Virus record (IMG/VR): IMGVR_UViG_3300045988_005640
Origin: a virus
Taxonomy: Duplodnaviria > Heunggongvirae > Uroviricota > Caudoviricetes
Strand: one strand, 5' to 3'
DNA length: 64,000 nucleotides
In this document: in pieces, positions 1 through 64,000 of the stretch
Layout of the letters: each line of letters starts with the position of its first letter
How positions within the stretch are numbered: position 1 is the first letter of the stretch
Position numbers and translations under genes: made by a program
The notes under the pieces: generated by a model
Told to the model about the DNA's origin: nothing
Database searches by the model: none
Seen by the model: the letters and a program-made list of their open reading frames with translations, nothing else

Positions 1-10
1 AGAAATAAAT

Positions 11-103
11 GGAAGATTAACCCTAAAAGGTAAGGGAGCAGTTTGCTAAACTGCCAGTAGCTGAGAAATCGGTGTACCAGTTCAAGTCTGGTATCTTCCT
101 CCA
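11..103 (+). tRNA. tRNA-Ser (anticodon GCU), type II with long variable arm
   Basis: Hand-folded cloverleaf: 7-bp acceptor ggaagat/atcttcc, anticodon stem gcagt/actgc with loop ttGCTaa, about 20-nt variable arm, T-arm accag-ttcaagt-ctggt, CCA encoded. Confidence 0.7.
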
Positions 104-107
104 ATTT

Positions 108-183
108 GAATCCGTGACAGAAATGGCTATGTGCCTGTCTGCAAAACAGGTTTATAAGGGTTCGAGTCCCTTCGGATTCTCCA
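108..183 (+). tRNA. tRNA-Cys (anticodon GCA)
   Basis: Hand-folded cloverleaf: acceptor gaatccg/cggattc, anticodon stem cctgt/acagg with loop ctGCAaa, T-arm aaggg-ttcgagt-ccctt, CCA encoded; 76 nt. Confidence 0.7.
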
Positions 184-220
184 ATTTATTTTACTCTCTC
201 TCAATTAAAATAATAATAAT

Positions 221-280
221 GCCCTGCTATAAGTATTCTTCCTTTCGCTACCGAAGAGTATTTTTAGACAGGGCTTTTTT
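221..280 (+). terminator. Compound hairpin followed by T6 tract (putative intrinsic terminator after tRNA pair)
   Basis: Outer stem gccctg/cagggc enclosing inner imperfect stem tattcttc/gaagagta, then tttttt at 275-280. Confidence 0.45.
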
Positions 281-345
281 ACAGAGTTATACTTTATAAG
301 AAGCCTTATACAGTATGTCTCTGACGTACATTGTGGTTTCTCCTT

Positions 346-369
346 GACGGTCTCTGTACCGTCTTTTTT
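346..369 (+). terminator. Putative intrinsic terminator
   Basis: Stem gacggt/accgtc with 6-nt loop followed by tttttt. Confidence 0.5.
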
Positions 370-405
370 AAGGGGAAACATGATTAACTATTTGGAGAAA
401 ACATA

Positions 406-606
406 ATGAGCGAGACCGTTTATAAAGAACTTTATGAAGCTAATAAGAAGCTAGAATTTATGCAGAATACTATCATGGCAATTGCAGACAGATTGTCTGT
501 AGCAACAGGTATTGATATTAAAGAAGCATCTATGGATGCACTTCTTGATGCTGTTGATGCAAAGTTCGAAGTTAAGAAAGAAGAGACTGCTACAGACTCT
601 GAATAA
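406..606 (+). CDS. Hypothetical small acidic protein upstream of terminase
   Basis: 66-aa ORF with ATG start directly preceding the large terminase gene; no motif recognised. Confidence 0.35.
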   Translation: MSETVYKELYEANKKLEFMQNTIMAIADRLSVATGIDIKEASMDALLDAVDAKFEVKKEETATDSE

Positions 607-627
607 TTCTATTTGCGGAGGCGCTTA

Positions 628-2229
628 ATGGACTTAAATGCTGTTAAGCAGAAGCGAGTGGAAGATGTTAGGAAAGTCCTAGCTGGAGAGTTGGGGCTTT
701 CTGATGAAGTAAAAGAAATTATCAAATCATTCGGTAAAGACCCCTCTAAATTCCTTCCAACTCAAATTCTGACTTTATTAAGATACACACCAGACCAAGT
801 TAGACTTATCTTCAAATTGATGACTGATAAGAACTATGTAGCCCCTCAGCCGGGTTCTCAAGAGGTCTTTTTAAATACTAATGCTGACTTGGTTCTTTAT
901 GGTGGTGCTGCTGGTGCTGGTAAAACTGCTGCATTGTTAATGGACTCTCTAAGATTTATTGAAGACCCTAACTATAATGCTGTATATTTCCGTCGAAATA
1001 CAACACAGCTACAAGGTGGTTTATGGCCTGCTGCAAAGAAACTATTTGGTAAGTTTGGTGGGATTCCTCACGAGCAGAAAATGACTATCACATTCCCTTC
1101 TGGGGCAACTATCAAGTTTACCTACCTAGAACTTGAAAAGCACGCTGAAGGTCATCAGGGTATTGAATACTCAGCTATTTACTTTGACGAAGGTACACAC
1201 TTCTCTGCTTCACAGATTTCATACCTACAAACCCGTCTACGTTCTGGTGCTGAAGGCGATTCATACATGAAGATTTCCATGAACCCAGACAGAGACCACT
1301 TTATTTACGATTGGGTAGAGCCATTCTTAGATGAAGAAGGCTATCCAGACCCTGAAAAGTGTGGTCGTATTCGATGGTATGTAATGAATGATGGTGTGAT
1401 GGTTTCTGATTGGGAAAGGGATAAGATTCTTGAAATGTTCCCTCTTGAGATTCCTCAAACATACACATTCATCTCTGGTACGATTGATGATAACCCAATC
1501 CTTGACTTCTTAGAACCTAAGTACCGTGGTAAGTTGGAAAACAACACCCCTGTAAACGTTGCAAGACTTCGTTTCGGTAACTGGAAGGCTCGTGCAGAAG
1601 GTTCAAACTATTGGCAAAGACAGTGGTGTGAGATTGTTGATTCACTCCCAGAAGATGTATTTGATGTTAGAGCATGGGACTTAGCAGCAACTTTACCATC
1701 TGAGATTAACCCTAATCCAGACTGGACAGCAGGTGTTAAGATGGGTAAATCTAAAAAAGACGGTTGCTATTATATCATTGATGTAGTAAGATTTAGAGAT
1801 AGACCCTCTGGAGTCGAAACACAAATTAATTTGACTGCTGAAAGTGACGGTAAGCGAACTGGTATTTTTATCCCTCAAGACCCAGGCGCTGCTGGTAAAT
1901 CCTACGCAACATCCCTCATCAGGAAACTTGCCGAGAAAGGTTATCGTGCAAGAGCCAAACCAACAAATAAAGATAAAGTTACCCGATTTGCGGGGTTTTC
2001 TGCTGCTTCTGAAGCTGGACTTGTGAAAGTCTTGAGAGGTAGTTGGAACGAAGCTTACTTTCAAGAGCTTGAAGGCTTTTGTGGTGATGGCAAAACTAAA
2101 GATGACCAAGTGGATGCTACCAGTGATGCTTTCAACAGTCTTAACGAAGTTAAATTATTCAAGCCACCATCAATGGGTGCTCACACAGATTTAGTGAGAG
2201 GAAACCCATATGAGGGGCTTAGACGTTGA
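628..2229 (+). CDS. terL: Terminase large subunit
   Basis: Walker A P-loop LYGGAAGAGKTAAL near N-terminus; 533 aa; first large gene of the packaging/head module. ATG at 628 with GGAGG RBS preferred over ORF-track TTG at 613. Confidence 0.8.
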   Translation: MDLNAVKQKRVEDVRKVLAGELGLSDEVKEIIKSFGKDPSKFLPTQILTLLRYTPDQVRLIFKLMTDKNYVAPQPGSQEVFLNTNADLVLYGGAAGAGKTAALLMDSLRFIEDPNYNAVYFRRNTTQLQGGLWPAAKKLFGKFGGIPHEQKMTITFPSGATIKFTYLELEKHAEGHQGIEYSAIYFDEGTHFSASQISYLQTRLRSGAEGDSYMKISMNPDRDHFIYDWVEPFLDEEGYPDPEKCGRIRWYVMNDGVMVSDWERDKILEMFPLEIPQTYTFISGTIDDNPILDFLEPKYRGKLENNTPVNVARLRFGNWKARAEGSNYWQRQWCEIVDSLPEDVFDVRAWDLAATLPSEINPNPDWTAGVKMGKSKKDGCYYIIDVVRFRDRPSGVETQINLTAESDGKRTGIFIPQDPGAAGKSYATSLIRKLAEKGYRARAKPTNKDKVTRFAGFSAASEAGLVKVLRGSWNEAYFQELEGFCGDGKTKDDQVDATSDAFNSLNEVKLFKPPSMGAHTDLVRGNPYEGLRR

Positions 2230-2245
2230 TAGCTAGGTGAGAAGA

Positions 2246-3712
2246 ATGGCAGATATTACAGAAACACAAGAAAGCTTACCACCATTTAGAATGGGTGAAG
2301 TAGGTTCTTTGGGTCTGAAGGTTAAGAATGGAAGAATCTATGAAGAACCTCGTCAGGCACTAAGGTTCCCTGAAAGTATTAAAACTTTCCAATTAATGAT
2401 GCGTGACCCTGCTGTAGCAGCATCTGTAAATATTATTAAGATGTTTGTCAGAAAAGTCAACTGGAGATTCGTACCTCCAAAGGGAAAAGAGCAAGACCCT
2501 AAAATGCTTGAAAGAGCAGACTTCTTTAATTCTTTAATGGATGACATGGAGCATGATTGGGCAGATTTTATTAATTCTGTAATGTCATTCTGCACTTATG
2601 GGTTCTGTGTTAACGAGAAAGTTTATAAGAAGCGTCAGGGTAAAAAAGGAAAGTACCAGTCTAAATTTGATGATGGGCTAATTGGATGGGCTAAATTACC
2701 AATCAGAAACCAATCAACACTTGATAAGTGGTATTTTGACGAAGACTTTAGAAAAGTTACAGGTGTTAGGCAGAATCTGAGAAATGTTTCACATATTGCT
2801 GGAGCAATTAATCTCGGAGAAAGACCACTAACAAGAAAACTTCCACGAGCTAAATTCATGCTGTTCAAGTATGACGATGAATATGGAAATCCAGAAGGTC
2901 GTTCACCATTACTTAATGCTTATGTACCGTGGAAGTATAAAGTTCAGATTGAAGAGTATGAAGCTGTTGGTGTTTCAAGAGACTTGGTAGGTATGCCAAA
3001 GATTGGTTTGCCACCAGATTATCTTGATGAAAATGCAGAACCTGAAAAGAAAGCTTTCGTACAATACTGCAAGACTGTTGTTAATGATATGATTGCTAAC
3101 GACAGAGCAGGTTTAATCTGGCCTAGATATATTGACCCAGACACTAAAGAGGATATTTTTGAGTTCTCATTAGTTTCTAGACAGGGTGCTAAAGCATACG
3201 ATACAGGTTCTATTATTGACAGATATTCCAAGCAGATTATGATGGCATTTATGTCAGATGTTCTTGCTATGGGTCAGTCAAAATACGGTTCATTCTCTCT
3301 TGCAGATTCTAAGACAAGCTTACTAGCAATGTCAGTAGATATTCTGCTTAAGCAGATTAAGAACGTAATTAACCGTGATTTAGTTGCACAGACTTATGCT
3401 CTTAATATGTGGGATGATGAAGAACACGTACAAATTACATATGATGATATCGAAACTCCAGACCTTGAAGCAATTGGTTCTTATATTCAGAAAACTGTTG
3501 CAGTAGGTGCTTTGGAAGTTGACAAAGAACTATCTAACAAACTTAGAGAGCATATTGGTCTTCCTCCTGCTGATGAATCTCAGCCAGTATCTGAAAAGCT
3601 TTCTCCAAATAGTCAAAGCCGCTCAGGAGATGGTTATAAGACCGCTGGAGAAGGTACTGCAAAGACACCTTCAGCGAAAGACCCAAGCACAGCAAATAAG
3701 GCAAATAAATAA
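2246..3712 (+). CDS. Portal protein (by size and position)
   Basis: About 488-aa ORF immediately downstream of terminase; ATG at 2246 preferred over ORF-track GTG at 2237; no motif confirmed. Confidence 0.55.
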   Translation: MADITETQESLPPFRMGEVGSLGLKVKNGRIYEEPRQALRFPESIKTFQLMMRDPAVAASVNIIKMFVRKVNWRFVPPKGKEQDPKMLERADFFNSLMDDMEHDWADFINSVMSFCTYGFCVNEKVYKKRQGKKGKYQSKFDDGLIGWAKLPIRNQSTLDKWYFDEDFRKVTGVRQNLRNVSHIAGAINLGERPLTRKLPRAKFMLFKYDDEYGNPEGRSPLLNAYVPWKYKVQIEEYEAVGVSRDLVGMPKIGLPPDYLDENAEPEKKAFVQYCKTVVNDMIANDRAGLIWPRYIDPDTKEDIFEFSLVSRQGAKAYDTGSIIDRYSKQIMMAFMSDVLAMGQSKYGSFSLADSKTSLLAMSVDILLKQIKNVINRDLVAQTYALNMWDDEEHVQITYDDIETPDLEAIGSYIQKTVAVGALEVDKELSNKLREHIGLPPADESQPVSEKLSPNSQSRSGDGYKTAGEGTAKTPSAKDPSTANKANK

Positions 3713-4212
3713 TGGCTGAAGTTATCTCTATTTCAAATGCTACACGAGTGCATTCGTATAGAGGTGTTCTTATTATCACTGACAAATTATCTGTAGAGGC
3801 TGGCTCAAGGGTCAGCCTTTCAGGTTATGTAAGTGATGGTGGAACCTCTGACGTTTTCACTATTTGTAGGTTACTTGATGCTCCAATGAGTGGAAAACCG
3901 TTTATTTCAGGAAATTGTAGTGAAATTGTTAAAATTCCATTTGACAGTTCATGCCTTTTGGGTGTAAAGTTATATAACTGCGAGAATAAACGTATCAATG
4001 TTAATAGCATTGAAGCCGCTTTCATTACCCTCGACACTGCATTTCAATCTCCAATGACAGTTAATAAAGAAACAAACAGACTTGAATACATTTTTTCACA
4101 AAATGATTACAAAGTACTTGTCAAAGGTAAAGTATATTATATGATTGTAAATGTGGTAGATGAATCTGGTAACCATTCAACAGTCCTTAAACAAAAAGTA
4201 AGGTTTAATTAA
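3712..4212 (+). CDS. Hypothetical protein
   Basis: 166-aa ORF, ATGA-type junction with portal gene; unusual position between portal and protease. Confidence 0.35.
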   Translation: MAEVISISNATRVHSYRGVLIITDKLSVEAGSRVSLSGYVSDGGTSDVFTICRLLDAPMSGKPFISGNCSEIVKIPFDSSCLLGVKLYNCENKRINVNSIEAAFITLDTAFQSPMTVNKETNRLEYIFSQNDYKVLVKGKVYYMIVNVVDESGNHSTVLKQKVRFN

Positions 4213-4544
4213 TGGGAACATTAACTATTGATGGTAAGAACAAAATCCTCGCCACGCTAACCCCAACGACTATTATTTTACACAATGTAGACCCAACGGC
4301 AGACCCTACAGCAAATAAGGTTACTCAGCCAGTGGCTATTTATTTTTCTGAACCGGATAATGGCTTAATTGCCTCAGAAGACACAGTTAACATTACTGTC
4401 CCAGCTTCTGCAACGGTCTCACACTATAGCTTGTGGGATGCTAACGATAAATGCGTGGCAACTGGTGCTCTTAGCAAACCTCAATTCTTTGCTGAAGAAG
4501 GTATCTATGTTATCTCTTCAGTCTCTGTAGATTTAAACAAATAG
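4212..4544 (+). CDS. Hypothetical protein
   Basis: 110-aa ORF start-stop coupled to upstream gene. Confidence 0.35.
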   Translation: MGTLTIDGKNKILATLTPTTIILHNVDPTADPTANKVTQPVAIYFSEPDNGLIASEDTVNITVPASATVSHYSLWDANDKCVATGALSKPQFFAEEGIYVISSVSVDLNK

Positions 4545-4555
4545 GGTGAGTAAAA

Positions 4556-5902
4556 ATGAGTTCGAATATCTTCAGACTTGCTGATAGATTATTCAACCAA
4601 CCTTTACTAGCCACTGAATCATTAGCTCACTCAGCAGCAACTTATGTGAATAACAGATTGCTGGGTGATGTCCAAGCAGCAGTAAACTTTGATAAACCCA
4701 AAGGTGACGCAAGAAGTCTTTTAAAAGTAAAAGATGACATTGCTATTATCCCTATTATGGGTGGTTTAACTCATCGTATGACGTTCATTGATGCAATGTG
4801 TACAGGTGGATTAAGCTCTTATGAGGGTTTACGTAGAGGCTTTGACGAAGCTTTAGCAGATGAGTCAATCAAGACTATTGTTCTGCATATTGATTCTGGT
4901 GGTGGTGAAGCTTCAGGTTGCTTTGAATTAGCACGTCACATTATGGCTTCAAGAGGCCAAAAGAAAATTATTGCTTATGTAGATGAGTTCGCTTGTTCCG
5001 CTGCATACGCTCTTGCATCTTCTGCTGAAGAAATTATTGCATCACCAGATGCAGATGTTGGTTCTATTGGTGTAATCATGGTTCATCAGGAATTAACTAA
5101 GGCATTTGAAAAGAATGGCGTAACAATTAACGTCATCAAAGCTGGTGAGTTTAAAGGTATGGGTTCACCATTCCAAGCACTCTCAGAAGAAAGCAAAGAA
5201 AGACTTCAAAAGAGAATTAATGATACCTACGCAACCTTTACAGGTTTTGTAGCTGAAGCTCGTAATATCTCTGAAGAAGCTGTAAAGAATACTGAGGCGA
5301 ATGTTTATTCTGCTCAGGAAGCTCTTGAACTTGGTTTAATTAACTCAATCATGTCTCAAGATGATTTCTTAAATTACTTACAAGGTTCTGAAGAGGCTCC
5401 TGTAAGTTTAAACGTTAACAATTCAGGTGAAGAAATGACTGAACAAGAAAAGCAAGAACTAGAAGCTTTGCGTCTTCAGGTTGCTCAAATGAAAGCTAAA
5501 GAACAGGAAGCTGCTTTGTCAGATTTGACTAATAAGATTTCTGCTTCTGCTGAAGCTTTTGGGTTTGATGCAAAAGAAGCTGCAACGACTATTTTAGGTG
5601 CTGGTCTTGATAACCCTCTGAGCGTTCTGTTTATGAATGCTATGGAAGGTGCTAACCAGAAACTTAATGAAACTATCGCGTCCCATGCTTCTGCAATGGA
5701 AGAAAAAGAATCAGAAATTACCAAGCTGAAAGAAACTGCTGGTGCTGTTCTTGAACATTCCAACGCTATGGAAGAAGTGGGTAATGACGGCGAAGCTGAC
5801 TTGGTTGAAGAAGAAAAAGAACCAGCTAAAAATGCTTCCGAAGACACCGCTGAACAACGCAAACTGGCTCTCCAGAATGCTCTAAAATCTCTTATCAAAT
5901 AA
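4556..5902 (+). CDS. Prohead serine protease (S49/ClpP-like) fused to scaffold-like C-terminal domain
   Basis: N-terminal half has S49-type segments (IIPIMGGLTH, HIDSGGGEASG, YVDEFACSAAYALASSA, VGSIGVIM); C-terminal half is Glu/Ala/Lys-rich and predicted coiled coil. Confidence 0.65.
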   Translation: MSSNIFRLADRLFNQPLLATESLAHSAATYVNNRLLGDVQAAVNFDKPKGDARSLLKVKDDIAIIPIMGGLTHRMTFIDAMCTGGLSSYEGLRRGFDEALADESIKTIVLHIDSGGGEASGCFELARHIMASRGQKKIIAYVDEFACSAAYALASSAEEIIASPDADVGSIGVIMVHQELTKAFEKNGVTINVIKAGEFKGMGSPFQALSEESKERLQKRINDTYATFTGFVAEARNISEEAVKNTEANVYSAQEALELGLINSIMSQDDFLNYLQGSEEAPVSLNVNNSGEEMTEQEKQELEALRLQVAQMKAKEQEAALSDLTNKISASAEAFGFDAKEAATTILGAGLDNPLSVLFMNAMEGANQKLNETIASHASAMEEKESEITKLKETAGAVLEHSNAMEEVGNDGEADLVEEEKEPAKNASEDTAEQRKLALQNALKSLIK

Positions 5903-5913
5903 GGAACACAATA

Positions 5914-6291
5914 ATGGCATATCAAGGTTTTACTAAGTTAGGTAACAGAGAACCTCTGAATGATATCATTCTTTGGGAACAGATTACCCCAACAGGCCAC
6001 TCTCGTAAAGAGTACACTCCAGTTGCTTCAACAGAATACCGCGTAGGTGAAGTTCTGAAAGCAGATGGTACTAAGGTACAAGCTGGAGAAGAAGCCCAAG
6101 CAGACTCTGTATGTATCGTTAATTTCTACGCAGACCTGCAACTGTCTTATCATGGTCAGTTGAAAGTGGTAGGTATCCACCGTGATGCAGAACTGAAAGA
6201 CCTGCTAACTCTTGAATCAAGCGTTGATGCTACTGAAGTCAAGAAAGCTCTGGCTGCTAAAGGTATTGATTTCGTACCAACTGGCCTGTAA
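5914..6291 (+). CDS. Putative head decoration protein (lambda gpD-like position)
   Basis: 125-aa ORF between protease/scaffold and capsid gene; assignment by synteny only. Confidence 0.35.
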   Translation: MAYQGFTKLGNREPLNDIILWEQITPTGHSRKEYTPVASTEYRVGEVLKADGTKVQAGEEAQADSVCIVNFYADLQLSYHGQLKVVGIHRDAELKDLLTLESSVDATEVKKALAAKGIDFVPTGL

Positions 6292-6324
6292 TAACAATAA
6301 TAAGACATTCTGGAGAATTTTACA

Positions 6325-7431
6325 ATGTTGACTAATTCTGAAAAAAGCAGATTTTTCCTTGCTGACCTGACTGGTGAAGTCCAGTCTATCCCAAATACTT
6401 ATGGGTATATTTCCAACTTAGGTCTGTTCCGTTCAGCACCAATCACCCAAACTACTTTCCTTATGGACTTGACTGATTGGGATGTTAGCTTGCTTGATGC
6501 GGTAGACCGTGATAGCCGTAAAGCAGAGACTAGCGCACCTGAGCGTGTTCGTCAAATCAGCTTCCCAATGATGTACTTCAAAGAAGTTGAAAGCATTACT
6601 CCTGATGAGATTCAGGGTGTACGTCAGCCAGGCACTGCAAACGAACTGACTACTGAAGCTGTAGTACGTGCTAAGAAGCTGATGAAGATTCGTACCAAGT
6701 TCGATATTACTCGTGAGTTCCTGTTTATGCAAGCTCTGAAGGGTAAAGTTGTTGATGCTCGTGGTACTCTGTATGCTGACCTGTACAAGCAGTTCGACGT
6801 TGAGAAGAAGACTATTTACTTCGACCTTGACAATCCTAATGCTGACATTGACGCTGCTATTGAAGAACTGCGTATGCACATGGAAGACGAAGCTAAGACT
6901 GGCACTGTAATCAACGGTGAAGAAATTCACGTAGTTGTTGACCGCTTATTCTTCAGCAAACTGGTTAAACACCCTAAGATTCGTGACGCTTATCTTGCAC
7001 AGCAGACTCCGCTGGCTTGGCAACAGATTACTGGTTCTCTGAGAACTGGTGGTACTGACGGCGTTCAGGCTCACATGAACACTTTCTACTACGGTGGTGT
7101 TAAGTTTGTCCAGTACAACGGTAAGTTCAAAGACAAGCGTGGTAAGGTTCACACTCTGGTGAGTATTGATAGTGTAGCAGCAACTGTTGGTGTAGGTCAT
7201 GCTTTCCCTAACGTTTCTATGCTGGGTGAAGCAAACAACATCTTCGAAGTGGCATATGGTCCATGTCCTAAGATGGGTTATGCAAATACACTTGGTCAGG
7301 AACTGTACGTATTCGAATACGAAAAAGACCGTGACGAAGGTATTGACTTTGAAGCTCACTCTTACATGCTGCCATACTGCACACGTCCTCAGTTGCTGGT
7401 AGACGTTCGTTCTGACGCTAAACCAGACTAA
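6325..7431 (+). CDS. Major capsid protein (lambda gpE-like position)
   Basis: 368-aa ORF following protease-scaffold and decoration-like genes; assignment by size and synteny. Confidence 0.55.
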   Translation: MLTNSEKSRFFLADLTGEVQSIPNTYGYISNLGLFRSAPITQTTFLMDLTDWDVSLLDAVDRDSRKAETSAPERVRQISFPMMYFKEVESITPDEIQGVRQPGTANELTTEAVVRAKKLMKIRTKFDITREFLFMQALKGKVVDARGTLYADLYKQFDVEKKTIYFDLDNPNADIDAAIEELRMHMEDEAKTGTVINGEEIHVVVDRLFFSKLVKHPKIRDAYLAQQTPLAWQQITGSLRTGGTDGVQAHMNTFYYGGVKFVQYNGKFKDKRGKVHTLVSIDSVAATVGVGHAFPNVSMLGEANNIFEVAYGPCPKMGYANTLGQELYVFEYEKDRDEGIDFEAHSYMLPYCTRPQLLVDVRSDAKPD

Positions 7432-7452
7432 TATTCTTAAGGAGGGTTATGA

Positions 7453-7902
7453 ATGTGCTATACAGGCGACCCAGCCAATAACCCTCTTGATAGAGTAAGA
7501 ATCCTCTGCACAGACACCAATAATGATGAAATTCTTATTGAACAGTCTGTGCTAGAGTGGTTCTATCTAGAATCTGGAAAGGATGAAAAGAAAGCAGCCA
7601 TCAAAGCTCTTAAATATTTACTCTTTCAAGTAGCCAAGATGGGAGATGAGAAGGTTGGTGGTGTTTATTTACGTAACTCTTCCAGATTCAAATCTCTGAA
7701 AGCTGTTTATGACGACCTTGTTAAAAGCTCTGTTTCAGGACTACCCTATGCAGGTGGTATTAATCAGTGTGATATTGACATGCGTCGTCAGAATCCTTGC
7801 TCTGTCAAGAAATACACAGAATATGGTGATGCTGCCAGATACGAAGGCAGAGATTACTGCAACCGTGTTAATGGCGTATTTATTATCGAGCGAGATGAAT
7901 AA
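7453..7902 (+). CDS. Hypothetical protein (head-tail connector region)
   Basis: 149-aa ORF between capsid and tail genes. Confidence 0.3.
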   Translation: MCYTGDPANNPLDRVRILCTDTNNDEILIEQSVLEWFYLESGKDEKKAAIKALKYLLFQVAKMGDEKVGGVYLRNSSRFKSLKAVYDDLVKSSVSGLPYAGGINQCDIDMRRQNPCSVKKYTEYGDAARYEGRDYCNRVNGVFIIERDE

Positions 7903-8384
7903 TGGTTAAAAGGGTTATTCACCCCGCGAGAGCAAAATTAGTCGGGGCTATGAAGAACTTGCAAACGGCTAATGCTCAAGTTGGGTATTTTCAAGAACAA
8001 GGTCAACATAGCTCTGGTTTTTCTTATCCTGCTTTAATGTATTTACAAGAAGTTATTGGGGTTCCTTCAGCTTCTGGTAAAGTATATCGTAGGTTGTTTG
8101 AAATCACTATGATGCTAAACAAACAGACCTTGTTAGAGCAGACTAAGAAGAATCTATATAAGCAACTTAGCAGTCTCAACACAGACCCTTCAAATACCTT
8201 AGAAGCATTTGCAAAGAATGCTCAAAAGGCAATTAAAAGGGGTTTTGGTAATTCTGCTATCCTCCCTCCTAACGCACCTTCCACAGTCAAGAAAAAAGGC
8301 TTTAACGCACCTCTTGTTGAGACAGGTGACTTAAGAGATAACCTTGCTTATAAAATTTCTACTAAGAAGGGTATTAAGAAATGA
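7902..8384 (+). CDS. Hypothetical protein (head completion or connector)
   Basis: 160-aa ORF, overlapping start-stop with neighbours. Confidence 0.3.
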   Translation: MVKRVIHPARAKLVGAMKNLQTANAQVGYFQEQGQHSSGFSYPALMYLQEVIGVPSASGKVYRRLFEITMMLNKQTLLEQTKKNLYKQLSSLNTDPSNTLEAFAKNAQKAIKRGFGNSAILPPNAPSTVKKKGFNAPLVETGDLRDNLAYKISTKKGIKK

Positions 8385-8782
8385 GACTCTTAAACAGACA
8401 CAGCTTTGTAGTAAAGCGTAAAGTCTCTGAAGACGGTTATTATAACGATGATGGTGATTGGGTAGCTTCACAAGATATTGTAGAGGTTAACTGTAAAGGT
8501 AATATCCAGCCATACATCAAAGGTTCTGTAAAGAATGGTACACAGATTGCTTTACCGGAAGGTATCAGGCTTACCGATACAAGAATCCTGTATACCACAT
8601 ATAAACTTAGAACTTCAGATGATGTAGAGTGGAATGAGTCTGATATTGTTATGATTGATGGTCATGAGTATGAAGTATTTATGACTATGGATTGGTCACA
8701 ACAATTAGCCCATACGTCCCATTATGAATATATCATTATTAGAAGGGATAAAATGAATGCAGTTAGAAACAGCAGAACTTGA
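8381..8782 (+). CDS. Hypothetical protein (head-tail joining)
   Basis: 133-aa ORF, 4-nt overlap with upstream gene. Confidence 0.3.
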   Translation: MRLLNRHSFVVKRKVSEDGYYNDDGDWVASQDIVEVNCKGNIQPYIKGSVKNGTQIALPEGIRLTDTRILYTTYKLRTSDDVEWNESDIVMIDGHEYEVFMTMDWSQQLAHTSHYEYIIIRRDKMNAVRNSRT

Positions 8783-9356
8783 AAAAGGTCTAGTTAGAAC
8801 CTTAGTGGATGTTATTGGTCACAGATTAGCTCGTGATAAAAATAATAGGCCAAACGTAATTAGGGCTTACCCTTCTGATAACTCAAATGACAAAGGTTTA
8901 AAACCTGACCAGCCATTTATCACCGTATATTGTCAGGATGCTGCAACACCTTATGGTTGGGTTCTTGATAAGTTTGTTGAGGATGATGTAGTTTGCTACA
9001 GAATTGCTTTTCAGATTCCAGTATTAATTACGGTGAATGGTAAAGGTGCTCACAGTATTATGCTTGAGCTTAAACAACGATTAGAGATGAGTTCAGTCAG
9101 AGATTTAATCCTTGAAGAAACAGGAGCTACAGTACTGGACACTGGAGCAATCCCAAATGATTACACTTATCTCAATACAGATTTCGAAAATTCTGCACCT
9201 CTTGTTGTAACTCTTGTAAAAAACTCAGTCCTGAAAGATGAACGTGGAAGTATTATTGAGCGTGTCATTGTTGATGGTGAGTTAGTTTATGAAGAAGGAC
9301 AAGAGCCACCAGAATATATTATCCATCTAGATGTAGACTCCAAAGGGGTAAAATAA
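8757..9356 (+). CDS. Hypothetical protein (tail completion or neck)
   Basis: 199-aa ORF immediately upstream of sheath candidate. Confidence 0.3.
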   Translation: MQLETAELEKGLVRTLVDVIGHRLARDKNNRPNVIRAYPSDNSNDKGLKPDQPFITVYCQDAATPYGWVLDKFVEDDVVCYRIAFQIPVLITVNGKGAHSIMLELKQRLEMSSVRDLILEETGATVLDTGAIPNDYTYLNTDFENSAPLVVTLVKNSVLKDERGSIIERVIVDGELVYEEGQEPPEYIIHLDVDSKGVK

Positions 9357-10709
9357 ATGTGGAATCCAATTGTTAATGTAGATATTACATTGAACACCGC
9401 AGGAACTACAAGAGAAGGTTTTGGTTTGCCACTATTCTTAGCTTCAACAGATAACTTTGAAGAAAGAGTCCGTGGTTACACTTCCTTAACTGAAGTTGCT
9501 GAAGATTTCGATGAAAACTCTGCTGCATATAAGGCTGCTAAACAACTTTGGAGTCAGACTCCTAAAGTAACTCAGCTTTATATTGGTAGACGTGCTATGC
9601 AGTACACTGTATCAATTCCTGATGCCGTTACCGAAAGTACAGACTACTCAATTACTGTAGCTGCTGGCGGTGGAATTTCTCAACCATACCAGTACACAGC
9701 ACAAGATTCAGACACTGCTGAGGTAGTGTTGCAACAGTTTAAAACACAGATTGAAGCTGACCCAACAATCAAAGATAAGGTTTCTGTGAATGTAACTGGT
9801 AGCAATGGCTCTGCCACAATGATTATTACCAAAGCTGGTGATAATGACTTTGTGAAAGTAACAACCACAGCACAGACTGTACATATTGCAAGTACAACTG
9901 CCGATACAGCATCAACTGCTCTGGCAGCTATCGAAGCTTATTCTACCGACTGGTATTTCATTGCAGCAGAAGACAGAACTCAACAGTTTGTCTTAGCAAT
10001 GGCTTCTGAGATTCAGGCTCGCAAGAAAATCTTCTTTACAGCTAACTCTGATGTAGCAGCACTGCAAGGGACAGAATTAGCCAGTGCAAATGATGTTCCA
10101 GCACAGCTTGCTAAGAATATGTACACTCGCACAGTTTGCTTGTGGCATCACGCAGCAGCAGAAGATTACCCAGAGATGGCATACATTGCTTATGGTGCTC
10201 CATATGATGCAGGTTCAATTGCTTGGGGTAATGCTCAGCTAACTGGTGTAGCAGCTTCTCTACAACCTTCTAATCAGAGACCTCTGACAAGTATTCAGAA
10301 GTCAGCTTTAGATGCACGTCACTGTAACTTTATTGACCTTGATGGTGGTGTTCCAGTGGTTCGTAGAGGGATTACTTCTGGTGGGGAATGGATTGATATC
10401 ATCCGTGGTGTTGACTGGTTAGAATCAGACCTGAAAACTTCTCTGAGAGACTTGCTAATTAACCAGAAGGGTGGTAAGATTACTTATGATGATACTGGTA
10501 TTACCCGTATTCGTCAAGTCATTGAAACCTCTCTGCAAAGAGCAGTCAACAGAAACTTCCTGTCATCTTACACAGTTAATGTTCCTAAAGCCTCTCAAGT
10601 TGCTTTGGCAGACAAGAAAGCTCGTATCCTGAAAGATGTTACCTTCGCAGGTATCTTAGCAGGGGCTATCTTGGATGTTGACTTGAAAGGTACAGTGGCT
10701 TACGAATAA
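9357..10709 (+). CDS. Tail sheath protein (by synteny)
   Basis: 450-aa ORF directly upstream of tube candidate, chaperone frameshift pair and tape measure. Confidence 0.45.
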   Translation: MWNPIVNVDITLNTAGTTREGFGLPLFLASTDNFEERVRGYTSLTEVAEDFDENSAAYKAAKQLWSQTPKVTQLYIGRRAMQYTVSIPDAVTESTDYSITVAAGGGISQPYQYTAQDSDTAEVVLQQFKTQIEADPTIKDKVSVNVTGSNGSATMIITKAGDNDFVKVTTTAQTVHIASTTADTASTALAAIEAYSTDWYFIAAEDRTQQFVLAMASEIQARKKIFFTANSDVAALQGTELASANDVPAQLAKNMYTRTVCLWHHAAAEDYPEMAYIAYGAPYDAGSIAWGNAQLTGVAASLQPSNQRPLTSIQKSALDARHCNFIDLDGGVPVVRRGITSGGEWIDIIRGVDWLESDLKTSLRDLLINQKGGKITYDDTGITRIRQVIETSLQRAVNRNFLSSYTVNVPKASQVALADKKARILKDVTFAGILAGAILDVDLKGTVAYE

Positions 10710-10724
10710 TAGAGGTAAATTGGA

Positions 10725-11171
10725 ATGGCTATGTATCAGCAATATTCCCCTAAAGACGTTGTATGTAGCTGGAATGGTATTGCCATTGAAGGCTTTGCCC
10801 CAGATTCATTCTTACGTCTACAGAGAACATCACCACTTGTGACACCAGTTGTTGGTGCAGGTGGTCAGGTTGCTCTGACAAGAAATGCAGACAAGACAGG
10901 TACTATTGAGATTGAGCTAATGCAGACTTCTCTCTCTAACCAGATGCTTTCTGCAATTCAAGCTAAACAAGACAATATGGAACTTGAAGAAGATATCTCT
11001 TCTAACTTCGTAATCTACGACCCATCAGGCTCTGTTCTGGCAACCGGTATTAATGCTTGGTTGCAGGAATTACCACAGATTGAACTTGGTCGTGACCAGA
11101 ACTCTAAAACTTGGATTTTTGGTTGTGAGAAGCTAGACTACACTTCTACAATTCCAGCGTCAAGTGTTTAA
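10725..11171 (+). CDS. Tail tube protein (by synteny)
   Basis: 148-aa ORF between sheath candidate and chaperone genes, followed by a strong terminator. Confidence 0.45.
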   Translation: MAMYQQYSPKDVVCSWNGIAIEGFAPDSFLRLQRTSPLVTPVVGAGGQVALTRNADKTGTIEIELMQTSLSNQMLSAIQAKQDNMELEEDISSNFVIYDPSGSVLATGINAWLQELPQIELGRDQNSKTWIFGCEKLDYTSTIPASSV

Positions 11172-11181
11172 TAAATCCTAT

Positions 11182-11220
11182 AAGGGGGAGACTTTAAAAG
11201 GTCTTCCCCTTTTTTGTTTC
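11182..11220 (+). terminator. Intrinsic terminator after tube gene
   Basis: Stem aagggggagact/ggtcttcccctt with loop ttaaaa, then T-rich tract. Confidence 0.6.
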
Positions 11221-11244
11221 TTTTAAAAGTATTAAGGAATCACA

Positions 11245-11643
11245 ATGAAAACAGAATCTAGAGTAATTAATGGCAAGAAAGTAAATATCGTTCTGCTTGG
11301 GGCAAGAGATGGTATTAAGATGTCTATGAAGTTGGGTAAAATTGTTGTTCCAACTTTTGCACAGATGCTGTCAAGTCTGACTGACAAGGGTAAGAAAGAA
11401 GCTCCAATGGTTCCATTTAAAGAACTTGTTGAAGCTTGTTTTGACAGAATTGAAGAAATTAACCTTGAAGAAATGGCTACCCTGTTATTTCAAGGGGCAA
11501 CTGTTGATGACTTCCCACTTAATATTGATACATACTTCCAAGCAAACTATGGTGAATTTATTGATTACTTAGCATTTGCGCTGGAGGCAAACTTCGGAAG
11601 TTTTTTCGAAGCAAGCATTTTCAAAAGCCTAACTTCTCAGTAA
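11245..11643 (+). CDS. Tail assembly chaperone (G-like product)
   Basis: 132-aa ORF immediately upstream of tape measure gene; contains slippery heptamer near its 3-prime end. Confidence 0.55.
   Translation: MKTESRVINGKKVNIVLLGARDGIKMSMKLGKIVVPTFAQMLSSLTDKGKKEAPMVPFKELVEACFDRIEEINLEEMATLLFQGATVDDFPLNIDTYFQANYGEFIDYLAFALEANFGSFFEASIFKSLTSQ
11601..11607 (+). promoter_or_regulatory. Candidate -1 programmed ribosomal frameshift slippery site T_TTT_TTC
   Basis: Heptamer in X_XXY_YYZ register relative to the 11245 ORF frame; the -1 frame is open from 11565 to 11885. Confidence 0.5.
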
Positions 11644-11645
11644 AC

Positions 11646-11884
11646 ATGGGTAACACTCTACAGACACCACTAACTGATGCTGCTGTAGAGGCAACCTATG
11701 AAGAAGCAGACGAGATGAAATTTGTGCTTGCTATTTATGGTATGGAAGGGTGTAAAGAAACACTTGACCAACTCTTTGCTATGACATTCTCTGATTTATT
11801 ATCATTGAGACAATTTCTTGAAATTCAGAGGTCGTATAAAGAGGAAATTGCTTACAACGAACTTAGAAGAGCAGGAAAAATGTA

Positions 11885-11885
<1 letters not shown>
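11646..11885 (+). CDS. Tail assembly chaperone -1 frame extension (GT-like fusion C-terminus)
   Basis: 79-aa ORF in -1 frame relative to upstream chaperone; frame open upstream through the slippery site; ends at tape measure start. Confidence 0.5.
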
Positions 11886-19913
<8,028 letters not shown>

Positions 19914-19915
19914 TA

Positions 19916-21103
19916 ATGGCGGTAGGTGAAATTCAAATTAGTGCCTTGCCTCAAGCAGCCTTACCAATTGACCTTAGTGATATCTTCCATCTTAAGCAGG
20001 GTATTGAGGATAAGAGATGTACTCTTGAGCAATTACTTGCTCCACACTCAAGCCTAAGAAATAACCCTCATGGTGTTACTAAAACACAAATTGGTTTAGA
20101 TAACGTTATCAATGCTCTTCAGTTAGTTGCTGCAAATAACTTATCAGACGTTACTAATGTAGCTCAGGCAAGAGCAAATCTACAGATTATGTCTTCAGAA
20201 GAGGTTAATAATCTTGTTCAACAGCATATTCAGGACAAGAGCAACCCACATAATACAACTAAGGCACAGGTAGGATTGAGTAATGTTCAGAACTGGACAA
20301 CATCTAACCTTTATAACGAAGATGCAGATAAGTATGCTACAGCAAGAGCAGTAAATAACTTGTACAAGGCTGTTCAGGCTTCCTATCCAGTAGGTACTAT
20401 CCATCTTTCCATGAACTCTGCAAACCCTTCTACATATTTAATTTGTGGAGGTACTTGGGAGTTAGTTTCAAAGGGTAGAGCATTGGTTGGTTATGACTCT
20501 GACACAAGACCAGCAGGTTCTGTATTTGGTGCTTCAACTGTCACTTTGTCAGTTAATAACATGCCTCAACACTCTCACTCTGTGTCTCTTAGTGGTGGTG
20601 GTCATACTCATAATGCAACTGTGTCAATTTCAGCTTTTGACTATGGAACTAAGACTACCAACTCTTTTGACTATGGAACTAAGACCACTAACACAACTGG
20701 TAACCATAACCATGTTGGTAGTGGGTCAACAAGTTCTGCTGGTGCTCATAACCACAGATTGACCTATGAAGCAGGCGGTGGCCTATCGGAAAGACCTGCA
20801 ATGGTTTGGTCTACAAGGAATGACCAATCATGGTACTCAGCAGATGCTGTCTGTGAAGTAGCTGGTGCACACACCCACTCTTTCAGTGTTACCACTAATA
20901 CAACTGGTAACCACAACCATACAGTTGGTATTGGTGCTCACAGCCATACAGTTGGTATTGGTTCACATACACACAATGGCACTGTAACAGTTTCTTCTTC
21001 TGAGCATACGCATAGCGGGAACACTAACAGTGTTGGTGGTGGACAAGCTTTTAACATTGAGCAGCCATCCTTCGTACTGTATGTATGGCAGAGAACAGCT
21101 TAA
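19916..21103 (+). CDS. Tail fiber protein with His-x-His repeat tip
   Basis: 395 aa; C-terminal third packed with HxH motifs (HSHS, HTHN, HNHV, HNHR, HTHS, HNHT, HSHT) and Gly/Thr/Ser-rich repeats; C-terminus ...YVWQRTA. Confidence 0.6.
   Translation: MAVGEIQISALPQAALPIDLSDIFHLKQGIEDKRCTLEQLLAPHSSLRNNPHGVTKTQIGLDNVINALQLVAANNLSDVTNVAQARANLQIMSSEEVNNLVQQHIQDKSNPHNTTKAQVGLSNVQNWTTSNLYNEDADKYATARAVNNLYKAVQASYPVGTIHLSMNSANPSTYLICGGTWELVSKGRALVGYDSDTRPAGSVFGASTVTLSVNNMPQHSHSVSLSGGGHTHNATVSISAFDYGTKTTNSFDYGTKTTNTTGNHNHVGSGSTSSAGAHNHRLTYEAGGGLSERPAMVWSTRNDQSWYSADAVCEVAGAHTHSFSVTTNTTGNHNHTVGIGAHSHTVGIGSHTHNGTVTVSSSEHTHSGNTNSVGGGQAFNIEQPSFVLYVWQRTA
20635..20694 (+). repeat. In-frame 30-nt tandem duplication inside tail fiber gene
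   Basis: ttttgactatggaactaagactaccaactc followed by ttttgactatggaactaagaccactaacac (28/30 identical) encoding FDYGTKTTNS-FDYGTKTTNT. Confidence 0.8.
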
Positions 21104-21112
21104 TTTCTTTAC

Positions 21113-21134
21113 AGGGGCTTGATAGCCCCTTTTA
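21113..21134 (+). terminator. Putative terminator between tail fiber genes
   Basis: Stem aggggct/agcccct with loop tgat followed by tttt. Confidence 0.5.
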
Positions 21135-21149
21135 AGAGGAAAATTTATA

Positions 21150-23531
21150 ATGGCAGATTACAAGTTGAGTGAATTAAACTCAATCGATACAATCCGTTCA
21201 GACGACCTTCTTCATGTCAGGGTTAAAAAGAGACCTGAAATGCTGGGTGATGAAGACCGTCGAATGACCTATCAAGACTTCTTAGCATCTTTTAAACTTG
21301 AAAGATTTGTTCAGATTGCTGGTAGCACTATGGCGGGTGACTTAGGGATTGTTAAGCTACTTTATGGTGGTAAGGTAGTATTTGACCCTACAGGCTCTTC
21401 TGAGATTAATATTGGGGATGTTTTAAAGACTTTTAAAATTAACGCAAATGGTCTTAAACTAACTATTGCAGATGCTTCAAGGTCAGCAACTGTTTACCAT
21501 ACTCTGAATAAACCAAGTCCTAATGAGCTTGGGATGAGAACTAATGAAGAGAATGATGCGAGATACGCAAGGCTTGCTGTTACAAATAACTTCAGCATTA
21601 GACAAGCAATTGTAACTGATGGTGAGCAGTTAACCCTTAAGAAAGCAACCAATGCAGGTGCTTCATATATTCAAGGTAGGGATGCTAATAACCAGCAAAC
21701 TTGGTATGTTGGACAAGGAAATGCAAACAATACTAATGTCTATTTGTACAATCATGCCACTGGCTCAATGTTGACACTTGATGCAACAGCATCGTTTAAC
21801 AAGACACTAAGAGTTATGGGTCAAGTTCAACCTTCTGACTTCTCTAACTTAGATGCTAGGTACTTCACTCAGACAGTGGCTAATCAGAGATTTGCACAGT
21901 TAAATGCTAGTAATGTTCTTTATGGTGCTAATACATTTAAAAAAGATGTTGTATTTAACTCAGATATCCCTGTCATTCTTAAGAATCTAACAGCTAACAA
22001 ACCATTATATATTCTAGGTAGAGATGACCAAAACTCCAACTTGTGGTTTGTTGGTAAAGGTGGTTCGGGGACAGAGATTAAATTTTATAACTACTCTAGT
22101 GATACGGTTTTAGAGTTGTCTGAGACGGCAAGATTTAATAAAACTTTGAGGATTACTGGTCAAGTTCAACCTTCTGATTGGACTAACATTGACTCTAGAT
22201 ACATTCCAGCAGCCACTTTGAGTAATCTTGCTAAACTTAATGTGGCAAACACTTTCGTGAATGTGCAGACTATCGTATCAAATAACGAAGGTTTAGTATT
22301 AAGAAACTTGACACAGGGGCAACCACTATATATCCGTGGTGTGGATACCGCGAACGTATCGAGGTGGTGGTTAGGTGTAGGTGGCGCAAACTCTAATGTG
22401 GTAACCTTAAACAATAGTTACTCTGGTACTCAAATTGCCCTTGAACCATCAGCAATTGTTGCGAATAAGAATTTAGCCATTACTGGTAAAGTTCAACCTT
22501 CTGATTGGTCTAACTTAGATGCTAGATATTTTGTTAAAACTCAGTTATTAAACCAATCTTTAATGACTGTCTCTGTAGATAACCTTGGAAACCCTTCAGG
22601 TTTTAATCTTGGATATTCAGGTTTTGTCAGAAACAATGCGGTTACTAGTGGACTGAAAGAATTGGCAATTCATGTTGCGCACTCTAATAAGACTGCTGCA
22701 CATGCAAGAGGAATCTCTTTTGTGTATGGCTCAAATGGACTGGCAACATTTACCTATGCCTATGACAAAAATGGTGACTATGCTGGAGAAGCACAGATTT
22801 ATACAACTGATTTTAAACCAACCCCTTCAGATATTGGTGCATACACTAAAGCTGAAACTGACCAGAAGATTGCACAGGCAGTAAGTGACTCTACAGACCT
22901 TAACAAAATCTATCCAGTAGGTATTGTAACGTGGTTTAACAGTAACGTTAACCCTAATACAGCACTTCCTGGTCTAACTTGGACGTACCTGAACAATGGT
23001 GTTGGTAGAACTATCAGGATTGCAGCAGCAAATGGTTCAGATGTTGCTACAACAGGTGGTTCAGACTCTGTGACGTTAGCTGTTGGTAACTTACCTTCAC
23101 ACACTCATAGCTTCTCTGCTACCACTTCATCTTTTGATTATGGTACGAAGAGCACTAATAGTACTGGTGGTCATACTCACTCTGTAAGTGGTACAACAAG
23201 TGCTGCTGGTAACCACGCTCACCACTTAGGTCTGCTATTGGTTAATGGTGGTGATGCTCAGTACGGTTATACAACTGTTAGCAATAACAAGACAAGAACT
23301 CTTGACTGGCTTGACAGAACTGATAACAAATTCCCTAACACTAACACAACTGGTAACCATACACACACATGGTCTGGTACTACAAGTAACACTGGTGCTC
23401 ACACCCACTCTGTAGGTATCGGTGCTCACACTCATACAGTTAGTGGTAACACTGGTGGTACAGGTTCTGGTTCAGCATTTAGTGTTACTAACCAGTTCTA
23501 CAAGTTAATGGCTTGGGTAAGAACTGCTTAA
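21150..23531 (+). CDS. Large tail fiber protein with three internal repeats and His-x-His tip
   Basis: 793 aa; three repeats each containing GQVQPSD(F/W)(S/T)N(L/I)D(A/S)RY; C-terminal region with HTHS/HAHH/HTHT motifs and ending ...MAWVRTA, homologous in pattern to the preceding fiber tip. Confidence 0.6.
21780..22560 (+). repeat. Three tandem intragenic repeats of about 335 nt in fiber gene
   Basis: Conserved core ggtcaagttcaaccttctga at 21819, 22158 and (ggtaaagttcaaccttctga) 22495. Confidence 0.6.
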
Positions 23532-23538
23532 TCCCTTG

Positions 23539-23567
23539 TTGACTGATTGTTGAGATGGTGTTAATAT
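23539..23567 (+). promoter_or_regulatory. Sigma70-like promoter TTGACT-N17-TAATAT
   Basis: -35 ttgact 23539-23544, 17-nt spacer, -10 taatat 23562-23567; upstream of small genes at 23611. Confidence 0.5.
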
Positions 23568-23610
23568 TCTTTATGGGTATTCTCACCATCTTGGCTGATG
23601 AGGTGATTAA

Positions 23611-23805
23611 ATGCCTACAATCCTAGCAATTCTTCTAAAAAATCTAGGTAGCTTCTTCTGGAAACTCATTTTATCCCTTCTAAGTGAATACATGATTGAG
23701 AAAGTGTTCTTTAAGCTTGCAAGACACCTTGCGAGTAAAACAGACACACCTATTGATGATGAGTTCGTAGATAACTTAGAAAAAGCTTTTAAGGGGGAGA
23801 AATAA
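23611..23805 (+). CDS. Small protein with hydrophobic/amphipathic N-terminus
   Basis: 64-aa ORF; N-terminal ILAILLKNLGSFFWKLILSLL segment, acidic C-terminus. Confidence 0.3.
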   Translation: MPTILAILLKNLGSFFWKLILSLLSEYMIEKVFFKLARHLASKTDTPIDDEFVDNLEKAFKGEK

Positions 23806-24177
23806 ATGAAGTGGCTAGAGGAAGCTTTTAAAAATAATATTGGTGCAATTGTAGTTGGTATTTTTAGTGTTATTGGGATGTATACCACGATGCAGGTTTC
23901 AAGTGGTAAACAAGAAGTGTCTGTCACAACAAAGTTACAGCAGCTAGATAATTATTCCAAAAGTAACTATTCAGCTATTCGTGATTTACAGTCTGACATG
24001 AGACTGATTCAGCTAGGGATGGAGAACCAGAAAGTTCAGTTAGAGAATGTTAAGGGTGAAAACGCAAAACTTACCAAAACTCTTGATAAATTCTCTGACA
24101 GTGTGAATAATCTGGCTCAATCAGTATCAGCCCTCCAAGCTATTACTGAAAAGAACACAAAGAATACTGAAAAATAA
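23806..24177 (+). CDS. Single-pass membrane protein with coiled-coil domain
   Basis: 123 aa; predicted TM helix IGAIVVGIFSVIGMYTTM followed by heptad-like Gln/Leu/Asn-rich region. Confidence 0.35.
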   Translation: MKWLEEAFKNNIGAIVVGIFSVIGMYTTMQVSSGKQEVSVTTKLQQLDNYSKSNYSAIRDLQSDMRLIQLGMENQKVQLENVKGENAKLTKTLDKFSDSVNNLAQSVSALQAITEKNTKNTEK

Positions 24178-24182
24178 AGTTT

Positions 24183-24215
24183 AAGGCTCCTTTTTACGGG
24201 AGCCTTTTTTGTTTT
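24183..24215. terminator. Intrinsic terminator at convergent gene junction
   Basis: Stem aaggctcc/ggagcctt, then tttttt; sits between plus-strand gene end (24177) and minus-strand thyA end (24214). Confidence 0.6.
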
Positions 24216-25113
24216 ACTTGCCTACTGACAGAGGTGCTTCAATCTTCCCTGCATGTTGGTAGTTGTTAATGCCACCAATAAAATCACTTGCAGTAAGATG
24301 TTTTAAGTCACTTAAAGTGTTAAGCTGTACACCAATCTCAAAAGTAGGTGCATGGAACTCTTCATTGTTCATCAGTTCATAAACCTGCTTCATATGGTTC
24401 TGATAAATCTGAGTATCTCCAAAGACACCTATCAAGTATCGTGGAGTGTATCCAGTCATCTTACAAAGAACTTCCAGAATAAAACCATAAGATGCAATGT
24501 TAAACGGAAGTCCTAAAAATGTGTCTACAGAACGCTGATACCATTGCAAATCTACTTCACCTTCGTTGGTGATATAAATCTGAAACAGAACATGACAAGG
24601 TGCTAAAGCCATCGAGTTTGCTGCAATATCTGCTGCATTCCAAGCATTAACAAGCATGTAGCGGTCTGTGATATCACCTTTCATCTTTGTTACTAAGGTC
24701 TCTAACTGGTCTACAACACAACCATTATGACCTTCAAAGTTTCTCCACTGAACCCCGTAGATTCTCCCACCTGCATCTTCTAACCAATCTTGTTCAGAAG
24801 AATAATTAGAGCTTAACCAGCGTTTAAAATCATCTGACCAGATAGTCCAACGCTCCCCATCATTTTCACCCCAAGTACGATAACGGAGTTCACCAAGTTT
24901 ATTCTCACCATTCAGGAACCATAAAGCTTCCCCAATAACTTGCCGTGTAAACACCTGTTTAGATGTTAAGAGTGGAAAACCAGTACGCATATCAAAGCGA
25001 AACTGTGGTGGAGCAAATGCAGAGATAACATCTCCAGTTCGTGTAGTACGCAGTTCACCAACGGATAAAACATGGTTCAGGATATTTTTGTAACTCAAAT
25101 CAGCTTGTGACAT
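24214..25113 (-). CDS. thyA: Thymidylate synthase
   Basis: 299 aa; active-site region ALAPCHVLFQ (catalytic Cys in PCH), N-terminal RTGDVISAFAPPQFRFDM block typical of ThyA. Confidence 0.85.
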   Translation of the reverse strand: MSQADLSYKNILNHVLSVGELRTTRTGDVISAFAPPQFRFDMRTGFPLLTSKQVFTRQVIGEALWFLNGENKLGELRYRTWGENDGERWTIWSDDFKRWLSSNYSSEQDWLEDAGGRIYGVQWRNFEGHNGCVVDQLETLVTKMKGDITDRYMLVNAWNAADIAANSMALAPCHVLFQIYITNEGEVDLQWYQRSVDTFLGLPFNIASYGFILEVLCKMTGYTPRYLIGVFGDTQIYQNHMKQVYELMNNEEFHAPTFEIGVQLNTLSDLKHLTASDFIGGINNYQHAGKIEAPLSVGK

Positions 25114-25114
25114 A

Positions 25115-25660
25115 TCAAAAGTGTCCTTTTACTTGTGGAACATAGATTTCAAAGGTTGCTTTACCATCTACTGATGGTTTTGACTGAATCTTAGCGAAAA
25201 TTTGACGGTCATGCAACTTATCAAAGAAATTCTCAAAAGGTAGATGCACAGTTGCCTCTTCAGTAACTTCATGGAAAACTGTATGGAACACTACATCAGC
25301 ATACGGTAAAGCACTGACAAGAATACCTACACCACCAATTACGAAGACGTCTTCTTCAATATTACTATCAAGATACTTTAAAAATGCTCCAAAAGAATCT
25401 TGATGCGCCTTAGCAAACATAACATCATCTTTGGTGAAGTCCATACCATAATAAGGCACAGAATTTGTTAAGATGAGGTTTGTACGTTCTGGTAAAGGTT
25501 TACTACCCAGAGTCTTAAAAGTCTCATTACCCATGACTACTAAATTGTCTTTAGTGAGTCTCTTAAACTCTTGCATATCTTGTTTATGTCGAGGCCACGG
25601 CATACCAGTTGGAGTACCAAACTCCCCATTTTCACCACTTGCAAAGATTAATTTAATCAT
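25115..25660 (-). CDS. frd: Dihydrofolate reductase
   Basis: 181 aa; N-terminal IFASGENGEFG and VVMGNETFKTLG blocks typical of DHFR; adjacent to thyA. Confidence 0.7.
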   Translation of the reverse strand: MIKLIFASGENGEFGTPTGMPWPRHKQDMQEFKRLTKDNLVVMGNETFKTLGSKPLPERTNLILTNSVPYYGMDFTKDDVMFAKAHQDSFGAFLKYLDSNIEEDVFVIGGVGILVSALPYADVVFHTVFHEVTEEATVHLPFENFFDKLHDRQIFAKIQSKPSVDGKATFEIYVPQVKGHF

Positions 25661-25917
25661 TTTGTAAACCCTTTCTTAATGAACCAGTTGATAACATTCT
25701 TCACAGCTTTATTGCTATGGTAGATTAAGTGCGGTGTAGGTTGGTATGAACCATAAGCCCAGAAAGCAATGATTTCATTACATCCTGTACACCTTGTACT
25801 CTCTTCAGCAATATGACCGTTGACTATTTCACTTACCTCACCTTGTAAGTCTGTACACCCACAATGTGGACATCGGATAGGTGTTCCATCAGACTCATAG
25901 CAGTGTTCAATTTTCAT
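25657..25917 (-). CDS. Small zinc-ribbon protein
   Basis: 86 aa with CPHCGC...CTGCNE Cys pairs; ATGA overlap with frd. Confidence 0.35.
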   Translation of the reverse strand: MKIEHCYESDGTPIRCPHCGCTDLQGEVSEIVNGHIAEESTRCTGCNEIIAFWAYGSYQPTPHLIYHSNKAVKNVINWFIKKGFTK

Positions 25918-26433
25918 TTACTTAACCTCAAAAACTGGCTCAAGAACCAATATAAAGTCTACACAGTCATCTTCTTCATCCAGAATACCATCAAAGTTCT
26001 TAGGAACGAAGTCGAAGAGGCTCATCACAAAGCAGTCAGAAGTGACCTTGATAGTTCCTCCCATGTTCTCTACAGTTAACACTGTACGACTTTCTTTTAC
26101 CTCCCTCAGAAGATTACCCACAAAGTCATCTAAGAAGTACTTCATCAGTGACTTAAAACCTTTAGGATAATCTGTACCAGAGTATGTTTCAATCTGAGGC
26201 ACAAGCTTAACATTTATACTAGTCTTTGTTAAGAACGTGTTAGAGAACATACTATCAGGTAACTTACAAACACTCTTTCCAGTACCTTCATGTTCAATCT
26301 CAACAAAACCAGCTTCGTCGCCACATGTAACTATTTTAAAAGATGCTTCATTCTCATACTGTGAAGCCATAAACTTTTTAAGCATCTCTTTAAGGAAATC
26401 TGCATGAGCATCTTGTAAGTAGATATCAATCAT
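25918..26433 (-). CDS. Hypothetical protein
   Basis: 171-aa ORF, tightly packed in minus-strand operon. Confidence 0.3.
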   Translation of the reverse strand: MIDIYLQDAHADFLKEMLKKFMASQYENEASFKIVTCGDEAGFVEIEHEGTGKSVCKLPDSMFSNTFLTKTSINVKLVPQIETYSGTDYPKGFKSLMKYFLDDFVGNLLREVKESRTVLTVENMGGTIKVTSDCFVMSLFDFVPKNFDGILDEEDDCVDFILVLEPVFEVK

Positions 26434-26446
26434 AGTTAATCACCTA

Positions 26447-26806
26447 TTATGGGAACAAACACTTAATGTCATCGTTTTTGAAAACGAAACTTGTGTAGTT
26501 ATAACCATCAACATCCAACCAAACAGCCTGAACATCTACACCATCAAGATTCTGGTAAAGCTCTTTGATGAAGTGGTCTTTCACAATCTGGCTACTAGTG
26601 GTTTCCAGCTTGATGTTTGAGATTGCTGAACCTACAGCCATATAGCCCATGACACGTTTCTTCTCAGTGTGCTTAATCTTACCATCTTTGTAAGCCATAA
26701 TGAGATTGGAGAGAATCTTCACACCATAATACTTTTCAAGGTGAGTTGGTACGCCATAAAAGCCTAATGCGAAGTTTTCAGAGTGGATAATGTTTTCACG
26801 TTTCAT
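26447..26806 (-). CDS. Hypothetical protein
   Basis: 119-aa ORF directly downstream of HTH gene. Confidence 0.3.
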   Translation of the reverse strand: MKRENIIHSENFALGFYGVPTHLEKYYGVKILSNLIMAYKDGKIKHTEKKRVMGYMAVGSAISNIKLETTSSQIVKDHFIKELYQNLDGVDVQAVWLDVDGYNYTSFVFKNDDIKCLFP

Positions 26807-26807
26807 A

Positions 26808-27107
26808 TTAATCTGCCAACCTTAAATTGAAATTAACACCAAATTTTTCACATACTTCCAACATATACTCAAGGGAGACGTTACCAGTGAGATGGATTAT
26901 GTTGGATACACGAGCCTGAGAGATACCACAAATTTTAGCAACTTGCTCTTGAGAAAGACCTCTGGATTTAATCTCTCTCTTAAAACGATGTGCAACGAAG
27001 TCTCTCATTTCGTCTACATCCATTGGACAAATATAACTCTCCATTTCAGCCTCTCTATCAGCCTCCCAATCATCTTGTGGGGCATAAGGGTCAAAAACCT
27101 CATTCAT
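26808..27107 (-). CDS. HTH (XRE-like) DNA-binding protein
   Basis: C-terminal LSQEQVAKICGISQARVSNIIH helix-turn-helix; ATG at 27107 preferred over ORF-track TTG at 27137. Confidence 0.5.
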   Translation of the reverse strand: MNEVFDPYAPQDDWEADREAEMESYICPMDVDEMRDFVAHRFKREIKSRGLSQEQVAKICGISQARVSNIIHLTGNVSLEYMLEVCEKFGVNFNLRLAD

Positions 27108-27312
27108 CTTTCTTCTTCCGTTTGCGTGAAGTGTCAATCAATGAATCTATGTTTGTAGCCCTAACCTTTTCACGTTCATCATTAAGATAATCATCAAGAG
27201 CCTTTTCAATCTGTGAATCATCTTGACAGATAACTGTAAAGACTGTAAATCCGTCTGTATCGTCAATTATCTTACCATAACCGCTTCTGGGATGTAACTT
27301 TTTAAGAGCCAT
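27100..27312 (-). CDS. Hypothetical protein
   Basis: 70-aa ORF with Lys-rich C-terminus. Confidence 0.3.
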   Translation of the reverse strand: MALKKLHPRSGYGKIIDDTDGFTVFTVICQDDSQIEKALDDYLNDEREKVRATNIDSLIDTSRKRKKKDE

Positions 27313-27313
27313 A

Positions 27314-27697
27314 TTAGATACCTGTGCAGCTTCTGTTTTCTAAGAAATATTCAACACCGTACATAGATTTTTGCATCAAATCTTCTTTAAACTGGATACG
27401 ATGGTTGAGCATAGCCTGTACATCAATATCGTCATGGTGCTTCTCTTTAATATTTGCAGATTGCAGGAAATACTCTGCAAGAACGCGATACTGATAGTCA
27501 GTTACCTTATCAGTCATCTCTGTTAAAGACTCTTCAGAGATTGGTTTAAGTAGTTCACCATTAGATAGAGCAACACCTTTTACAATCTGGCAAGTGTCTT
27601 CTGGAACACCTGATAAGTCCACATTTGGAAGTTCTGTTGCATTGACTGGTAAATTCATTGCCATAACCATTGCAGCAGCTAATAAAATCTTTTTCAT
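27314..27697 (-). CDS. Secreted/periplasmic protein with signal peptide
   Basis: N-terminal MKKILLAAAMVMAMNLPVNA signal-peptide-like segment; GAGG RBS upstream. Confidence 0.45.
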   Translation of the reverse strand: MKKILLAAAMVMAMNLPVNATELPNVDLSGVPEDTCQIVKGVALSNGELLKPISEESLTEMTDKVTDYQYRVLAEYFLQSANIKEKHHDDIDVQAMLNHRIQFKEDLMQKSMYGVEYFLENRSCTGI

Positions 27698-27741
27698 AAT
27701 GACCTCAAAGTTATATTAAATTTTGTATTACGTTGAGTATA

Positions 27742-27770
27742 AAAATAAGCTATAACACCTGACTTGTCAA
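27742..27770 (-). promoter_or_regulatory. Candidate minus-strand promoter TTGACA-N17-TATTTT inside a hairpin loop
   Basis: Reverse complement of 27765-27770 is ttgaca; -10-like tatttt at 27742-27747 on minus strand; sits within 12-bp inverted repeat. Confidence 0.35.
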
Positions 27771-27789
27771 CAGATTTTATAGCTTATTT
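27743..27789. repeat. Perfect 12-bp inverted repeat aaataagctata / tatagcttattt with 23-nt loop
   Basis: Arms at 27743-27754 and 27778-27789. Confidence 0.8.
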
Positions 27790-27876
27790 GGCAGATTTTT
27801 TATAAGGCTACTGCCATCCTTCCATACCAGACCACACCATGCAAAACCAGACTTCACATCACCTTACCGTGCAATA

Positions 27877-27914
27877 CATCACTTAAAACCCTCTTAGAAG
27901 ACTCTTAAGTGATG
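27877..27914. repeat. 10-bp inverted repeat catcacttaa / ttaagtgatg with 18-nt loop
   Basis: Arms at 27877-27886 and 27905-27914; no flanking U-tract. Confidence 0.75.
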
Positions 27915-27916
27915 CT

Positions 27917-27956
27917 GGTGAGTACCCGTTGGTTTATGCTGCTCAGTATACTCACC
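27917..27956. repeat. 8-bp inverted repeat ggtgagta / tactcacc with 24-nt loop
   Basis: Arms at 27917-27924 and 27949-27956. Confidence 0.7.
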
Positions 27957-28156
27957 AAATTTTCTATGTCAACAACTTTCTAATAAAGTTTTATGAAGAT
28001 TTTGCTTAACAACCCGCCTCACATGCCTGTGCTCTTTCTTAATAAAGAGTGACCTCTTCTTGATAGAGCGCCTATTCTTGTAAGTGTTGCTAGGGTACTT
28101 ATCATGAACCGGACAACAACTACCCGTATTTGTAAACTTGATAATCTCTCTTTTCA

Positions 28157-29260
28157 CTATTCATAATCCCTAATAACTAGCCCGACAGGGAACTGTAAAG
28201 AACCCTTACGAGTCATCTTCTGGAACTGTACTGTTAAAGGCTTCCCGATAAACTCATCAGGATGCTCAGCAAGATACTGTTTCTTCTCATGAGTAGTCTT
28301 CCATGAGACATCTACAAAGACGTTAGGAAGAGTCTCTACAACGAACTTGCCATGACCACGTTTATCAGTCTTTACACCAGTCACTTTAAACTCTTCAGTG
28401 TGCATCTTCTTGTGCTTAATCAAGAAGTATGAACGGTGACAACACTCATAGAAGGAGTCTTCAGAGATTGAACGGTACATTGCGCCTTCAAACTTAGCTT
28501 CAACCCACTTATCATGAGCTTCATCAAACTCTTCCCAAGAGTTAACACGACGAGATTTAACAGGGACAACTTTACAGCCATCTCTAAAGTCATTCAATGG
28601 TGAAGTCTCAATAATATCTCTACGCTCAGGCCACGTCTTAGTACTATCACAGATATCGTACCAGTAAAACTTGAGTAGATGTCGGTCAGGATTGTCTTCA
28701 TTTTTAATCATAGAGACAATATCTTCTAAGTCCAACCCATGAGCATAAATCTCACCATCAAACTCATCAACATCTTTGTGGAGCCTTAGCATTGCCATAA
28801 TGTCAGGTATTAGCTCAGTAGGTATTTTATAAACAGTATTCTCACGAGAGTATGCTGTAAATACACTACCGATGCTCAAGTGTCTTGAAATTCTACAACG
28901 GACACCATCAAGTTTTGGTTGAGCATCAGCAGGGAACTTCAAATACTTTGCATGGCTAACCTTTGCAGCATCATGAGCAAGCTGTACACCCACCTTCTCA
29001 GTATTCTGTGCAGACTCTTTTGTGTAAGCATAACCTTTGCGGTCAACCTGCTTTTTATACTTTGCAGCAACTTCAAAGAGAGCTTGCTGTTCAGCGTTAC
29101 GCTCATTCTTTTTACCGATGTTTTTAGGTTCTGCTGTATACTCTTCAAACATCATCTTGCCATTTTCTTTGCCATACGTGGTAACAACTTTGTCACCTAC
29201 AGCGACACATGACCAGACATTAAAAGAACCATCTTTATTTTGTTTGTATAGAATTGTCAT
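28157..29260 (-). CDS. ATP-dependent DNA ligase
   Basis: 367 aa; nucleotidyltransferase motif I KLDGVR, motif III FDGEIY, motif IV EGAMYR, motif V FLIKHK. Confidence 0.6.
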   Translation of the reverse strand: MTILYKQNKDGSFNVWSCVAVGDKVVTTYGKENGKMMFEEYTAEPKNIGKKNERNAEQQALFEVAAKYKKQVDRKGYAYTKESAQNTEKVGVQLAHDAAKVSHAKYLKFPADAQPKLDGVRCRISRHLSIGSVFTAYSRENTVYKIPTELIPDIMAMLRLHKDVDEFDGEIYAHGLDLEDIVSMIKNEDNPDRHLLKFYWYDICDSTKTWPERRDIIETSPLNDFRDGCKVVPVKSRRVNSWEEFDEAHDKWVEAKFEGAMYRSISEDSFYECCHRSYFLIKHKKMHTEEFKVTGVKTDKRGHGKFVVETLPNVFVDVSWKTTHEKKQYLAEHPDEFIGKPLTVQFQKMTRKGSLQFPVGLVIRDYE

Positions 29261-29265
29261 TCAAA

Positions 29266-29823
29266 TTACCTTAGCATGTGTGATTTTACTGGAATAAAGA
29301 TACCAAATTGTGAGACTGCTAAACCAGATAGTGACATACACTGTTCAGGTAAGTACACAAAAACCCCTGTGTAGAAGTCTATAAAAGAACCATCATCTTG
29401 TTTGCAGGCTAGTTTTCCATAACCATAGTTGTACAACTTTAATGAACCATCATCATACTTTAAGTAGTTCTTGAACTGAACATTAAAAGCATATTCAGAG
29501 AACCTTGTGTACAGGTCATAAAGCAATCCAATACTGTCGTCGACTATTGCTACACCAAACTTTTTACAAATATCTACATAGTTTTTGTATAATTTATTAT
29601 GATTTTCAGGTGTTGCAAAGTTTGTATACCAATGTTCTAAGATAGATAACTTAATTGGCTGATTTTTAGAATATTCTAATACCTTTATGTCATACCAAGA
29701 TTTCCTAAGTCTGACATCATCTAGCCTTAAATTTTGAGACACTTCGCGGAAGTTTTTGATGATTATATTTCTGCGCCTATTGTCAATCATAATCAATCCT
29801 CTGAGTGATACCAAGTGTTGCAA
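29266..29823 (-). CDS. Hypothetical protein
   Basis: 185-aa ORF. Confidence 0.3.
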   Translation of the reverse strand: MQHLVSLRGLIMIDNRRRNIIIKNFREVSQNLRLDDVRLRKSWYDIKVLEYSKNQPIKLSILEHWYTNFATPENHNKLYKNYVDICKKFGVAIVDDSIGLLYDLYTRFSEYAFNVQFKNYLKYDDGSLKLYNYGYGKLACKQDDGSFIDFYTGVFVYLPEQCMSLSGLAVSQFGIFIPVKSHMLR

Positions 29824-29984
29824 GCATTACATGCGTAAAGCTCTAAGTCATTTTTATCTGGTTTATGAAAACAGTTCGCTCCGCAGTGACAACGAAATGG
29901 TTTTCCACCAACTGTCAGAATGAAGGATTGAACCTTTCCATCAGGAGTTCGTACAGCATTTTTATGCTTGTCTTCTTTATTCAT
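29793..29984 (-). CDS. Small zinc-ribbon protein
   Basis: 63 aa with CHCGANC...CNACN Cys pairs. Confidence 0.3.
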   Translation of the reverse strand: MNKEDKHKNAVRTPDGKVQSFILTVGGKPFRCHCGANCFHKPDKNDLELYACNACNTWYHSED

Positions 29985-30140
29985 TTGTGCTATTGCCTTT
30001 GTCAGATTTCATATAGGACATGTTACTACACCTTTTAATAAAATGTACAACGCATTTTGGTGTATCCTTTGCGTCTTTGATGTGCAATCTCTCGAAACTG
30101 TGTACTGTGAAGGTTGCATCTGTCATTGTTTGCTTAGGTT

Positions 30141-30347
30141 TCATTTTCTCTTACCACCAATCTCTACGTCAATAACTTGAACATCACCAGCAACATCAAA
30201 CTTATGAATGATGCTTTCCACAGTGTAAGTCAAACCCTCAATGCGAACCAATTCACCTTCTCGTGGGACGATTGGGTTACGTTGAGCTACAGTTGTAGTG
30301 GAGTGAACAACATCATAACAATAGATATAGTTTACTAGGACTTCCAT
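30141..30347 (-). CDS. Hypothetical protein
   Basis: ORF track gives 30141..30446; ATG at 30347 with GAGG RBS avoids overlap with lipoprotein gene, giving 68 aa. Confidence 0.3.
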   Translation of the reverse strand: MEVLVNYIYCYDVVHSTTTVAQRNPIVPREGELVRIEGLTYTVESIIHKFDVAGDVQVIDVEIGGKRK

Positions 30348-30357
30348 CGTGAAAACC

Positions 30358-30615
30358 TCACTCAATAACCGTAGTATGTGATTGTCCATTTTTGCCATAG
30401 CTGTAAGATGTTGTTGTTTGAGAGTTTGGACATCTGACAACAACAATATCTCTGCTTATAGCATCACCATGTAACTTGTATACTCTGCAATCTTGCATCT
30501 CTGGTGGGAGGCTATAAGAAGCATTTTTATCTTCATAAGAAGGGTTGCAGCCAGATAGAAAAATTACTCCAAGTGCAACCATTGCTTTCACACAACTCTC
30601 AACCTTATTGTTCAC
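30358..30615 (-). CDS. Lipoprotein (lipobox LSGC)
   Basis: N-terminal MNNKVESCVKAMVALGVIFLSGC with positively charged n-region, hydrophobic core and lipobox Cys; GTG start with GAGAGG RBS. Confidence 0.45.
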   Translation of the reverse strand: MNNKVESCVKAMVALGVIFLSGCNPSYEDKNASYSLPPEMQDCRVYKLHGDAISRDIVVVRCPNSQTTTSYSYGKNGQSHTTVIE

Positions 30616-30747
30616 GATAGTCTACCTCTCTGTATGTTTTTAAATAGTGAGTGATGAGTTCTGGTAATTCACTACGTTTAACGTTTGAACGAAGAAGTGT
30701 CCAGTCAAAACCTTTACCAACCCTTCCCCAGAGACTGTACATTTTCT

Positions 30748-30981
30748 TCATAGCAACTCCAGAATATCAATACGTTCACCTTTGAGTACTCCAGTACGGT
30801 CTTTTGCAATCTTACCTTCAACAATAAGAATGTGTGCAGACCTTAAAGTGTCACTGTTAAAGGTTTTTACGAACTTGCTAGGCATCACTACAATACACAT
30901 CTCCTGAATCAACTCTGGAGTATAGCAGTTGTCGTGAAGTTGCTGAATAACGTCTGCAAGTGTCATTTTTGATGTCTCCAA
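30748..30981 (-). CDS. Hypothetical protein
   Basis: 77-aa ORF. Confidence 0.3.
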   Translation of the reverse strand: METSKMTLADVIQQLHDNCYTPELIQEMCIVVMPSKFVKTFNSDTLRSAHILIVEGKIAKDRTGVLKGERIDILELL

Positions 30982-31172
30982 TACTCAATGTCAATAAGTT
31001 CTTGTGCAATGCTTTTCAGATTACCTTTCAAGAAAACCTTCTCAGAACCTGAAAGAGATGAGTTGTCAATTAACCTGTTCATTCTCTCAAACAACTTCTG
31101 CTTACGATTTTTGATAGTCTCCTTTGAAGCACCTTTCATCATCGCTGCATGGGTTCTTCCACGATGGCTCAT
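30963..31172 (-). CDS. Hypothetical basic protein
   Basis: 69-aa ORF rich in Lys/Arg. Confidence 0.3.
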   Translation of the reverse strand: MSHRGRTHAAMMKGASKETIKNRKQKLFERMNRLIDNSSLSGSEKVFLKGNLKSIAQELIDIEYWRHQK

Positions 31173-31233
31173 AAGCCCTCCTATATAAGATACAGTATAA
31201 GGTACTCTTCCATGAGCACCTTGTCAATACTAA

Positions 31234-33933
31234 TTAGTGAACCTCAAGCCAGCTTTTACCAACCTTACCAGTACCTGTAACAAGTGTTTCTTTCTTAAGA
31301 CCTAAGTTCTTAGAAGCTTGTCCATAATACCAGTCAGTAACCGCTTTCACCTCTGCCGTCATGCTTTCTGGACATTCCCAACTCGTCTCATCGTGATATG
31401 CGCAGAGTAAACGAGCACCAATAGCTGGTTTGCGACCATTCAACTTCATCAAGCCTTCGTCAATCATACGACGACAAGCAAGGTTAATCGCCTCATTTTG
31501 AATCTGAGCCTCTGAACCCATCAAAAGATAGTTCAATAATTTGTGTGGAGATTTACACCACAACCAAGCTCCAGCAACCTTTACAAAACCCCCTTTAGAG
31601 ATTGCAGCGGTCTTACCAAACACCTCTTCAAGTGCCTTTTTAGTTGCTTTGTAGTCAGCTTCCAAGTCATCTAACAGCTTCTTAATTTTAGGCAAACGTA
31701 TAAAGTAAGTTTGTTTAGTCAGTGCACCTTCCTGAGTAGTTGCAGCTTTAATCGTCTTAGCAAACTTCTCATCCCCTGCACCGAACAGCAGTGCATAGAT
31801 ACCATTCTTAGCTTTCTTACGACCCTTACTAATCTCATGGAGAAGATTCTCATCCTGAGTAGCTCGACAAGTCAAGATATCCTGCTCATCATTCAAGCTA
31901 AAGTAAATACTGTTCAGTGTATGTGCATCAGTCCCTGAATAGACAACGTACAGGTCATTCTCAGAGTCATAACGAAGGTACTTATCAATCTCTGGGTTTA
32001 GGTACTCATCAAAGTGTTTGCAGTAATAGCGTCCATCTTCTTGACGAATGAACTCAATTTCTTCTTTACCTTGCGTTACCGCTTTGGTGAAGTCTTTATC
32101 ACCCATAAAGTTACAAAGAAGAACTAGCTGGGCTGAGTTCATATCTACAGAGACAACGTTAGTACCTTCCTCACAAATCCACACTGCCCTCATTGGTTCC
32201 CCATAGACAGCAGCACCAGACGGTACGTTTACAATACCATATTGTGTCATACGTCCAGTTGAAGTACCAAACACCATTGCACCAGCACTAAGGCGACCAT
32301 CAGGACGAATCTGGTTCAACCAACCTTTTTCATCATCCTTTGAGTTCTCAATAGTTCTGCGTCGGTGCATCAAAGTATAGTACTTAGCAATCTTCTGTCC
32401 AAGTTCACCTTCAATCGTATCATAAGATGATTCAGTAAGTTTTGGTGAAGTACGGATTAAGCAAGGCTCAAGTAAATCTGTGTATTTCTTCACAGACCAG
32501 TTATGCTCAATGTACTGGACACCTTCATGCTCAACATAGCTCAAACCACACCGCTCAACCATTTCCTGCCACTTAGGATGTTTTGTAATCATCTTTTTAT
32601 TGTCTTTGAAACGACAAACTTTGACAGGGCGACCGTCTGAGTCTTTCTTGTAGTTCCAGTCATCTGGAATCCAACCAACTGATTTCAAGTAGTCTTTAAC
32701 AACTGCTACCTGAGTCATACGAGAAACTTCAAACTCAATTGGTGTATATGGTGCATCAATCAAACCTGTGTAGCGACTTGACTCAAGTTCAAAGTGGTTA
32801 ACAACGTGGCTGTTATAGTACTTCACAGTTTTGACTGTTTTTACTGGCTTCCAGTCTTTGCACTTCTTACCAATCTTTGCATTCAACTCATTGCAAATTG
32901 CACGAGCATCCCTCATTGCTACAAAACCTTCCTTGTACTCTTCACCAGTTACAGAATTGGTTGGTGTATAGCAATTCCTTTTTTCAATGTTAAAAATCTT
33001 TGTAGTTGGCTTACCAAATGGCTTGATTTCGTATGTCTGCATCTCACCGTTACGCACCTGTTGACGGTACTTCGTCTTAGGGTACTTGGTAATTCTCTTC
33101 AACCCATCTGCATGACCAAATGTTTCAACATACTCATTCCAAGCCTTTGCAAACTCTTCACCAGTTACTTTACCTTTGGTCTTAATAGTTGGAGGTAGAT
33201 GTGGTTCAACCTCTGAAGCAAGCTCATTAGTCAACTTGTCAAGTTCCTTTACATGGAACTCCATAAGTTCTTTATCAGCTTTCCAACCATTGATAGCTTG
33301 CTGGCTCATCCAGAAAGATGTTTCTTTAGCTCGCATGTAGGTTTCATAAGTATCTATGCCACACTTCTTAAGCTTGAGATACTCATTATCAAGTGCCCGT
33401 TTAGTTTTGGCGTTAATACGGATATCTTCTACAACACGAGTGAAGATTTCTGCATTCCACACACCCCAATGTTCAATCTCTGGTTTACGAACACCAACAC
33501 GAGCACCCCATGCAGCCAAACCATGAGCACCTTTATAACCCTTTGGAGTTGGTCTATCCATCCACTGAACACGAGACTGGATAAGAGAATCCTGAAAGAA
33601 ATTACTCCACGGTTTACACTTTGGGTTATCAAAGTTCCATAAATCAGGTGCAATGTGATTGAAAACCCACCAGTCATAACCGAGACCGTTATGGATGCAA
33701 AGACGTTTTGCCTTTAACGCAAACTCAATACCTTCACGTAAGCCACCCTTAATATACTTGGTATACTTGTGACCGAGGATAGGCTCATCTGTAAAGACCC
33801 ATACAGGTGGCTCTTCATCGTCAGATTTATAGTCTGCGAAAGCCATTACGTGCACTTTAGTGAACTCAAGGAGTAAACCATCAGTTTCTGTATCACCAAC
33901 TAAATGTAAGTTTTTAAAATCTACGTTTTCCAT
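31234..33933 (-). CDS. DNA polymerase, family A, with 3-prime to 5-prime exonuclease domain
   Basis: 899 aa; N-terminal exo I motif VGDTETDGL; polymerase motif B-like KNGIYALLFGAG and motif C YHDE; GAGGGAG RBS. Confidence 0.8.
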   Translation of the reverse strand: MENVDFKNLHLVGDTETDGLLLEFTKVHVMAFADYKSDDEEPPVWVFTDEPILGHKYTKYIKGGLREGIEFALKAKRLCIHNGLGYDWWVFNHIAPDLWNFDNPKCKPWSNFFQDSLIQSRVQWMDRPTPKGYKGAHGLAAWGARVGVRKPEIEHWGVWNAEIFTRVVEDIRINAKTKRALDNEYLKLKKCGIDTYETYMRAKETSFWMSQQAINGWKADKELMEFHVKELDKLTNELASEVEPHLPPTIKTKGKVTGEEFAKAWNEYVETFGHADGLKRITKYPKTKYRQQVRNGEMQTYEIKPFGKPTTKIFNIEKRNCYTPTNSVTGEEYKEGFVAMRDARAICNELNAKIGKKCKDWKPVKTVKTVKYYNSHVVNHFELESSRYTGLIDAPYTPIEFEVSRMTQVAVVKDYLKSVGWIPDDWNYKKDSDGRPVKVCRFKDNKKMITKHPKWQEMVERCGLSYVEHEGVQYIEHNWSVKKYTDLLEPCLIRTSPKLTESSYDTIEGELGQKIAKYYTLMHRRRTIENSKDDEKGWLNQIRPDGRLSAGAMVFGTSTGRMTQYGIVNVPSGAAVYGEPMRAVWICEEGTNVVSVDMNSAQLVLLCNFMGDKDFTKAVTQGKEEIEFIRQEDGRYYCKHFDEYLNPEIDKYLRYDSENDLYVVYSGTDAHTLNSIYFSLNDEQDILTCRATQDENLLHEISKGRKKAKNGIYALLFGAGDEKFAKTIKAATTQEGALTKQTYFIRLPKIKKLLDDLEADYKATKKALEEVFGKTAAISKGGFVKVAGAWLWCKSPHKLLNYLLMGSEAQIQNEAINLACRRMIDEGLMKLNGRKPAIGARLLCAYHDETSWECPESMTAEVKAVTDWYYGQASKNLGLKKETLVTGTGKVGKSWLEVH

Positions 33934-33994
33934 TTTTACTCCCTCTAAAAATCATTAACCTCATACATTACTGCAAAAAATTATAAAAAGCAAG

Positions 33995-34024
33995 TTGACA
34001 ATGCACTTGACAAGGTGTTAATCT
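33995..34024 (+). promoter_or_regulatory. Candidate sigma70-like promoter TTGACA-N18-TAATCT in divergent control region
   Basis: -35 ttgaca at 33995-34000; weak -10; region between divergently transcribed polymerase gene and plus-strand gene block. Confidence 0.35.
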
Positions 34025-34191
34025 TTGCGAAGTGGGTTTTTACTTAAAAGGTTACTTAACAGTTTAACTATACAGATACTTTAAAACTCTTAAAAGATTA
34101 TTTAATAGCTTTTAAAAAGCTTTAAAGTATAACGTATAGAATACGTTAAGATAAAAGATTAAAACTTAATAGTTACTTAAAAGAGGCTTAC

Positions 34192-34614
34192 ATGCAGAAA
34201 ATGTTTGTTCACCCAGACATAGCTGACTTTGTTAGAGCTTTGCAGAAGTTGGAAGAACTTGACATTGCTGCTCAACGGGAATATGCTCACCATCACAGGA
34301 GAATGGTTGATATACAACATGAAATAGAGTTGTCTGAAAACTATGAAGATGACTTAAAATGCTCTGTATTTGAGCATATGAAAGATGTTGCTACAGCGAG
34401 GCGTAAAGCTAAAGACACAGTTGCTTTACTAGATTCTCTTAAAAAGAGGTTGCAAAGTGGCACAGACCTGTGTAATCTAGCGTCACTAATTAACGATGTT
34501 GAAACTTCTTGGGATAGACACTATTATCCACGTTCTGAAAAGACACTTGACTTTTCTTCATCAGAAAACTTAAAATGTTCTAGAAAGAAACTTAACCAAC
34601 TGAGAGAGAAATAA
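34192..34614 (+). CDS. Hypothetical protein (first gene of rightward block)
   Basis: 140-aa ORF, charged/coiled-coil-like. Confidence 0.35.
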   Translation: MQKMFVHPDIADFVRALQKLEELDIAAQREYAHHHRRMVDIQHEIELSENYEDDLKCSVFEHMKDVATARRKAKDTVALLDSLKKRLQSGTDLCNLASLINDVETSWDRHYYPRSEKTLDFSSSENLKCSRKKLNQLREK

Positions 34615-34615
34615 T

Positions 34616-35428
34616 ATGAATATCGATGTAGAAAAGATGCTTGAAGAAAAAGGTATTGACGAAGCGTTCTTAATCAATGCCGTAGAAAGCATGGCTATGA
34701 TTCTTCGTGGTAACAACTACACAGAACAGTTTATGCCTGCAAGCTATAACTTGCCTGAAGACAAGTCTGATAACGGTGCTTTTGCAGAACAGGTTAATTT
34801 GATGTTGACAGACACTACACTTGCTCTAGCATCTATTGCGGTTGGTGTTGATGCACTTGCTGAGTTCATTTTTTATGAAATGCAAAAGAATGATTATATC
34901 AGGATGTCAGACGAAGATAAGGAACTGTTGCTGACTAAGGACACTGATTTCATTATTGATACACTTATCTCATCAACAAGTGCTGTTATGGCTGTTCTTG
35001 AGAAGCGCATGGAAGAGAAACTTTCACGATATGAAAAACTTGATTGGGGCGTAGAAGAATTAAACCCACGAATCAAAGAGATTATACAGCAAACTAAAGA
35101 GTCTTTGGAAGAAGCTGTTGAAAATGACTCTGTAGCTGATATAGAACCACTTCAGGTGAAAGTTGCACTGATGATTCCAGCTATCTCCACGATGATGAAT
35201 ATCGTTGCACTAATCCAGCTTTCACAGATGATGGGCACAAGCATTGAGTTCATTGAGAGTATGACTGGTGGTGTGAGTATGCAAGCAATCAATGATGTTC
35301 TGGTGAGCATTGGTGCTTCAATCATTGAAGAGAAGCTGCGCATTAACTTTGGTGATGATTTTGTGAAGCAAATCTCAGCTATGGCTGAAAAAGAGTATTC
35401 ACAGACTAATACTGACCAACTGCACTAA
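34616..35428 (+). CDS. Hypothetical protein
   Basis: 270-aa ORF. Confidence 0.35.
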   Translation: MNIDVEKMLEEKGIDEAFLINAVESMAMILRGNNYTEQFMPASYNLPEDKSDNGAFAEQVNLMLTDTTLALASIAVGVDALAEFIFYEMQKNDYIRMSDEDKELLLTKDTDFIIDTLISSTSAVMAVLEKRMEEKLSRYEKLDWGVEELNPRIKEIIQQTKESLEEAVENDSVADIEPLQVKVALMIPAISTMMNIVALIQLSQMMGTSIEFIESMTGGVSMQAINDVLVSIGASIIEEKLRINFGDDFVKQISAMAEKEYSQTNTDQLH

Positions 35429-35445
35429 GTCTTTATAAATCTTAC

Positions 35446-35470
35446 AAGCCTCCTTAGTTGGGGGCTTTTT
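35446..35470 (+). terminator. Intrinsic terminator
   Basis: Stem aagcctcc/gggggctt (one G-U) with loop ttagtt, then ttttt. Confidence 0.55.
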
Positions 35471-35489
35471 AGTAATTAATGGAGATAAA

Positions 35490-36233
35490 ATGAGTAATAT
35501 TATAGCATTTACTGGAAAGGCGCGTTCTGGAAAAGACACCTCATGCTCTATTGTGAAGAACATCTTAGAGGATGAGTATGGCTACAATGTTGTTGTAATG
35601 GCCTTTGCAGACAACCTTAAACTATCTGCATCAAAGATATTTGACTTGACTTGGAATGACCTGTACGGTGAAACTAAAGAGACTCCACAGGTTTTTGACT
35701 TATCATATCCTGAACTGATGTTTAAAGTTACGGAAGCTATGGAGTTCACCTTCAGAGATGAACGTTACCATATGGACTTCAAGCTTATGTCAGAGTTAAC
35801 CGGACGATTAATCATGGAGCTTAAGAAGGTTGCTAAACCGACTCTATTGACACGTCTGGGGTTTAGTAAAAAGTATAAATTCTCATCAAGACAAATTCAA
35901 CAGATTTGGGGTACTGAAGTTGTCCGTAAAGTAATGGGCGACAAGTTCTGGTCTAAAGACCTTGAAAAAAGAATGGTTAGATTCCATGAAATGTGCTCAC
36001 TTAGAAACCAATATGGCTTTGTCTTAATCAGTGATTTAAGATTTGACTCTGAAGCTGAATGGCTGAGTAGATTTGCACACCAAACTATTGAAGTAAAAAG
36101 AGACAATGTGGACAAAGTTTCATCACATGTTTCAGAAAATGGGATTTCTACAAAATATGAGCGTGACATTATTCATAATAATGGTACTCTTGCAGACCTT
36201 GAGAACAAGCTAAGAGCCATCATTAAAGTTTAA
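35490..36233 (+). CDS. Deoxynucleoside monophosphate kinase (T4 gp1-like)
   Basis: N-terminal P-loop IIAFTGKARSGKDT closely resembling the T4 dNMP kinase N-terminus (recalled, not searched); 247 aa. Confidence 0.6.
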   Translation: MSNIIAFTGKARSGKDTSCSIVKNILEDEYGYNVVVMAFADNLKLSASKIFDLTWNDLYGETKETPQVFDLSYPELMFKVTEAMEFTFRDERYHMDFKLMSELTGRLIMELKKVAKPTLLTRLGFSKKYKFSSRQIQQIWGTEVVRKVMGDKFWSKDLEKRMVRFHEMCSLRNQYGFVLISDLRFDSEAEWLSRFAHQTIEVKRDNVDKVSSHVSENGISTKYERDIIHNNGTLADLENKLRAIIKV

Positions 36234-36241
36234 AAGAGAGA

Positions 36242-36442
36242 ATGAAGATGAGAGTAAAAGACAATTTTAAAGTTATTGACCACCGTTTAGTGGAACTCTC
36301 ATCTCTTTCCAATGAGGTAATGATTGAACGTCTTAAGAGAGTTGAATCACGAAGGAAAGAGATTGCAGATGAAATTCATGAACTGGACAAGATTGAAAAT
36401 GGATTGAAGGCAGAACTACAACGAAGAGGTGCTAATGTCTAA
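36242..36442 (+). CDS. Hypothetical coiled-coil protein
   Basis: 66-aa ORF overlapping primase-helicase start. Confidence 0.3.
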   Translation: MKMRVKDNFKVIDHRLVELSSLSNEVMIERLKRVESRRKEIADEIHELDKIENGLKAELQRRGANV

Positions 36443-38420
36443 AGGTCGTAAATTGAAAGAGGCTGGTCAGTTTGTTGGTCATTGTGCATGTCCACGTTGT
36501 GGTTCATCAGATGCTGGTTCAATCTATCATCATGACGATGATTCTTATTCAATGACTTGCTTTAGTTGTAACAAAGGTTTCCCAGAGTGGGATTTTGATA
36601 AAGGGCAAATCGTGAGCACTTATTCTACTGGTTCAGACAATAAAAACCGTACTTTCCGTGGAATGGATTTAGACGATGTAAAAGAAAACCTTGAAGCAAT
36701 GGACTTAAAGGATAGGAAGATTCCTGCAAAAGTCCTTGAACGCTTAGGTATCAAGGTTGACATTGACAGTGACGGTGAAATTGATGCGCACTTCTATCCA
36801 ACTTACAAACGTAATGAAGATGGTAAGCTAGAGCACGTTGGCTACCGTGTACGTCATCGCTATCCAGAAGACCATCCAAAAGAACACCTACGAGGTAAGC
36901 TAAAAGACTTCTCAGGTGGTGTTGGAGACATTAAAGGCGAACTGGCAATGTTCGGTTCATGGATTGCTCCAGAAGGTGGTAACCGTCTATTCATCTGGGA
37001 AGGTGAGATGGAATGTGCGACAGCAATCTATATGACTTCTCTTGCGATTAAGGACAAGTCTCGTCGTAAGAATTACTGTCACGTATCTGTTCCATCGGGT
37101 GCAAACATTAAGTCTATCAAAGACAACTATCAGTACATCACATCATTTGACGAGATTTACTTGTGCTTTGATAACGATGAAGCAGGTGCTAAAGCTACCA
37201 AAGAGGCTGCTGGTATCCTACCTATTGAGAAGGTTCGTTTATTCCAGTATCCAGAAGGTGTAAAAGACCTTAACGAATGGTGGACAAAGTTCTATAAAGA
37301 AAAAGATACAGTTCTGGAAGGATTTAAGCAGCGTATCTACAATGCACCCCGTTACTGCCCTGCTGGTATCAAGAACTTCGCAGATGGTTTTGAGGCAATG
37401 AAGAATCGTGGTCAGATTCCATTGATTCCTTTCCCAGAATCTTTCGGAGATTTGAACAGACTGACTTATGGTGGTTACGGTTTAGGTGAGATTACAACTC
37501 TGGCAGCACCCTCTTCAGTGGGTAAATCTGCATACACTCGTGAAATGATTTATACTGCTTGGAAAGATACCGATTACAATATTGGTGTAATTCCTGTAGA
37601 AGATACCTATGAAGAGTTGATGGAGATGCTCTGTGCAATCCACCTGAGCAAGCAGATTTCTGAGATTCCTTATGACGAACGTGATTGGGATGAATTGAAG
37701 AAGGCACACGCAGAACTGTCTAAAGGTCGTCGTATCCACATCGTTGACCATCAAGGGGCAATTGACCAAGATAACTTGCTGGAATTTGTTGACTATCTTG
37801 TTAACAGTTTAGACTGTAAGATTATTATTCTTGACCCTATTACGTTGGCTCTGTCACGTTCAGATACGGATGAAGAGGAAGTTTTGTCTGAGCTATTGCG
37901 CCGTTGCAAACGCTACCAGTATGCACAGGTAAACGTCTGTCACGTTCGTAAGAGTGCAGGTGGTCAGAAAGCTAACTCCGAAGGTGGAGATATCTCTGAA
38001 GAGGATATAAAAGGTTCTGGTGCGTATTTCCAGATTTCTATGAACAACATTCTGTTAATGCGTAACAAGGTTGACCCAGACCCTGTTAAGAAAAACTTGA
38101 CAAAAATCAAGTTAACTAAATGTCGTCGTCACGGTAAGTCAACAGGTATTGCTGGTCATACTTGGTACAATCCAGATACAGGACGTCTCATTAAAGCCTC
38201 TGGTTGTGGAGTTGACATTGATGGTGCAGCAGAAAATATTCGCCAACAGTTTGGTATTGGTGAAGCTGAAGACCATTACGATGACTCTTTGCCACATTAT
38301 GAGGATGAAGTGTTTGACCGTGAGACTGGTGAAGTCTATACTGAAGAGCAGCGTCAAAGCTCAACGATTCCACCTGTATTAAGTGAGGATGCAGATGACT
38401 GCCCGTTCGAAACTGAGTGA
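36429..38420 (+). CDS. DNA primase-helicase (T7 gp4-like)
   Basis: N-terminal zinc finger CACPRCGSSD...CFSCNKG, central TOPRIM-like region, C-terminal helicase Walker A LAAPSSVGKSAYT; 663 aa. Confidence 0.8.
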   Translation: MLMSKGRKLKEAGQFVGHCACPRCGSSDAGSIYHHDDDSYSMTCFSCNKGFPEWDFDKGQIVSTYSTGSDNKNRTFRGMDLDDVKENLEAMDLKDRKIPAKVLERLGIKVDIDSDGEIDAHFYPTYKRNEDGKLEHVGYRVRHRYPEDHPKEHLRGKLKDFSGGVGDIKGELAMFGSWIAPEGGNRLFIWEGEMECATAIYMTSLAIKDKSRRKNYCHVSVPSGANIKSIKDNYQYITSFDEIYLCFDNDEAGAKATKEAAGILPIEKVRLFQYPEGVKDLNEWWTKFYKEKDTVLEGFKQRIYNAPRYCPAGIKNFADGFEAMKNRGQIPLIPFPESFGDLNRLTYGGYGLGEITTLAAPSSVGKSAYTREMIYTAWKDTDYNIGVIPVEDTYEELMEMLCAIHLSKQISEIPYDERDWDELKKAHAELSKGRRIHIVDHQGAIDQDNLLEFVDYLVNSLDCKIIILDPITLALSRSDTDEEEVLSELLRRCKRYQYAQVNVCHVRKSAGGQKANSEGGDISEEDIKGSGAYFQISMNNILLMRNKVDPDPVKKNLTKIKLTKCRRHGKSTGIAGHTWYNPDTGRLIKASGCGVDIDGAAENIRQQFGIGEAEDHYDDSLPHYEDEVFDRETGEVYTEEQRQSSTIPPVLSEDADDCPFETE

Positions 38421-38676
38421 TAGCTATAAAAGAGAGGGGTTCACACCCTTCTTTGAAGAAAAAAGTTTAAATAAATTTCATGAAGAGTGTTTGACAAAGA
38501 TTGATAGGTTCTATAGAATGCTCCACATGAAATGCGATGGAGAAGTTGAAATAGAACAACAGTTCCATCAAAGTATGATTACAGTCATCATTACACTGCC
38601 TCAGCATAATATTGGTTGGCTGTTTATAATGAAAGAAAATGTGTTTGAATATCAAGTATATCGGAGAATATCATGA
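38395..38676 (+). CDS. Hypothetical protein
   Basis: ORF track 38383 uses GTG; ATG at 38395 follows GAGGA RBS; ATGA-coupled to next small ORF. Confidence 0.3.
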   Translation: MTARSKLSDSYKREGFTPFFEEKSLNKFHEECLTKIDRFYRMLHMKCDGEVEIEQQFHQSMITVIITLPQHNIGWLFIMKENVFEYQVYRRIS

Positions 38677-38822
38677 AACACTCTAAAGCATTTGAAAAAG
38701 TTTTTGGGGATTCCTTAAAAGCCACTGCTGGAAAACCAGCAAAATACTATGAAGAAAAACGTGTAAGAACTGGAAAAACTGCACGTAAAGCAGCTTCTAA
38801 AGATAAGCACAACTTCCAGTAA
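38673..38822 (+). CDS. Small Lys-rich protein (49 aa), not in ORF track
   Basis: ATG preceded by GGAGA RBS; translation MKHSKAFEKVFGDSLKATAGKPAKYYEEKRVRTGKTARKAASKDKHNFQ. Confidence 0.3.
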   Translation: MKHSKAFEKVFGDSLKATAGKPAKYYEEKRVRTGKTARKAASKDKHNFQ

Positions 38823-38829
38823 TTAGTAT

Positions 38830-38858
38830 TTGACAATAGGGTATCAACAAATTAGAAT
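38830..38858 (+). promoter_or_regulatory. Sigma70-like promoter TTGACA-N17-TAGAAT
   Basis: Consensus -35 at 38830-38835, -10 tagaat at 38853-38858, upstream of SSB-like gene. Confidence 0.55.
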
Positions 38859-38894
38859 TGGTACTCTTCATAAATTGAGATAGAGGTTTAAATA

Positions 38895-39752
38895 ATGTCT
38901 AAAGTTGTTAAAATGAAAGCTCCGGTAGAGAAGTACAACGGTACTGAACGTCAAACTCTGCGTTACCTGCTGAAAGATGTCTGGTTTTATTACCTGAACA
39001 CTTCACCACGTCCGGGAAAAGGTAAGTCTATTGATAAGAAATTCCCAGGCAAGGACTGTAACTACAGCGTATCAATTCTGGCAGAAGACGGTAACAAACT
39101 GTTTAAAGAGTTTACTAAGTCTAAGAAAAACCCAGAGGGTTGGGATAAAGTTACCACTGAAGCAGTTGATGCAGACGACTTTGAAGAGAAGTTTGGTTGT
39201 AAACCACCTTTTGAAGCAGACACTTACTACATCTTGAAAGTAAGTCGTGCAGCAGCTTATAAAGATGGTGCTGTATGGACAGCTAAACAGTCATTCCCTG
39301 TAATGCTGATTGAAGAAGTAAACGGTAAACGTGTAGCTGTTAAACAGCCGATGAAGAAAATCAAAGCTCAAGCATCTGATAAGCATGAAGATGATAAGAA
39401 CTATGATGTAATTCATCCAGATATCGCAGTTGGTAACGGTTCTTTTGGTAGTGTGATTCTTTCTACTCACTTCTACACTTTTGAGAACAATGTTCTGACT
39501 AAACCTATTCAGGAACAGTTTATCATTGATACTCTTGTACCTTACACTGGTGGCAACGGTGCTAATGGTGAACCTGAACTGGATGAAGATGAACTGGCTA
39601 TGCTTGGTCTTGATGGTGTCGAAGATAACGGTGAAATCACTGAAGAAGACGCAACAGACCATAAATCTTCGAATGATTCTGATGATGGTGATGATGAAGA
39701 TTTGCCAGACCCAGATGACGAAGAGGATGAAGACTTCGATACAGAAGATTAA
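38895..39752 (+). CDS. Single-stranded DNA-binding protein (T7 gp2.5-like, acidic C-terminal tail)
   Basis: 285 aa; C-terminus DDGDDEDLPDPDDEEDEDFDTED with aromatic residue near the end; position among replication genes. Confidence 0.45.
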   Translation: MSKVVKMKAPVEKYNGTERQTLRYLLKDVWFYYLNTSPRPGKGKSIDKKFPGKDCNYSVSILAEDGNKLFKEFTKSKKNPEGWDKVTTEAVDADDFEEKFGCKPPFEADTYYILKVSRAAAYKDGAVWTAKQSFPVMLIEEVNGKRVAVKQPMKKIKAQASDKHEDDKNYDVIHPDIAVGNGSFGSVILSTHFYTFENNVLTKPIQEQFIIDTLVPYTGGNGANGEPELDEDELAMLGLDGVEDNGEITEEDATDHKSSNDSDDGDDEDLPDPDDEEDEDFDTED

Positions 39753-39768
39753 TCTCTAAAGTTACTTT

Positions 39769-39797
39769 AAAGCCCTGTACTCCGTATGGGGCTTTTT
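39769..39797 (+). terminator. Putative intrinsic terminator
   Basis: Stem aaagccct/ggggcttt with 11-nt loop, then ttttt. Confidence 0.5.
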
Positions 39798-39813
39798 CAT
39801 ATGGAGAGCCATA

Positions 39814-40860
39814 ATGGAGAAGTACACATTAACAAAACTTCCCGATTCAGTTACACATGTTTTTATTGACTCTGACAGTATTGCCTATAAAGGTGCTTGT
39901 GTAGTTGAGAAATCAAAATATAAATACGTCAATAAACTCACCGCAGAAGAATCTGAGCCATTTGATAATGCGAAAGATGCTGCAAGATGGTTAGCAGACC
40001 AGAGAATCCTTGTAGAAGAACTTGGCCTGACATTTGATGAAGATGAATGGGAAAGACAGACTTGGAAAGAAGCTAAGAGTGAAAAAGAAGCTATCATGGC
40101 TACTCAACAGGTGCTTCAGGAATGGCTTAAGGTTGTTGGTAAAGAGAGAACTTGGGTAGGCTATTTAACAGAGAAAGGTGTGCATAAACATAAAGACATT
40201 AAAGGTCTTGAGCACCAATATCAAGGTAACCGTAAAGATGCTGTCACACCAACACACTTAGTTGCTTGTCGTGAATACCTTCTGTCAAGACCAGAGTTCA
40301 AACTAATTCTTGATGGATTTGAAGCTGACTCTATCGTAATTGCTAAAGCTGAAAAGATGGGTAAAAAGGCTGCCTTAATGAGTATTGATAAAGACCTTCG
40401 ACAAGCTGAAGGTACTTACTGCATTGATATGACCTATGAAAAATCACCTTTAATTTTTATTGCTGATAACAACGTTGGTGAAATTTGGGATTGCCCAATA
40501 AAATCAACACCAAAAGCTAAGAAGACAGTTGGGGTAGGTTTTAAATTTCTTTGTTATCAAGCTGTGGCTGGTGATAATGCAGATAACTATTTTGGTTTAA
40601 AGGGCGTTGGTAAGGTTGCTGTAATGAAAGCCCTTGAAGGTAAAACTACTTACAAAGAGTGTCTTGATGCAATTTATGAGCTTTATGCTAAGAAAGAGTC
40701 ATACACTTATGTCTCGTGGGATGGTCAAACAATTACCAGAACACCTTTAGAGTTAATGCAGCAACACTTTTTCTTAGCTTATCAGGAAAGAAATAAGAAA
40801 GATGATTTTACTTTTGATAAGTATGGGTGGACACCAAATGTTAACTCAACAAACTCTTAA
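39814..40860 (+). CDS. 5-prime to 3-prime exonuclease / flap endonuclease (FEN family)
   Basis: H3TH-like segment AGDNADNYFGLKGVGKVAVMKAL; N-terminal acidic cluster FIDSDSIAYKG; 348 aa. Confidence 0.55.
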   Translation: MEKYTLTKLPDSVTHVFIDSDSIAYKGACVVEKSKYKYVNKLTAEESEPFDNAKDAARWLADQRILVEELGLTFDEDEWERQTWKEAKSEKEAIMATQQVLQEWLKVVGKERTWVGYLTEKGVHKHKDIKGLEHQYQGNRKDAVTPTHLVACREYLLSRPEFKLILDGFEADSIVIAKAEKMGKKAALMSIDKDLRQAEGTYCIDMTYEKSPLIFIADNNVGEIWDCPIKSTPKAKKTVGVGFKFLCYQAVAGDNADNYFGLKGVGKVAVMKALEGKTTYKECLDAIYELYAKKESYTYVSWDGQTITRTPLELMQQHFFLAYQERNKKDDFTFDKYGWTPNVNSTNS

Positions 40861-41329
40861 AGAGTACCTACATTATGACCCCGAAACAGGGGTCTTTACT
40901 TGGATTAAGAAATCTGCTAGACACACAAAAATTGGCTCTGTTGCAGGTACAAACTTAAGAGGGTACACCAGAATTTATTTGTTTGGTAAGGGCTATTATG
41001 CACATACCCTAGCCGTTCTGTATATGGATGGATACCTACCTGAGTGTGTTGACCATAAAAATCATGTAACACTAGACAATCGCTGGGTAAATCTTAGGGC
41101 ATGTACGTTATCAGAGAACCAATGTAATAGGTTGCTCAATAAGAACAATAAATCAGGTGTTAAAGGTGTGTACTACAAAAAACAGTATGGTAAGTGGTCT
41201 ACACAGATAACTTTTAAGAAGAGGGTCTACTTCTTCGGCAACTATGACACTATTGATGAAGCAGCAGAGGTTGTAAATAGGGAACGTCAACGTTTACACA
41301 AAGAGTTTGCTAATAAAGGTGATGAATGA
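40838..41329 (+). CDS. HNH homing endonuclease with AP2-like DNA-binding domain
   Basis: HNH_3-type motif VDHKNHVTLDNRWVNLRACTLSENQCN followed by AP2-like SGVKGVYYKKQYGKWSTQITF; ATG at 40838 preferred (ORF track 40802). Confidence 0.6.
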   Translation: MLTQQTLKEYLHYDPETGVFTWIKKSARHTKIGSVAGTNLRGYTRIYLFGKGYYAHTLAVLYMDGYLPECVDHKNHVTLDNRWVNLRACTLSENQCNRLLNKNNKSGVKGVYYKKQYGKWSTQITFKKRVYFFGNYDTIDEAAEVVNRERQRLHKEFANKGDE

Positions 41330-41826
41330 GAAAAATAAAAGGTTTTGGCAATTGCCCTGAATATGGACATTGGGTTTCACTATGTGGTGAAGTTGACCCA
41401 GCAAAGCACTTTGGTTTTGTCTACCTAGTGTACTGCAAAAAGACTGGACAGTACTATTTGGGTAAGAAACAGCTTAACAGTGTGACAAAAAGAAAAGTTG
41501 CTGGGAAGACTCGGAAGAAGGTAGTCACTAAGGAGAGTGATTGGATGACTTACGAAACCTCTTCTGAGTATATTAAAAAAGATATTGAAAGCTTTGGAAA
41601 AGAATCTTTTGATTTTTACATTATTCAAACCTACTACACAAAAGGTGGTCTAGTCTATGGTGAAGCAAACCTTCAACATAAATTCGATGTAATGACAAAA
41701 AGGATTGACTCGAAGCTCAGGCTCTTCTACAATGCCAATATTGCAGCAATTAAGTTTATTACTAAAGAAACTTATGAAGATGCTGAAAAAAGAATCCATA
41801 AGGTAATGAAAGCAAATTATGCTTGA
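41326..41826 (+). CDS. GIY-YIG homing endonuclease
   Basis: N-terminal FGFVYLVYCKKTGQYYLGKK (GIY...YIG-type motif); ATGA overlap with upstream HNH gene. Confidence 0.5.
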   Translation: MRKIKGFGNCPEYGHWVSLCGEVDPAKHFGFVYLVYCKKTGQYYLGKKQLNSVTKRKVAGKTRKKVVTKESDWMTYETSSEYIKKDIESFGKESFDFYIIQTYYTKGGLVYGEANLQHKFDVMTKRIDSKLRLFYNANIAAIKFITKETYEDAEKRIHKVMKANYA

Positions 41827-41832
41827 TAACTA

Positions 41833-42096
41833 TTGAGAGAGAATAAAATGTTTAACAAAAGCAAAGCTGTGAGTCATGTAGCAAAAGTTGACAGCAAGAT
41901 TGAAGAACTTGAGCGCATTCTTGCAAATGCTAGAGAGTCAATAATTAAAGAAGTTGAAGCTGTTGAATCTCAAATGCAACACCTAATGCTTAAACGTCAA
42001 GAGCTACGTGAGCATCTAGAATATATCGAAACACGAGAGCTAAAGGTTAACAGATATTTTAAGGAGCCAAAATGTTTAACTCAAGAGAATCAGTAA
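41833..42096 (+). CDS. Hypothetical coiled-coil protein
   Basis: 87-aa ORF. Confidence 0.3.
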   Translation: MRENKMFNKSKAVSHVAKVDSKIEELERILANARESIIKEVEAVESQMQHLMLKRQELREHLEYIETRELKVNRYFKEPKCLTQENQ

Positions 42097-42827
42097 AAAA
42101 CTGGAACCTTCGTTGTGGAAACACTCAAAAGCAACCTTACAGTAATGAGTATTGGGAATCTTTAAAATCTCAATCTCTGTGTATGCTTGAAGAAGCAAAA
42201 GAGCTTGTAAAAGCAATTGAAGAGAAAGACCCCATTGAGACACTGGATGCTCAGGCAGATTTACAATATGTTCTTGACGGTTTGATTTACCTGTCACAAC
42301 ATGACCATAACGGTGCTATGGAAGCTGTTTGCCATAATAATGACCTGAAGTACACAGATGACTATGAAGAAGCTTTAAAACGTCTTGCAGACATTGAAAA
42401 GCGTACTGGTCAAGAGTGTATTATTCGAATGTCAGTGGTTGATGGTAAAGAGTGGTATGCGATTGTCCGTGCAGCCGATGGGAAGATTATGAAGCAATCA
42501 AATCTCCCTAAAGTACAGCTTGGTGAATACATTGTAGAGCTTGAAAGCCAAGAACTTTTTGTGGTAGTATCTGAGACATGCGTTATCTGCAAAGGTATTG
42601 TAGGTAGCTTAAAGGATTTGGGTGTAGATGGTTTTGTAGAAGTTAATCCAATTACCTCTAAAGCAGATAAAGACTTCTGTAAAGAGAATGGACTATGGAT
42701 TGCAGATATTGTCTACTATGATGGTGAGCAGTTCCATGTAACCTCATACCCGAAACTGAATTATGATGCTAATAACCTGAAGTGCTGGTTAAAAGGGGTT
42801 GGTTATAATGGATTCACAGAACATTAA
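42072..42827 (+). CDS. Hypothetical protein with possible MazG-like all-alpha NTP pyrophosphatase segment
   Basis: Segment LEEAKELVKAIEE...DAQADLQYVLDGLIYL resembles EExxE...D metal-binding helix pattern of MazG-like enzymes; weak. Confidence 0.3.
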   Translation: MFNSRESVKNWNLRCGNTQKQPYSNEYWESLKSQSLCMLEEAKELVKAIEEKDPIETLDAQADLQYVLDGLIYLSQHDHNGAMEAVCHNNDLKYTDDYEEALKRLADIEKRTGQECIIRMSVVDGKEWYAIVRAADGKIMKQSNLPKVQLGEYIVELESQELFVVVSETCVICKGIVGSLKDLGVDGFVEVNPITSKADKDFCKENGLWIADIVYYDGEQFHVTSYPKLNYDANNLKCWLKGVGYNGFTEH

Positions 42828-43131
42828 TAAAGAGGGTGTGGCTCAGAAGAGCCACTTCTCAAACTACAATATTTCTATGACGGTGTTTATGAATGACCCG
42901 TTACTTGAAAAGTATGGTGAGACTCCAGATACACTTCTGGATAATGAACAAGTTTTAAAAGCAGTCCTGTACAAATACGGGATTGACATTGAGAAAGAGT
43001 ATTCTTTTGAAATCTGCCAACACAGGAATACTTTTGGTAAAGTTGTGATGGCTCCACTTTTTATGGGTGTAGAAAGGACTGACTACGGTTGGTTATATCT
43101 AAAAAGAAACTTGGAGAAATACCGTGTTTAA
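42799..43131 (+). CDS. Hypothetical protein
   Basis: 110-aa ORF. Confidence 0.3.
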   Translation: MVIMDSQNINKEGVAQKSHFSNYNISMTVFMNDPLLEKYGETPDTLLDNEQVLKAVLYKYGIDIEKEYSFEICQHRNTFGKVVMAPLFMGVERTDYGWLYLKRNLEKYRV

Positions 43132-43459
43132 AGCAAAGAAGTTAGATTACGATGCCATTATCTCTGGTGCTAAATTAGGTGTTGACAGTCTCGGACGGGA
43201 CGTTAAACACGGAGACACAGTTATGTACTGTGATGACCGAAGAGGAAGAAGTGCAATCTTGTTTGGAAAAGTTGTATGTAAAATACGCGGTAATTATGTT
43301 GTTTCAGATATGGATGGCAACGTCGCACAAAAGCTCAAAATAATCATGGATAGCAAGACTCCATCATGGCTCTTAAATTGTATGCACGCTTCGTCTATCA
43401 CAAAAGTAAGTGATAAGTTTTACGATATGTGGCAGAATGAGCAAATTTTCAAGATTTAA
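43124..43459 (+). CDS. Hypothetical protein
   Basis: 111-aa ORF. Confidence 0.3.
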   Translation: MFKAKKLDYDAIISGAKLGVDSLGRDVKHGDTVMYCDDRRGRSAILFGKVVCKIRGNYVVSDMDGNVAQKLKIIMDSKTPSWLLNCMHASSITKVSDKFYDMWQNEQIFKI

Positions 43460-43463
43460 ACTA

Positions 43464-43488
43464 GGGAGCCTCTTCGGAGGCTCTTTTC
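43464..43488 (+). terminator. Intrinsic terminator with UUCG tetraloop
   Basis: gagcctc-ttcg-gaggctc followed by tttt. Confidence 0.65.
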
Positions 43489-43505
43489 ATCTGTAGGATT
43501 CGAAA

Positions 43506-45740
43506 ATGATTAAGACAATTAAAAAATCAAATGGTACAGTAGTAAGCTTTGACCCAGAAAGACTGAATAAGTGGGCATCATGGGCAGATAAACGTGGAAT
43601 TATCTGGTCAGAAGTCACTATGGAAGCTATGAAACGTGTCTATGAAGGTTGCACTACAAAAGAGATGCACCAAGCCATGATTGATGTTTGTGTTGATAAA
43701 CAAACGCAAGAGTACTCAGATATGGCTGGACGGCTACTTCTGGGGATTATCTACAAAGAAGCCTTTGGAGGCTTTACTAAGGTTCCTACACTGATTACCT
43801 TCGTTAAAAATATGGAGAGGGCAGGACTTTGGGAGAAGATGGATTATTCACAGGAAGAACTTGAATACCTGCAAGGTTACATCGTACACTCAAAAGATAT
43901 CTCTTACGGCTATGCGGTCTTGAAACAGTTCAGAGACAAGTATGGTATCCGTGATATTAAAACGGGAAGACTTTTTGAGTCACCACAATTTATGTTTATG
44001 GGTATGGCTATGAAAGCCTTTGAGAAGCAACCAAAGCACCGTAGACTGCAAGATGTTATCAAGCTGTACACTTACCTATCTGACCTGAAGATTAACGCTC
44101 CTACACCTTATTTAAACGGTTTAAGAGCAACTAAATCAGGTTATGCGTCATGCTGCTTGATTAAGGCAAACGATACTGCTGAATCACTTGGTATTGCTGC
44201 AAAGGTTGCTTATGATATGACTACAAAGCAAGCTGGTATTGGTATGCTGATGGAGACACGTACTATTGGTGATGGTATCCGTCAAAATACTATTGAGCAC
44301 ATGGGTAAGCTACCTTATTACAAGCTTGTACGTTCATCTGTAGAGGCAAATAAACAGAAGAGTCGTGGTGGTTCAGCTAATAACTTCTACACTGCTCTAG
44401 ACCCGCAGATTGAAGATTTACTGCGTTTGAAGCACCCTACAACGGTTCCTTCTAAACGTATTAATGAGATGGACTACTCATTCGGCACAAACGATTATTT
44501 CTGGCAGTGTGTTCAGTATGATACAGATTGGTTGCTATTCTCTTACAAAGATGCACCAAAACTCTATGACATGTTCTACACAGCATCTGCTGATGAGTTT
44601 GCTATGGCAGTTGGTCACGCAGTACATTCAGGAGTTAAGCACAGACGAGTCAAGGCTCGTGAAATTGCTAAGCTGTTTATTCAACAGCGTTATGCTACAG
44701 GTCGTGTGTATCCATTCTTCACTAACAACGCAAACACACATACACCATTTAAAGAGCCTTTGAAGATGTCAAATCTTTGTATGGAAATTGTGTTGCCAGT
44801 GTACGGCTTTGAGAAAGAGACAGACCTTTACAGAGATGATGCTGTGAAAGAGGATGGTGAGGTAGCTCTTTGCTTCCTAGCTAGTTTGGTTGCAGGGAGA
44901 ATTTCAGAAGATGAATACGCTGACGTTGCTTATTATGCTCTTGCAATGGTTGACTCCGTTATTGACCTTATGGATTATCCGTATCCGTCGATGCGTAACC
45001 ATGTTCAGAAGCGTCGTTCTGTTGGTATTGGCCTTACAAATGTGGCTCATTACCTTGCGAAGAACTACGTGAACTACTCTTCACGAGCAGGTAAAACGAA
45101 ACTTCATGAACTGGCAGAGATGCACTCTTACTATCTGCATGAAGCCTCTCTGAGACTTGCTAAAGAGCGTGGCGTTCCAGAGTACATGAAGTTCACTAAG
45201 TATCCTGAAGGCTGGGTTCCTCCAAAGACAGCTAACAAGAAGATTGATGAAAAGCATGATGCAAAACTACGATATGATTGGGATGACTTAGCACAACGTA
45301 TCAAAGAAAATGGTGGAATCCGAAACTCTGTATTAGAAGCTTACATGCCTAATGAGAGTTCTTCACTAGCAACTAATACGACAAATGGCTTGTACCCAAT
45401 TCGTGACTTTATTTTAACTAAAAAGTCTGCAACTGGTAACGTGCTGTTTATTGTTCCAGATTATGAAGAGTTGAAGTATGTATATGAAATTGCTTGGGGT
45501 ATTGACACCTTTGACCTGATTGATTGTTATGCAATTGTTCAAAAGTTCACTGGTCAAGCTATCTCTTCAGATTTCTATGTTGACTATGCAAAGTCTAAGA
45601 AGGTATCATTGGCTCAAGCTTTGAAGTACATGATTTATGCTAACTCGGTAGGTATGAAAACCATGTACTACCTTAACAGTCGCATTGGTGTAGGTAAATC
45701 TGCACTGCAAGATGCTTATTGCGAGGGTTGTGGTGTTTAG
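43506..45740 (+). CDS. nrdA: Ribonucleotide reductase class I alpha subunit
   Basis: 744 aa; N-terminal ATP-cone-like start MIKTIKKSNGTVVSFDPERL; active-site SNLCMEIVLP; C-terminal Tyr-Tyr and Cys pair. Confidence 0.85.
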   Translation: MIKTIKKSNGTVVSFDPERLNKWASWADKRGIIWSEVTMEAMKRVYEGCTTKEMHQAMIDVCVDKQTQEYSDMAGRLLLGIIYKEAFGGFTKVPTLITFVKNMERAGLWEKMDYSQEELEYLQGYIVHSKDISYGYAVLKQFRDKYGIRDIKTGRLFESPQFMFMGMAMKAFEKQPKHRRLQDVIKLYTYLSDLKINAPTPYLNGLRATKSGYASCCLIKANDTAESLGIAAKVAYDMTTKQAGIGMLMETRTIGDGIRQNTIEHMGKLPYYKLVRSSVEANKQKSRGGSANNFYTALDPQIEDLLRLKHPTTVPSKRINEMDYSFGTNDYFWQCVQYDTDWLLFSYKDAPKLYDMFYTASADEFAMAVGHAVHSGVKHRRVKAREIAKLFIQQRYATGRVYPFFTNNANTHTPFKEPLKMSNLCMEIVLPVYGFEKETDLYRDDAVKEDGEVALCFLASLVAGRISEDEYADVAYYALAMVDSVIDLMDYPYPSMRNHVQKRRSVGIGLTNVAHYLAKNYVNYSSRAGKTKLHELAEMHSYYLHEASLRLAKERGVPEYMKFTKYPEGWVPPKTANKKIDEKHDAKLRYDWDDLAQRIKENGGIRNSVLEAYMPNESSSLATNTTNGLYPIRDFILTKKSATGNVLFIVPDYEELKYVYEIAWGIDTFDLIDCYAIVQKFTGQAISSDFYVDYAKSKKVSLAQALKYMIYANSVGMKTMYYLNSRIGVGKSALQDAYCEGCGV

Positions 45741-45795
45741 TTTTAACAACTATGAGGGTCGTAAAAGACCCTCTAAAAATAACTTTGGAGAGACC

Positions 45796-46053
45796 ATGAA
45801 AGATTTAATAGAAAAACATGAGCGACCAATATACTTGCTCTACAAACCCCGCAAAACATTGTACTATGTGAGCAGCACAGGTATCATGATAAAGCAGAAT
45901 GATGACTTATGGGTCACCGGAGCCTCTTACATCTCTACAGCAGATGGTAAAATCTACGCAAGACCTTATGAAATGTTTAACAAAGAAAATTGGGAAGTTT
46001 TAGACAGAAAACAAGCCTTAGAAATGATAAAGAAAGGAGAAATCACGCTATGA
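45796..46053 (+). CDS. Hypothetical protein
   Basis: 85 aa from ATG at 45796 (GGAGAGA RBS); ATGA overlap with nrdB start. Confidence 0.3.
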   Translation: MKDLIEKHERPIYLLYKPRKTLYYVSSTGIMIKQNDDLWVTGASYISTADGKIYARPYEMFNKENWEVLDRKQALEMIKKGEITL

Positions 46054-47123
46054 TTAACCAGCACCCAATCTTTTTAGGTGGTGAGAGAAAAACTTTTGAC
46101 TCACTCAATAAGCACTACCCAAAAATCTTTGAACTTTATAAACAACAAAAAGCACAAGACTGGTCAGAAGATGAGTTCCCTTTTGAACAATCACGTCTTG
46201 ATTTTGAGAGTGTCCCAGCATCAATGTCAGGTGTAATGCTTGAGATTCTTAAGTGGCAATGGGAAGCAGACACCCAAGTTGCTAAGAGCTTGGCATTTGC
46301 CTTTGCACCTTTCATCTCTGATGACATTTATGCGACTGCAATTATGAAGCAGTCTGAGATTGAAAACCTACATGCTCTTACTTACTCAGAGATTGTAAGG
46401 CAATGTATTAAAAACCCTGAAACAATCTTAGATGAGATTAACCAGAATGTTGCTGTGCAAGACCGATTAAAAACTGTGAATCGTGTTCTTGAAGAATTAC
46501 TGGATGAAGGCATAAACTATCGTCTCAGTTATGTGCGTGACTCACTTCTGGACAAAGACCCATTACACTTCCATAAAGTGATTCTAAAAGGTCTATTTGC
46601 AGTGACTGCACTTGAAGGTATTTCCTTCATGGCATCCTTTGCATGTACCTTTGCACTTGATGCTCAGGATAAATTTCAGGGTATTGCTCAAGCTGTCCAG
46701 AAAATTATGCTTGATGAAATCCTTCACACCAAGATTGATATTGAAGTTTTAAAAGAAACTTTAAGAGATGATGAGTGGCAGAAAGCTTTTCAACAAATTC
46801 TTCCAGAGATTAAAGTAATCTTAGATGAAGTAGTTGAAAGTGAAGAGAAATGGTCGTATTATATCTTCTCCGAAGGACGTGCTGTAGTTGGCTTAAATAC
46901 AAAACTTCTTCATGAGTGGGTTTACTATAATGCTGCCCCACTGTATGATATGTTTGGCATTCCCAGAGATTTTGTAGCTCCTAAAGAACCACCTTTGAAG
47001 TATATGATTAAGAAGATGGAAATTGATAAAGAGCAGAATGCTAATCAGGAGCAACAGAACGGTGCGTACCTGTTGAATACTGTTGTAGATGATTTGAATA
47101 GTGGATTTTTAGAGGTTCCTTAA
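46050..47123 (+). CDS. nrdB: Ribonucleotide reductase class I beta subunit
   Basis: 357 aa from ATG at 46050 (ORF track start 45990 lies inside upstream gene); position after nrdA. Confidence 0.7.
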   Translation: MINQHPIFLGGERKTFDSLNKHYPKIFELYKQQKAQDWSEDEFPFEQSRLDFESVPASMSGVMLEILKWQWEADTQVAKSLAFAFAPFISDDIYATAIMKQSEIENLHALTYSEIVRQCIKNPETILDEINQNVAVQDRLKTVNRVLEELLDEGINYRLSYVRDSLLDKDPLHFHKVILKGLFAVTALEGISFMASFACTFALDAQDKFQGIAQAVQKIMLDEILHTKIDIEVLKETLRDDEWQKAFQQILPEIKVILDEVVESEEKWSYYIFSEGRAVVGLNTKLLHEWVYYNAAPLYDMFGIPRDFVAPKEPPLKYMIKKMEIDKEQNANQEQQNGAYLLNTVVDDLNSGFLEVP

Positions 47124-47365
47124 TGACTTATGTGATTTACTCCAAAACTGGATGCCCTCAGTGTGAGACTGCAAAGAATTTTGCAAAAGCTCGTGGTATT
47201 GACCATGTTGTGAGAATGTTAGGGCAGGACTATGAACTGTCAGACCTGATGGATATTGCACAGATGCCAGTTCGTCAGATGCCATTCATCATGAAAACTG
47301 ATGGACAAAACCTAAAACCTGTTGGGACGCTACAGAATTTTATGGCAGAGGTGAATAATGCTTAA
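47123..47365 (+). CDS. Glutaredoxin-like redoxin (NrdH/NrdC-like)
   Basis: 80 aa; N-terminal VIYSKTGCPQCETAK CxxC motif; immediately downstream of nrdB. Confidence 0.6.
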   Translation: MTYVIYSKTGCPQCETAKNFAKARGIDHVVRMLGQDYELSDLMDIAQMPVRQMPFIMKTDGQNLKPVGTLQNFMAEVNNA

Positions 47366-47564
47366 ACGCATTTGGGAAGGTTTGGTTGTCGATGCACCAG
47401 CTATTGTGATTGGTATGCTGATTGTTAACCTATTTACTGATTTTGAACAAGGTTCATTGTTTGGGGCCATGTTACTATGGGTTATCTTTGAAATATTAGA
47501 GATACAGCTAGGCATCACTGAAAAACTGAGAAAACTCGTTTCTAAGTTTTCTAAAAAGATTTAA
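47358..47564 (+). CDS. Small two-TM membrane protein (holin-like topology)
   Basis: 68 aa; two hydrophobic segments and basic C-terminal tail KLRKLVSKFSKKI. Confidence 0.3.
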   Translation: MLKRIWEGLVVDAPAIVIGMLIVNLFTDFEQGSLFGAMLLWVIFEILEIQLGITEKLRKLVSKFSKKI

Positions 47565-47570
47565 AATGAA

Positions 47571-47595
47571 AGGGTCTCTTCGGAGACCTTTTTAG
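47571..47595 (+). terminator. Intrinsic terminator with UUCG tetraloop
   Basis: agggtctc-ttcg-gagacctt followed by ttt. Confidence 0.65.
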
Positions 47596-47612
47596 CATGT
47601 AAAGGGGCAATA

Positions 47613-49757
47613 ATGAACAAAGTACAGATTATTAAAAAGAATGGCTCACTTGAAGAACCTGATATCAAAAAAGTTTTAGCAGCAGTCACAAAGTCAGCTA
47701 ACAGAGTTGGTTATAAAGAGCTTCCACCAGATGTTACTCAAGCTCTTGAGTCAGCATTTATGAGGATTCTGGTAAAGTCCACTAAGCAGAATAATTTGCT
47801 AATTTCGGTAAATGATATTCACAGTATTGTTGAGGGTGCTTTGGCAGAAGTCAATCACGAGATTTATGAGTCTTACTCAACATATAGAAATTACCGTAAA
47901 GAGGTTGCTCAAAATTGGGATGAACTCTACCAGAAGACTAAAGATACACTCTTCTTAGGTGACCGTGAAAATGCTAACTTTGACAGCAGTTTAATTTCTA
48001 CGAAAGGTTCAATTATCCGTGGTTACCTGACTAAAGAAATCTTTAAACAGTATCATCTAACACCAGAGGAACTTGAAGCCATTGAGAAAGGCTTTATCTA
48101 TATCCATGATTTAAGAGACCTGATTTTTGGTGGTATTAACTGTTGCCTGTTTGACATTGGTAAAGTCCTGAAAGGTGGCTTTGAAATGTCCGGCATTGAG
48201 TACTGTGAACCTAAATCTGTACTGTCAGCGTTGCAGGTTATTGGTGACGTAGTACTTTCAGCAACTGCACAGCAATTTGGTGGTTTTACTTTAGCAGAGA
48301 TTGATAAGGTACTTGTACCGTATGCTAAGAAGTCTCTACGCTATCATGCTGAGAAAGCATCATCTTATGGTATTCCTAAAGAGCATTACCACAATTATGT
48401 AATGGAGCAGTTACAAATTGAATTAACTCAAGGTTTTCAGTCACTTGAAATGAAACTGAACACTGTACCTTGTAGCCGTGGTGATTTCGCATTCACAACT
48501 TTAACATTTGGTTTACTTGACTCAGACATGTCTAATGAAGACAACCGGCTACAATACATGATTGCAAACACCATTCTTGATGTTCGCATGAATGGACAAG
48601 GTAAGAGTAAGAAGCCTGTTGTATTCCCTAAACTGGTTTATATTCATGACCAGAAGAGACACGATGAGAATATCTGTCAAGGCCAACTGTACAGTAAAGC
48701 TATTGAGTGTTGCTCTAAAGCAATGTATCCAGATTTCTTAAGCGTATCTGGTCATGGTGCTGTAGCAGAGGCTTTTGAGCGTTCTGGCAAGGTAATTTCA
48801 CCGATGGGTTGCAGAGCTTTCTTATCCCCATATCTTAACGAGAATGGAGAAGAGTTCTACGTTGGTCGTGCTAACATTGGTGCTGTGTCTTTGAACTTAC
48901 CAATGATTTACCAGTATTCTAAAGAGAATGGTTTAGATTTCTGGAAAGAGCTTGACAAGTACCTAGAGATGATTCGCAGCTTCCACAAGAAACGCTACGA
49001 AATGATTGCTAATATGCCAGCAAGCTCTAATCCTCTTGCATTCACACAAGGTGGTCTGTACAAAGGGACCAAGAAACCTACTGACAAGGTTGGTTGGGAT
49101 ATCGTGAAGTCTTTCACAGCTTCTTTTGGGGTTACTGCGCTTGATGAGTTATCTGTTCTTGCTGAAGGTAAACGGCTGCATGAAGTTGGGAGCTATAGTT
49201 TTGCATACGATGTTCTGGCATACATTAACATGAAAACTGAAGAGTTTAAAAATGAAGATGGCTTCTTATATGCTGTCTATGGTACTCCAGCAGAATCACT
49301 TTGTGGAACTCAGCTAAAACAGTTCAGAGAAATGTTTGGTGTTATCAAAGGTGTTTCTGACAAGGAATACTTTACAAACAGTTTCCATATGAATGTTGCA
49401 GCAGACATCTCACCATTTGAGAAGCAGGACTTAGAAGAGCCATTCTTCCATATCTGTAGAGGTGGCAGAATCCAGTATGTCAGGGTAGCTAACCCAGAAA
49501 ACTTACCAGCACTTAAAAGCTGTATTACCAGAGGGATGTTGAAAGGTTTCTATCAGGGACTTAACTTTGACTTAGCAATCTGTGAACATTGTGGTAACAG
49601 ACCAAAATCAGATGTTGAAGAGTGTGAAGTTTGTCACTCACATGATATCTCTGTGATTAACAGGGTGTGTGGTTATCTTGGATGGACTAAGATTAAAGGT
49701 GAATCACGAATGAATGATGCAAAAATCGCTGAGATTCGTGACAGAGTTTCTATGTAA
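47613..49757 (+). CDS. nrdD: Anaerobic ribonucleoside-triphosphate reductase (class III)
   Basis: 714 aa; C-terminal zinc ribbon CEHCGN...CEVCHS and glycyl-radical motif RVCGYLG. Confidence 0.85.
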   Translation: MNKVQIIKKNGSLEEPDIKKVLAAVTKSANRVGYKELPPDVTQALESAFMRILVKSTKQNNLLISVNDIHSIVEGALAEVNHEIYESYSTYRNYRKEVAQNWDELYQKTKDTLFLGDRENANFDSSLISTKGSIIRGYLTKEIFKQYHLTPEELEAIEKGFIYIHDLRDLIFGGINCCLFDIGKVLKGGFEMSGIEYCEPKSVLSALQVIGDVVLSATAQQFGGFTLAEIDKVLVPYAKKSLRYHAEKASSYGIPKEHYHNYVMEQLQIELTQGFQSLEMKLNTVPCSRGDFAFTTLTFGLLDSDMSNEDNRLQYMIANTILDVRMNGQGKSKKPVVFPKLVYIHDQKRHDENICQGQLYSKAIECCSKAMYPDFLSVSGHGAVAEAFERSGKVISPMGCRAFLSPYLNENGEEFYVGRANIGAVSLNLPMIYQYSKENGLDFWKELDKYLEMIRSFHKKRYEMIANMPASSNPLAFTQGGLYKGTKKPTDKVGWDIVKSFTASFGVTALDELSVLAEGKRLHEVGSYSFAYDVLAYINMKTEEFKNEDGFLYAVYGTPAESLCGTQLKQFREMFGVIKGVSDKEYFTNSFHMNVAADISPFEKQDLEEPFFHICRGGRIQYVRVANPENLPALKSCITRGMLKGFYQGLNFDLAICEHCGNRPKSDVEECEVCHSHDISVINRVCGYLGWTKIKGESRMNDAKIAEIRDRVSM

Positions 49758-49911
49758 AACTTGACATGGTGGTGTGAGTCTTGATAGGCTTACATCACCT
49801 TTTTTATTGGATGTTAGATATGGCAGAGAGTATTATTGGGTTGTTCATAGGTTCTGTCTTACTAGGGTTCTTTTTAGGACTCTCTTATTGTGAATTAAGA
49901 GGCAAGTTAAA

Positions 49912-50112
49912 ATGTTTAAAATATCAAAAGCGTTGATATACATTCTCCACATTCTAATCTTCTTCTTTGGGGTTAGTGTTATGGTATGGGGTTTTTCAGA
50001 CCCACAATGGAGTTTCGCATATCAGGGTCAGATGGATTTATGGTCATGCTTCAAACCATTTTTAGGGTTAGTCATAGCATTCAGTGCATTGCCAACTAAG
50101 GTGAAATTATGA
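49912..50112 (+). CDS. Small membrane protein
   Basis: 66 aa with two hydrophobic segments. Confidence 0.3.
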   Translation: MFKISKALIYILHILIFFFGVSVMVWGFSDPQWSFAYQGQMDLWSCFKPFLGLVIAFSALPTKVKL

Positions 50113-50504
50113 TTAAGTTGAACAAAAAACAGTTAGAGTGGATTAAAGATTATGCCTCAGAGTGTGGCTCTTGCGAAAAGAATCACGTAAGATATTCAAC
50201 ATTCCATACGACCTTCACATTGTACCTCAGCGACAACGTTCTAAGTGATTCCGTAGAAGATGGTGTAGCGTTACCTAATGAATTGCTTGACAAATTAGCT
50301 GTAGTCTCTGGAACTTGGTCTGAAGAAGACGGTCATGAATTATCTAACGATGTTGTCTTCTACACTCTTGAAAACATTATGAATCCAGAGTACATTATAC
50401 TAATGACTTGTGCACAAGATTGTGTGCCATTACAAAACTTCATTAAAGAACACTGCGAAGAATTTATTACTAAACAGGTTCCTTGTCAGGTGGTGTTTGA
50501 ATGA
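50109..50504 (+). CDS. Hypothetical Cys-rich protein
   Basis: 131-aa ORF. Confidence 0.3.
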   Translation: MIKLNKKQLEWIKDYASECGSCEKNHVRYSTFHTTFTLYLSDNVLSDSVEDGVALPNELLDKLAVVSGTWSEEDGHELSNDVVFYTLENIMNPEYIILMTCAQDCVPLQNFIKEHCEEFITKQVPCQVVFE

Positions 50505-50800
50505 GTAAAACAATTCGAAGAAAAGGTTTAAAGAACGTTCATGGACTCTATGAGTGGAGAAATGAGGTACGTAACAGAGAAAATGCTTCAGATGTCTACT
50601 TCCATTCTGATATGATGTCCAGAAAAGGTGGCTCTTACGACTTCACAAGCCAGCCTTGTAGAGAGATTAAGAAGGCCACTAAACGTCTTACAAGAACACA
50701 AATAAGGCAGCTTTCTAAGACATCCTTCTTAGATGAAGATTTTGATATTGATAGCAAGTCTCCAAAGAAAGCCGCTAAGAACACTTATATGTATTGGTGA
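50501..50800 (+). CDS. Hypothetical basic protein
   Basis: 99-aa ORF. Confidence 0.3.
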   Translation: MSKTIRRKGLKNVHGLYEWRNEVRNRENASDVYFHSDMMSRKGGSYDFTSQPCREIKKATKRLTRTQIRQLSKTSFLDEDFDIDSKSPKKAAKNTYMYW

Positions 50801-50809
50801 GGTAACTAG

Positions 50810-51295
50810 ATGAATTACATGGAGATTCGACCATTTGACACAGCTAATGGTGAAGGGGTTCGTGTAAGCCTCTTCGTAGCTGGTTGTAAGCATCACTGTG
50901 AAGGTTGCTTTAATAAGGAATCTTGGAAGTTTAATGCTGGTAAAGAGTTCACTTATGCAAACCTTTATGGCATCATTAAGTTAATGGATGATAATGCCAT
51001 CAGTGGGCTGTCAATACTTGGTGGAGAACCTCTGGATGATAGAAACATTCAAGAGGTTACCAACATATGCAAACGTATTAAAACCGTTTACCCAGAAAAA
51101 TCTATCTGGCTCTGGACAGGTTTTCAGTTACATGAAAAAATTCACCTTGATGTGATGAAATATGTTGACGTGGTGATTGATGGTAAGTATGATTCATCTA
51201 AACCAACAGTTAAACCGTATCGTGGTTCAGATAACCAAAACCTCTGGAGAAAAGAGTACGGATGGCAAGGTGATTGTCAGTGGAGAGCAGAGTGA
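50810..51295 (+). CDS. nrdG: Anaerobic ribonucleotide reductase activating protein (radical SAM)
   Basis: 161 aa; CKHHCEGCFN CxxxCxxC cluster near N-terminus. Confidence 0.7.
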   Translation: MNYMEIRPFDTANGEGVRVSLFVAGCKHHCEGCFNKESWKFNAGKEFTYANLYGIIKLMDDNAISGLSILGGEPLDDRNIQEVTNICKRIKTVYPEKSIWLWTGFQLHEKIHLDVMKYVDVVIDGKYDSSKPTVKPYRGSDNQNLWRKEYGWQGDCQWRAE

Positions 51296-51391
51296 TTATT
51301 CTGGCAAATGGACTAAGGTATAACTCCAATTGGTATCACTGAAGAAGAACTTCATAAGTTCTGTATTAAACTTTAATGAGAGAGACTAAAA

Positions 51392-51658
51392 ATGGGAATT
51401 TTAGGTAATATGAAAGCTGGATTCTTGAAGGCACTGGAAAAAGCAGCAGCAATTGTTTCTATGACTGGAAAGCAGGTCGGTGTAGATGCTTCAGCGGTTG
51501 CACAGGTTCTTGCAAGCCAAATTGAACAGCAGCCTTACATCTACGTAGGACGTGGTAAAGGTGGTAAGAAACAAGCCCACCGCCAATCTGGTGCAGCAGC
51601 TATTAAACGAGCAGCTAAGAAAGCTCGTAACCGTAAACGTAACAAGAAGGTTAAATAA
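51392..51658 (+). CDS. Small protein with highly basic C-terminus
   Basis: 88 aa ending AAKKARNRKRNKKVK. Confidence 0.3.
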   Translation: MGILGNMKAGFLKALEKAAAIVSMTGKQVGVDASAVAQVLASQIEQQPYIYVGRGKGGKKQAHRQSGAAAIKRAAKKARNRKRNKKVK

Positions 51659-51660
51659 CC

Positions 51661-51981
51661 ATGAGCAAAGTTTATAACACTCGTAAATTACAGATTTTCG
51701 TACTGTGCCAGTTTATGGCTAAAGAATACAACTTCTACTATTGTGGTACAGGTTTTATTAGCGATGATGATGGCTCATACCTCCCATTCAAAGAAGCTGT
51801 AAAACTCTTTAATGAAGAGAAAAGCTCTAAGAAAGATATTGAAAAGGTTAAGCTAACCTACAGCAAGAAAGATAAGAAGATTATCTGCCTAGATAACTTT
51901 GTGAAAGTTACTGGAGAAGCAAAAGAGTTTATGGATGAGAGTGATATTTCATTCACAAGCATCTTGAAAGTAGCTCAGTAA
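51661..51981 (+). CDS. Hypothetical protein
   Basis: 106-aa ORF. Confidence 0.3.
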   Translation: MSKVYNTRKLQIFVLCQFMAKEYNFYYCGTGFISDDDGSYLPFKEAVKLFNEEKSSKKDIEKVKLTYSKKDKKIICLDNFVKVTGEAKEFMDESDISFTSILKVAQ

Positions 51982-51992
51982 ACAGATACTAT

Positions 51993-52020
51993 AAGGGGAC
52001 TGTAAAGGTTCCCTTTTTAT
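51993..52020 (+). terminator. Putative intrinsic terminator
   Basis: Stem aaggggac/ggttccctt with 7-nt loop followed by ttttt. Confidence 0.5.
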
Positions 52021-52032
52021 TTTGGAGGTAAA

Positions 52033-52548
52033 ATGTATCTGTCAAACCTGAAACGTTCGGTTGCAATGTCAGTTCTAAGACTCAGCTTTGATGAGCGTCA
52101 AGAGTTTATAGACTCCCACAAATATGACCCTTCAAATTCTAATCACATGGTTCTTTGGAATCGTGATAACTTCCGTGAAAGAGCACTTGTCCGTTATTAC
52201 CCACACTACACAATAGATAACCTGTATGAATGGTGTGTTGTGAAGAACACCATTGCAACACTGAACAATCTTTGCAGGTATACGGGTAAGCAAACATTTA
52301 CATTAGGTCATCACAAACCTGTTACAAAAGGTGGTGAACATCACTGTGCAAACTGGTTTATCCAAACTAAAACTGATAACCAGAAGCAAGGAGATAGCCT
52401 CCTAAGTATCCCTAAGATGACCTATGAAGAGCAAGAGAAATATATCAAAAATAATATGCCAGATGTGCTTGACAACAACTATACAGATTTGGCAATATCT
52501 CTCCTGTTGAAGTTCGAGACAGTTTATAGGGCAACTTATAATGGCTAA
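52033..52548 (+). CDS. Putative HNH endonuclease
   Basis: Segment LGHHKPVTKGGEHHCANW...DNQKQG resembles HNH beta-beta-alpha-metal core; 171 aa. Confidence 0.4.
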   Translation: MYLSNLKRSVAMSVLRLSFDERQEFIDSHKYDPSNSNHMVLWNRDNFRERALVRYYPHYTIDNLYEWCVVKNTIATLNNLCRYTGKQTFTLGHHKPVTKGGEHHCANWFIQTKTDNQKQGDSLLSIPKMTYEEQEKYIKNNMPDVLDNNYTDLAISLLLKFETVYRATYNG

Positions 52549-52819
52549 AGAAAAGTGGGAGATTTTACCATTAGTCAGTGAAGGAGGTAATGGTTGTGAA
52601 ATGTACATGATACGTGGTCATGTTCCAGAGCCAATTGCACTTGAGATGGTAAACAACTTTACAGATGGTTCTTACAAAGACTTAGGCGAACCAACTGTCA
52701 AGCAACAATGGGTTAAACCTGTACCAGACAGCACAGGTAACTGTAGTGTACTTTATCACGTTGTAGACCCTGCAAAATGCAAATCTGCAATGGCAGTAAC
52801 AAACGTAACTTTTGATTGA
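52541..52819 (+). CDS. Hypothetical protein
   Basis: 92-aa ORF. Confidence 0.3.
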   Translation: MAKEKWEILPLVSEGGNGCEMYMIRGHVPEPIALEMVNNFTDGSYKDLGEPTVKQQWVKPVPDSTGNCSVLYHVVDPAKCKSAMAVTNVTFD

Positions 52820-52830
52820 GAGAGAAAACT

Positions 52831-53712
52831 ATGAAAACATCTATCCGTGTTACAGTTCATTCACCAACTAAAGGAACTCATGAAGAAGAGTTTAACATCA
52901 TCCAATTTCCTTCTGGTGAGATTGGTGGACACTTTTCTCCAGAGTTTGTTGATTTCACTGCTTATGCAGCATCATCCATCAACAATGTGATTATGATTGT
53001 AAAAGGTTATGATAAGGATACATTGTTTGCTGTGGCACTTGCTAAAGAAGCAATTGATGATTTAATTCCTCATGATTATGCTTTAAAGACTGTCATCTTT
53101 TACTACTTACCAAATGCACGTTATGACCGTCACATGTTTAAAGGCGACGCAGCAGCTTTAAAGGTTTTTGCTAAACAGGTAAATGCAATGGGATTTGGTG
53201 CAGTCTGTGCAGTTGACCCTCACAGTTACGTTCCAGATAACCTGTTTAACTGCTTCCAGAGTATTCCTCAAAAGGAGATTGCAGTTCACTACGCAAATGA
53301 CCCACTGATTGATTACTTAGTAGCCCCAGATGCAGGTGCTGCTAAGAAGATTGCAGAGACTGCTAAAGAGGTGGATAAACCATACATCACAATGTCTAAG
53401 GTGCGTAACCTTAAGACTGGTGAAATTACTGGTATGCGAATCCTTGACGATGTTGATTTGACAGATAAAACTGTCATGATTCTGGATGATATTTGTGATG
53501 GAGGTCGAACCTTCATAGAAGCAGCCAAACATCTTCGTGAAGCAGGTGCAAAACGTGTGGAACTCTATGTAACTCATGGTATTTTCTCTAAAGATGTTGA
53601 AAACTTGCTTGACAATGGTATTGACCATATCTACACTACAAACTCTTTAGGGGAAGCTAAAGACCGTGGCTTAACACATTATAGCCAAGTTACTGTAGCA
53701 AACCTTGATTAA
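52831..53712 (+). CDS. Ribose-phosphate pyrophosphokinase-like protein (Prs-like; possible ADP-ribose pyrophosphokinase)
   Basis: PRPP-binding loop VMILDDICDGGRT and VAPDAGAAKKIAE block; ATG at 52831 with GAGAGAG RBS preferred over ORF-track TTG 52816. Confidence 0.6.
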   Translation: MKTSIRVTVHSPTKGTHEEEFNIIQFPSGEIGGHFSPEFVDFTAYAASSINNVIMIVKGYDKDTLFAVALAKEAIDDLIPHDYALKTVIFYYLPNARYDRHMFKGDAAALKVFAKQVNAMGFGAVCAVDPHSYVPDNLFNCFQSIPQKEIAVHYANDPLIDYLVAPDAGAAKKIAETAKEVDKPYITMSKVRNLKTGEITGMRILDDVDLTDKTVMILDDICDGGRTFIEAAKHLREAGAKRVELYVTHGIFSKDVENLLDNGIDHIYTTNSLGEAKDRGLTHYSQVTVANLD

Positions 53713-53757
53713 AACTTTATAGGGGCTTCCAAGCCCCATTTTGAGAGAGATTAAAAG

Positions 53758-55539
53758 ATGACTAAATCACTTTATGCAGTACCAGCAGGTTTAAATGCAG
53801 ATGCTTACAAATCTGGTCATGTTTACCAGTATCCTAGCGCAACAGAGTACTTGATGTTCAATCTGACACCACGTAGCGACAAATGGTTTAACAGCCCCTT
53901 AGCAATTGACGGTGTAGTGGCTTTTGGTATTCAACGTTTTGTTAAAGATTACTTGATAGACCACTGGAATGCCACTTTCTTTGAACGTGATAAAAAAGAA
54001 GCCATTGATGAAATCTTAGAAGTCATGAATGGTGTTCTGGGTAAAGATGCTATCGGTCGAGAGCATTGGGAAGCACTTCACGACTTAGGTTATCTACCAG
54101 TTGAAGTATACGCTGTAGAAGAAGGCACAGTTGTTCCAATGCGTGTCCCGATGATTGTCTTTCAGAACACTGTTTCAGGTTTTCATTGGGTAGCAGGTTA
54201 TCTGGAAGATGCTTTCTCTGCTGAAATTTGGAAGGCTTGTACCATTGCAACTATTGCATTGCATTACAAACGCATCTGTAAGAAGTGGGCTGACCTTACT
54301 TGTGACAATGACTTACATTTACCTTATCAGTGCCATGATTTTGCTATGCGTGGTATGTCCGGCTTTACTGATGACGCATTTAACGCTGTAGGTCACTTAA
54401 CCAGCTTTAAAGGGACTGATAGCTTCCCTGCTGTATACACGGCTAAACGAATCTATGGACAGTCCTACCCAATCTCTGATATTGGTAGTTCTGTACCAGC
54501 CACTGAGCACTCTGTAATGTGTGCAAACATTGCTTGGGAAGGTGGTAATGAGTTGATTGAAGAAGAAAGACGCTTTAAAGGTGAGTTACAAACCTTCCGT
54601 CGTTTCTTAACAGAAACTTACCCAACAGGTATTGCAAGCATTGTTTCAGATACTTATAACTTCTGGAGAACTGTGTCAGAAATCTTACCAGCACTTCGTA
54701 AAGAAATTATGGAACGTGATGGCAAACTGGTAATTCGCCCTGACTCTGGAGACCCTGTACATATTGTCACAGGTTATAAAGCAATCCACTTAGAATGTGC
54801 TAAGAAGGCTTATTACGAGCACCTAAGCAAGCTGGAAGCCAGTGACACAATGTTGAATGCTGTTCTGAACATGAAGCTTGAGAACATCAACTATGGTATT
54901 GCTGGATGGCTACTGTCAGAAGGCTACGAGATGGTTGTTGACAGAGAAGACTTTGAAGTTGCTGATACAGTGATGTTGAAAAATGCTTATATGGTTGGTT
55001 CTGCAAACGTTGTAACACGTCCTGTAGCTGAGATTGATGGAGCTATTAAGACACTGTACAACATCTTTGGGGGAACTATTAACTCTAAAGGCTTTAAAGT
55101 ACTGGATGAGCATATTGGACTTATTTATGGCGACTCTATCACGTTGGAACGTGCAAATGAAATACTGAAGCGTTTGTATGAAATGGGTTTTGCAAGCTCT
55201 AACGTAGTGTTTGGTGTAGGTTCTTACACTTACCAGTACATGACTCGTGACACCTTTGCATTTGCTGTCAAAGCAACCCTTGCAAGCATTGGTGGTAAAG
55301 AGATTATGCTTGCAAAAGACCCTAAAACAGATAGTGGTGTTAAGAAGTCTGCTTTTGGTGGTGTAGCACCTATGTGGGATGGTGAAAATCTGAAAGCTGT
55401 AGATGGCTATGGGTTCCAGAGCTTTGCAGATGCACTTGAACATCCAGCTTGTGCTTTACGTCTAGTCTTTAGTGACTCTGAGCAGTTCGGCTACACAACT
55501 CTTGGTGATATTCGAAATAATATTGACAAGCAGCTTTAA
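53758..55539 (+). CDS. nadV: Nicotinamide phosphoribosyltransferase-like protein (NadV/NAMPT family)
   Basis: 593 aa; N-terminal LYAVPAGLNADAYKSGHVYQYP characteristic of NAMPT-family start; adjacent to Prs-like gene. Confidence 0.7.
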   Translation: MTKSLYAVPAGLNADAYKSGHVYQYPSATEYLMFNLTPRSDKWFNSPLAIDGVVAFGIQRFVKDYLIDHWNATFFERDKKEAIDEILEVMNGVLGKDAIGREHWEALHDLGYLPVEVYAVEEGTVVPMRVPMIVFQNTVSGFHWVAGYLEDAFSAEIWKACTIATIALHYKRICKKWADLTCDNDLHLPYQCHDFAMRGMSGFTDDAFNAVGHLTSFKGTDSFPAVYTAKRIYGQSYPISDIGSSVPATEHSVMCANIAWEGGNELIEEERRFKGELQTFRRFLTETYPTGIASIVSDTYNFWRTVSEILPALRKEIMERDGKLVIRPDSGDPVHIVTGYKAIHLECAKKAYYEHLSKLEASDTMLNAVLNMKLENINYGIAGWLLSEGYEMVVDREDFEVADTVMLKNAYMVGSANVVTRPVAEIDGAIKTLYNIFGGTINSKGFKVLDEHIGLIYGDSITLERANEILKRLYEMGFASSNVVFGVGSYTYQYMTRDTFAFAVKATLASIGGKEIMLAKDPKTDSGVKKSAFGGVAPMWDGENLKAVDGYGFQSFADALEHPACALRLVFSDSEQFGYTTLGDIRNNIDKQL

Positions 55540-55550
55540 AAGTATATGAT
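55523..55550 (+). promoter_or_regulatory. Candidate promoter TTGACA-N16-TATGAT overlapping nadV stop codon
   Basis: -35 at 55523-55528, -10 at 55545-55550; predicted start site falls in the 5-prime arm of the downstream terminator hairpin. Confidence 0.3.
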
Positions 55551-55552
55551 AA

Positions 55553-55578
55553 GAGGCTCCTACGGGAGCCTTTTTAAT
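55553..55578 (+). terminator. Intrinsic terminator
   Basis: gaggctcc-tacg-ggagcctt followed by ttttt. Confidence 0.6.
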
Positions 55579-55592
55579 TTCTGGAGAAGATT

Positions 55593-55928
55593 ATGAAAAT
55601 CAAAGAGATGAACATCAACATCGTCTTAGAGGAACGTTGGGAGAACATCAAGAAACCTGAAAATGGTCATAAGTTCCTTAACAAAATTTTAGTAGCAGCT
55701 AAAGAAGAACTGACTGGTAAGATTGCAGCAGCAATCACAATAAAGGTCTGTGTAAAAGGTCTTCCAGACAATCACCAATTTGCACTTGACGAGTTTAAAG
55801 AAAGCTTCTACAATCCAAATAAACAGATGCTTGAAAGTAACTTTGCAGTATCTACAAGTATCGTCCATGACAGAAGCTTTATCCTTTACAAGAATATGAG
55901 AGGTGAGTCATGCAAGCATATTGGATAG
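55593..55928 (+). CDS. Hypothetical protein
   Basis: 111-aa ORF. Confidence 0.3.
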   Translation: MKIKEMNINIVLEERWENIKKPENGHKFLNKILVAAKEELTGKIAAAITIKVCVKGLPDNHQFALDEFKESFYNPNKQMLESNFAVSTSIVHDRSFILYKNMRGESCKHIG

Positions 55929-56086
55929 AAATTTTACTGTCACTTGGTGGCGTAGCAGTGTTTGTTTACCTTCTTTGTAAGTACTATGCAGAGCACAAAA
56001 AATGTGACTACTGTAATGGGGAAGGTTATACAAGAGCAGGTTGTTGCCCTATGTGTGGTGGTTCTGGTAAAATGTTTAACAAGTAA
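55910..56086 (+). CDS. Membrane-anchored mini protein with DnaJ-type CxxCxGxG zinc finger (58 aa, not in ORF track)
   Basis: ATG at 55910 after GAGAGGTGAG RBS; translation MQAYWIEILLSLGGVAVFVYLLCKYYAEHKKCDYCNGEGYTRAGCCPMCGGSGKMFNK: hydrophobic helix then two exact CxxCxGxG repeats. Confidence 0.4.
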   Translation: MQAYWIEILLSLGGVAVFVYLLCKYYAEHKKCDYCNGEGYTRAGCCPMCGGSGKMFNK

Positions 56087-56114
56087 TTTAACAGTAAACT
56101 AAGAGGAAAGTATT

Positions 56115-58481
56115 ATGCGCATGGTAAACGACCACGCAGAAGTGATTAAGAGTTCAACTTCTTTAGAGACGTCTCAAGCACAGATTACAATGACACCTGA
56201 AATGTTCAGCCTTTTGAGTTCTGGTGTATATACCTTTAAAGAAAGGGCAGTGATTCGTGAACTGTCATGTAACGCAGTAGATGCTCAGAAAGAGGCTGGA
56301 AAAGAGAACATCCCGTTCCATGTGCATTTGCCTACTCGTTTTGAGCCTTACTTTGAAGTTCGTGATTTTGGAACTGGATTAACTCATGATAAAGTTATGA
56401 GTTTGTACCTAAACTATGGGGCTTCTACGAAGAATGACTCTAATGACTACATTGGTGCAATGGGTATCGGCTCAAAATCACCATTTGCAATTGCTCAGTC
56501 ATTCACAGTGTCTAGCTATGTTGACGGTGTTGTTAATAAGTACTCTGTTTATCTTGAGAATGGTATCCCTCAAGTAACTAAACTGACCACTAACCCAACA
56601 AAAGAACCTAATGGTTTAGCTGTACGTGTGGCAGTTGCTGACCACCGTATTTCAAAGTTCTTTGAAGAGGCTGGTAATGTATACTCATACTTTGCTGTAA
56701 AACCAGAGAGTAATGTGGAGTATAATGATATATTAGCAGATATGGATGTGATTGCTCGTGAAGAAGGTGTCTATGATGCCATGACTCATAAGCATAGCTG
56801 GCGTTCAAGCAGCAATAGAACAGAGTTTAACGTGGTTATGGGTAATATTGCCTACCCAGTTAATATGGAGGCATTACTTGGTGATGATTTCTTCAAAGTA
56901 TTACCAGAATTTTTCCGCAGGAGCATAGACCTTGTAAACATCTACATGCCTATTGGTTCAGTTGCTATTGCAGCTTCTCGTGAAGCATTGCAGATGAATG
57001 ACACGACAAAAAATGTTATCATCGAGGCTACTAAAAAGATAACTGAAGCAATTACAAAGGATGTTATCAAGAAAGTTAATAGTCAACCTACACTCATGGA
57101 TGCTGCACAGGCTTATGCTGAGTTACGCTTAAACTCACGAGAGATGTTTAATGTTGTGTGTCCAAAGCTAGAGTGGGGAGGTGTTAAGCTTGATTCTCTG
57201 GAAGAAGAATTACTAAACATTCGTCGTGGAATTATCTACGCAGAAGACGGCTCAGTCATTTATGAACGTGACGGCAAAGGCAATATTAAGGTTGATAGGA
57301 ACGGGAACAATATCCCTAAAGTAGATTATCTTTATGACCCAGTTGCTTATGTCAAATTCAACTCTTTAGAGAGTAAGATTCGTGCAACATCGCTTTCCTA
57401 CACTCAAGAGGCAAGCATGTTCAATATCTTTGGCGCAATGCGTAAAAGCCAAATTGAACAGTTTTTGTTTGTTATAAATGACCGTCGCAATAAAAACGGT
57501 ACTGAGAAGACTGTAGGACGCAATCAAATCTTGCGTGGTGCATGTCGAGACTATGCCAGTGAGTCTAGTCTGTTTCACAGATACAATGGTATTGTATTTG
57601 TATTCTCGACTGAAAAAGAGCTAGATGACTTAGTCAATCTACACAAACTTGATAAAAGCTTGTTAAAGATTGTGAAGATGTCTGAGAAGGAACACCATTA
57701 TCAGCGTAAAGAAGCTGTAAGAGGTGTTGTAAAACTCTGGAAAGCTGTTCCAGCAGAAGGTGTAGCTTCCTATAAAGAGGTTTCAGAGGACTTTGATACA
57801 ATTGAAGAGCCTCAGCTTTACATTAAGGCAGTTGGTGATACAGTTGATGGTAGATGTTTTTGCTCATCTCCAGAAGATGTAGCTAAGTCAGTTGCTAATG
57901 TTACAGGTAAGACAGTCTATGTTTTCCGAAAAGCAAATTGGAAAAAGATACCAGAAGATTGGATTGAAGTAGATGAGAAACTCTTGAACGACAGCTTAAC
58001 TGATGTTCACTGGATTAACCATAACAGATATATGACGCGTATCTATATGAATGGTGTCCTTGACCTTACAAGCAGTTGGATTATTGCCAGAAACTTTACG
58101 TTTAATAACAGGAAGATTTCTCGCGGGTATTGTTATTCAAGGGATACTATTAAGACAATCTTCTTAGAAGGGAATGAAGATGCTGTTGAGGCAATGTTTG
58201 GTAAGATTCAGTATGTGGCTGCACCGTTTGCATACACTTACACTATCAGTGTTCTTCAGTATTTGAAGTCATGCCTTGATAATGACACAAAACTGTACAA
58301 AAAGATTAAGAAAGCAGGTGACCGCATGGTTATCAAGCTGACAAACTATCTTTCAAAAAGAAAACAAGAAAACTTCTTGCTTTCACACTTAGATTGGAAT
58401 AAAGTATCACCTATCGAAGTGAGTAAGTTTTTAGGCTTTGATGTGAAGTGTGTTCCAGAAGGGACTACAATTTACGATTAA
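56115..58481 (+). CDS. rIIA: rIIA-like protein with GHKL-type ATPase domain
   Basis: N-terminal Bergerat-fold boxes: RELSCNAVDA (N box), VRDFGTGL (G1), GAMGIGSKS (G2); 788 aa; immediately upstream of rIIB homolog. Confidence 0.65.
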   Translation: MRMVNDHAEVIKSSTSLETSQAQITMTPEMFSLLSSGVYTFKERAVIRELSCNAVDAQKEAGKENIPFHVHLPTRFEPYFEVRDFGTGLTHDKVMSLYLNYGASTKNDSNDYIGAMGIGSKSPFAIAQSFTVSSYVDGVVNKYSVYLENGIPQVTKLTTNPTKEPNGLAVRVAVADHRISKFFEEAGNVYSYFAVKPESNVEYNDILADMDVIAREEGVYDAMTHKHSWRSSSNRTEFNVVMGNIAYPVNMEALLGDDFFKVLPEFFRRSIDLVNIYMPIGSVAIAASREALQMNDTTKNVIIEATKKITEAITKDVIKKVNSQPTLMDAAQAYAELRLNSREMFNVVCPKLEWGGVKLDSLEEELLNIRRGIIYAEDGSVIYERDGKGNIKVDRNGNNIPKVDYLYDPVAYVKFNSLESKIRATSLSYTQEASMFNIFGAMRKSQIEQFLFVINDRRNKNGTEKTVGRNQILRGACRDYASESSLFHRYNGIVFVFSTEKELDDLVNLHKLDKSLLKIVKMSEKEHHYQRKEAVRGVVKLWKAVPAEGVASYKEVSEDFDTIEEPQLYIKAVGDTVDGRCFCSSPEDVAKSVANVTGKTVYVFRKANWKKIPEDWIEVDEKLLNDSLTDVHWINHNRYMTRIYMNGVLDLTSSWIIARNFTFNNRKISRGYCYSRDTIKTIFLEGNEDAVEAMFGKIQYVAAPFAYTYTISVLQYLKSCLDNDTKLYKKIKKAGDRMVIKLTNYLSKRKQENFLLSHLDWNKVSPIEVSKFLGFDVKCVPEGTTIYD

Positions 58482-58486
58482 AGTGT

Positions 58487-58516
58487 TTGACAAGGGGCTT
58501 CAAAGCCCCTTAGAAT
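58487..58516 (+). promoter_or_regulatory. Sigma70-like promoter TTGACA-N18-TAGAAT with hairpin in spacer
   Basis: -35 58487-58492, -10 58511-58516; spacer contains palindrome aaggggctt-caa-agcccctt. Confidence 0.45.
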
Positions 58517-58560
58517 AGCCTCACAAATTGATTGATTAACTAACAAGAGAGAGTAATAAG

Positions 58561-59670
58561 ATGACTACTAAAACTAAAGCACAGATTGACGCAGAAATTT
58601 ACAAACTGGTTAAAGAAGGTAAGCTGACCAAAACAGCTATTGCACAGAAATTTAACACTTCAACCCGTTCAGTTGGTCGTGCTGTAGAGCGTCATGAAGC
58701 AACCTTAAAAGGGAAGAAGAAGGTGACTTCTACACCAGCTACGAAGACTTTGAAGCAAGTTGCTAAGACTTTTAAAAAGAAAGCTGGCAAACCAGTTGAA
58801 AAGGTCGTTAAAGACGCTGTACAGAAAGCTCCAGTAAATAAACTGCACGAAGCTATGCAGAAAGATGACAAGATTGAGTACATGATTACTGGTGATTCTG
58901 TAATTATGACTTATGGTTCAGAATCTGAAATTGTTGAGTCTACTCATCCGAACTATCAAGAGATTGTAGTTCATGTTGTGAAAGGTGAGTTCAAGAAAGC
59001 ATTTGAACTGATGAACATTCGTAAGTCTATCGAAAACTTCACTCAGGGTGCTATCACAATCAAAGGCGACAAGCTATTCTACGGTGCTGTTGAGATGCGT
59101 TCTACTCTGGTTGACCGTATTCTTCACATGATGAAAACTGGCGATAAAGGTTTTGAACGACTTGTAATGTTCTTCGAAAAACTGATGGAAAACCCATCTA
59201 AAGATTCTGTAGAACAACTTTGGGGATTTGTATCTCACCTTGATGTTGAAATTGATGAAGAAGGCTACATCATTGGTTGGAAGAAAGTCTCTACTCGTGA
59301 AGGCAAGCTGGTTGACTCTCACACCTACAAAGTGCCTAATGATTTGGGTAACATTGTAGAAATGCCACGTTGGATGGTTGATAATAACCGTAACGTAACT
59401 TGCTCTCAAGGTCTTCATGTTGGTGCTTGGGATTATGTTCGTTGCTTCTCAGGTGATACAATCCTGAAGGTTCGCGTACATCCACGAGATGTTGTATCTG
59501 TTCCAACTGATTACAACGATATGAAGATGCGTTCCTCTCGTTATGAAGTTGCAGCAATCGTTGATAATCAACGTAAAGTGCTGGAAGCATGGGACGGTAA
59601 GACTGAAGCTTTGCATGTCATCGTTGGCACTGCTGGTGAACTCATCTCTCAACGTAAACGTGAAATCTAA
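58561..59670 (+). CDS. rIIB: rIIB-like protein
   Basis: 369 aa; blocks VRVHPRDVVSVPTDYNDMKMRSSRYEV and CSQGLHV closely resemble T4 rIIB C-terminal region as recalled (not searched). Confidence 0.75.
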   Translation: MTTKTKAQIDAEIYKLVKEGKLTKTAIAQKFNTSTRSVGRAVERHEATLKGKKKVTSTPATKTLKQVAKTFKKKAGKPVEKVVKDAVQKAPVNKLHEAMQKDDKIEYMITGDSVIMTYGSESEIVESTHPNYQEIVVHVVKGEFKKAFELMNIRKSIENFTQGAITIKGDKLFYGAVEMRSTLVDRILHMMKTGDKGFERLVMFFEKLMENPSKDSVEQLWGFVSHLDVEIDEEGYIIGWKKVSTREGKLVDSHTYKVPNDLGNIVEMPRWMVDNNRNVTCSQGLHVGAWDYVRCFSGDTILKVRVHPRDVVSVPTDYNDMKMRSSRYEVAAIVDNQRKVLEAWDGKTEALHVIVGTAGELISQRKREI

Positions 59671-59696
59671 TAAGTAATTTCTTAAAAGGCTGCTTC

Positions 59697-59724
59697 GGCG
59701 GCCTTTTTTATTTGTATTTTGTGC
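59697..59724 (+). terminator. Intrinsic terminator with UUCG tetraloop
   Basis: aaggctgc-ttcg-gcggcctt followed by tttttt. Confidence 0.65.
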
Positions 59725-59750
59725 AGAGTGCTGTATAATTGTTGTCACGA
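59723..59750 (+). promoter_or_regulatory. Candidate promoter TTGTAT-N16-TATAAT
   Basis: Perfect -10 tataat at 59745-59750; contains TGTGCAG motif shared with window-end repeats. Confidence 0.4.
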
Positions 59751-59770
59751 TAAACTAAACAGGAGAACCA

Positions 59771-60319
59771 ATGAAGAAATTGATTCTAGGTTTGTGCTTA
59801 ATGTTTACAGCACACTTATCTTATGCAGTTGACTGCCCAGAGCTATCAATTAGCCAAAAAGTGAACATGTTAAAAGCTTACCAGTATGGTGAGAATAACA
59901 TGGGTAAAGGTTGGGGTATCACTCTAGCAGCTATAGCCTTACAAGAGTCAGAGTTAGGTCTGAAGGTAGAAAATAAAAAGACCCATGACTATGGTATCTT
60001 CCAGAATCACTTGAAGACTGTTGTAAAGCGTAACAAAATTAGTCCTAATGTTGCTAAAAAGAAACTCTTAAAAGATTTTGACTATGCCGCAAAAGAAACA
60101 CATAAAGAGCTTGAGTTTTGGACGAAGGTACATGGTCACCCAAAGTCAAAGAAGACTTTACAAAAAGTTTTAGCATCATATAATGCTGGGTATTCGTACA
60201 GAATCCCTAAAGCTAAGAAATACTCTCAAGATGTCTATAACAATATGAAAGTTATCGCTCAATGTGAATTTGCAACAAACATTTCTAAGGTAAATCATGA
60301 AAAAATTAAGAAAGTCTGA
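59771..60319 (+). CDS. Secreted lytic transglycosylase-like protein (candidate endolysin with signal peptide)
   Basis: N-terminal signal peptide MKKLILGLCLMFTAHLSYA; SLT-type catalytic region AIALQESELG ... DYGIFQ. Confidence 0.5.
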   Translation: MKKLILGLCLMFTAHLSYAVDCPELSISQKVNMLKAYQYGENNMGKGWGITLAAIALQESELGLKVENKKTHDYGIFQNHLKTVVKRNKISPNVAKKKLLKDFDYAAKETHKELEFWTKVHGHPKSKKTLQKVLASYNAGYSYRIPKAKKYSQDVYNNMKVIAQCEFATNISKVNHEKIKKV

Positions 60320-60992
60320 TGAAGTCCTGTGCCACGCTTATGACTTGCATCCTCATGAGTTAGGTCTTGATTCCTGTGTATGGACTCCAGAACAGTGCAG
60401 AGATTTTGAAGACACTGCAAGAGAGGTTGTATGTTCACTTGAAGAGTTCCACACATCAGAACCCATTGTGAACGTTGTGGACAAAGAGACTGGACAAACT
60501 ATAGGTGTAAGGCGTGATAGTTTAGTGATAGTCAATAAAGACCTTGTAGAAAAAGGTAACCTCATCTTAGCAGATATTGATGGTGTTCTTACAAATTTTA
60601 ATCACGAAGATTGCTCAACGGAATTGACTGATGGGTCATTCTCACAGTACACTAATCTTCTTGATTCTGTAAGAGCAAAGCCAACATATGTTTTCAACAT
60701 TATTGATGCAATTGCAAATCATGCAGCAGTTGGACTCTTGACAGCAAGAGGTGAATCTCAGAGAATACCTACTGAGATGTTTTTAAGGCACAATATAGAG
60801 CATGATTACTTGCTTTTTATGCGTGGTTTTGGAACTAACTCTATAAGTGCAGAAAGTTTGAAAGTGAGGATGATTCAGTCTTGCATTCTTCCTTACTTTA
60901 ATATAGTATGCTTTATAGAAGATACAGAGAAGAATGTTCAGAAGGTAAACAGAATCCTTCCACACATTAAAACTATGTTAGTTAAACATTGA
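60297..60992 (+). CDS. HAD-superfamily hydrolase-like protein
   Basis: Motif I LILADIDGVLT (DxDG), motif II GLLTARG, C-terminal FIEDTEKN acidic motif; 231 aa. Confidence 0.4.
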   Translation: MKKLRKSDEVLCHAYDLHPHELGLDSCVWTPEQCRDFEDTAREVVCSLEEFHTSEPIVNVVDKETGQTIGVRRDSLVIVNKDLVEKGNLILADIDGVLTNFNHEDCSTELTDGSFSQYTNLLDSVRAKPTYVFNIIDAIANHAAVGLLTARGESQRIPTEMFLRHNIEHDYLLFMRGFGTNSISAESLKVRMIQSCILPYFNIVCFIEDTEKNVQKVNRILPHIKTMLVKH

Positions 60993-61003
60993 GAGAAGAA
61001 CTT

Positions 61004-61468
61004 ATGAACAATATCATTACGGTAGCACTGGACGATACGGCAAACAAATCTGAAGTAGTTCGTAAAATGATTCAAGGTAACTTTGAAGGTAAAATTTTCC
61101 GTGCTGTTAATGTAAAAGCTGATGGTAGCATTCGCGAATATCGTGCATTGTTGAACGTTAAGAAGCACGTAAAAGGTGTTGGTTCAACGACTGCACACAA
61201 AGAAAACCTGATGACTATCTATGATATGGGTAAGGCTTCAGAGTTAGGTGCTGAAGGTATCGTTAGAGAAGGTGCTCCGTATCGCTCTTTCAATCTGGAA
61301 ACTACTCTTATGCTTTCCTTTACAAGTGGTTCCAAAACAATCACTTATCTCTTTACTGATGCTGCAACGGTATCTGCTATTAAGGATAGCACTGTCAAAG
61401 CTGGCGTAGTTGCTGCTGCAAAAGCTTCTTCGATGGCTGCGAATATCCTTGCTAAAGTCCTCGGTTAA
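61004..61468 (+). CDS. Hypothetical protein
   Basis: ATG at 61004 after GAGAGAAGAA RBS preferred over ORF-track TTG 60989; 154 aa. Confidence 0.3.
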   Translation: MNNIITVALDDTANKSEVVRKMIQGNFEGKIFRAVNVKADGSIREYRALLNVKKHVKGVGSTTAHKENLMTIYDMGKASELGAEGIVREGAPYRSFNLETTLMLSFTSGSKTITYLFTDAATVSAIKDSTVKAGVVAAAKASSMAANILAKVLG

Positions 61469-61479
61469 GGTTAAGATAC

Positions 61480-61506
61480 AGGCTCCTTCGGGAGCCTTTT
61501 TCATTT
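61480..61506 (+). terminator. Intrinsic terminator with UUCG tetraloop
   Basis: aggctcc-ttcg-ggagcct followed by ttttt. Confidence 0.65.
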
Positions 61507-61520
61507 TAGGAGATTGTTAA

Positions 61521-61868
61521 ATGACATTTAAAGAGTTCTGTCAAGCTACTTTCATAATTGTTTTCTTAGTTGGGGCAGGTGTCTGGGGAGGATACTCTTA
61601 CAGAGACTACCAAGTTGCTGAAACTGAGCTAAATAATGAGAAGCTGATAAGTGTTGCTAAAGATGCTTATCAGGAAGGATTAGCTACACTGAGCACTAAT
61701 TACAAAAATGATTTGAAAGATGTGCTTGCTAAGAATAAGCACACAAAAGAGGTACTAACATATGAAAAAACTAAGCCAGAGTTTTATAATGTTTGTGTTA
61801 CTGATAATTATGTCAGGGTGTTCAACGAACAAAGTGAACAGTACATTCAAAAACTCCCAAGTAAGTGA
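61521..61868 (+). CDS. i-spanin candidate (Rz-like)
   Basis: 115 aa; N-terminal TM helix FIIVFLVGAGVWGGY then helical periplasmic domain; contains embedded out-of-frame lipoprotein gene. Confidence 0.5.
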   Translation: MTFKEFCQATFIIVFLVGAGVWGGYSYRDYQVAETELNNEKLISVAKDAYQEGLATLSTNYKNDLKDVLAKNKHTKEVLTYEKTKPEFYNVCVTDNYVRVFNEQSEQYIQKLPSK

Positions 61869-62031
61869 GAGTGATAAGTACACTCAAGAAGATTCAAGAT
61901 TCACTATCAAAGGTAATACTGGTAGTGATGTGGCAGCAGCCCTTGAGTTCTATCGTGATGGATTTTACCAGTGCACAATCAAAGCTAATAACCTTATTGA
62001 TATGATTTTATTAGGAAATAAACAGCAATGA
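61762..62031 (+). CDS. o-spanin candidate (Rz1-like lipoprotein)
   Basis: 89 aa; signal MKKLSQSFIMFVLLIIMSGC with lipobox; starts inside i-spanin gene in +1 frame and extends beyond it; AGAGG RBS. Confidence 0.5.
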   Translation: MKKLSQSFIMFVLLIIMSGCSTNKVNSTFKNSQVSESDKYTQEDSRFTIKGNTGSDVAAALEFYRDGFYQCTIKANNLIDMILLGNKQQ

Positions 62032-62297
62032 CAGAGAATGAAGATACTTTTTACGTAGAAGGGTACTTACTGTTACCGAGACCAAAAGAAACTTATATGC
62101 GAATTGACTTCATACCAACCATTATGGATAATGTGATGTGTCATATCTTTATGCAGGGTGTCACAGCACAGCTTAAGCATGTTGGTAAAGACTGCAAAAT
62201 AAAGGTTGACACTCATCCAGAAATCAAAGAGAATCACTACACATGGTTCTTACCAGACTCTAAAGAAATCTTAGCAGTTCTCAAAACGAGGAAGTAA
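62028..62297 (+). CDS. Hypothetical protein
   Basis: 89-aa ORF, ATGA overlap with o-spanin stop. Confidence 0.3.
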   Translation: MTENEDTFYVEGYLLLPRPKETYMRIDFIPTIMDNVMCHIFMQGVTAQLKHVGKDCKIKVDTHPEIKENHYTWFLPDSKEILAVLKTRK

Positions 62298-62299
62298 CT

Positions 62300-62623
62300 A
62301 TGCAGATTAACGGAAGAGACTTTGTAGCTGTTTACTACGAGAAAGGTAAAGAAGTTGGCGTAGCACAAGTATCTTATGGCAATGGTAAGTGGCTATATGG
62401 AACAATCGCAATGGTAGGAACAAGAAGTGATACAAAAACTTTTAAAGATTGTGTTGACCTTCTTGAAGAATCCATTCAGAATCATTGGTGTCTGATATGG
62501 ATGACTGACAACGAAGTGATAGAACGCTTCAAAAAGATTGATATCAACATTGATAGTATTGAGCATGTTGATTTATATGAGCTAACTGAGAAGGTAAACT
62601 ATGAAAGCTCTAGAAATAATTGA
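62300..62623 (+). CDS. Hypothetical protein
   Basis: 107-aa ORF. Confidence 0.3.
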   Translation: MQINGRDFVAVYYEKGKEVGVAQVSYGNGKWLYGTIAMVGTRSDTKTFKDCVDLLEESIQNHWCLIWMTDNEVIERFKKIDINIDSIEHVDLYELTEKVNYESSRNN

Positions 62624-62828
62624 CAAAGATACTGGAGAAGTCGTATCTGCATGTGTTTTCATGAGCGATGACACAGTAATACCGTTTTACAATCTTGATG
62701 GTTTTAGTTTTACAGGTATAACTCCAGAAGAATACTTTGAAGACCTTACCTTTGCCAGAATTTCTATAGATACATTCTATAAATGCTTCTATGATGAAGG
62801 TAAAGAATTACGAGAAACTGAACTATAA
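62601..62828 (+). CDS. Hypothetical protein
   Basis: 75-aa ORF. Confidence 0.3.
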   Translation: MKALEIIDKDTGEVVSACVFMSDDTVIPFYNLDGFSFTGITPEEYFEDLTFARISIDTFYKCFYDEGKELRETEL

Positions 62829-62840
62829 GGTGTACGTTAT

Positions 62841-63041
62841 ATGGCTGACTTCTGCAAAGACTGTTCTATTGAAATGTTTGGACGTGATACAGGTGACTTA
62901 AAAGGTCTTATCACTGAAGATGACTTTAAAGCTGGCTATGCAATGCCAGTAATCTGTGAAGGTTGTGGATGTATCTGGGTAGACCATGAGGGGCAACGTG
63001 TAAAACCTTCAGAAGATAAAGAATCTTGGGAGAGATGCTAA
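62841..63041 (+). CDS. Small zinc-ribbon protein
   Basis: 66 aa with CKDC...CEGCGC Cys pairs; directly upstream of macro-domain gene. Confidence 0.3.
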   Translation: MADFCKDCSIEMFGRDTGDLKGLITEDDFKAGYAMPVICEGCGCIWVDHEGQRVKPSEDKESWERC

Positions 63042-63827
63042 ATGGGTATTGTAAAAATCATCAATGGTGATATCTTTGCTGCATTTGATAAAGGTAAGTT
63101 TGACATCATTGGTCATGGTTGTAACTGCATGAACCTAATGGGCGCAGGTATCGCTGACAAGATTTCTAAACTTTACCCAAAAGCATATGAGACCGATACA
63201 GAAGTTTATCTATATGCAGGTGGTATAGGACACAAACCCTGTGAGAATTTACTAGGTAATTTCTCTGTAGCACGCTTAAAACAAGGTCGTATAGCTAACC
63301 TTTACACTCAGCTTAAGACTGGTAAAGATGCCCGATACAGTGCTTTAGAGTCATCTTTGAAACAGCTTAACAGATACTGTGAAGTTAATCAGTTGAAGAA
63401 AGTTGGTTTACCTATGATTGGTGCAGGTATCGGTGGACTTGACCCTCAAGCCATCACAGTTATCATCAATCAGGTGATGAAGAGTGTAGATGTTTATCTG
63501 TATGTCTATGAAGGCGAGATGTACCACAAGTTACGCTCAGGTTGGAAGAACTACTGTGAACCAGAATACTTTGCAGGTGTAGCAGTGTTCACAGATAACG
63601 CAGTTACCCTCTTCAGACGAAGAAAAGGTAAGATACATCAAAGTAACCCTCCGGTTGAAAAGATGTCTCTAAGTAACGCTCTAGTTACCCACCTGTCAAA
63701 GAGCAATCACAGAATTGCTGTAACATTTGGTAGTGATGCAGAAGCTTATATCTATGCAAGAACTGATGAGGATATCGAGGCAATCTTCTCTTCACCAGAA
63801 GTTACCTTCTTAGACGCAAAGAACTAA
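63042..63827 (+). CDS. Macro-domain-like protein (ADP-ribose binding/processing fold)
   Basis: INGDIF...DIIGHGCNCMNLMGAGIADKI aligns by eye with macro-domain GDIT...VNAAN..GGGV..AI block; later VGLPMIGAGIGGLDPQ aligns with AFPxISTGxYGxP block; extra about 100-aa C-terminal region. Confidence 0.5.
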   Translation: MGIVKIINGDIFAAFDKGKFDIIGHGCNCMNLMGAGIADKISKLYPKAYETDTEVYLYAGGIGHKPCENLLGNFSVARLKQGRIANLYTQLKTGKDARYSALESSLKQLNRYCEVNQLKKVGLPMIGAGIGGLDPQAITVIINQVMKSVDVYLYVYEGEMYHKLRSGWKNYCEPEYFAGVAVFTDNAVTLFRRRKGKIHQSNPPVEKMSLSNALVTHLSKSNHRIAVTFGSDAEAYIYARTDEDIEAIFSSPEVTFLDAKN

Positions 63828-63899
63828 GAAACTCTGTAGTATATTCACAATAGCCTAAGCCTTTCTTATCTGGTAAATTTTTCAGGTAAGGAGGGCTTT

Positions 63900-63922
63900 T
63901 TCATTTTAGAATTGTGCAGGTA
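63900..63922 (+). repeat. Direct repeat copy A (ttcattttagaattgtgcaggta)
   Basis: 23-nt element repeated 73 nt downstream with 3 mismatches; contains TGTGCAGGTA. Confidence 0.7.
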
Positions 63923-63972
63923 GAGTTCTGTAGAGAAATCTGTAGAGAGAATTTTGAACTCCAAAGAGAAAA

Positions 63973-63995
63973 TTCATTTTCAAACTGTGCAGGTA
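63973..63995 (+). repeat. Direct repeat copy B (ttcattttcaaactgtgcaggta)
   Basis: Second copy of 23-nt element at window end. Confidence 0.7.
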
Positions 63996-64000
63996 ATCTC

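Follow-up and report, generated by a model that had tools for sequence, protein, structure and literature searches.

In phage lambda, the two tail assembly chaperones, gpG and gpGT, share a part that binds the tape measure protein, and gpGT alone has an extension, which recruits the tube protein (PMC5009743); the lambda work (Levin 1993; Xu, Hendrix & Duda 2004, 2013, 2014) is taken here as summarised in that source. The frameshift of phage P2 is 2-3 fold more efficient than that of lambda (PMC5009743). Among slippery sequences, the H_HH.U_UU.Y class is one of the most efficient in E. coli; U_UU.U_UU.C supports more than 0.1% frameshifting without stimulators, and in the A site U_UU.C performs better than U_UU.U (PMC4066793).

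The closest described systems belong to relatives of Felix O1. The genome papers of the Citrobacter phages Michonne and Moogle (PMC4591319, PMC4319497) describe a -1 translational frameshift in the tail assembly or tape measure chaperone, for which the Michonne paper refers to Xu et al. 2004. A joined coding sequence for the long form is present in the records of the Salmonella phage Mushroom, which is 98% identical to the locus described here, and of Moogle and Maleficent, which share approximately 80% nucleotide identity with it. Fusions built from the DNA of the relatives reproduce the deposited proteins exactly, namely YP_009600435.1 (Mushroom), YP_009145710.1 (Moogle), and YP_009177317.1/AYR00813.1 (Michonne/Maleficent); these fusion annotations are predictions. 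The frameshift site is already known, being annotated and published for close relatives, and it is of the ordinary kind by which tailed phages produce a short and a long tail assembly chaperone. In most of the other Felixounavirus records, including that of Felix O1, the two ORFs are still entered as distinct genes. A literature search for a report of frameshifting of the rV5 type returned no papers, and the chaperones do not come up in the paper on the Bas63 structure.

Tail module and gene assignments

The window, that is, the whole stretch of 64,000 nucleotides that was analysed, belongs to a Felixounavirus of the Felix O1 type, and its chaperone region is 98-100% identical to many records. 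The overlapping ORF1 and ORF2 follow the tube gene and precede the tape measure gene, in a module that consists of the following features.

9357-10709, tail sheath (PHROG 'tail sheath', E=7e-124; PDB 9mt4_Q, E=1.5e-290)
10725-11171, tail tube (PDB 9mt4_P 'Tube protein', E=2.9e-96)
11182-11211, plus strand, intrinsic-terminator-like hairpin of 13 pairs (6 G-C) followed by the T tract TTTTGTTTCT, between the tube and chaperone genes
11234-11238, plus strand, AAGGA, Shine-Dalgarno (SD) sequence of ORF1 (duplex with the 16S 3' end, -6.1 kcal/mol)
11245-11643, plus strand, ORF1, 0-frame tail assembly chaperone of 132 aa, the 'G'-like short product (Pfam, PHROG)
11885-14113, plus strand, tape measure protein of 742 aa (Pfam TMP_3, E=7.8e-17; same annotation in relatives)

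By exact look-up, ORF1 is identical to AAQ14792.1 and ORF2 to AAQ14793.1 of Felix O1. ORF1 matches the Pfam family PF21822 (Phage_TAC_15) with 71.0 bits and E=1.7e-19, the curated gathering threshold being 22 bits, and the alignment pairs residues 9-124 with positions 1-124 of the 127 in the model. It also matches phrog_1613, 'tail assembly chaperone' (E=2.9e-48), while the extension containing ORF2 matches phrog_4963, which carries the same name (E=2.8e-55). The 9mt4 chains matched by the tube and sheath are from solved Felixounavirus and Sf14 tail structures. With these PHROG, PDB, Phage_TAC_15, and TMP_3 matches, the original prediction is right in its assignment of the sheath, tube, chaperone, and tape measure genes. 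The tape measure protein is the presumed client of both chaperones.

The hairpin at 11182-11211 is strong and a probable attenuator of transcription, which would keep the chaperones and the tape measure protein below the levels of the sheath and tube. 'Terminator' features are annotated somewhere under the matches to 9300-14200 in the KhF1-3, XTG1, and Barry records. An Rfam scan of 10500-12500 at E<=1 gave as its sole match a sub-threshold DapZ hit over the terminator.

Several database labels around this locus are unusual. The chaperone or ORF2 homologues of SUT_S820, SUT_S920, C600M2, and VpaE1_ev035 are called 'head closure protein'. A near-identical 132-aa protein, WP_252560994.1, is filed under Staphylococcus hyicus on a 47.6-kb contig and is probably a contamination. 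The 'Campylobacter phage' entries A12a and A141 match in the way that rV5-like E. coli phages do. A 51-aa antisense ORF at 11232-11387 (minus strand) lies within the chaperone gene; it corresponds to ORF157 of the original Felix O1 record and looks like an over-call.

Architecture of the proposed shift site

The elements of the proposed recoding site are as follows.

11601-11607, plus strand, slippery heptamer T_TTT_TTC in codons AGT TTT TTC (Ser-Phe-Phe), the proposed -1 shift site
11601-11643, plus strand, dual-coding overlap, read as FFEASIFKSLTSQ and stop in the 0 frame and as FFRSKHFQKPNFSV in the -1 frame
11607-11885, plus strand, -1-frame extension, 'T'-like, of 92 codons and TAA, which contains ORF2 and joins 11245-11607
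11646-11885, plus strand, ORF2 of 79 aa in the -1 frame, annotated separately in most records
11883-11887, plus strand, TAATG, in which the -1-frame stop and the tape measure start overlap by one base (from the sequence)

Counted in the ORF1 frame from 11245, position 11601 is the third base of the codon AGT, the site reads ...GGA AGT TTT TTC GAA..., and the run g-TTTTTT-c spans 11600-11607. The heptamer thus stands in exact X_XXY_YYZ register with the 132-aa ORF1, as had been claimed, and the sequence bears this out. ORF1 ends in ...LEANFGSFFEASIFKSLTSQ with its stop codon TAA at 11641-11643, 36 nt past the heptamer, and the ORF2 ATG sits 2 nt 3' of this stop. The -1 frame was also correctly described as open from 11565 through the 79-aa ORF to the start of the tape measure gene; its TAA at 11883-11885 abuts the ATG. 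A tandem -1 slip yields a fusion that reads ...ANFGSFF directly followed by RSKHFQKPNFSVNMGNT...RRAGKM, the first 121 residues of which are those of the short protein and the last 92 new. The fusion predicted earlier therefore holds, and its length is 213 aa rather than about 214, since the latter figure counts the stop codon.

The analysis shows this anatomy, the family membership, and the conservation of the site described below; the shift itself, its frequency, and a division of labour between the products are inferred. A G/GT-type programmed -1 ribosomal frameshift that gives chaperones of 132 and 213 aa is the best explanation of the locus, with a probability of roughly 0.88. Most ribosomes would stop at the TAA at 11641-11643 and release the 132-aa chaperone, while a minority would slip one base back on T_TTT_TTC, the tRNA-Phe in the P site exchanging one UUU for another and the tRNA-Phe in the A site exchanging UUC for UUU. 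For the slipped ribosomes, the next codon would be CGA at 11607, in the -1 frame, and translation would end at the TAA at 11883-11885. By analogy to lambda gpG/gpGT and P2 E/E+E', the N-terminal part common to both products would coat the tape measure protein, the C-terminal extension, which is rarer, would recruit the tube protein, and the frameshift rate would set the ratio of the two chaperones.

Further features of the surrounding sequence were noted. A weaker shift-prone tetramer, U_UUC (codons ATT TTC), lies at 11619-11622, 12 nt past the heptamer and inside the overlap, where a slip would yield a slightly different fusion junction; the surrounding GCATTTTCAAAA is conserved in Ounavirinae. 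The window also carries, near its start, genes for tRNA-Ser(GCT) at 11-103 and tRNA-Cys(GCA) at 108-183. The slippery Phe codons are directly preceded by AGU (Ser) in the window and by UGU (Cys) in rV5-like phages, and the match between these tRNA genes and that codon is probably a coincidence.

Conservation across relatives

The chaperones of Mushroom, Moogle, Michonne, and Maleficent are orthologous to those of the window and share their heptamer and their junction, ...SFF followed by R.... The fusion differs from that of Mushroom by two residues, and an exact look-up found that the 213-aa sequence of the window is not deposited.

An in-register heptamer together with a -1 frame that runs past the 0-frame stop was found at all 13 GenBank loci and at 46/46 IMG/VR loci. 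The GenBank lineages comprise Felixounavirus, Mooglevirus (Moogle, Maleficent, and Sf14), Suspvirus PC79-13, Kolesnikvirus phiEa21-4, Yersinia P778, a Hafnia phage, Alteromonas PT11-V22, Pectobacterium phiTE, and the rV5-like FV3. The IMG/VR relatives (n=46; 26-100% protein identity) were found by a search built on six Ounavirinae sequences, and all 46 have T_TTT_TTC in register. Their -1 extension beyond the 0-frame stop is only 116-119 nt in seven loci, which fall just short of an arbitrary cut-off of 120 nt. Several of the IMG/VR loci have 57-64% G+C, a composition that does not predict a T6 run.

The heptamer is T_TTT_TTC in all lineages except for one Alteromonas phage, PT11-V22, which has T_TTT_TTT in a T7 run, and in every lineage extracted it is located at a conserved ...N(F/Y)x(S/C)FF motif, with a -1 frame that opens shortly before the heptamer and stays open up to the following gene. 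TTC is the second Phe codon in 17/18 lineage representatives, and this near-universal choice fits the A-site hierarchy U_UU.C > U_UU.U. In the six Ounavirinae-type lineages computed, the fusion length is approximately 210-217 aa.

Pairwise identity at third codon positions, compared among six Ounavirinae lineages, is 0.3-0.5 along ORF1, then reaches 0.72 and 0.87-0.90 over the GSFFEASIFKSL windows. Synonymous variation is suppressed from the heptamer onward, in the 11601-11643 overlap. In distant Erwinia/Kolesnikvirus phages, blastn keeps only query positions 391-431, equivalent to 11590-11630, which hold the heptamer and the next 23 nt. These patterns are signs that the -1 frame is under selection from the heptamer on. 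The G/GT-type reading of the site upstream of the tape measure gene, put forward in the original prediction, is supported by the family-wide heptamer and open -1 frame and is further backed by the synonymous suppression, by an ORF2 without initiation signals, and by the same junction annotated in relatives.

Initiation of ORF2 and mass spectrometry of Sf14 particles

A different origin of the 79-aa product would be separate translation of ORF2 (11646-11885), in which ribosomes start at the ATG of this ORF, 2 nt past the ORF1 stop, through coupling or re-initiation, with the heptamer irrelevant. The closeness of this ATG to the ORF1 TAA and the two-gene annotation of most GenBank records agree with such a reading, but the ATG at 11646 has no SD sequence, with a duplex energy of +0.7 kcal/mol vs -5.1 to -7.9 kcal/mol at neighbouring genes. 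In Mooglevirus, the corresponding ATG is preceded by an SD-like AGGAAGG (-7.2 kcal/mol), a point in favour of a separate ORF2 there. Against it, the position of the starting Met varies among genera, and in a further 87-kb Felixounavirus contig (IMGVR_UViG_3300045988_004167, positions 1557-1617), the ORF2 ATG is replaced by ATA (...SVNIGNTLQ...) and the heptamer is kept, a natural variant which argues that the ATG is dispensable. In phiEa21-4, Alteromonas PT11-V22, and phiTE, no ATG, GTG, or TTG occurs for more than 57 codons past the heptamer, so that a start placed only after these codons would lose the conserved part of the extension and cut the conserved domain. Independent initiation would also leave unexplained the invariant in-register heptamer and a synonymous suppression that starts 5' of the ORF1 stop. 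On balance, translation of ORF2 from its own start as the sole source of the product is very unlikely, and independent initiation may coexist with frameshifting in some genera, e.g., Mooglevirus.

The protein evidence comes from Sf14, the homologues of which lie on one of the extracted loci (L009) at these positions.

348-749, Sf14 homologue of ORF1 (gp41)
758-985, Sf14 homologue of ORF2 (gp42)

Mass spectrometry of Sf14 particles detected gp42 and did not detect gp41 (PMC11821841, Table 1), an outcome that also speaks for a separate ORF2. The search database held both ORFs separately, so that a junction peptide could not be found (PMC11821841). The detection of gp42 indicates translation of the -1 frame in a relative. 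The finding of gp42 without gp41 is unlike the prediction for a pure G-T fusion and would be compatible with an ORF2 product made separately. In phages of the Felix O1/Moogle lineage, the 'T' part might also occur as a separate or processed polypeptide associated with the particle, rather than solely at the C-terminal end of a G-T fusion that is transient; this is considered unlikely. If true, a particle-associated 'T' polypeptide would break with the lambda model, where the virion contains neither chaperone. The predicted Sf14 fusion has 212 aa, and the stretch of Sf14 upstream of the annotated gp42 Met reads HFQKPNFSAGSLSYS; the particle data are public as MassIVE MSV000096931. A comparison of the fusion with PDB chains, among which virion structures of close relatives are present, gave no significant match (best E=0.61, to an unrelated protein) and is uninformative either way.

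RNA signals around the heptamer

A stem-loop or pseudoknot downstream of the heptamer, which had been suggested as a check on the programmed ribosomal shift, was looked for by folding in nine lineages and by RNAalifold in six, and none was conserved. In the window, the 40-60 nt downstream fold at -2.3 to -3.4 kcal/mol (z = 0.07 to 0.77) and the 120 nt from the heptamer give z=-1.16; folds of 40, 60, and 90 nt downstream were not significant in any of the nine lineages. The RNAalifold consensus downstream was -0.95 kcal/mol across the six lineages, and no stable conserved RNA starting 5-9 nt past the heptamer, as in a canonical stimulated -1 frameshift cassette, was found. The frameshift of lambda is not known to need a downstream RNA structure. 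Because a conserved downstream structure was not found, the efficiency of the shift may be low, with a frequency probably in the low per cent range.

An 8-bp hairpin at about 11657-11690 was rejected as a stimulator, as it is too distant (approximately 50 nt) and is disrupted in Moogle. On the 5' side, stimulatory SD sequences are documented 6-17 nt upstream of shift sites (PMC4066793), and one candidate of the dnaX kind is present.

11583-11587, plus strand, GGAGG, SD-like candidate 5' stimulator, 13 nt upstream of the heptamer

GGAGG or GAGG occurs at the same spacing in 13/18 lineage representatives, and a GAA-type sequence replaces it in 4-5 lineages, including phiEa21-4, Yersinia P778, Hafnia, and phiTE. 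Selection of this candidate as a stimulator is not supported, since it coincides with the conserved Leu-Glu-Ala codons, which may account for it, and since GAA is found in about half of those independent lineages that are AT-rich. A terminator scan additionally reported a weak hairpin, CTGGAG-GCAAA-CTTCGG, at 11581-11597, which includes GGAGG and lies just 5' of AAG-TTTTTTC.

Transcriptional slippage and chance occurrence

The same fusion could arise in the RNA. Homopolymer runs are known sites of transcriptional slippage (PMC5009743), and an RNA polymerase that adds one U on the T6 run would produce ...SFFRSK..., that is, a U7 mRNA that encodes exactly the same protein as the -1 ribosomal slip. 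The T7 run of the Alteromonas relative also accords with this reading. However, appreciable slippage by bacterial RNA polymerase needs runs of roughly 8-9, and T6 is shorter than that. Moreover, the TTC of the 17/18 representatives caps the run at six, when TTT, which encodes the same residue, would make it longer, and it fits the ribosomal hierarchy better than selection for run length. Slippage by the polymerase is therefore highly improbable as the source of the fusion.

In the window, which has 39% G+C, there are 66 in-register X_XXY_YYZ heptamers per approximately 19,300 ORF codons, or 0.0034 per codon, which makes the heptamer by itself unremarkable. For the 26 codons from which a -1 shift would lead into ORF2, the expected number is approximately 0.09. 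Apart from T_TTT_TTC at 11601, no in-register heptamer of the window has a -1 frame that extends beyond the stop of the 0 frame, and here it does so by 242 nt; the chance of such a heptamer in one sequence alone is roughly p = 0.05-0.1. Given the codon usage of this genome, Ser-Phe-Phe would form the heptamer in only about 30% of cases, and in 16 structural genes of this genome, 0/5 other Phe-Phe pairs form it. Evidence for recoding from the single sequence is thus suggestive, and it is conservation across relatives, strong as comparative evidence, that makes the case convincing. A chance heptamer with no recoding, and with a -1 ORF that is unexpressed or spurious, can draw on the frequency of in-register heptamers in an AT-rich genome but can be dismissed and, judged from the conservation data, is effectively refuted, as the heptamer is conserved in every relative examined, GC-rich ones included, and the -1-frame protein is conserved, has a PHROG family of its own, and has a homologue detected by mass spectrometry.

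Annotation of the chaperone gene

The two small ORFs ought to be recorded as a single chaperone gene that has a long form made by a -1 frameshift. An in-register T_TTT_TTC without downstream structure is a hallmark of the whole Phage_TAC_15 family, spanning Ounavirinae, rV5-like, phiTE-like, and GC-rich uncultivated phages, and could become an annotation rule. For the window itself, the frameshift confirms the gene assignments of the tail module and opens no new question on frameshifting or tail assembly.

Comparison with known frameshift systems

As in this locus, the lambda gpG/gpGT chaperones are encoded by two overlapping ORFs directly upstream of the tape measure gene (PMC5009743). Lambda is a siphovirus and its heptamer is G_GGA_AAG, in contrast to the T_TTT_TTC found here; there is no detectable sequence similarity between the two systems, the Pfam family here being Phage_TAC_15. 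The chaperone products of lambda are absent from virions, whereas the Sf14 homologue of ORF2 was detected in particle preparations.

The dnaX gene of E. coli has a heptamer with an SD-like 5' stimulator approximately 10-14 nt upstream, of which the GGAGG found 13 nt upstream here is a candidate counterpart. The element here is absent from some lineages and coincides with conserved Leu-Glu-Ala codons. The dnaX site also has a strong downstream hairpin and the heptamer A_AAA_AAG, and frameshifting on it yields the shorter of the two products.

The P2 chaperones belong to a different protein family from those described here. The E/E+E' frameshift of P2 reportedly takes place on a T-rich heptamer, T_TTT_TTG, the last base of which is G in P2 and C here. 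Like the phage described here, P2 is contractile-tailed, and its E/E+E' chaperone genes are located between the tube and tape measure genes.

What the first reader, a model, noticed from the sequence alone, without database searches (positions are those of the whole stretch)
19916..23531. Two tail fibers sharing a His-x-His-rich C-terminal tip module
Both fiber proteins end in a region packed with HxH dipeptide repeats embedded in Gly/Thr/Ser-rich beta-like repeats (HTHS, HNHT, HSHT, HAHH and similar; SFDYGTK(T/S)TN(S/T)TG(N/G)H(N/T)H unit present in both) and share a C-terminal signature (...YVWQRTA and ...MAWVRTA). Colinear HxH motifs coordinate iron ions in the needle-like receptor-binding tip of the T4 long tail fiber. 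Two genes sharing this tip suggest a duplicated or exchanged receptor-binding module and possibly dual receptor specificity.
Basis: partly seen in the sequence, partly recalled or inferred. Interest (0 to 1): 0.55.

Follow-up and report, generated by a model that had tools for sequence, protein, structure and literature searches.

The report
Felix O1-type phage short and long tail fibers
These are the already described short and long tail fibers of a Felix O1-like coliphage; both end in the histidine-rich, metal-binding needle tip known from phage T4, so the finding is correct but ordinary.

Summary
Two adjacent + strand genes, 19916-21103 (395 aa) and 21150-23531 (793 aa), end in HxH-rich regions with 9 and 6 HxH motifs. 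Shuffling predicts about 1.4 and 0.4, and none of 20,000 shuffles reached the observed counts. The two C-terminal regions align at E=3e-22. Both match the crystal structure of the T4 gp37 receptor-binding tip (2XGF) at E=5e-26 and 6.5e-20. All seven iron-binding HxH motifs of T4 are in register in the short fiber, and six of seven in the long one.

The window is a Felixounavirus, about 95% nt identical to published phages. The genes are orthologues of Bas63 gp26 (short tail fiber) and gp27 (long tail fiber). A 2025 cryo-EM paper already describes their shared T4-like collar-needle-head tips and HxH motifs. The gp37 homology was reported in 2010 and 2015.

The two tips are old paralogues, not a recent duplication. 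Their needles are 65-71% identical, but their receptor-contacting heads are unrelated (13%). That fits two ligands.

One modest addition: the long fiber's distal needle and head cassette (23125-23440) is 85-87% nt identical to gp37 of some T4-like phages, and the breakpoints fall at HxH boxes. Novelty: already known. Interest is low.

The parts
19611..19913 (+). Gene for the 100-aa long-tail-fiber platform, orthologue of Bas63 gp25. It is the baseplate attachment point for the long fiber.
   Evidence: 99% aa identity to Bas63 gp25 and the same gene order. The role is taken from PMC12609058. It has no Pfam hit and matches phrog_4141.
19916..21103 (+). Short tail fiber gene (STF, 395 aa), orthologue of Bas63 gp26, Felix O1 gp76 and VpaE1 gp74.
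   Evidence: ORF. 74.6% identity to Bas63 gp26, with the first 40 aa identical. phrog_2097 tail fiber at E=1e-136. 2XGF at E=5e-26.
20366..20569 (+). STF collar domain (aa ~151-218), a gp10/gp37-collar-like fold that ends at ...NNMPQ just before the first HxH.
   Evidence: Pfam Gp10_C at 67.5 bits against a cutoff of 27, residues 154-261. Aligns to the collar region of T4 gp37 and to T4 gp10.
20570..20755 (+). STF descending needle strand (aa 219-280) with four HxH motifs (219, 230, 264, 278) and two FDYGTKTTN repeats. The repeats are a 30-nt tandem duplication at 20634-20692.
   Evidence: Tandem repeat of 30 nt x2, 93% matches.
20756..20869 (+). STF head segment (aa 281-318, RLTYEAGGGLSERPAMVWSTRNDQSWYSADAVCEVAGA). 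It is the hypervariable, presumed receptor-contacting loop at the turn of the needle.
   Evidence: It lies between the motifs aligned to T4 H929xH931 and H966xH968. Similarity to Bas63 and finno breaks at 20686-20901. This allele is found in 32 Felixounavirus-type records only.
20870..21013 (+). STF ascending needle strand (aa 319-366) with five HxH motifs (319, 333, 342, 351, 364). It contains 27-nt tandem rungs at 20905-20962.
21014..21103 (+). STF C-terminal return segment (aa 367-395, SGNTNSVGGGQAFNIEQPSFVLYVWQRTA) and the stop codon.
   Evidence: Conserved in all STF orthologues and alignable with T4 ...[20 protein letters not shown].
21150..23531 (+). Long tail fiber gene (LTF, 793 aa), orthologue of Bas63 gp27, Felix O1 gp77 and VpaE1 gp75.
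   Evidence: ORF. phrog_4277 at 1241.6 bits over the full length. 60.8% identity to Bas63 gp27, with the ends 95-100% identical. 2XGF at E=6.5e-20.
21582..22559 (+). LTF shaft with three ~110-aa repeats (Pfam gp37_trimer x3, resembling the T7 gp17 pyramid). This is a second hypervariable zone among relatives.
   Evidence: Pfam PF20744 at E=5e-66, three stretches. DNA repeat family D1 with spacing of 339 and 327 nt. 4A0T at E=1e-3. Identity to relatives drops over about 21586-22815.
22899..23099 (+). LTF collar domain (aa ~584-650).
   Evidence: Aligns with the STF collar at 34% identity and with the T4 collar. Pfam Gp10_C scores only 23.2 bits, below the cutoff of 27.
23100..23222 (+). LTF descending needle strand (aa 651-691) with three HxH motifs (651, 675, 689 as HAHH) and one FDYGTK repeat.
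23223..23357 (+). LTF head segment (aa 692-736, [45 protein letters not shown]), the presumed receptor-contacting loop. It is unrelated to the STF head.
   Evidence: 13% identity to the STF head. Similarity to Bas63, Felix O1, AYO145A, finno and BPS17W1 is lost between about 23180-23216 and 23336-23406.
23358..23435 (+). LTF ascending needle strand (aa 737-762) with three HxH motifs (737, 751, 760).
   Evidence: The equivalent of T4 H998xH1000 is absent.
23436..23531 (+). LTF C-terminal return segment (aa 763-793, ...[29 protein letters not shown]) and the stop codon.
   Evidence: Nearly invariant among LTF orthologues.
23125..23440 (+). Distal needle plus head cassette of the LTF, shared with gp37 of a subset of T4-like phages (Tequatrovirus AV122, SHBML-50-1, BYEP01, sutha).
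   Evidence: blastn gives 87.0% (AV122) and 84.8% (SHBML-50-1) identity over 316 nt. The strictly variable core 23217-23391 is 85.5-85.9% identical to them, but does not align to T4, Felix O1, Bas63 or VpaE1. tblastn gives 81-86% aa identity.
24183..24206 (.). Bidirectional terminator-like hairpin that closes the fiber/late gene block, just before the convergent thymidylate synthase gene.
   Evidence: An equivalent annotated terminator exists in AYO145A.

Best explanation
The two genes encode the short (STF) and long (LTF) tail fibers of a Felix O1-like myophage (genus Felixounavirus). Each is inferred to be a homotrimer anchored to the baseplate by its N-terminus: the STF on a wedge protein, and the LTF on the gp25-like platform encoded just upstream. 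Each ends in a receptor-binding tip of the T4 gp37 type. In that tip a collar domain is followed by a needle. The chain runs down the needle, turns in a small head, and runs back up to the collar, so the needle has six strands. Each HxH motif from the three chains forms an octahedral site for a metal ion, which is iron in T4. That gives 9 predicted sites in the STF and 6 in the LTF. The conserved HxH and FDYGTK rungs form a rigid scaffold. The hypervariable head between the last descending and first ascending HxH contacts the receptor, most likely LPS core sugars. The two heads in this phage are unrelated, so the two fibers probably read different ligands in a two-step adsorption, as in T4: the LTF first and reversibly, then the STF. 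The repeated His-box coding sequence also provides homology for recombination that swaps head cassettes between phages, and in Felix O1 between the two fibers. Shown here: homology, motif register, orthology and mosaic structure. Inferred: trimer topology (from the published orthologue), metal occupancy, the receptors and the order of binding.
For: Identity of the phage: 95% nt identity to Felixounavirus genomes, gene order identical to Bas63, and flanking baseplate proteins 96-99% identical to Bas63. Homology to the solved T4 tip: E=5e-26 and 6.5e-20, plus Pfam Gp10_C and gp37_trimer. The seven T4 HxH motifs (883, 915, 929, 966, 980, 989, 998) align with STF 219, 264, 278, 319, 333, 342 and 351, and with LTF 651, 675, 689, 737, 751 and 760. 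T4 H929 and H931 are iron ligands, and seven irons line the T4 needle (PMC6957217). Cryo-EM with AlphaFold fitting of Bas63 shows both fibers on the baseplate with collar-needle-head tips (PMC12609058). Head segments are 13% identical while the needles are 65-71% identical. Variation among relatives is concentrated in the heads, with breakpoints at His boxes. A cross-family cassette is 85-87% nt identical to Tequatrovirus gp37. AV122, which carries that cassette, depends on the LPS outer core (PMC10844046). Bas63 and VpaE1 also depend on the LPS core (PMC8594841; PMC4690856).
Against: There is no direct evidence for metal binding, trimerisation or receptor identity for these exact alleles. The fiber density in Bas63 was too weak to model side chains. 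The STF has two HxH motifs with no T4 counterpart, and the LTF lacks one, so site occupancy is extrapolated. T4 gp37 needs the gp38 chaperone, and no gp38 homologue is found in the window (best E=0.2). Folding may therefore differ. In Felix O1 the two heads are nearly identical, so two ligands is not a general rule for the genus.
Confidence: 0.85

Rival explanations
1. The two fibers are redundant adhesins for the same receptor. On this view the shared tip means shared specificity, and the second fiber only adds avidity.
For: In Felix O1 the STF and LTF carry almost the same distal needle and head, at 81% nt identity over 270 nt. Felixounaviruses are generally reported to use only the LPS core.
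Against: In this window the head segments are unrelated, with 13% identity and different lengths. Each head allele has its own distribution: the LTF head is also found in T4-like phages, while the STF head is found only in Felixounavirus-type records.
Confidence: 0.12
2. The shared tip arose by a recent duplication or gene conversion between the two genes within this genome.
For: Both genes are adjacent and end in alignable tips. Such intragenomic exchange is visible in Felix O1.
Against: Protein identity is only 35%. The best nucleotide matches between the two genes are 75% over 81 nt and short rung repeats. Both genes have separate orthologues throughout Ounavirinae, including Mooglevirus, and the STF also in Kolesnikvirus.
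Confidence: 0.02
3. The HxH boxes matter mainly as conserved DNA and peptide linkers for recombination and beta-strand packing. They do not hold iron in these fibers: either there is no metal, or a different metal such as zinc or nickel.
For: Recombination breakpoints coincide with His boxes. The number and placement of HxH motifs vary among orthologues: 4 to 7 in LTFs and 6 to 9 in STFs. That suggests tolerance to loss of individual sites.
Against: All motifs aligned to T4 correspond to crystallographic iron sites. Alanine substitution of T4 H929 or H931 abolishes plaque formation (PMC6957217). The two roles are not mutually exclusive.
Confidence: 0.08

Closest known systems
Bas63 (Escherichia phage JohannRWettstein) gp26 short tail fiber and gp27 long tail fiber, from cryo-EM (PMC12609058, 2025)
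   Same: Same genus, gene order and flanking baseplate genes, which are 96-99% identical. The N-terminal 40 residues of both fibers are identical. Both have the same collar-needle-head tip with HxH motifs and the same invariant C-termini.
   Different: The tip alleles differ: overall identity is 74.6% for the STF and 60.8% for the LTF. The window's STF has 9 HxH motifs (4 descending, 5 ascending) against 7 in Bas63 (2 descending, 5 ascending). The head segments of both fibers are unrelated alleles. The LTF has HAHH where Bas63 has HHxH.
T4 gp37 receptor-binding tip (PDB 2XGF)
   Same: Significant sequence homology at E=5e-26 and 6.5e-20. The collar is shared, as are the FDYGTK rungs and seven (STF) or six (LTF) HxH motifs in register with the iron sites. 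The C-terminus returns to the collar, with the shared ...AF...R(T/L)A ending.
   Different: The tip sits on a single-protein fiber of 395 or 793 aa, not at the end of the four-protein T4 long fiber. No gp38 chaperone gene is adjacent or detectable in the window. The STF has two extra HxH motifs and the LTF has one fewer. The head sequences differ from T4.
gp37 of Tequatrovirus AV122 and SHBML-50-1 (T4-type adhesin with gp38 chaperone)
   Same: The distal needle and head cassette is 85-87% nt and about 90% aa identical to the window's LTF residues ~659-764. AV122 depends on the LPS outer core.
   Different: Everything outside the cassette is unrelated: the shaft, collar sequence and C-terminal tail. 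The T-even versions have three FDYGTK-type rungs and two more ascending HxH rungs. They also have a gp38 gene downstream.
Felix O1 gp76/gp77 and VpaE1 gp74/gp75 (PMC3185647, 2010; PMC4690856, 2015)
   Same: These are orthologous gene pairs. The gp37 homology of both C-termini was already reported in those papers.
   Different: Felix O1 has the same head in both fibers. The VpaE1 and AYO145A LTFs carry a head almost identical to T4's own. The window carries a third combination.
T4 gp12 short tail fiber
   Same: It has a comparable proposed role as the second, shorter set of baseplate fibers. Its tip also carries a histidine-bound metal; this rests on my own knowledge and was not tested here.
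   Different: There is no detectable sequence match to gp12 in the PDB search. The window's STF resembles a shortened LTF with a gp37-type tip, as PMC12609058 notes for Bas63.

Membership tests
T4 gp37-type receptor-binding tip (collar-needle-head; PDB 2XGF) | Significant sequence similarity to the solved tip across the collar, needle and head region | tested here: met
   phmmer against PDB. STF residues 146-367 match 2XGF chain positions 18-228 at E=5.1e-26. LTF residues 649-772 match positions 105-218 at E=6.5e-20.
T4 gp37-type receptor-binding tip (collar-needle-head; PDB 2XGF) | Collar domain of the gp10/gp11/gp12 type preceding the needle | tested here: met
   In the STF, Pfam Gp10_C scores 67.5 bits against a cutoff of 27, and T4 gp10 structures hit at E=2e-5. 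In the LTF, Gp10_C scores 23.2 bits, below the cutoff, but the region aligns with the STF and T4 collars (YPVG...G.TW...).
T4 gp37-type receptor-binding tip (collar-needle-head; PDB 2XGF) | A series of HxH motifs in register with the seven iron-coordinating motifs of T4 (883, 915, 929 descending; 966, 980, 989, 998 ascending) | tested here: met
   The STF has 7 of 7 in register plus two extra (230, 364). The LTF has 6 of 7 and lacks the equivalent of 998.
T4 gp37-type receptor-binding tip (collar-needle-head; PDB 2XGF) | Intertwined homotrimer in which the chain runs down, turns in the head and returns to the collar, giving a six-stranded needle | not testable with these tools
   The structure tool predicts only monomers. 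The topology is inferred from colinear alignment with 2XGF and from the cryo-EM and AlphaFold 3 description of the Bas63 orthologues.
T4 gp37-type receptor-binding tip (collar-needle-head; PDB 2XGF) | Metal ions (Fe) bound by the HxH rings | not testable with these tools
   This needs ICP-MS, X-ray fluorescence or a structure. It is known for T4 only (PMC6957217).
T4 gp37-type receptor-binding tip (collar-needle-head; PDB 2XGF) | Dedicated gp38-type assembly chaperone encoded next to the fiber gene. This is typical of T4-like phages and is not a structural criterion. | tested here: not met
   tblastn of T4 gp38 against the whole window gives a best E of 0.2. The downstream genes are 64-aa and 123-aa membrane-anchored proteins with no chaperone signature. 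Only 64 kb of a genome of about 87 kb is visible.
Felixounavirus STF/LTF pair (Bas63 gp26/gp27) | Position in the conserved order wedge 2, wedge 1, LTF platform, STF, LTF, two small genes, then convergent thymidylate synthase | tested here: met
   Window ORFs compared with the Bas63, Felix O1, VpaE1, AYO145A and Sf14 annotations.
Felixounavirus STF/LTF pair (Bas63 gp26/gp27) | Conserved N-terminal baseplate-binding region and conserved C-terminal tail | tested here: met
   The first 40 aa are 100% identical to Bas63 in both fibers, and the last ~30 aa are 71-97% identical. The C-termini are nearly invariant across 11 phages.
T4 gp12-type short tail fiber | Sequence similarity to gp12 | tested here: not met
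   No gp12 chain appears among PDB hits at E<=1 for either protein. 'Short tail fiber' here names a position and role, not gp12 homology.

The most novel reading that the evidence does not exclude
The head plus distal needle of the long fiber is a portable host-range cassette that moves between unrelated phage families, here Felixounavirus LTF and Tequatrovirus gp37. It moves by recombination at the His-box and FDYGTK coding repeats. It folds and works in a fiber that has no gp38 chaperone. If so, the T4-type tip is chaperone-independent in this scaffold, and head cassettes could be transplanted across families to retarget phages.
Probability: 0.45. Interest if true: 0.35.

Novelty: already known. 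Interest (0 to 1): 0.15.

Why it matters
As stated, the finding adds nothing new. The gp37-like C-termini of both Felix O1-type fibers were reported in 2010 and 2015. Their shared collar-needle-head tip with HxH motifs was described structurally in 2025. These exact alleles occur in about 30 deposited phage genomes. The practical value is in annotation: it says which gene is the short fiber and which the long, and where the receptor-contacting heads lie. The cassette map also has some use. It shows that head segments bounded by His boxes are swapped within the genus, between the two fibers of one phage, and with T4-like phages. That is helpful for anyone engineering the host range of Felix O1-like therapeutic phages.

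Tried and rejected
1. Recent duplication between the two genes. Rejected: there are only short rung-level DNA matches of 62-87% over 14-81 nt.
2. A gp38-like chaperone in the window. None was found.
3. Function of the two small downstream ORFs. Pfam gives nothing above cutoff, and PHROGs assigns them to families of unknown function.
4. A promoter or terminator between the two fiber genes. The scan found none above background in the window, although AYO145A annotates a terminator there.
5. Reading Bartual et al. 2010, the 2XGF paper. It is not held in the library, so domain and iron details were taken from PMC6957217 and PMC12609058.
6. Structure prediction was not run. The tool folds monomers only, and this tip is an intertwined trimer. 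The sequence match to 2XGF made a monomer model uninformative.
7. The large protein-database searches were not used, because the annotated phage collection already answered the question.
8. Three accession guesses were needed to locate the Bas63 record.
Full report
**What is there**

The window carries two adjacent + strand ORFs at exactly the reported coordinates: 19916-21103 (395 aa) and 21150-23531 (793 aa). The 3.6-kb stretch is about 95% identical at the nucleotide level to many deposited Felixounavirus (Felix O1-like myophage) genomes, where the genes are annotated as tail fiber proteins.

The gene order matches Bas63, Felix O1, VpaE1, AYO145A and Sf14:
- baseplate wedge proteins of 489 aa and 288 aa;
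- a 100-aa protein;
- the two fibers;
- two small ORFs;
- convergent thymidylate synthase and dihydrofolate reductase genes.

The flanking baseplate proteins are 96-99% identical to Bas63. The fibers are 74.6% and 60.8% identical to Bas63 gp26 and gp27, and the first 40 residues of each are identical. The genes are therefore the orthologues of Bas63 gp26 (short tail fiber, STF) and gp27 (long tail fiber, LTF).

**The observation**

- The STF has 9 HxH motifs, starting at residues 219, 230, 264, 278, 319, 333, 342, 351 and 364.
- The LTF has 6, starting at residues 651, 675, 689, 737, 751 and 760.
- Shuffling each protein gives means of 1.4 and 0.43 motifs. None of 20,000 shuffles reaches the observed count.
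- The quoted SFDYGTK...H.H units and the ...YVWQRTA and ...MAWVRTA ends are present.
- BLASTP aligns STF 136-346 with LTF 561-764 at 35% identity, E=3e-22.

**What it is**

Both proteins match the crystal structure of the T4 gp37 receptor-binding tip (PDB 2XGF). The STF matches at E=5.1e-26 across the collar, needle and head. The LTF matches at E=6.5e-20 across the needle and head. Pfam finds the gp10-type collar domain in the STF above threshold, and in the LTF just below threshold. It also finds three gp37_trimer repeats in the LTF shaft.

T4 gp37 has seven HxH motifs in its needle, at 883, 915, 929, 966, 980, 989 and 998. Seven iron atoms line that needle, and H929 and H931 are iron ligands essential for function (PMC6957217). 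The motifs line up as follows in a multiple alignment:

| T4 gp37 | STF | LTF |
|---|---|---|
| 883 | 219 | 651 |
| none | 230 (extra) | none |
| 915 | 264 | 675 |
| 929 | 278 | 689 |
| 966 | 319 | 737 |
| 980 | 333 | 751 |
| 989 | 342 | 760 |
| 998 | 351 | missing |
| none | 364 (extra) | none |

The two extra STF motifs both lie at the collar-proximal end of the needle. The rungs are short tandem repeats at the DNA level: 30 nt x2 encoding FDYGTKTTN, and 27 nt x2.1 encoding G.H.HTVGI.

**It is already described**

- Whichard et al. 2010 reported that the C-termini of both Felix O1 gp76 and gp77 resemble T4 gp37 (PMC3185647). The RefSeq record names ORF76 'Putative tail fiber protein GP37'.
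- Šimoliūnas et al. 2015 reported the same for VpaE1 gp74 and gp75 (PMC4690856).
- The 2025 cryo-EM study of Bas63 places both fibers on the baseplate, the STF on wedge 2 and the LTF on the gp25 platform. [quoted passage not shown] - The Sf14 study proposes that the two fiber types may bind different receptors (PMC11821841).
- The exact tip alleles of the window are 98-100% identical at the protein level to those of NRG857CP1, LF82P5, LF110P2 and others. They occur in about 30 deposited genomes.

**Duplicated or exchanged?**

The two tips are old paralogues. Segment by segment, STF against LTF:

| Segment | Protein identity |
|---|---|
| Collar | 34% |
| Descending needle | 71% |
| Head | 13% |
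| Ascending needle | 65% |
| C-terminal tail | 45% |

At the DNA level only short rung-sized matches exist, at most about 75% over 81 nt. A recent duplication or conversion between the two genes in this genome is therefore excluded.

Exchange of the head cassette is nevertheless real in this family.

1. Comparison with eight relatives shows that similarity is lost precisely over the heads. For the STF the gap is about 20686-20901. For the LTF it runs from about 23180-23216 to 23336-23406. The breakpoints fall in the His-box rungs. A second variable zone covers the LTF shaft repeats.
2. In Felix O1 the STF and LTF share the same distal needle and head, at 81% nt identity over 270 nt.
3. The VpaE1 and AYO145A LTFs carry a head almost identical to that of T4 itself.
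4. The window's LTF cassette (23125-23440) is 87.0% and 84.8% nt identical over 316 nt to gp37 of the T4-like phages AV122 and SHBML-50-1. The strictly variable core 23217-23391 is 85.5-85.9% identical to them. It does not align to T4, Felix O1, Bas63 or VpaE1.

The two families share no other sequence here, so point 4 indicates horizontal transfer of the cassette. Recombination at conserved His boxes in T-even adhesins is an old idea (Tétart, Krisch and co-workers, 1996-1998). I cite that from my own knowledge; those papers are not in the library. I found no paper in the held library that describes the Felixounavirus-Tequatrovirus cassette explicitly. It is a new example of a known process.

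**How it most likely works**

Each fiber is inferred to be a homotrimer. The conserved rungs and their metal rings would make a stiff needle. The head at the turn would contact the receptor.

Felixounaviruses depend on the LPS core. AV122, the T-even phage with the same LTF head, fails on waaC and waaR mutants, so it depends on the outer core (PMC10844046). The LTF head therefore probably reads an outer-core epitope. The STF head is a different allele, found only in Felixounavirus-type records, and probably reads something else.

This would give a two-step adsorption, as proposed for Bas63 by analogy with T4. These last steps are inference.

One open point is folding. T4 gp37 needs gp38, and no gp38 homologue is detectable in the window.

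**Verdict**

- The T4 analogy is correct and is true homology.
- 'Duplicated' is true only in the sense of ancient paralogy.
- 'Exchanged' is true for the head cassettes, but not between these two genes.
- 'Dual specificity' is plausible and untested.

The feature is already known, and interest is low.

Noticed in passing
window 23125-23440 (L017 3373-3688; L016 equivalent): The long fiber's distal needle and head is 85-87% nt identical to gp37 of Tequatrovirus AV122 and SHBML-50-1, although the two phage families are otherwise unrelated. The boundaries fall at the FDYGTK and His-box repeats.
   Followed up: yes
L015 (Felix O1) 3901-5067 vs 5118-7466: In Felix O1 itself the short and long fibers carry nearly the same distal needle and head (81% nt over 270 nt; GGRYGGDSIGGKHRV.VSGTEQVSSVAGDHSHT). 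This indicates exchange between the two genes of one genome, unlike in the window.
   Followed up: partly
L008 (VpaE1) 2720-5074 and L010 (AYO145A) 4006-6369: The long fibers of VpaE1 and AYO145A have a head and distal needle almost identical to T4 gp37 ([29 protein letters not shown]...NTNAAGNHSHTFSF). VpaE1, like T4, uses the truncated LPS of E. coli B.
   Followed up: partly
window 23611-23805 and 23806-24177: Two small conserved ORFs follow the long fiber gene. One is 64 aa with a hydrophobic N-terminus. The other is 123 aa with an N-terminal hydrophobic segment and a coiled-coil-like remainder. Some records call the second a 'holin', but Pfam and PHROGs give no supported function. By position they are the only candidates for fiber assembly helpers.
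   Followed up: partly
window 21582-22559: The long fiber shaft contains three ~110-aa repeats (Pfam gp37_trimer x3). They weakly resemble the T7 gp17 pyramid domain (4A0T, E=1e-3). This is the second most variable part of the gene among relatives.
   Followed up: partly
window 19916-20050 and 21150-21290: The N-termini of the two fibers share a short motif: G.EDKRCTLEQLLA in the short fiber and [14 protein letters not shown] in the long one. This is the same Cys/Met difference noted for Sf14 gp52 and gp53. The BLAST alignment of this region is not significant on its own (E=2.3).
   Followed up: no
window 24183-24206: A bidirectional terminator-like hairpin (AAGGCTCC...GGAGCCTT, with T-runs on both sides) lies between the late structural block and the convergent thymidylate synthase and dihydrofolate reductase genes.
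   Followed up: no
window 11-183: Two tRNA genes (Ser-GCT and Cys-GCA) lie at the very start of the window. This is probably the end of the tRNA cluster typical of Felix O1-like genomes.
   Followed up: no
search hit H61 (OK283618.1, 'Listeria phage LPML1', 14498-15259): A record labelled as a Listeria phage (87 kb) encodes a short-fiber tip 39% identical to the window's across the full query length.
   Followed up: no

Follow-up and report, generated by a model that had tools for sequence, protein, structure and literature searches.

A probable orphan guide-RNA gene of the VIPR type, with a guide matching vipr, in a Felix O1-type phage

Organization of the locus

The stretch of DNA analysed, referred to here as the window at its full length of 64 kb, belongs to a Felix O1-type myovirus of the genus Felixounavirus. 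The region under study (27698–27968) lies among early and replication genes that form a minus-strand block (24214–33933). A 1.1-kb query around it matched 248 GenBank phage records at 90–99% identity. On its upstream side a basic 62-aa ORF abuts the DNA ligase gene, and downstream lies a homologue of Felix O1 ORF87. The 62-aa ORF is found at the same place in phage SUSP1, is substituted by another sequence in phage skuden and is not present in Felix O1, where the gap extends to the ligase gene. The initial annotation of the region as a gene-free stretch holds only if this ORF is real. Neither the 62-aa ORF (27969–28157) nor the ORF87 homologue (27314–27697) has a Pfam family, and the neighbouring ORFs code for no TRAP protein (PF02081) and no member of another RNA-binding Pfam family. 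An HTH_3 protein is encoded at 26808–27137. A Rfam scan of 27698–27968 at E <= 10 gave no match, the region contains no CRISPR repeat, and the sole tRNAs of the window are found at 11–183, none in the region. The GC skew merely tracks gene orientation and the direction of transcription. The features of the locus are listed below in the direction of minus-strand transcription, vrRNA being the guide RNA of the VIPR system presented in the next section.

28157–27969, minus strand: basic 62-aa ORF, a variable cassette between the DNA ligase gene and the vrRNA promoter
27972–27945, minus strand: predicted sigma-70-type vrRNA promoter, with −35 TTGACA (27972–27967), a 16-nt spacer and −10 TATACT (27950–27945)
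27957–27916, minus strand: inverted repeat B3 with 9-bp arms, overlapping the −10 hexamer and the transcript start
27915–27877, minus strand: 5' hairpin A1, directly upstream of the repeats in the RNA, with the 10-bp inverted repeat as its outer stem
27878–27824, minus strand: vrRNA repeat tract, 11 pentamers in register that read GGYNN / YNNGG in RNA and NNRCC on the plus strand
27823–27790, minus strand: 3' tail (GGAAGGAUGGCAGUAGCCUUAUAAAAAAUCUGCC), folding as an H-type pseudoknot whose stems are AAGG/CCUU and GGCAG/CUGCC
27789–27735, minus strand: terminator-like hairpin made of the 12-bp inverted repeat with its 19-nt arms (27743–27761/27771–27789), then UUUUUAUAC on the minus strand
27770–27742, minus strand: promoter-like site of the downstream gene, with TTGACA (27770–27765) in the hairpin loop, 17 nt and TATTTT (27747–27742)
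27697–27314, minus strand: homologue of Felix O1 ORF87, 127 aa with a signal-peptide-like amino terminus; a downstream neighbour that is not part of the RNA gene

The three inverted repeats that had been described initially were recomputed and are present at the same coordinates. The first (27743–27754/27778–27789) is a perfect 12-bp repeat that extends to 19-nt arms with 89% complementarity, the second (27877–27886/27905–27914) is a perfect 10-bp repeat and the third (27917–27924/27949–27956) extends to 9 bp at 27916–27924/27949–27957. Folded as minus-strand RNA they reach −17.8, −20.2 and −15.3 kcal/mol, respectively (z = −5.1, −5.95 and −3.5 from 200 shuffles each, 0/200 as good). They are accessory parts of the guide-RNA gene, namely its terminator-like hairpin, its 5' hairpin and the repeat overlapping its promoter. 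In the alignment of relatives the segment between the repeats is hypervariable and the flanks are invariant across three phage genera; positions 27718–27826 are unchanged throughout, while the start of the neighbouring CDS varies.

The predicted vrRNA promoter (11/12 consensus match) is the second and stronger promoter-like site, located at the far end of the region. Its −35 hexamer shares bases with the stop codon that ends the 62-aa ORF, and its sequence is identical to the one upstream of SUSP1 vrRNA1. B3, also identical in SUSP1, is related to the pseudoknot-tail hairpins B1 and B2 but has diverged from them, and it aligns with the B1/B2 tails of relatives. In the RNA sense the A1 stem runs on via G.U pairs to ~14 bp; the consensus fold of 12 variants has four such pairs, which are A.C mismatches on the plus strand. 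A hairpin of this type (A1 or A2) precedes every vrRNA unit in more than 30 arrays.

The terminator-like hairpin is invariant across Felixounavirus, Suspvirus and Mooglevirus and is more stable as minus-strand RNA (−17.8 kcal/mol) than as plus-strand RNA (−14.1 kcal/mol). The statement that none of the repeats is followed by a U-tract proved wrong on the minus, gene-sense strand, where UUUUUAUAC trails the 12-bp repeat. Since the consensus terminator scan made no call on 27735–27789, whose AU-rich stem has too few G-C pairs, we only infer termination at this position. The TTGACA previously noticed is indeed found on the minus strand at 27770–27765, within the loop of the 12-bp repeat. It is plausible as part of a promoter of the downstream gene: the site matches the consensus at 10/12 positions, occupies the same place in phages dune and SUSP1 and is annotated as a promoter in phage AYO145A. 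The loop and the 3' arm of the terminator-like hairpin thus plausibly carry the predicted promoter of the next gene.

The repeat tract and its relation to the VIPR system

The pentamer tract between A1 and the tail is unique in the 64-kb window, with 10/14 in phase versus a background maximum of 7. The variable NN of 27829–27878 form ten dinucleotides (AU AC AA GA GA CU UU AU GU CU, RNA sense). The tail-proximal unit (27824–27828, dinucleotide AU, an invariant ATACC) is constant in all alleles and lies outside the guide. The G2 and Y positions of the GGY motif are retained by all 11 units, whereas 6/11 retain G1, the exceptions being four UGY and one AGY. In relatives the tracts are composed of 10–16 NNRCC units and their lengths differ in steps of five. 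The logo of 655 pentamers from 53 distinct tracts shows positions 1–2 to be free, position 3 to be A (84%) or G (11%), position 4 C (97%) and position 5 C (80%). Beside the ORF87 homologue, relatives carry arrays of one to three modules, each formed by an A hairpin, a pentamer tract and a B hairpin. Note that this lattice had been overlooked earlier and that the repeats noticed first are the flanking parts of the array at 27824–27878.

The pseudoknot pairing of the 3' tail is supported by covariation across 20 distinct tails, in which 96.8% of cells pair and 9/11 pairs have changed on both sides. None of 500 shuffles was as good and slid controls reached at most 36%.

When IMG/VR was scanned for ACC triplets occurring seven times in phase, more than 120 loci came up; by chance, well under one would be expected. 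Many of them are heterogeneous tracts in long punctuated arrays on unrelated viral contigs. One family of ~195–200-aa proteins adjoins the arrays in 30/55 unrelated loci according to ORF clustering, and in 36/55 when an HMM is used, its gene being nearly always on the strand where the array reads GGYNN. The family is phrog_4652, which has no Pfam match. Its Ounavirinae member matches PDB entry 36pp, "SUSP1 Vipr protein", with E = 6e-128. This match led to two preprints that described VIPR (Viral Interference Programmable Repeat) in 2026 (bioRxiv 10.64898/2026.04.26.720920 and 10.64898/2026.04.26.720927).

According to the preprints, a vrRNA is composed of 9–16 YNNGG (GGYNN) repeats with a conserved GGY and a hypervariable NN, followed by a ~40-nt pseudoknotted tail, and it is expressed as an RNA of ~100 nt that co-purifies with Vipr. 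Vipr is a small RAMP protein that builds a filament along the repeats, gripping each GGY. The NN dinucleotides pair with dsDNA, every third target base being skipped, and the outcome is transcriptional silencing, which is obtained for an NN match on either strand and is abolished by GGY>AGY substitutions. Silencing acts in inter-phage conflicts, and VIPR was proposed to be older than CRISPR. In SUSP1 a single vrRNA lies upstream of vipr-vap and another three downstream; vrRNA1 was detected by sRNA-seq, and 18/20 guides of the SUSP1 clade target a satellite phage. The window has 11 units, within the range of vrRNAs, and a 3' pseudoknot tail at 27790–27823. Of the options offered at first for this region, a small or structured RNA is the right one: the repeat lattice and the homology to SUSP1 identify a guide-RNA gene. 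The pentamer array and its link to a known system were the main features missed in the initial annotation.

The type II VIPR locus of SUSP1 has the same neighbours as the window region, the ligase gene on one side and the ORF87 homologue on the other. Its order is ligase gene, 62-aa ORF, promoter with B3 and A1, vrRNA1, vipr, vap, a GC-rich terminator, three vrRNAs, the terminal tail, an AU-rich hairpin and the ORF87 homologue. The window corresponds to this locus minus everything between two A1 copies. Its leader (promoter, B3 and A1) is identical to that of vrRNA1 save for one missing base in a T-run, and its pseudoknot tail (27790–27823), terminator-like hairpin and downstream promoter are identical to the array-terminal elements of SUSP1. 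[quoted passage not shown] The two loci differ in that SUSP1 has vipr, vap and at least four vrRNAs whereas the window has a single vrRNA and neither of the two genes, and in that the window guide aims at vipr itself whereas the SUSP1-clade guides mostly aim at the satellite phage. In addition, 5/11 GGY motifs of the window are devoid of G1. A tract this irregular ranks low among vrRNAs, yet the expressed terminal vrRNA of SUSP1 is just as irregular (6/11).

Orphan status and target of the guide

The tblastn search with Vipr and Vap (dune Vap, phrog_5926) was negative in the 64-kb window, ~22 kb of the phage lying outside it. A Vipr HMM built from 132 sequences recovered the SUSP1 Vipr control at E = 5e-82 and found no member in the six frames of the window or of Felix O1, whose genome was searched complete (best E about 0.7). 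Both the window and the entire Felix O1 genome thus lack vipr, and they also lack vap and the remaining vrRNAs of the SUSP1 locus. In IMG/VR every genome with a vipr-adjacent array has vipr, while 0/8 near-complete genomes with a ligase-adjacent array have it. The gene is carried by ~118 of about 250 GenBank records of Ounavirinae; therefore about half of the group has orphan arrays. The window allele is found in about 80 GenBank records at >=95% identity, with promoter, 5' hairpin and tail intact and identical, and at least five different tract alleles occupy the same orphan frame. A metagenome scan for further copies of the window allele found none. With a shorter anchor it gave 14 loci, 11 of which are Ounavirinae arrays, including one of the orphan type.

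When the 1-nt-skip rule is applied, the guide reads ATxACxAAxGAxGAxCTxTTxATxGTxCT. It matches ATT ACC AAA GAA GAA CTC TTG ATG GTT CT, codons 157–166 of vipr (ITKEELLMVL). The match covers 10/10 variable units (10/11 overall) in SUSP1, wV8 and Moogle, and the skipped base is the wobble position of each codon. It is the best match in the whole 90.7-kb SUSP1 genome, where 100 permuted guides reach at most 8. The exact 10-unit scan of all 2.9 million IMG/VR contigs gave eight matches, all in frame in Ounavirinae vipr genes that differ in wobble bases; the same scan of 596 Gb of GTDB representative genomes gave 0 matches. No self-target of >=8/11 was found in the window or in Felix O1. The first target scan, which used all 11 dinucleotides, gave no match in the window, in IMG/VR or in GTDB, and the positive control, an exact 12-unit scan of IMG/VR with SUSP1 vrRNA1, was also empty. 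Exact scans of IMG/VR and GTDB thus miss published satellite targets and their negatives mean little.

For two more, independent orphan alleles, too, the best match across the genome lies in vipr. The JH2 allele matches it at 9/10 units, across the start codon and on the other strand, and the allele of IMG/VR locus L012 at 8/9 units, in codons 13–21. The alleles of NJ12 and of IMG/VR locus L010 have no significant match in SUSP1. Only background matches are seen for guides of vipr-carrying phages and of two-unit orphan arrays, and the same holds when the former are compared with the window or with Felix O1.

At a single NN the window and Felix O1 alleles differ (UU/CU), and this difference has its counterpart in the TTG/CTG variants found at the Leu163 codon of vipr. 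Among 20 distinct vipr alleles, seven are perfect targets for one guide, seven for the other, and six carry K159R, L162I or L163I. Only 11 Vipr residues are variable and three of them fall in the 10-codon site, where ~0.6 would be expected. The numbers behind the co-variation of guide and target, and behind the excess of substitutions in the site, are small and only suggestive.

Possible roles of the orphan RNA

The region is probably an "orphan", a type II VIPR vrRNA gene standing alone and read from the minus strand, and loading of its anti-vipr guide by the Vipr of a rival phage is the likeliest way in which it would act. The consensus host-type promoter at 27972–27945 would drive an RNA made of the 5' hairpin, the 11 GGYNN repeats, the pseudoknot tail and the AU-rich hairpin. 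This RNA would be made early in infection. If a vipr-carrying relative co-infected or superinfected the cell, the orphan guide, present in abundance, could be loaded onto this rival's Vipr, which would then be directed to its own gene, shutting down the rival's VIPR operon (vipr and vap). Felix O1-type phages, including the Salmonella typing phage, may accordingly have discarded vipr and kept an anti-vipr guide as an RNA-only device that silences the operon of competitors, with an arms race reflected in the Leu-codon alleles and in K159R, L162I and L163I. We put this forward tentatively, as an account that has nearly even chances of being right.

The 5/11 UGY or AGY units of the guide tract would count against function, given the effect of GGY>AGY substitutions on silencing, but the expressed terminal vrRNA of SUSP1 is equally imperfect. 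The benefit of disarming a rival's VIPR is not evident because no guide of a vipr-carrying phage was found against the window or Felix O1.

Mobile elements that carry the RNA part alone are exemplified by virus-borne mini-CRISPR arrays, orphan CRISPR arrays and solitary-repeat RNA anti-CRISPRs. Such RNA-only elements exploit or jam an effector encoded by another element in virus-virus conflicts. The likeness of these arrays to the window is functional only, CRISPR using repeats and spacers with contiguous pairing. Precedents for guides against VIPR loci ("sword and shield") and against competitors are the VIPR-targeting vrRNAs and the satellite-borne vrRNAs of the VIPR preprint. Its VIPR-targeting guides belong to a P. 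fulva prophage clade whose loci are defined by carrying Vipr. The accessible parts of the two preprints describe no lytic phage lineage that has lost vipr and kept an anti-vipr guide alone; they contain no mention of Felix O1, of vipr-less phages or of solitary anti-vipr guides, and report no counter-measures and no protein-less carriers in lytic phages. The vrRNA-type element is already known from the 2026 preprints and what is new here is the vipr-less orphan with an anti-vipr guide. Should it act in the way suggested, it would represent the first anti-VIPR mechanism known from nature, and one based purely on RNA. Roughly half of the Felix O1-like phages sequenced so far, a group in wide use for typing and biocontrol, would then join VIPR conflicts without encoding the effector. 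The locus also supplies a guide and a target that are paired in nature, plus naturally occurring escape alleles, as ready material for the study of VIPR rules such as the tolerance of UGY and AGY.

The alternative that survives best is that the orphan is a relic. A vipr-carrying ancestor would have gained a guide against its own vipr, and after self-silencing had made the system useless, recombination between the two A1 copies would have deleted vrRNA1, vipr, vap and the inner vrRNAs, leaving a decaying guide without function that was kept only for its shortness and its place beside the needed terminator and promoter of the next gene. The extent of the missing segment, bounded by two A1 copies, is what this history predicts, and the 6/11 intact GGY motifs agree with it, as does the lower regularity of single-unit orphan arrays compared with vipr-adjacent ones (59% versus 82% intact). 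Four of the eight polymorphic sites of the allele family fall on the G1 position, a sample (10 sequences) with too few sites to judge relaxed selection. The relic reading is further consistent with the absence of guides found against Felix O1-type genomes, and orphans each derived from their ancestor's own vipr could also explain the co-variation of guide and target and the enrichment of substitutions. Against it stand the 11/12 promoter, the 5' hairpin and the tail, which are intact and identical in about 80 GenBank genomes, and the untouched G2 and Y positions. The guide still matches at 10/10 units, its only NN polymorphism tracks a target variant, and among the at least five tract alleles in the same orphan frame three hit three different vipr sites. 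We regard this history as unlikely. Note that even a relic would document the loss of a VIPR locus via leader-hairpin recombination after self-targeting.

Other readings compare poorly with an orphan vrRNA gene. The region could hold transcription signals only, namely a terminator for the upstream genes, the promoter of the ORF87 homologue and perhaps operators for an HTH protein, with no RNA of its own. The terminator-like hairpin with its U-run, the promoter-like hexamers and the HTH_3 protein encoded at 26808–27137 fit this reading. It leaves unexplained the 5-nt lattice, the covariation of the pseudoknot, the identity to a vrRNA locus that was detected experimentally and the match of the NN dinucleotides to vipr, and we judge it very improbable. 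The earlier suggestion of operator sites for the nearby HTH protein found no support, no palindromic operator common to other promoters being found, and the RNA gene now accounts for the features behind it. The same applies to the suggested replication or recombination signals.

The least credible reading is that the region acts as DNA or is bound by some other multimeric protein, be it as an origin of replication (an R-loop or a cluster of primase sites on the G-rich strand), a TRAP-like site or a Rho/CsrA sponge: the position of the locus in the replication block of a phage encoding a T7 gp4-like primase-helicase, the C-rich, G-poor plus strand that resembles a rut site and the period-5 triplet lattice would suit it, but it is superseded by Vipr, the co-occurring protein with solved complexes, and has against it the lack of TRAP or RNA-binding families among the neighbours and a GC skew that follows transcription. 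The candidates dropped once Vipr was identified were an R-loop or G-quadruplex origin on the GGT strand, clustered T7-gp4-like primase sites, a site for a TRAP-like ring protein, a Rho rut site on the plus strand and a CsrA or ribosome sponge. The literature search on the origin of replication or the transcriptome of Felix O1 gave nothing relevant. TRAP sites are composed of 9–11 (G/U)AG triplets with 2–3-nt spacers. They likewise combine a conserved triplet with a free 2-nt spacer, repeated ~11 times and read by a protein oligomer on ssRNA. They differ from the window tract in that its triplet is GGY, its binder is a RAMP filament and its free dinucleotides carry the targeting information.

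Vipr variation at the sites matched by orphan guides

Twenty Ounavirinae alleles of vipr, the gene coding the RAMP protein of the VIPR system, were compared (genes in the pentamer-array loci L175-L192 and L223; SUSP1 vipr at 28474-29061). The protein is almost invariant, with 11 variable residues in all. Three of these, K159R, L162I and L163I, lie inside the 10-codon site that matches the guide of the window's vrRNA, and residue 18 (N/A) varies within the site matching the guide of the orphan vrRNA allele L012.

Organization of vrRNA units in relatives

The number of vrRNA units upstream of vipr varies (L175-L192, about 1050-1500): Escherichia phage SUSP1 has one, whereas many other phages of this set have two or more. 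The last unit before vipr features a distinct tail type, GGGUGGAUGGUAGUAGCCACGUUAAAAAUCUACC. The middle-module A1 hairpin, which precedes the repeat tract on its 5' side, carries a loop insertion of ~22 nt, ATGAGATACTCT(T/A)TCGAATATAATT, in L009 (phage Moogle) and in L017/L029. Both stem arms are retained around the insertion and this large loop expansion is therefore tolerated. The A hairpins may serve as a vrRNA processing site or as its 5' cap.

Pentamer arrays in other viruses

In six unrelated viral contigs of IMG/VR (L152, L077, L067, L074, L066 and L086), heterogeneous NNACC tracts are strung together into very long arrays. Their tracts are punctuated by a short motif that is specific of each contig, as in these three arrays:

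L152, about 1550-2750, minus orientation: ~20 tracts in 1.2 kb, punctuating motif AACTGCC
L077, 1230-2430: punctuating motif AAATTAAATTCATTAAACCATTCC
L067, 4600-5050: punctuating motif CATTAGCC

Most of the six arrays are directly adjoined by a Vipr-like gene, and the set presumably represents other VIPR types. A further five loci (L091, L098, L118, L161 and L165) have heterogeneous pentamer tracts with no Vipr-like ORF detected by HMM in at least 3 kb of flanking sequence on each side. They are candidates for additional orphan vrRNAs, outside Ounavirinae. Their tracts are short and part of them may be chance occurrences or microsatellite-like.

Surroundings of the window's vrRNA gene

Three features of the window are considered here:

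24214-33933, minus strand: gene block from thymidylate synthase to DNA polymerase
27914-27921, plus strand: Chi-like octamer GCTGGTGA
27969-28157, minus strand: ORF of 62 aa

The sign of the GC skew flips exactly across the gene block, where it follows the direction of transcription and shows no sign of a replication origin. The octamer, found at the junction of the A1 repeat with the inverted repeat over the vrRNA promoter (B3), matches 7/8 positions of E. coli Chi (GCTGGTGG), probably by coincidence. The ORF codes a strongly basic, Cys-containing product without Pfam family match, and its GTG start overlaps the stop codon of the ligase gene. It is kept at the equivalent position in SUSP1 and missing from Felix O1, and phage skuden has in its place an unrelated sequence about as long. 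This looks like a variable small-gene cassette, flanked by the ligase gene on one side and the vrRNA promoter on the other.

Felix O1-like sequence, vrRNA locus included, is also present in GenBank records named Staphylococcus phage SA1 and Campylobacter phage A132, the former also carrying a 99.5% identical vipr. Both records look mislabelled or chimeric.

Follow-up and report, generated by a model that had tools for sequence, protein, structure and literature searches.

Gene context and conservation of the spacer

The stretch of DNA analysed here (64,000 nucleotides, hereafter the window) is from a Felixounavirus, a Felix O1-like myophage or coliphage. A 1.1-kb query around the spacer under study shares 98.7% identity with Escherichia phage Andreotti and matched 256 phage records, nearly all of them Felixounavirus. 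Between the family-A DNA polymerase ORF (899 aa; 31234-33933, minus strand) and the homologue of Felix O1 gp97 (140 aa; 34192-34614, plus strand, with its ATG at 34192), the ORF map leaves an intergenic spacer of 258 bp (33934-34191), within which no small ORF of at least 20 aa is wholly contained. Its G+C content is 26%, compared with 39% for the window. On the 3' side of the gp97 homologue follow a 270-aa ORF, dNMP kinase, and then a 663-aa primase/helicase. A Shine-Dalgarno sequence for the polymerase gene (GAGGGAG, 33939-33945, minus strand), as read from the sequence, is invariant in the alignment of three genera. The GC skew switches sign at the spacer, tracking gene orientation, and is therefore not independent evidence for a replication origin. 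In Kolesnikvirus the left neighbour of the spacer is an HNH endonuclease gene instead of the polymerase gene.

The region was already flagged in 2010, when divergent early promoters were assumed between genes 96 and 97 of Felix O1 but none was found (Whichard et al. 2010, PMC3185647). In the same study RNA of ORF96, the polymerase, was present within 5 min of infection, RT-PCR gave early RNA for ORF96, 101 and 105, and the temporal control of transcription is called unknown (PMC3185647). A few GenBank records already carry predicted promoters at the spacer, one of them (MZ726791) at the rightward promoter described below. Our literature search retrieved no start-site maps, footprints, replication origins or repeat descriptions for Ounavirinae, nor did it turn up an earlier account of the features reported here, namely the leader array, its hairpins, the family of two promoters and the terminal-repeat link.

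The spacer is 257-262 bp long in Felixounavirus, Suspvirus and Mooglevirus. Over its 207-bp core (33985-34191), identity is 99% or more in 200 Felixounavirus records, compared with 84-89% in the other two genera. In a four-way alignment of the window with Moogle, Michonne and one Suspvirus contig, the identity of this core is 0.85, against 0.858 for the polymerase CDS, 0.66 for the third codon positions of the polymerase gene and 0.45-0.57 for those of the three downstream genes. The polymerase-start side (33934-33984) has an identity of 0.74, and the neighbouring intergenic gaps are unalignable between genera. The conservation of the spacer exceeds that of the three downstream genes, not that of the polymerase gene, and these identities indicate selection on the leader of the same strength as on the polymerase CDS. 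Our comparisons cover three closely related genera and three distant lineages (Yersinia phage P778, Pectobacterium phage Arno18 and Kolesnikvirus); scans of IMG/VR for more divergent relatives returned mostly the same isolates, together with two useful extra sequences. No copies of the element that might represent satellites or decoys were found in E. coli genomes.

Predicted divergent sigma-70-type promoters

The original prediction read the spacer as a divergent control region with tandem TTGACA hexamers, repeated short motifs and a palindrome. All of its motif coordinates are exact in the window and its interpretation is supported in part. The divergent control region itself is borne out: conserved promoters of the sigma-70 type seem to leave the spacer in both directions, the arrangement that was assumed for Felix O1 (PMC3185647).

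The predicted leftward promoter, P_left, directed toward the polymerase gene, has the form TTGCTT-N17-TAATGT on the minus strand and agrees with sigma-70 promoters in its hexamers and spacing. Its -35 hexamer TTGCTT (33988-33993) stands within the invariant block AAAAAGCAAG, and its -10 hexamer TAATGT (33965-33970, pattern TAnnGT) lies 17 nt away. The match to the consensus is weak (3/6 in each hexamer). The first, second, fifth and sixth bases of the -10 hexamer (T, A, G and T) are invariant, while positions 3-4 vary (TAATGT, TAGGGT and TAGTGT; nine sequences, three genera). A perfect minus-strand TATAAT (33985 to 33980) was rejected as the polymerase promoter: Suspvirus and Mooglevirus have lost it, and TTGTCA boxes stand at unusable distances of 10 or 22 bp from it.

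The rightward promoter, P_right, directed toward gp97, dNMP kinase and primase/helicase, is read as TTGACA-N18-TAATCT on the plus strand, with the TGn of an extended -10 element included in the spacing. The -35 box at 33995-34000 matches the consensus in 6/6 positions, is invariant in three genera and is present in the three distant lineages. The extended -10 element (TGn followed by TAATCT, 34016-34024; here TGT-TAATCT, at 18 bp) follows the invariant pattern TGnTAnTCT, and Mooglevirus (Moogle) has TGGTAGTCT. Among 9-11 sequences of the three genera, the invariant bases are TTGACA, the TG at 34016-17 and T, A, T, C and T of TAATCT (34019-24); the variable ones are the "n" after TG and position 3 of the hexamer. 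Spacing, -35 box and extended -10 are those expected of a sigma-70 promoter; the -10 hexamer has a 3/6 match to the consensus, and a simple promoter scanner did not list P_right. The -35 boxes of P_left and P_right stand back to back, 1 bp apart.

Similar arrangements occur upstream of the gp97 homologues in the distant lineages, namely TTGACA-N17-TAATGT with TGG before the -10 in P778, TTGACA-N17-TAGGCT with TGC before the -10 in Arno18, and TTGACA-N18-TACATT in Kolesnikvirus. Substitutions across the three closer genera spare exactly the bases that a sigma-70 promoter needs, and we consider the promoter part of our explanation well supported and very probably correct. Judged from the -10 positions, transcription would start at about 34030 from P_right and at about 33958 from P_left. 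Of the two tandem TTGACA hexamers (33995 and 34007), the first thus serves as the predicted -35 box of P_right, but the second (34007-34012) has no usable -10 box, the sequence at 16-18 bp being AAGTGG, and was rejected as a -35 box.

A predicted two-member promoter family

Both TTGACA hexamers, 12 bp apart, are contained in a 23-bp promoter core (GTTGACAATGCACTTGACAAGGT, 33994-34016, plus strand), which in the form GTTGACAAnnnACTTGACAAGGT is invariant in three genera save for three central bases. An almost identical core is found at 21514-21536 of Felix O1, where it corresponds to promoter P41 between genes 40 and 41; this promoter was listed by Whichard et al. (2010), with no promoter reported for the 96-97 region (PMC3185647). 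Those IMG/VR Felixounavirus contigs that returned both stretches have two core copies, one per site, and the contigs of Moogle, Michonne, SUSP1 and Sf13 gave the P97 copy alone at the search stringency used. Sequence comparison places P_right in a two-member promoter family, whose second member stands at the genome's other divergent junction.

The core of P41, GTTGACAA(A/T)GCACTTGACAAGGT, differs from that of P_right at one base. P41 likewise points rightward from a divergent junction, with a -10 of the TAnnCT type, and its leader carries copies of CTTAAAAG, TTTAAACAG and CTTTTAAG, about six octamer copies in all, as well as a hairpin and an octamer beside the ribosome-binding site. In contrast to P_right, its leader is about 110 nt long and unalignable outside the core, a TATAAATA box lies directly past the -10, and the genes driven are tRNA and structural genes.

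Octamer repeats in the predicted leader

The predicted 5' UTR of the gp97, dNMP kinase and primase-helicase operon would occupy about 160 nt (34030-34191, plus strand). This leader is also a candidate DNA unwinding element: the segment 34036-34185 is 79% AT, and no other part of the 64 kb is as rich in AT or, by nearest-neighbour calculation, as unstable a duplex (windows of 100, 150, 160 and 200 bp).

Three copies of TTACTTAA (34040, 34052 and 34173) and two of (T)AAAAGATTA (34091/34092 and 34152/34153) had been proposed as binding sites here. The TTACTTAA repeats are real and resemble binding sites, but they are an off-register, genus-specific piece of a longer conserved unit: in the same places other genera read AACTTAAAAG, CCCTTTACAG and ATCTTAATAG. 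The unit that is conserved is the octamer CTTAAnAG, or C-T-T-(A/T)-A-n-A-G, in which any base may stand at position six; the CTTAACAG/CTTAAnAG octamer family is a definition made in this analysis, not a published one.

On the plus strand the first copy (CTTAAAAG, 34043-34050) has a conserved core with A or T at position 6, the second (CTTAACAG, 34055-34062) is replaced by CTTTACAG or CTTTATAG in other genera, and the third (CTTAAAAG, 34089-34096) is invariant. A degenerate copy, CTATACAG (34068-34075), is invariant in 11/11 aligned sequences and has two mismatches to CTTAAnAG, so that it is assigned to the family solely on position and periodicity. Further downstream, CTTAATAG (34165-34172) is followed by the last octamer, CTTAAAAG, which as read from the sequence is fused to the gp97 Shine-Dalgarno AAGAGG (34176-34186). 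The heptamer CTTAACA differs in a single base from CTTGACA, the sequence in which the -35 boxes of these promoters are set.

Judged inside one AT-rich sequence, the motifs exceed chance weakly to moderately. TTACTTAA shows no enrichment over the window (6 copies vs 5.3 expected), and three exact copies in the AT-rich leader are matched by about 8% of dinucleotide shuffles. The CTTAAAAG family, with at most one mismatch, has six non-overlapping leader copies, a number matched by 1% of shuffles. CTTAAnAG with at most one mismatch has seven leader copies against 1.25 in local dinucleotide shuffles. These motifs were picked after viewing the sequence, and the shuffle p-values are clean for the independent lineages only. 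The case for a real element rests on the comparison with relatives.

With the octamer fixed from the window, the leaders of other lineages that cannot be aligned to it are enriched as well, with 6 copies vs 0.8 expected in P778, 7 vs 0.9 in Arno18 and 4 vs 0.5-0.7 in Kolesnikvirus. Across lineages the copies are almost always in sense orientation, mostly 11-14 nt apart, with an autocorrelation peak at a lag of 11-13 in 6/6 lineages (z = 2.1-3.6), and an octamer-like copy adjoins the Shine-Dalgarno in five of the six. By the definition used here, the Ounavirinae element is clustered, spaced at 10-14 nt and conserved across genera. Tandem Repeats Finder reported no repeat, the units being too diverged. 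A genome-wide enrichment of the motifs had been suggested as a check of the original prediction, and its outcome is mixed. Within the window the leader group is the top motif cluster and is unique, but outside the window the motif fills the terminal repeat, as described below.

Two hairpins with conserved pairing

Between the third octamer and the last two lie two hairpins on the plus strand. H2 (34101-34126; TTTAA-T-AGCTTT / AAAGCT-TTAAA) overlaps the octamer-like TTTAATAG (34101-34108) and CTTTAAAG (34120-34127). H3 (34131-34147), with a 7-bp stem and a 3-nt loop, corresponds to the perfect palindrome TAACGTAT-AGA-ATACGTTA (34130-34148) of the original prediction, a pattern that with at most three mismatches is also present in 10/100 shuffles of the window.

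Among 10 distinct sequences, 98% of cells are paired in H2, including one U-G wobble that pairs in plus-strand RNA only, and 100% in H3, which shows no one-sided breaks (98.9% for the two together). Two pairs of H3 have changed on both sides: in all other aligned genera one A:T pair is replaced by T:A, and Moogle, Michonne and Sf14 have T:A in place of a C:G pair. The loop of H3 has changed from AGA to AAC in relatives. The palindrome is exact, but it behaves as a hairpin with compensatory changes and not as a fixed dimer site. A longer hairpin with 27-nt arms (34076-34130) was rejected, as it is 85% paired and kept less well than H2 and H3.

H2 and H3 are AT-rich with no U-run on their 3' side, and a terminator scanner found nothing in the spacer, features that do not agree with an intrinsic terminator or attenuator. 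The whole leader folds with z = -2.4 against shuffles, covariation by alifold is nearly zero outside H3, and an Rfam scan of 33700-34500 returned no family, only chance-level eukaryotic matches (E >= 0.57).

The octamer in the direct terminal repeats

A scan of the part of Felix O1 that the window does not reach shows the same motif in an ORF-free region of 1.6 kb (12306-13927), where genes 23 and 24 converge and where the commonest k-mers are TCTTAACA (10 copies), CTGTTAAG and CTTGTTAG (8 each) and CTTAAAAG (5). The GenBank record of the Felixounavirus Pr103Blw gives direct terminal repeats of 581 bp, determined by PhageTerm (PMC8303462), and this repeat maps to 12771-13339 of Felix O1, within the ORF-free region. 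Three CTTAACA copies at intervals of 11 nt open the repeat, and behind them come well over a dozen copies in inverted form (TGTTAA/TGTTAG), mostly 9-12 nt apart. As read from the sequence, the arrays have both orientations, a 10-12 bp spacing and a position between sequences resembling intrinsic terminators. Arno18 and phiEa104 share the leading k-mers at their corresponding ORF-free junctions. These comparisons suggest that the octamer is a subfamily-wide cis element, found at the genome ends and in two presumably early rightward leaders.

Among described systems, the left end of T7 comes closest to the terminal arrays, a resemblance only and not a homology. There, C(C/T)TAAAG heptamers (CCTAAAG / CTTAAAG) with a strict 13-nt period lie beside the terminal repeat, in arrays that surround strong host-type early promoters (A1-A3, phiOL), compared with a period of 11-13 nt for the Ounavirinae CTTAAnAG / CTTTAAAG; T7 reads ACTTAAAAGATTAATTTAAAA where the window reads CTCTTAAAAGATTATTTAATAG. 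In contrast to Ounavirinae, the T7 consensus is a 7-mer instead of an 8-mer, the T7 arrays lie at the genome ends and not in an internal operon leader, and the phage families are unrelated. We know of no proven function for the T7 repeats.

Possible roles of the leader

We tentatively favour, with a probability somewhat short of even, an early divergent promoter region combined with an operator-like array for a putative sequence-specific factor. Host RNA polymerase with sigma-70 would start leftward at P_left into the polymerase operon, and rightward from P_right at about 34030 into the operon that encodes gp97, gp98, dNMP kinase and primase/helicase. In the rightward transcript, the first ~160 bases would then form a cis-regulatory platform of octamers (7-9 sense CTTAAnAG copies, ~12 nt apart) and two hairpins, with the last octamer fused to the ribosome-binding site. 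We infer that the octamers are DNA sites of one putative factor of phage or host origin, which would also recognise the dense CTTAACA/CTGTTAAG arrays of the direct terminal repeat. Bound to the initially transcribed region, this factor may modulate the rightward early operon as infection proceeds, most likely by repressing or blocking it. The hairpins are more simply explained in RNA and would act in the mRNA, on its stability or processing.

Recognition at the DNA level is favoured because the terminal-repeat arrays have both orientations and lie between terminator-like sequences, and for the leader because its period is near the DNA helical repeat. Against a shared binder, the leader octamers take any base at position 6 and the terminal-repeat arrays prefer C; because of this difference the two sets of sites may not share a binder. 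Three further observations count against an operator array: conservation continues from one octamer to the next, more than a simple operator array would account for; an RNA-level element would equally fit the compensatory hairpin, the U-G wobble and the restriction of the octamers to the sense orientation; and the extreme AT-richness beside replication genes fits an origin too.

No candidate binding protein was found. The gp97 homologue was considered and rejected: AlphaFold (pLDDT 72) models it as a generic hairpin of helices, for which Foldseek gave nothing below E = 0.1 against the PDB. Searches of gp97 in Pfam, NCBIfam and PDB sequences had no match, and PHROGs assigns it to a family of unknown function. 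The model of gp98, annotated as a "minor tail protein", has a pLDDT of 46 and is unusable. In an informal comparison, the octamer bore no convincing resemblance to the sites of DnaA, IHF, Fis, Lrp or PhoB.

The main rival, which we regard as rather doubtful, is a transcription-activated replication origin, a reading that does not exclude the operator reading. The P_right transcript would open the leader or form an R-loop in it, so that the phage polymerase and a gp4-like primase-helicase could load, in the manner of T4 oriF/oriG or the primary origin of T7, with the ~12-bp repeats acting in an iteron-like manner. Such an origin is consistent with the very high conservation of the spacer and with the position of the leader, where AT content is highest and duplex stability lowest in the 64 kb, directly 3' of a conserved promoter, which gives the combination of promoter and melting region expected for this type. 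The T7 sequence past promoter phiOL, a secondary origin, contains CTTAAAG-type repeats. A strand switch and a reversal of GC skew also coincide at the spacer, with the polymerase gene to one side and the primase/helicase gene to the other, although, as noted, the skew follows gene orientation. Among T4 origins, oriF and oriG have the same layout, with an AT-rich region of unwinding placed after a promoter, and oriE shows early-promoter dependence, 12-nt direct repeats at even intervals and transcriptional divergence with a compositional shift (PMC3016281). However, the oriF and oriG promoters depend on MotA, and oriE was rejected as a detailed analogue: its iterons are without proven role (PMC3016281), and it lies within gene 5, in antisense. 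An iteron-type origin also agrees poorly with the 8-bp core and 12-nt period of the leader, as classic iterons are direct repeats of 17-22 bp. No initiator gene was found, and neither gp97 nor gp98 (the latter with its unusable model) gave an initiator-like domain or fold. Moreover, the paralogous promoter-leader module precedes tRNA and structural genes, the last octamer is fused to a ribosome-binding site, and the covariation of the hairpin points to RNA.

The last two points lead to a purely RNA-level leader, which seems to us unlikely. Here the octamers would be read in the transcript as a translational operator, as a stabiliser or processing site, or as a nut/put-like antitermination signal. 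It would fit the sense orientation of all leader octamers, the octamer next to the Shine-Dalgarno, the two compensatory changes of H3, the wobble of H2 and the fold z-score of the leader. Some copies read CTCTTAA(A/C)AG, resembling lambda boxA, GCUCUUA(A/C)A. As in lambda nut and rrn boxA, the leader lies just 3' of an early promoter, and the octamer with its flank CTCTTAAAAG resembles boxA, with a hairpin after it. How transcription passes the many terminators of Felix O1 is, according to the genome paper, not known (PMC3185647), and an antitermination signal would bear on this. In contrast to lambda nut there are many copies instead of one, and no N-like gene is known. A lambda-type site with a GCUCUUUA-like boxA and a boxB was rejected: the CTC prefix is not conserved between genera (CCC, GAC or GTC in others), and the H3 loop, AGA or AAC, is not of the boxB type. 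The RNA-level reading is also weakened by the empty Rfam scan, by the near absence of covariation outside H3, by the 11-12 nt periodicity near the DNA helical repeat, and by the terminal repeat, where the motif has both orientations with terminator-like hairpins on both sides and an RNA signal would be unexpected.

A stronger form of our preferred explanation, in which a single dedicated Ounavirinae DNA-binding protein reads CTTAACAG/CTTAAnAG, combining recognition of the genome ends with control or origin firing at the two leaders, is in our view quite unlikely. If it were true, the spacer would be both the switch of the replication operon and a primary replication origin of the Felix O1 group, the role of the octamer protein at the genome ends would be in packaging or end replication, and the CCTAAAG arrays of T7, with their 13-nt period, would be a convergent counterpart.

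Two ordinary promoters only, with the repeats left over from a tandem 12-mer duplication and the conservation due to low divergence or recombination, would agree with repeats marginally beyond chance within one sequence, with the empty Tandem Repeats Finder result and with the very close relationship of all Felixounaviruses, but this is disfavoured as highly improbable, given a core identity of 0.85 against 0.45-0.66 at third codon positions with other gaps unalignable, the enrichment of the motif in lineages whose leader cannot be aligned, the compensatory changes of H3, and the dominance of the motif in the terminal repeat of three lineages.

Implications for Felix O1-type phages

Felix O1-type phages are widely used in Salmonella typing, biocontrol and therapy. 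The present analysis locates the likely early promoters of their replication genes, and the shared octamer connects the leader of these genes with both the terminal repeats and another promoter. One short motif, together with about 200 bp of DNA, may therefore offer a handle on regulation, on origin use and possibly on packaging in this group, and the spacer would be a region to leave undisturbed when Felix O1-type phages are engineered.

Additional promoter candidates

Immediately downstream of the polymerase stop lies a short intergenic stretch (window 31169-31227, minus strand) with a cross-genus identity of 94-97%. Within it we found TTGACAAGGTG-N-TACCTT, with a 17-bp spacer, which is likely an internal promoter; the TTGACAAGGTG context is common to this predicted element and to P_right, the putative rightward sigma-70-type promoter between the polymerase gene and the gp97 homologue. 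A leftward promoter (window 34066-34092, minus strand) is annotated in GenBank record MZ726791 inside the leader, the predicted 5' UTR downstream of P_right. Its TATAGT corresponds to the invariant ACTATA read on the opposite strand, and its -35 box is poor (TTTTAA); this candidate could give rise to an antisense or an alternative polymerase transcript.

The Kolesnikvirus leaders possess a second, stronger predicted promoter directly upstream of the gene (about 520-600 in L031-L035), composed of TTGACT-N18-TATGAT, where the N18 includes TGG. Copies of the octamer CTTAAnAG lie on both sides of its -35 box and overlap it (CTTTACAG-TTGACTTTAAAG), an arrangement that resembles T7 A1 (TTGACTTAAAG).

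The exact 23-mer of the P_right core, GTTGACAAAGCACTTGACAAGGT, followed by GTATGAT, was also observed in six gut-metagenome phage stretches from IMG/VR (L101, at 1806-1828, L107, L109, L114, L119 and similar). The nearest relatives of L101, the only one of the six checked, are Clostridium phages. The 23-mer recurs in these phages either by chance or through convergence on a promoter design with tandem -35 boxes.

The genes 40/41 junction and the terminal-repeat region

Outside the window, the other divergent junction, that of genes 40/41 (Felix O1 AF320576, 21490-21667), has a promoter core paralogous to that of P_right, followed by a leader with octamers. A T4-late-like TATAAATA box is found directly past the -10 box of this promoter; according to the genome paper, Felix O1 has no obvious RNA polymerase modifier (PMC3185647).

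At the convergent junction of genes 23/24, likewise outside the window, 1.6 kb of Felix O1 (12306-13927) is devoid of ORFs and contains the 581-bp direct terminal repeat (corresponding stretches in Pr103Blw, MW481326: 1-1212 and 87384-88421). CTTAACA, CTGTTAAG and CTTGTTAG repeats are dense here, 10-12 nt apart, and three CTTAACA copies open the physical left end of the genome. In Arno18 and phiEa104, too, these k-mers are the prevailing ones in the corresponding region.

Genes around the spacer

A 270-aa gene in the early replication operon (window 34616-35428) is named 'minor tail protein' in many records, a label that looks doubtful; its product matches no Pfam family. The gene diverges fast, with a protein identity of 85-95% within the genus and a nucleotide identity of 0.56 between genera, and the leader adjoining this region is at least 99% identical.

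HNH homing endonuclease genes differ among relatives in the side of the polymerase gene that they occupy (about 1-362 in L031-L035; 3123-3635 in stretch L001). In Kolesnikvirus the left neighbour of the spacer is an HNH gene, not the polymerase gene. ASO1A has its HNH gene on the downstream side of the polymerase gene. Wherever the HNH gene is located, the spacer is linked to the gp97 homologue in every case.

Follow-up and report, generated by a model that had tools for sequence, protein, structure and literature searches.

Very probable identity of an adps-namat gene pair in a Felix-O1-like phage genome as the published NARP1 operon

Introduction

NAD+ reconstitution pathway 1 (NARP1) was discovered in genes 79 and 80 of the Escherichia phage Bas63 (Osterman et al. 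2024; 10.1101/2024.02.11.579819). Bas63 without these two genes was sensitised to SIR2-HerA, and ADPR-pyrophosphate (ADPR-PP) was seen in infected cells; furthermore, the effect was independent of host pncC or nadR (10.1101/2024.02.11.579819). An independent screen also showed that both genes counter Sir2-HerA, with the knockout of either one decreasing the plating efficiency on Sir2-HerA by 10^4-10^6 (10.1101/2024.10.10.617714). In the published pathway, NAD+ is first split during infection into ADP-ribose (ADPR) and nicotinamide by a host effector, an NADase of the SIR2, TIR or SEFIR type. The PRPS-like Adps then moves the beta,gamma-pyrophosphate from ATP onto ADPR at its 1'' hydroxyl, yielding ADPR-PP, which the Nampt-like Namat joins with nicotinamide to form NAD+ directly. 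The adenine of ADPR-PP is recognised by an aromatic clamp of Namat, and an NMN adenylyltransferase step is unnecessary.

ADPR-PP formation from ADPR and ATP has been published for two enzymes, those of SpbetaL1 and ICP1, and Bas63 has provided the in vivo evidence. The SpbetaL1 homologue of gp79 produced ADPR-PP from ADPR but gave no product in a PRPP-synthetase control assay (10.1101/2024.02.11.579819). SpbetaL1 Namat, which has been biochemically characterised and crystallised (9w5w/9w5x), favours ADPR-PP as a substrate over PRPP, with NAD+ as the direct product, while Namat keeps about half of the NMN-forming activity of human NAMPT from PRPP in vitro (PMC12774641). For the Vibrio phage ICP1, crystal and cryo-EM structures of Adps are available (PMC13586617); this Adps has been assayed, whereas its partner Namat homologue has not.

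Results

Orthology of the gene pair to Bas63 genes 79 and 80

The DNA analysed here (the window, 64,000 nt in its whole length) represents a Felixounavirus genome that is 99.9-100% identical to LF82P5 and 99.7% identical to KhF2 at the DNA level, and it is collinear with Bas63 (Escherichia phage JohannRWettstein; record MZ501086). The original prediction, made from the sequence of the window, had pointed to two adjacent genes for a Prs-like and a 593-aa NadV-like protein. Both open reading frames, of 293 and 593 aa, were present on the + strand (Table 1), and the peptides quoted for them were found at aa 215-227 of the Prs-like protein (VMILDDICDGGRT) and at aa 5-26 of the NadV-like protein (LYAVPAGLNADAYKSGHVYQYP). 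The Prs-like protein (Adps) is identical to Bas63 gp79 at 230 of its 293 residues (78%), reaching ~95% (107/113) over the C-terminal 113 aa, and the NadV-like protein (Namat) is identical to Bas63 gp80 at 585 of 593 residues (99%). An in-frame TTG at 52816, upstream of the adps ATG at 52831, is an unlikely start, because GAGAGAGA lies 5 nt before the ATG and the same 293-aa product is annotated in Bas63.

Table 1 Features of the adps-namat locus and its surroundings (window coordinates)
Feature	Position	Strand	Basis or remark
Terminator-like hairpin, upstream boundary of four-gene unit	51993..52015	+	Annotated terminator in AYO145A
Weak promoter-like site abutting this hairpin on its 5' side	51964-51992	+	
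Upstream gene, 171 aa	52033..52548	+	89% identical to bas63_0077; PHROG 3500; weak HNH match
Upstream gene, 92 aa	52541..52819	+	99% identical to bas63_0078; PHROG 4726
adps, ADP-ribose pyrophosphate synthetase (PRPS-like), 293 aa	52831..53712	+	Orthology to Bas63 gp79, conserved residues
Adps catalytic Lys190	53398-53400	+	
Adps donor (PP) loop DDICDGGRTF, aa 219-228	53485-53514	+	
adps-namat spacer, 45 nt	53713..53757	+	Small G+C hairpin (53722-53737, GGGGCTTCCAAGCCCC, then ATTTTG) and Namat RBS GAGAGAGA
namat, nicotinamide ADP-ribose transferase (Nampt-like), 593 aa	53758..55539	+	Orthology to Bas63 gp80
Namat selectivity-clamp loop (SCL) PRSDKWFNSPLA, aa 38-49	53869..53904	+	Identical to Bas63 over aa 1-366
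Namat catalytic His251	54508-54510	+	
Lineage-specific insert subdomain of Namat, aa ~340-427	54775..55038	+	Small alpha/beta module after the RPDSGDP strand
Namat selectivity-clamp helix (SCH) motif GSYTYQYMTRD, aa 488-498	55219..55251	+	Consensus GS-X-phi-X-phi-X-phi-TRD
Strong promoter-like site TTGACA-16-TATGAT	55523-55550	+	Overlaps Namat stop, abuts terminator
Intrinsic terminator-like hairpin and T-run closing the operon	55551..55574	+	10-bp stem, dG -17.2, z -3.1

Adps signatures in the Prs-like protein

The Prs-like protein matched the Pfam families Pribosyltran and Pribosyl_synth far beyond chance, as well as PHROG 619 (4.6e-97). Its N-terminus had been described as atypical, and this was borne out: the N-terminal half had no match in the Pfam scan, in which the best stretches began at aa 160 and 196, and the Prs equivalog models failed. 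The NCBIfam Prs equivalog and narrow-subfamily models scored 42-104 bits against cut-offs of 296-536, and the broad TIGR01251 was the only NCBIfam model that the protein passed (123.5, cut-off 113). The C-terminal alpha11-alpha12 module of PRPS is also absent: the protein ends at position 296/316 of NF002320 and 290/309 of TIGR01251, with a 19-column gap against E. coli Prs at this module. A housekeeping Prs is recognised by its equivalog or narrow-subfamily scores, a Prs-type N-terminal domain and a regulatory C-terminus, none of which was found here, while the loss of alpha11-alpha12 is a signature of the Adps family (PMC13586617).

We compared the protein with the assayed ICP1 Adps (gene sequence from GenBank) and with E. 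coli Prs, to which it shows 37% (116 bits) and 29% (61 bits) identity, respectively. The residues that matter in ICP1 Adps are Arg87, His121, Asp161, Lys185, Asp212, Asp213 and Asp216, and R97, H131, D167, K190, D219, D220 and D223 of the window Adps align to them; C222 is likewise conserved between the two proteins. A remodelled donor loop is common to Adps homologues (DDICDGAAS in ICP1, Cys215-Ser220), and the window Adps has such a loop, DDICDGGRT, which equals that of Bas63 and differs from DDMIDTGGT in E. coli Prs. ICP1 Adps contacts the adenine of ADPR through Phe18', Arg87 and Phe92; the Arg is kept (R97), while in a weak N-terminal alignment Phe18 falls on T16 and Phe92 on M102, with F103 adjacent. 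Searched by sequence against the PDB, the Prs-like protein hit canonical PRPS only, with no Adps chain among the results. Furthermore, 97% of the Adps clade has a Namat gene in the immediate vicinity, and in the window namat begins 45 nt past the adps stop on the same strand.

Clamp residues and fold of the NadV-like protein

The NadV-like protein matched NAPRTase (6.8e-35) and NAMPT_N in Pfam and PHROG 448 (3.6e-202). Its best PDB sequence match was SpbetaL1 Namat (9w5w/9w5x, 5e-128), and the same crystal structures were the best fold match in Foldseek (E 7e-54, TM 0.94) for an AF2 model with a pLDDT of 93.4, outranking NMN-forming NadV and NAMPT. In the alignment, all NAD+-contacting residues of SpbetaL1 Namat mapped to identical or conservative residues. 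These comprise a Nampt-like catalytic core, with the phospho-histidine and the residues touching nicotinamide and the ribose-phosphate, of D15 (SpbetaL1 D13), Y17 (Y15), F195 (F189), R198 (R192), D221 (D215), A248 (A242), H251 (H245), R327 (R306), D329 (D308), G458 (G360), D459 (D361), G488 (G390), S489 (S391) and R497 (R399), together with Y490, Y494, T496 and D498.

The published SCH rule is GS-X-phi-X-phi-X-phi-TRD, in which positions 3 and 7 of the motif are aromatic (PMC12774641). Y490 and Y494 occupy these positions in the window Namat and are predicted from the sequence to make the stacking contacts with the adenine of either ADPR-PP or NAD+. The counterparts are GSFTYQYNTRD in SpbetaL1, GAQTYQRNTRD in HdNadV and GGALLQKVDRD in Xcc Nampt. 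According to the same work, the SCL supplies a third stacking residue, either an Arg at position 3 or a stacking residue following Lys/Tyr, and in Bas63 Namat, its Lys-type example, this residue is reported to come from the Lys42/Trp43 position (PMC12774641). The window Namat carries Lys42-Trp43 in PRSDKWFNSPLA.

Adps alleles and the Namat insert

Of the 293 residues of the window Adps, 63 are different in the tested Bas63 allele, and these are concentrated in the N-terminal domain. In the N-terminal region of adps the DNA identity to Bas63 is 55-72%, and the first ~100 codons represent a different, much older allele than that of Bas63, with pS at ~0.8 (saturated) and pN at 0.26. Two alleles of the Adps N-terminal domain exist; they are deeply diverged, and the point at which they recombine is exactly the start codon. 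Within the window allele adps is under purifying selection (dN/dS ~0.03-0.10). The N-terminal part of the window Adps is thus an old recombinant allele, and the protein, whose N-terminal third is unlike that of the tested Bas63 allele, is predicted from its orthologues to have the same activity.

The original prediction had noted that the NadV-like protein is about 100 aa longer than typical and took this as support for the ADPR route. The length itself stood, since ~77 aa (351-427) and ~15 aa (259-273) of the window Namat are missing from the 491-aa SpbetaL1 Namat in the alignment, but the argument did not. Extra length was ruled out as a Namat marker because the characterised SpbetaL1 Namat is insert-free; ICP1 Namat also lacks the insert. 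By analogy with such homologues, the ~88-aa insert would not be needed for Namat chemistry. It has a confident fold in the AF2 model and no detectable structural relative, and Bas63 Namat has the same insert and clamp residues. No mention of it was found in the text of the Namat structure paper. At the insert site, other homologues carry unrelated inserts.

Operon layout

The pair is probably co-transcribed with the two genes upstream of it, between the terminator-like hairpins at 51993-52015 and 55551-55574. The 92-aa gene, which had no Pfam match, has an 8-nt overlap with the preceding gene, and 11 nt separate its end from the adps ATG. The Bas63 counterpart of the 171-aa gene, gp77, has been reported to counter retron Ec67 (PhageMaP preprint). 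A promoter-like element and a terminator had been predicted to flank the pair. The terminator was confirmed after namat, whereas a promoter directly upstream of adps was rejected, as no promoter-like site was found in 52543-52830. The nearest + strand promoter-like sites, at 52514-52542 and 51964-51992, lie upstream of the two small genes. The strong promoter-like site at the namat stop, whose counterpart is annotated in AYO145A, would by its sequence drive the next genes. In the adps-namat spacer, the small hairpin has a dG of -12.8 and a z of -2.2. AYO145A has a rho-independent terminator annotated at the equivalent site, and VpaE1 and ST11 hold a 492-nt HNH homing endonuclease gene there.

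Nmnat and accessory genes

The window had been said to lack an NMN adenylyltransferase in its 64 kb. Consistent with this, no Nmnat was found among the 26 ORFs scanned, that is, 17 non-structural ORFs of at least 140 aa (Pfam) and nine operon neighbours, and none is annotated in the complete collinear Bas63 genome. NARP2 has Nmnat and no Adps; in the window Adps is present. A Poa1p-like Macro gene (Adpp) within two genes on either side would be expected for NARP1-AP, and no Macro match was found in the four upstream or three downstream genes. Similarly, none of the neighbours matched the RyR domain (PF02026) at E up to 1, as RyDEP-containing NARP1 would require.

The sole Macro protein found is encoded at 63042-63827, 7.5 kb from the pair, and is DarG/TARG1/T4 Tk.4-like (Pfam Macro). 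A role as a "NARP1-AP in trans" phosphatase was rejected as the leading reading: the best matches are the DarG antitoxin and TARG1/OARD1, and the match to Poa1p covers 40 aa only (E ~0.01-0.02). A tblastn comparison showed homology of this ORF to the macro gene next to vs in T-even phages (Tk.4), reported to be the anti-DarTG2 factor AdfM. The ORF is present in ~2850 phage records, T-even phages included.

Discussion

The gene pair at 52831-55539 is, with a probability of about 93%, the NARP1 operon of a Felix-O1-like phage. Both genes are intact and orthologous to those of Bas63, the catalytic and specificity residues, the fold and the operon layout are conserved, and adps is under purifying selection. 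The proposal that an ADPR pyrophosphokinase and a nicotinamide ADPR transferase rebuild NAD+ is therefore supported by orthology to the Bas63 operon and by the family signatures, because the literature shows this activity for the orthologous operon in the same genus. The operon being already published, the earlier guess of an ADPR-based route was right but not new. Its caveat that the pathways are inseparable by sequence alone has been overtaken, as they can now be told apart by the clamp motif, by the Adps signatures and by direct orthology. By analogy with its orthologues, the operon would form ADPR-PP, restore NAD+ and allow escape from SIR2-HerA, type I Thoeris, DSR1, DSR2 and SEFIR.

An ordinary salvage pair, in which Prs makes PRPP, NadV/Nampt makes NMN and host NadR or PncC-dependent routes lead to NAD+, is what existing names would suggest: the Pfam, PHROG and NCBIfam matches are called ribose-phosphate pyrophosphokinase and nicotin(amide/ate) phosphoribosyltransferase, as are the genes in nearly all GenBank records. 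The NMN-forming activity of Namat (PMC12774641) also fits, and because some of it is retained in vitro a minor salvage contribution is possible. As the main function, however, salvage is very unlikely, given that the ADPR-PP clamp motif and Adps-type loops are present in the window proteins, that the Prs-like protein scores below the cut-offs of the Prs equivalog and narrow-subfamily models, that the SpbetaL1 gp79 homologue makes ADPR-PP and is product-less as a PRPP synthetase, and that ADPR-PP formation and direct NAD+ synthesis are already published for orthologues.

A NARP2-type arrangement, in which Nampt would turn PRPP into NMN and an Nmnat from elsewhere in the phage genome would adenylate it, has next to no probability. 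The NadV-like fold is common to KVP40-type Nampt and the window leaves out ~21 kb of the genome, but the transferase gene adjoins adps, its SCH motif is of the Namat and not the Nampt type, neither the scanned ORFs nor the Bas63 annotation includes an Nmnat, and Osterman et al. found no phage with both pathways. It is extremely unlikely, too, that the enzymes mainly keep adenine-nucleotide/NAD pools in general and are not NADase-specific. Bas63 g79 and g80 do have a weak effect against retron Ec86 (10- to 1000-fold) and against hhe (PhageMaP, 10.1101/2024.10.10.617714), yet the Sir2-HerA effect is by far the largest, NARP1 gives no excess NAD+ unless a defence system supplies ADPR (Osterman et al.), and general upkeep extends the NARP1 explanation without replacing it.

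NARP1 is unusual among counter-defences: it repairs immune damage rather than inhibiting one immune protein, and therefore one operon defeats many NAD-depleting systems. Hosts carrying SIR2-HerA, type I Thoeris or DSR1/DSR2 should still allow plating of a phage with this operon. The phage is predicted to be still sensitive to aRES-type defence, which yields ADPR-1''-phosphate, because the operon has no Adpp. For the window the practical value lies in correct annotation, with the understanding of the pathway unchanged: ~250 Felix-O1-like phage records still carry Prs and NadV labels for these genes. Some Felix-O1-like phages are typing or therapy candidates. There is a slim chance that the Ounavirinae-specific features, i.e., the Namat insert and the Adps N-terminal alleles, add something undescribed to NARP1. 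If so, the insert or allele could reflect regulation, the handing of the labile ADPR-PP from one enzyme to the other, or evasion of host factors by which NARP1 is sensed or inhibited. A weaker version of this idea has the unlinked Macro-domain protein (63042-63827) feeding ADPR into NARP1.

Among known systems, E. coli Prs, human NAMPT, Xanthomonas Nampt and H. ducreyi NadV share with the window proteins their folds and core phosphoribosyl-transfer chemistry. The Prs-like protein differs from E. coli Prs in having no regulatory C-terminus, and canonical Nampt has Ala/Gly and Lys/Arg where the NadV-like protein has aromatic clamp residues. The two core enzymes are shared with NARP1-AP of the Vibrio phage Gary (Adps-Adpp-Namat) and with RyDEP-containing NARP1 of the mycobacteriophage DyoEdafos; unlike these loci, the window operon has no Macro-domain phosphatase or RyR-domain glycosidase in or beside the pair. 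ICP1 Adps (37% identity) is likewise PRPS-like, with the catalytic Lys, the Asp-Asp pair, a DDICDG donor loop and no alpha11-12 helices, but its N-terminal domain is barely alignable, and Phe18 and Phe92 are unmatched at the aligned window positions. The SpbetaL1 system matches the window in operon order and in the catalytic and adenine-clamp residues of Namat, with a fold TM-score of 0.94, while its 491-aa Namat lacks the ~88-aa and ~15-aa (259-273) inserts and has Arg40 in the clamp loop where the window Namat has Lys-Trp. Closest of all, Bas63 differs by an extra 345-nt gene (bas63_0081) directly after namat and shares with the window the genus, the genomic position, the four-gene arrangement gp77-gp78-adps-namat and, for bas63_0079/0080, equal gene lengths of 293 and 593 aa.

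The adps-namat pair and its operon

Two neighbouring genes encoding a Prs-like and a NadV-like protein had been claimed, and both ORFs were found in the window, as were the two peptides quoted from their translations. The expected superfamilies were strongly matched by Pfam, PHROGs and NCBIfam. We refer to the genes as adps (ADP-ribose pyrophosphate synthetase) and namat (nicotinamide ADP-ribose transferase). A TTG in frame at 52816 was also listed, mechanically, by ORF calling; adps probably starts at the ATG, because a Shine-Dalgarno-like GAGAGAGA run precedes it and the orthologue in Escherichia phage Bas63 (JohannRWettstein, MZ501086) is annotated with the same start.

Coordinates of the features in and around the adps-namat operon
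Feature	Position	Strand	Length	Remark
Promoter-like candidate	51964-51992			upstream of adps
Terminator-like hairpin	51993-52015			upstream boundary
Promoter-like candidate	52514-52542			upstream of adps
adps, Prs-like	52831 (ATG) to stop 53712	+	293 aa	
namat, NadV-like	53758-55539	+	593 aa	
Namat insert subdomain	54775-55038 (aa ~340-427)		~88 aa	after RPDSGDP strand; main source of extra length
Terminator-like hairpin	55551-55574			downstream boundary
rIIA homologue	56115-58481			just downstream of operon
rIIB homologue	58561-59670			just downstream of operon
Macro-domain protein	63042-63827		261 aa	'putative phosphatase' annotation in relatives

Megablast showed that the adps-namat region is 99.7-100% identical to the Felixounavirus records LF82P5 and KhF2 and that some 250 phages of the Felix-O1-like type, from Escherichia, Salmonella, Shigella and Citrobacter, match it. 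The window and Bas63 are collinear beginning with the terminase gene, and Bas63 carries an extra gene of ~345 nt, bas63_0081 (Bas63 55510-55857; 6488-6832 in record L002), immediately 3' of namat. A gene of this type is also present in several relatives, among them fjerdesal and typing phage 1, while the window is without it (site 55592-55595).

Between the two boundary hairpins lie four same-strand genes (52033-52548, 52541-52819, adps and namat), whose ends overlap or nearly abut. Of the promoter and terminator said to flank the pair, the terminator-like hairpin was confirmed, but the promoter scan found no promoter-like site directly 5' of adps, the nearest candidates being the two tabulated. 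A sigma-70-like promoter with a terminator-like hairpin abutting its 3' side occurs twice (51964-52015 and 55523-55574), the second promoter being TTGACA-16-TATGAT (11/12). These arrangements look like a compact terminator/promoter cassette, in which transcripts arriving from upstream would stop at the hairpin, while those initiated at the abutting promoter would start within the hairpin and continue past it.

The 45-nt adps-namat spacer (53713-53757) contains a small hairpin, and the equivalent site of AYO145A is annotated as a terminator. In VpaE1 (L007 1806-2297) and ST11 (L008 1461-1952), an HNH homing endonuclease gene occupies the spacer, which is empty in the window. ST11 has a truncated adps and a namat annotated in two pieces; splitting of this kind in annotations may be the origin of the PHROG half-families 16547 and 15800.

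Namat carries the family clamp and an orphan insert

The window Namat equals bas63_0080 in length and is identical to it at 585 of 593 residues, including the whole clamp loop, a family signature described in PMC12774641. Its motif GSYTYQYMTRD (aa 488-498) fits the published consensus, with aromatics at both adenine-stacking positions. The corresponding motif is GSFTYQYNTRD in the characterised SpbetaL1 Namat, but GAQTYQRNTRD in the NMN-forming H. ducreyi NadV and GGALLQKVDRD in Xanthomonas Nampt. In the pairwise alignment, all NAD+ contacts of the SpbetaL1 crystal structure are identical or conservatively replaced. The AlphaFold2 model (pLDDT 93.4; 35 homologues) had the Namat structures 9w5x/9w5w as its best PDB fold matches (E 7e-54, target TM 0.94), ranking above HdNadV and mammalian NAMPT.

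The clamp motif (GSFTYQYNTRD or GSYTYQYNTRD) was also seen in chromosomal homologues of ~496 aa from Erwinia, Klebsiella, Cronobacter and Kosakonia, which are labelled nicotinate phosphoribosyltransferase; judged by this motif, they would fit the reported bacterial NARP1. The Namat of Vibrio phage ICP1 is entered as a 'hypothetical protein' of 439 aa (L003 3853-5172, MW794185) whose first residue corresponds to residue 56 of the window protein; the true start probably lies further upstream.

The excess of about 100 aa over typical NadV is real and comes mainly from the ~88-aa insert, with a second insertion of ~15 aa (259-273, relative to SpbetaL1 Namat). As a marker of ADPR-pyrophosphate (ADPR-PP) use, however, it was rejected, because the SpbetaL1 and ICP1 Namat proteins are without the ~88-aa segment. 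Homologues of ~495 aa, including the chromosomal Klebsiella and Cronobacter forms, have no insert at this site, and others have inserts of varied length. The loop is thus, on sequence comparison, an insertion hotspot, since the inserts it carries in other Namat homologues are unrelated. Whether modelled by itself or within Namat, the window insert is confidently predicted to form a small alpha/beta module. A fold search with it gave no significant match, and no reference to it was found in the Namat structure paper's text (PMC12774641).

Adps signatures and two N-terminal alleles

The Prs-like N-terminus had been called atypical, and the N-terminal half was indeed unmatched in the Pfam scan. 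Among the NCBIfam Prs models, the window Adps passed only the broad TIGR01251, falling short of the equivalog and narrow-subfamily cut-offs (42-104 bits versus 296-536). Against ICP1 Adps it scores 116 bits and against E. coli Prs 61 bits, which places it nearer to the former. An alignment of the window protein with Bas63 gp79, ICP1 Adps and E. coli Prs showed that R97, H131, D167, K190, D219, D220, C222 and D223 are kept and that the Adps-type donor loop DDICDG is present. Profile matches and this alignment both indicated that the C-terminal PRPS helices are absent. The positions aligned with the adenine-stacking Phe18 and Phe92 of ICP1 Adps (structure and family signatures in PMC13586617) appear to differ in the window, in a part where the alignment is weak.

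Compared with bas63_0079, the window Adps is of equal length and identical at 230 of 293 residues; the mismatches cluster in residues 1 to ~180, and over the final 113 residues the identity is ~95% (107/113). The DNA is 100% identical just upstream of the start codon, 55-72% identical over codons 1-100, and recovers gradually to >90% beyond ~codon 190. A sharp recombination mosaic was observed at 52813-53412 (codons 1 to ~190). N-terminal synonymous sites are saturated between the two alleles (pS 0.80), a sign that the divergence is old and entered by recombination. When the window is compared with VpaE1, which shares the window-type allele, dN/dS values of 0.10, 0.03 and 0.06 for the gene thirds indicate purifying selection. 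This allele is the commoner, with 155 phage records at ≥90% identity against 91 at 60-80%, a class that includes the Bas63 type. Two deeply diverged Adps N-terminal alleles circulate in Felixounavirus, each under purifying selection.

Rival routes, accessory genes and neighbouring genes

The published NARP1 pathway (Adps makes ADPR-PP from ADPR and ATP, and Namat joins it with nicotinamide to give NAD+) was weighed against routes through NMN, such as NARP2 (Nampt plus Nmnat). The reported lack of an NMN adenylyltransferase held, as Nmnat was found neither in the 26 ORFs scanned nor in the Bas63 annotation, and the NARP1 study found NARP1 and NARP2 together in no phage (10.1101/2024.02.11.579819). 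Together with the Adps and Namat signatures, orthology to Bas63 supports the predicted ADPR-based rebuilding of NAD+.

A domain scan of the operon neighbours found neither the Macro-domain phosphatase Adpp (of NARP1-AP) nor the RyR-domain accessory RyDEP in or adjoining the operon. The Macro-domain protein at 63042-63827 is disfavoured as a NARP1 accessory: its N-terminal 160 aa resemble DarG/TARG1 and share homology with the macro gene that lies beside vs in T-even phages (T4 Tk.4), for which an anti-DarTG2 role as AdfM has been reported. This is probably a counter-defence gene in its own right, a putative anti-DarT factor, and not part of NARP1. Its C-terminal ~100 aa have no Pfam match and appear confined to close relatives, since only ~258 phage records match at least 80% of its length.

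The first of the four genes between the boundary hairpins (52033-52548) is 89% identical to Bas63 gp77, which was reported to counter retron Ec67 and described as GIY-YIG in the PhageMaP screen (10.1101/2024.10.10.617714). No GIY-YIG match was seen in the window product, which showed only a weak PHROG HNH match and an HNH-like GHHKPVTKGGEHHCANW motif. For the Bas63 orthologues of rIIA and rIIB (g84, g85), the same screen reported activity against the qatABCD defence system (10.1101/2024.10.10.617714). Because of these PhageMaP activities, the 52-60 kb region looks like a counter-defence gene cluster.

Elsewhere, an HNH_3 and AP2-domain endonuclease ORF (40802-41329), mostly within a 415-bp segment absent from Bas63 (40907-41321), is followed by a SegE-like GIY-YIG endonuclease ORF (41326-41826); both are probably mobile homing endonuclease genes. 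A 251-aa ORF (42072-42827) has a MazG-like PRA-PH (nucleotide pyrophosphohydrolase) domain.

Relation to the known NARP1 system

The NARP1 work of Osterman et al. began with Bas63 genes 79-80 (bioRxiv 10.1101/2024.02.11.579819). In that study, deletion of the operon led to SIR2-HerA sensitivity and deeper NAD+ depletion, ADPR-pyrophosphate was seen only with the operon and the defence system together, and the biochemistry used SpbetaL1 homologues. Type I Thoeris, DSR1, DSR2 and SEFIR were likewise defeated by NARP1, and a Namat neighbour stood beside 97% of Adps-clade genes (10.1101/2024.02.11.579819). PhageMaP, an independent Bas63 knockout screen, found that loss of g79 or g80 lowers plating on Sir2-HerA by 10^4-10^6 (10.1101/2024.10.10.617714). 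We put the probability that the window pair would work as NARP1 at roughly 0.93, the remaining doubt concerning its Adps allele. What is left of note is Namat's orphan insert and the dimorphism of the Adps N-terminal domain; the system itself is already known, being a same-genus orthologue of the operon that led to the discovery of NARP1.
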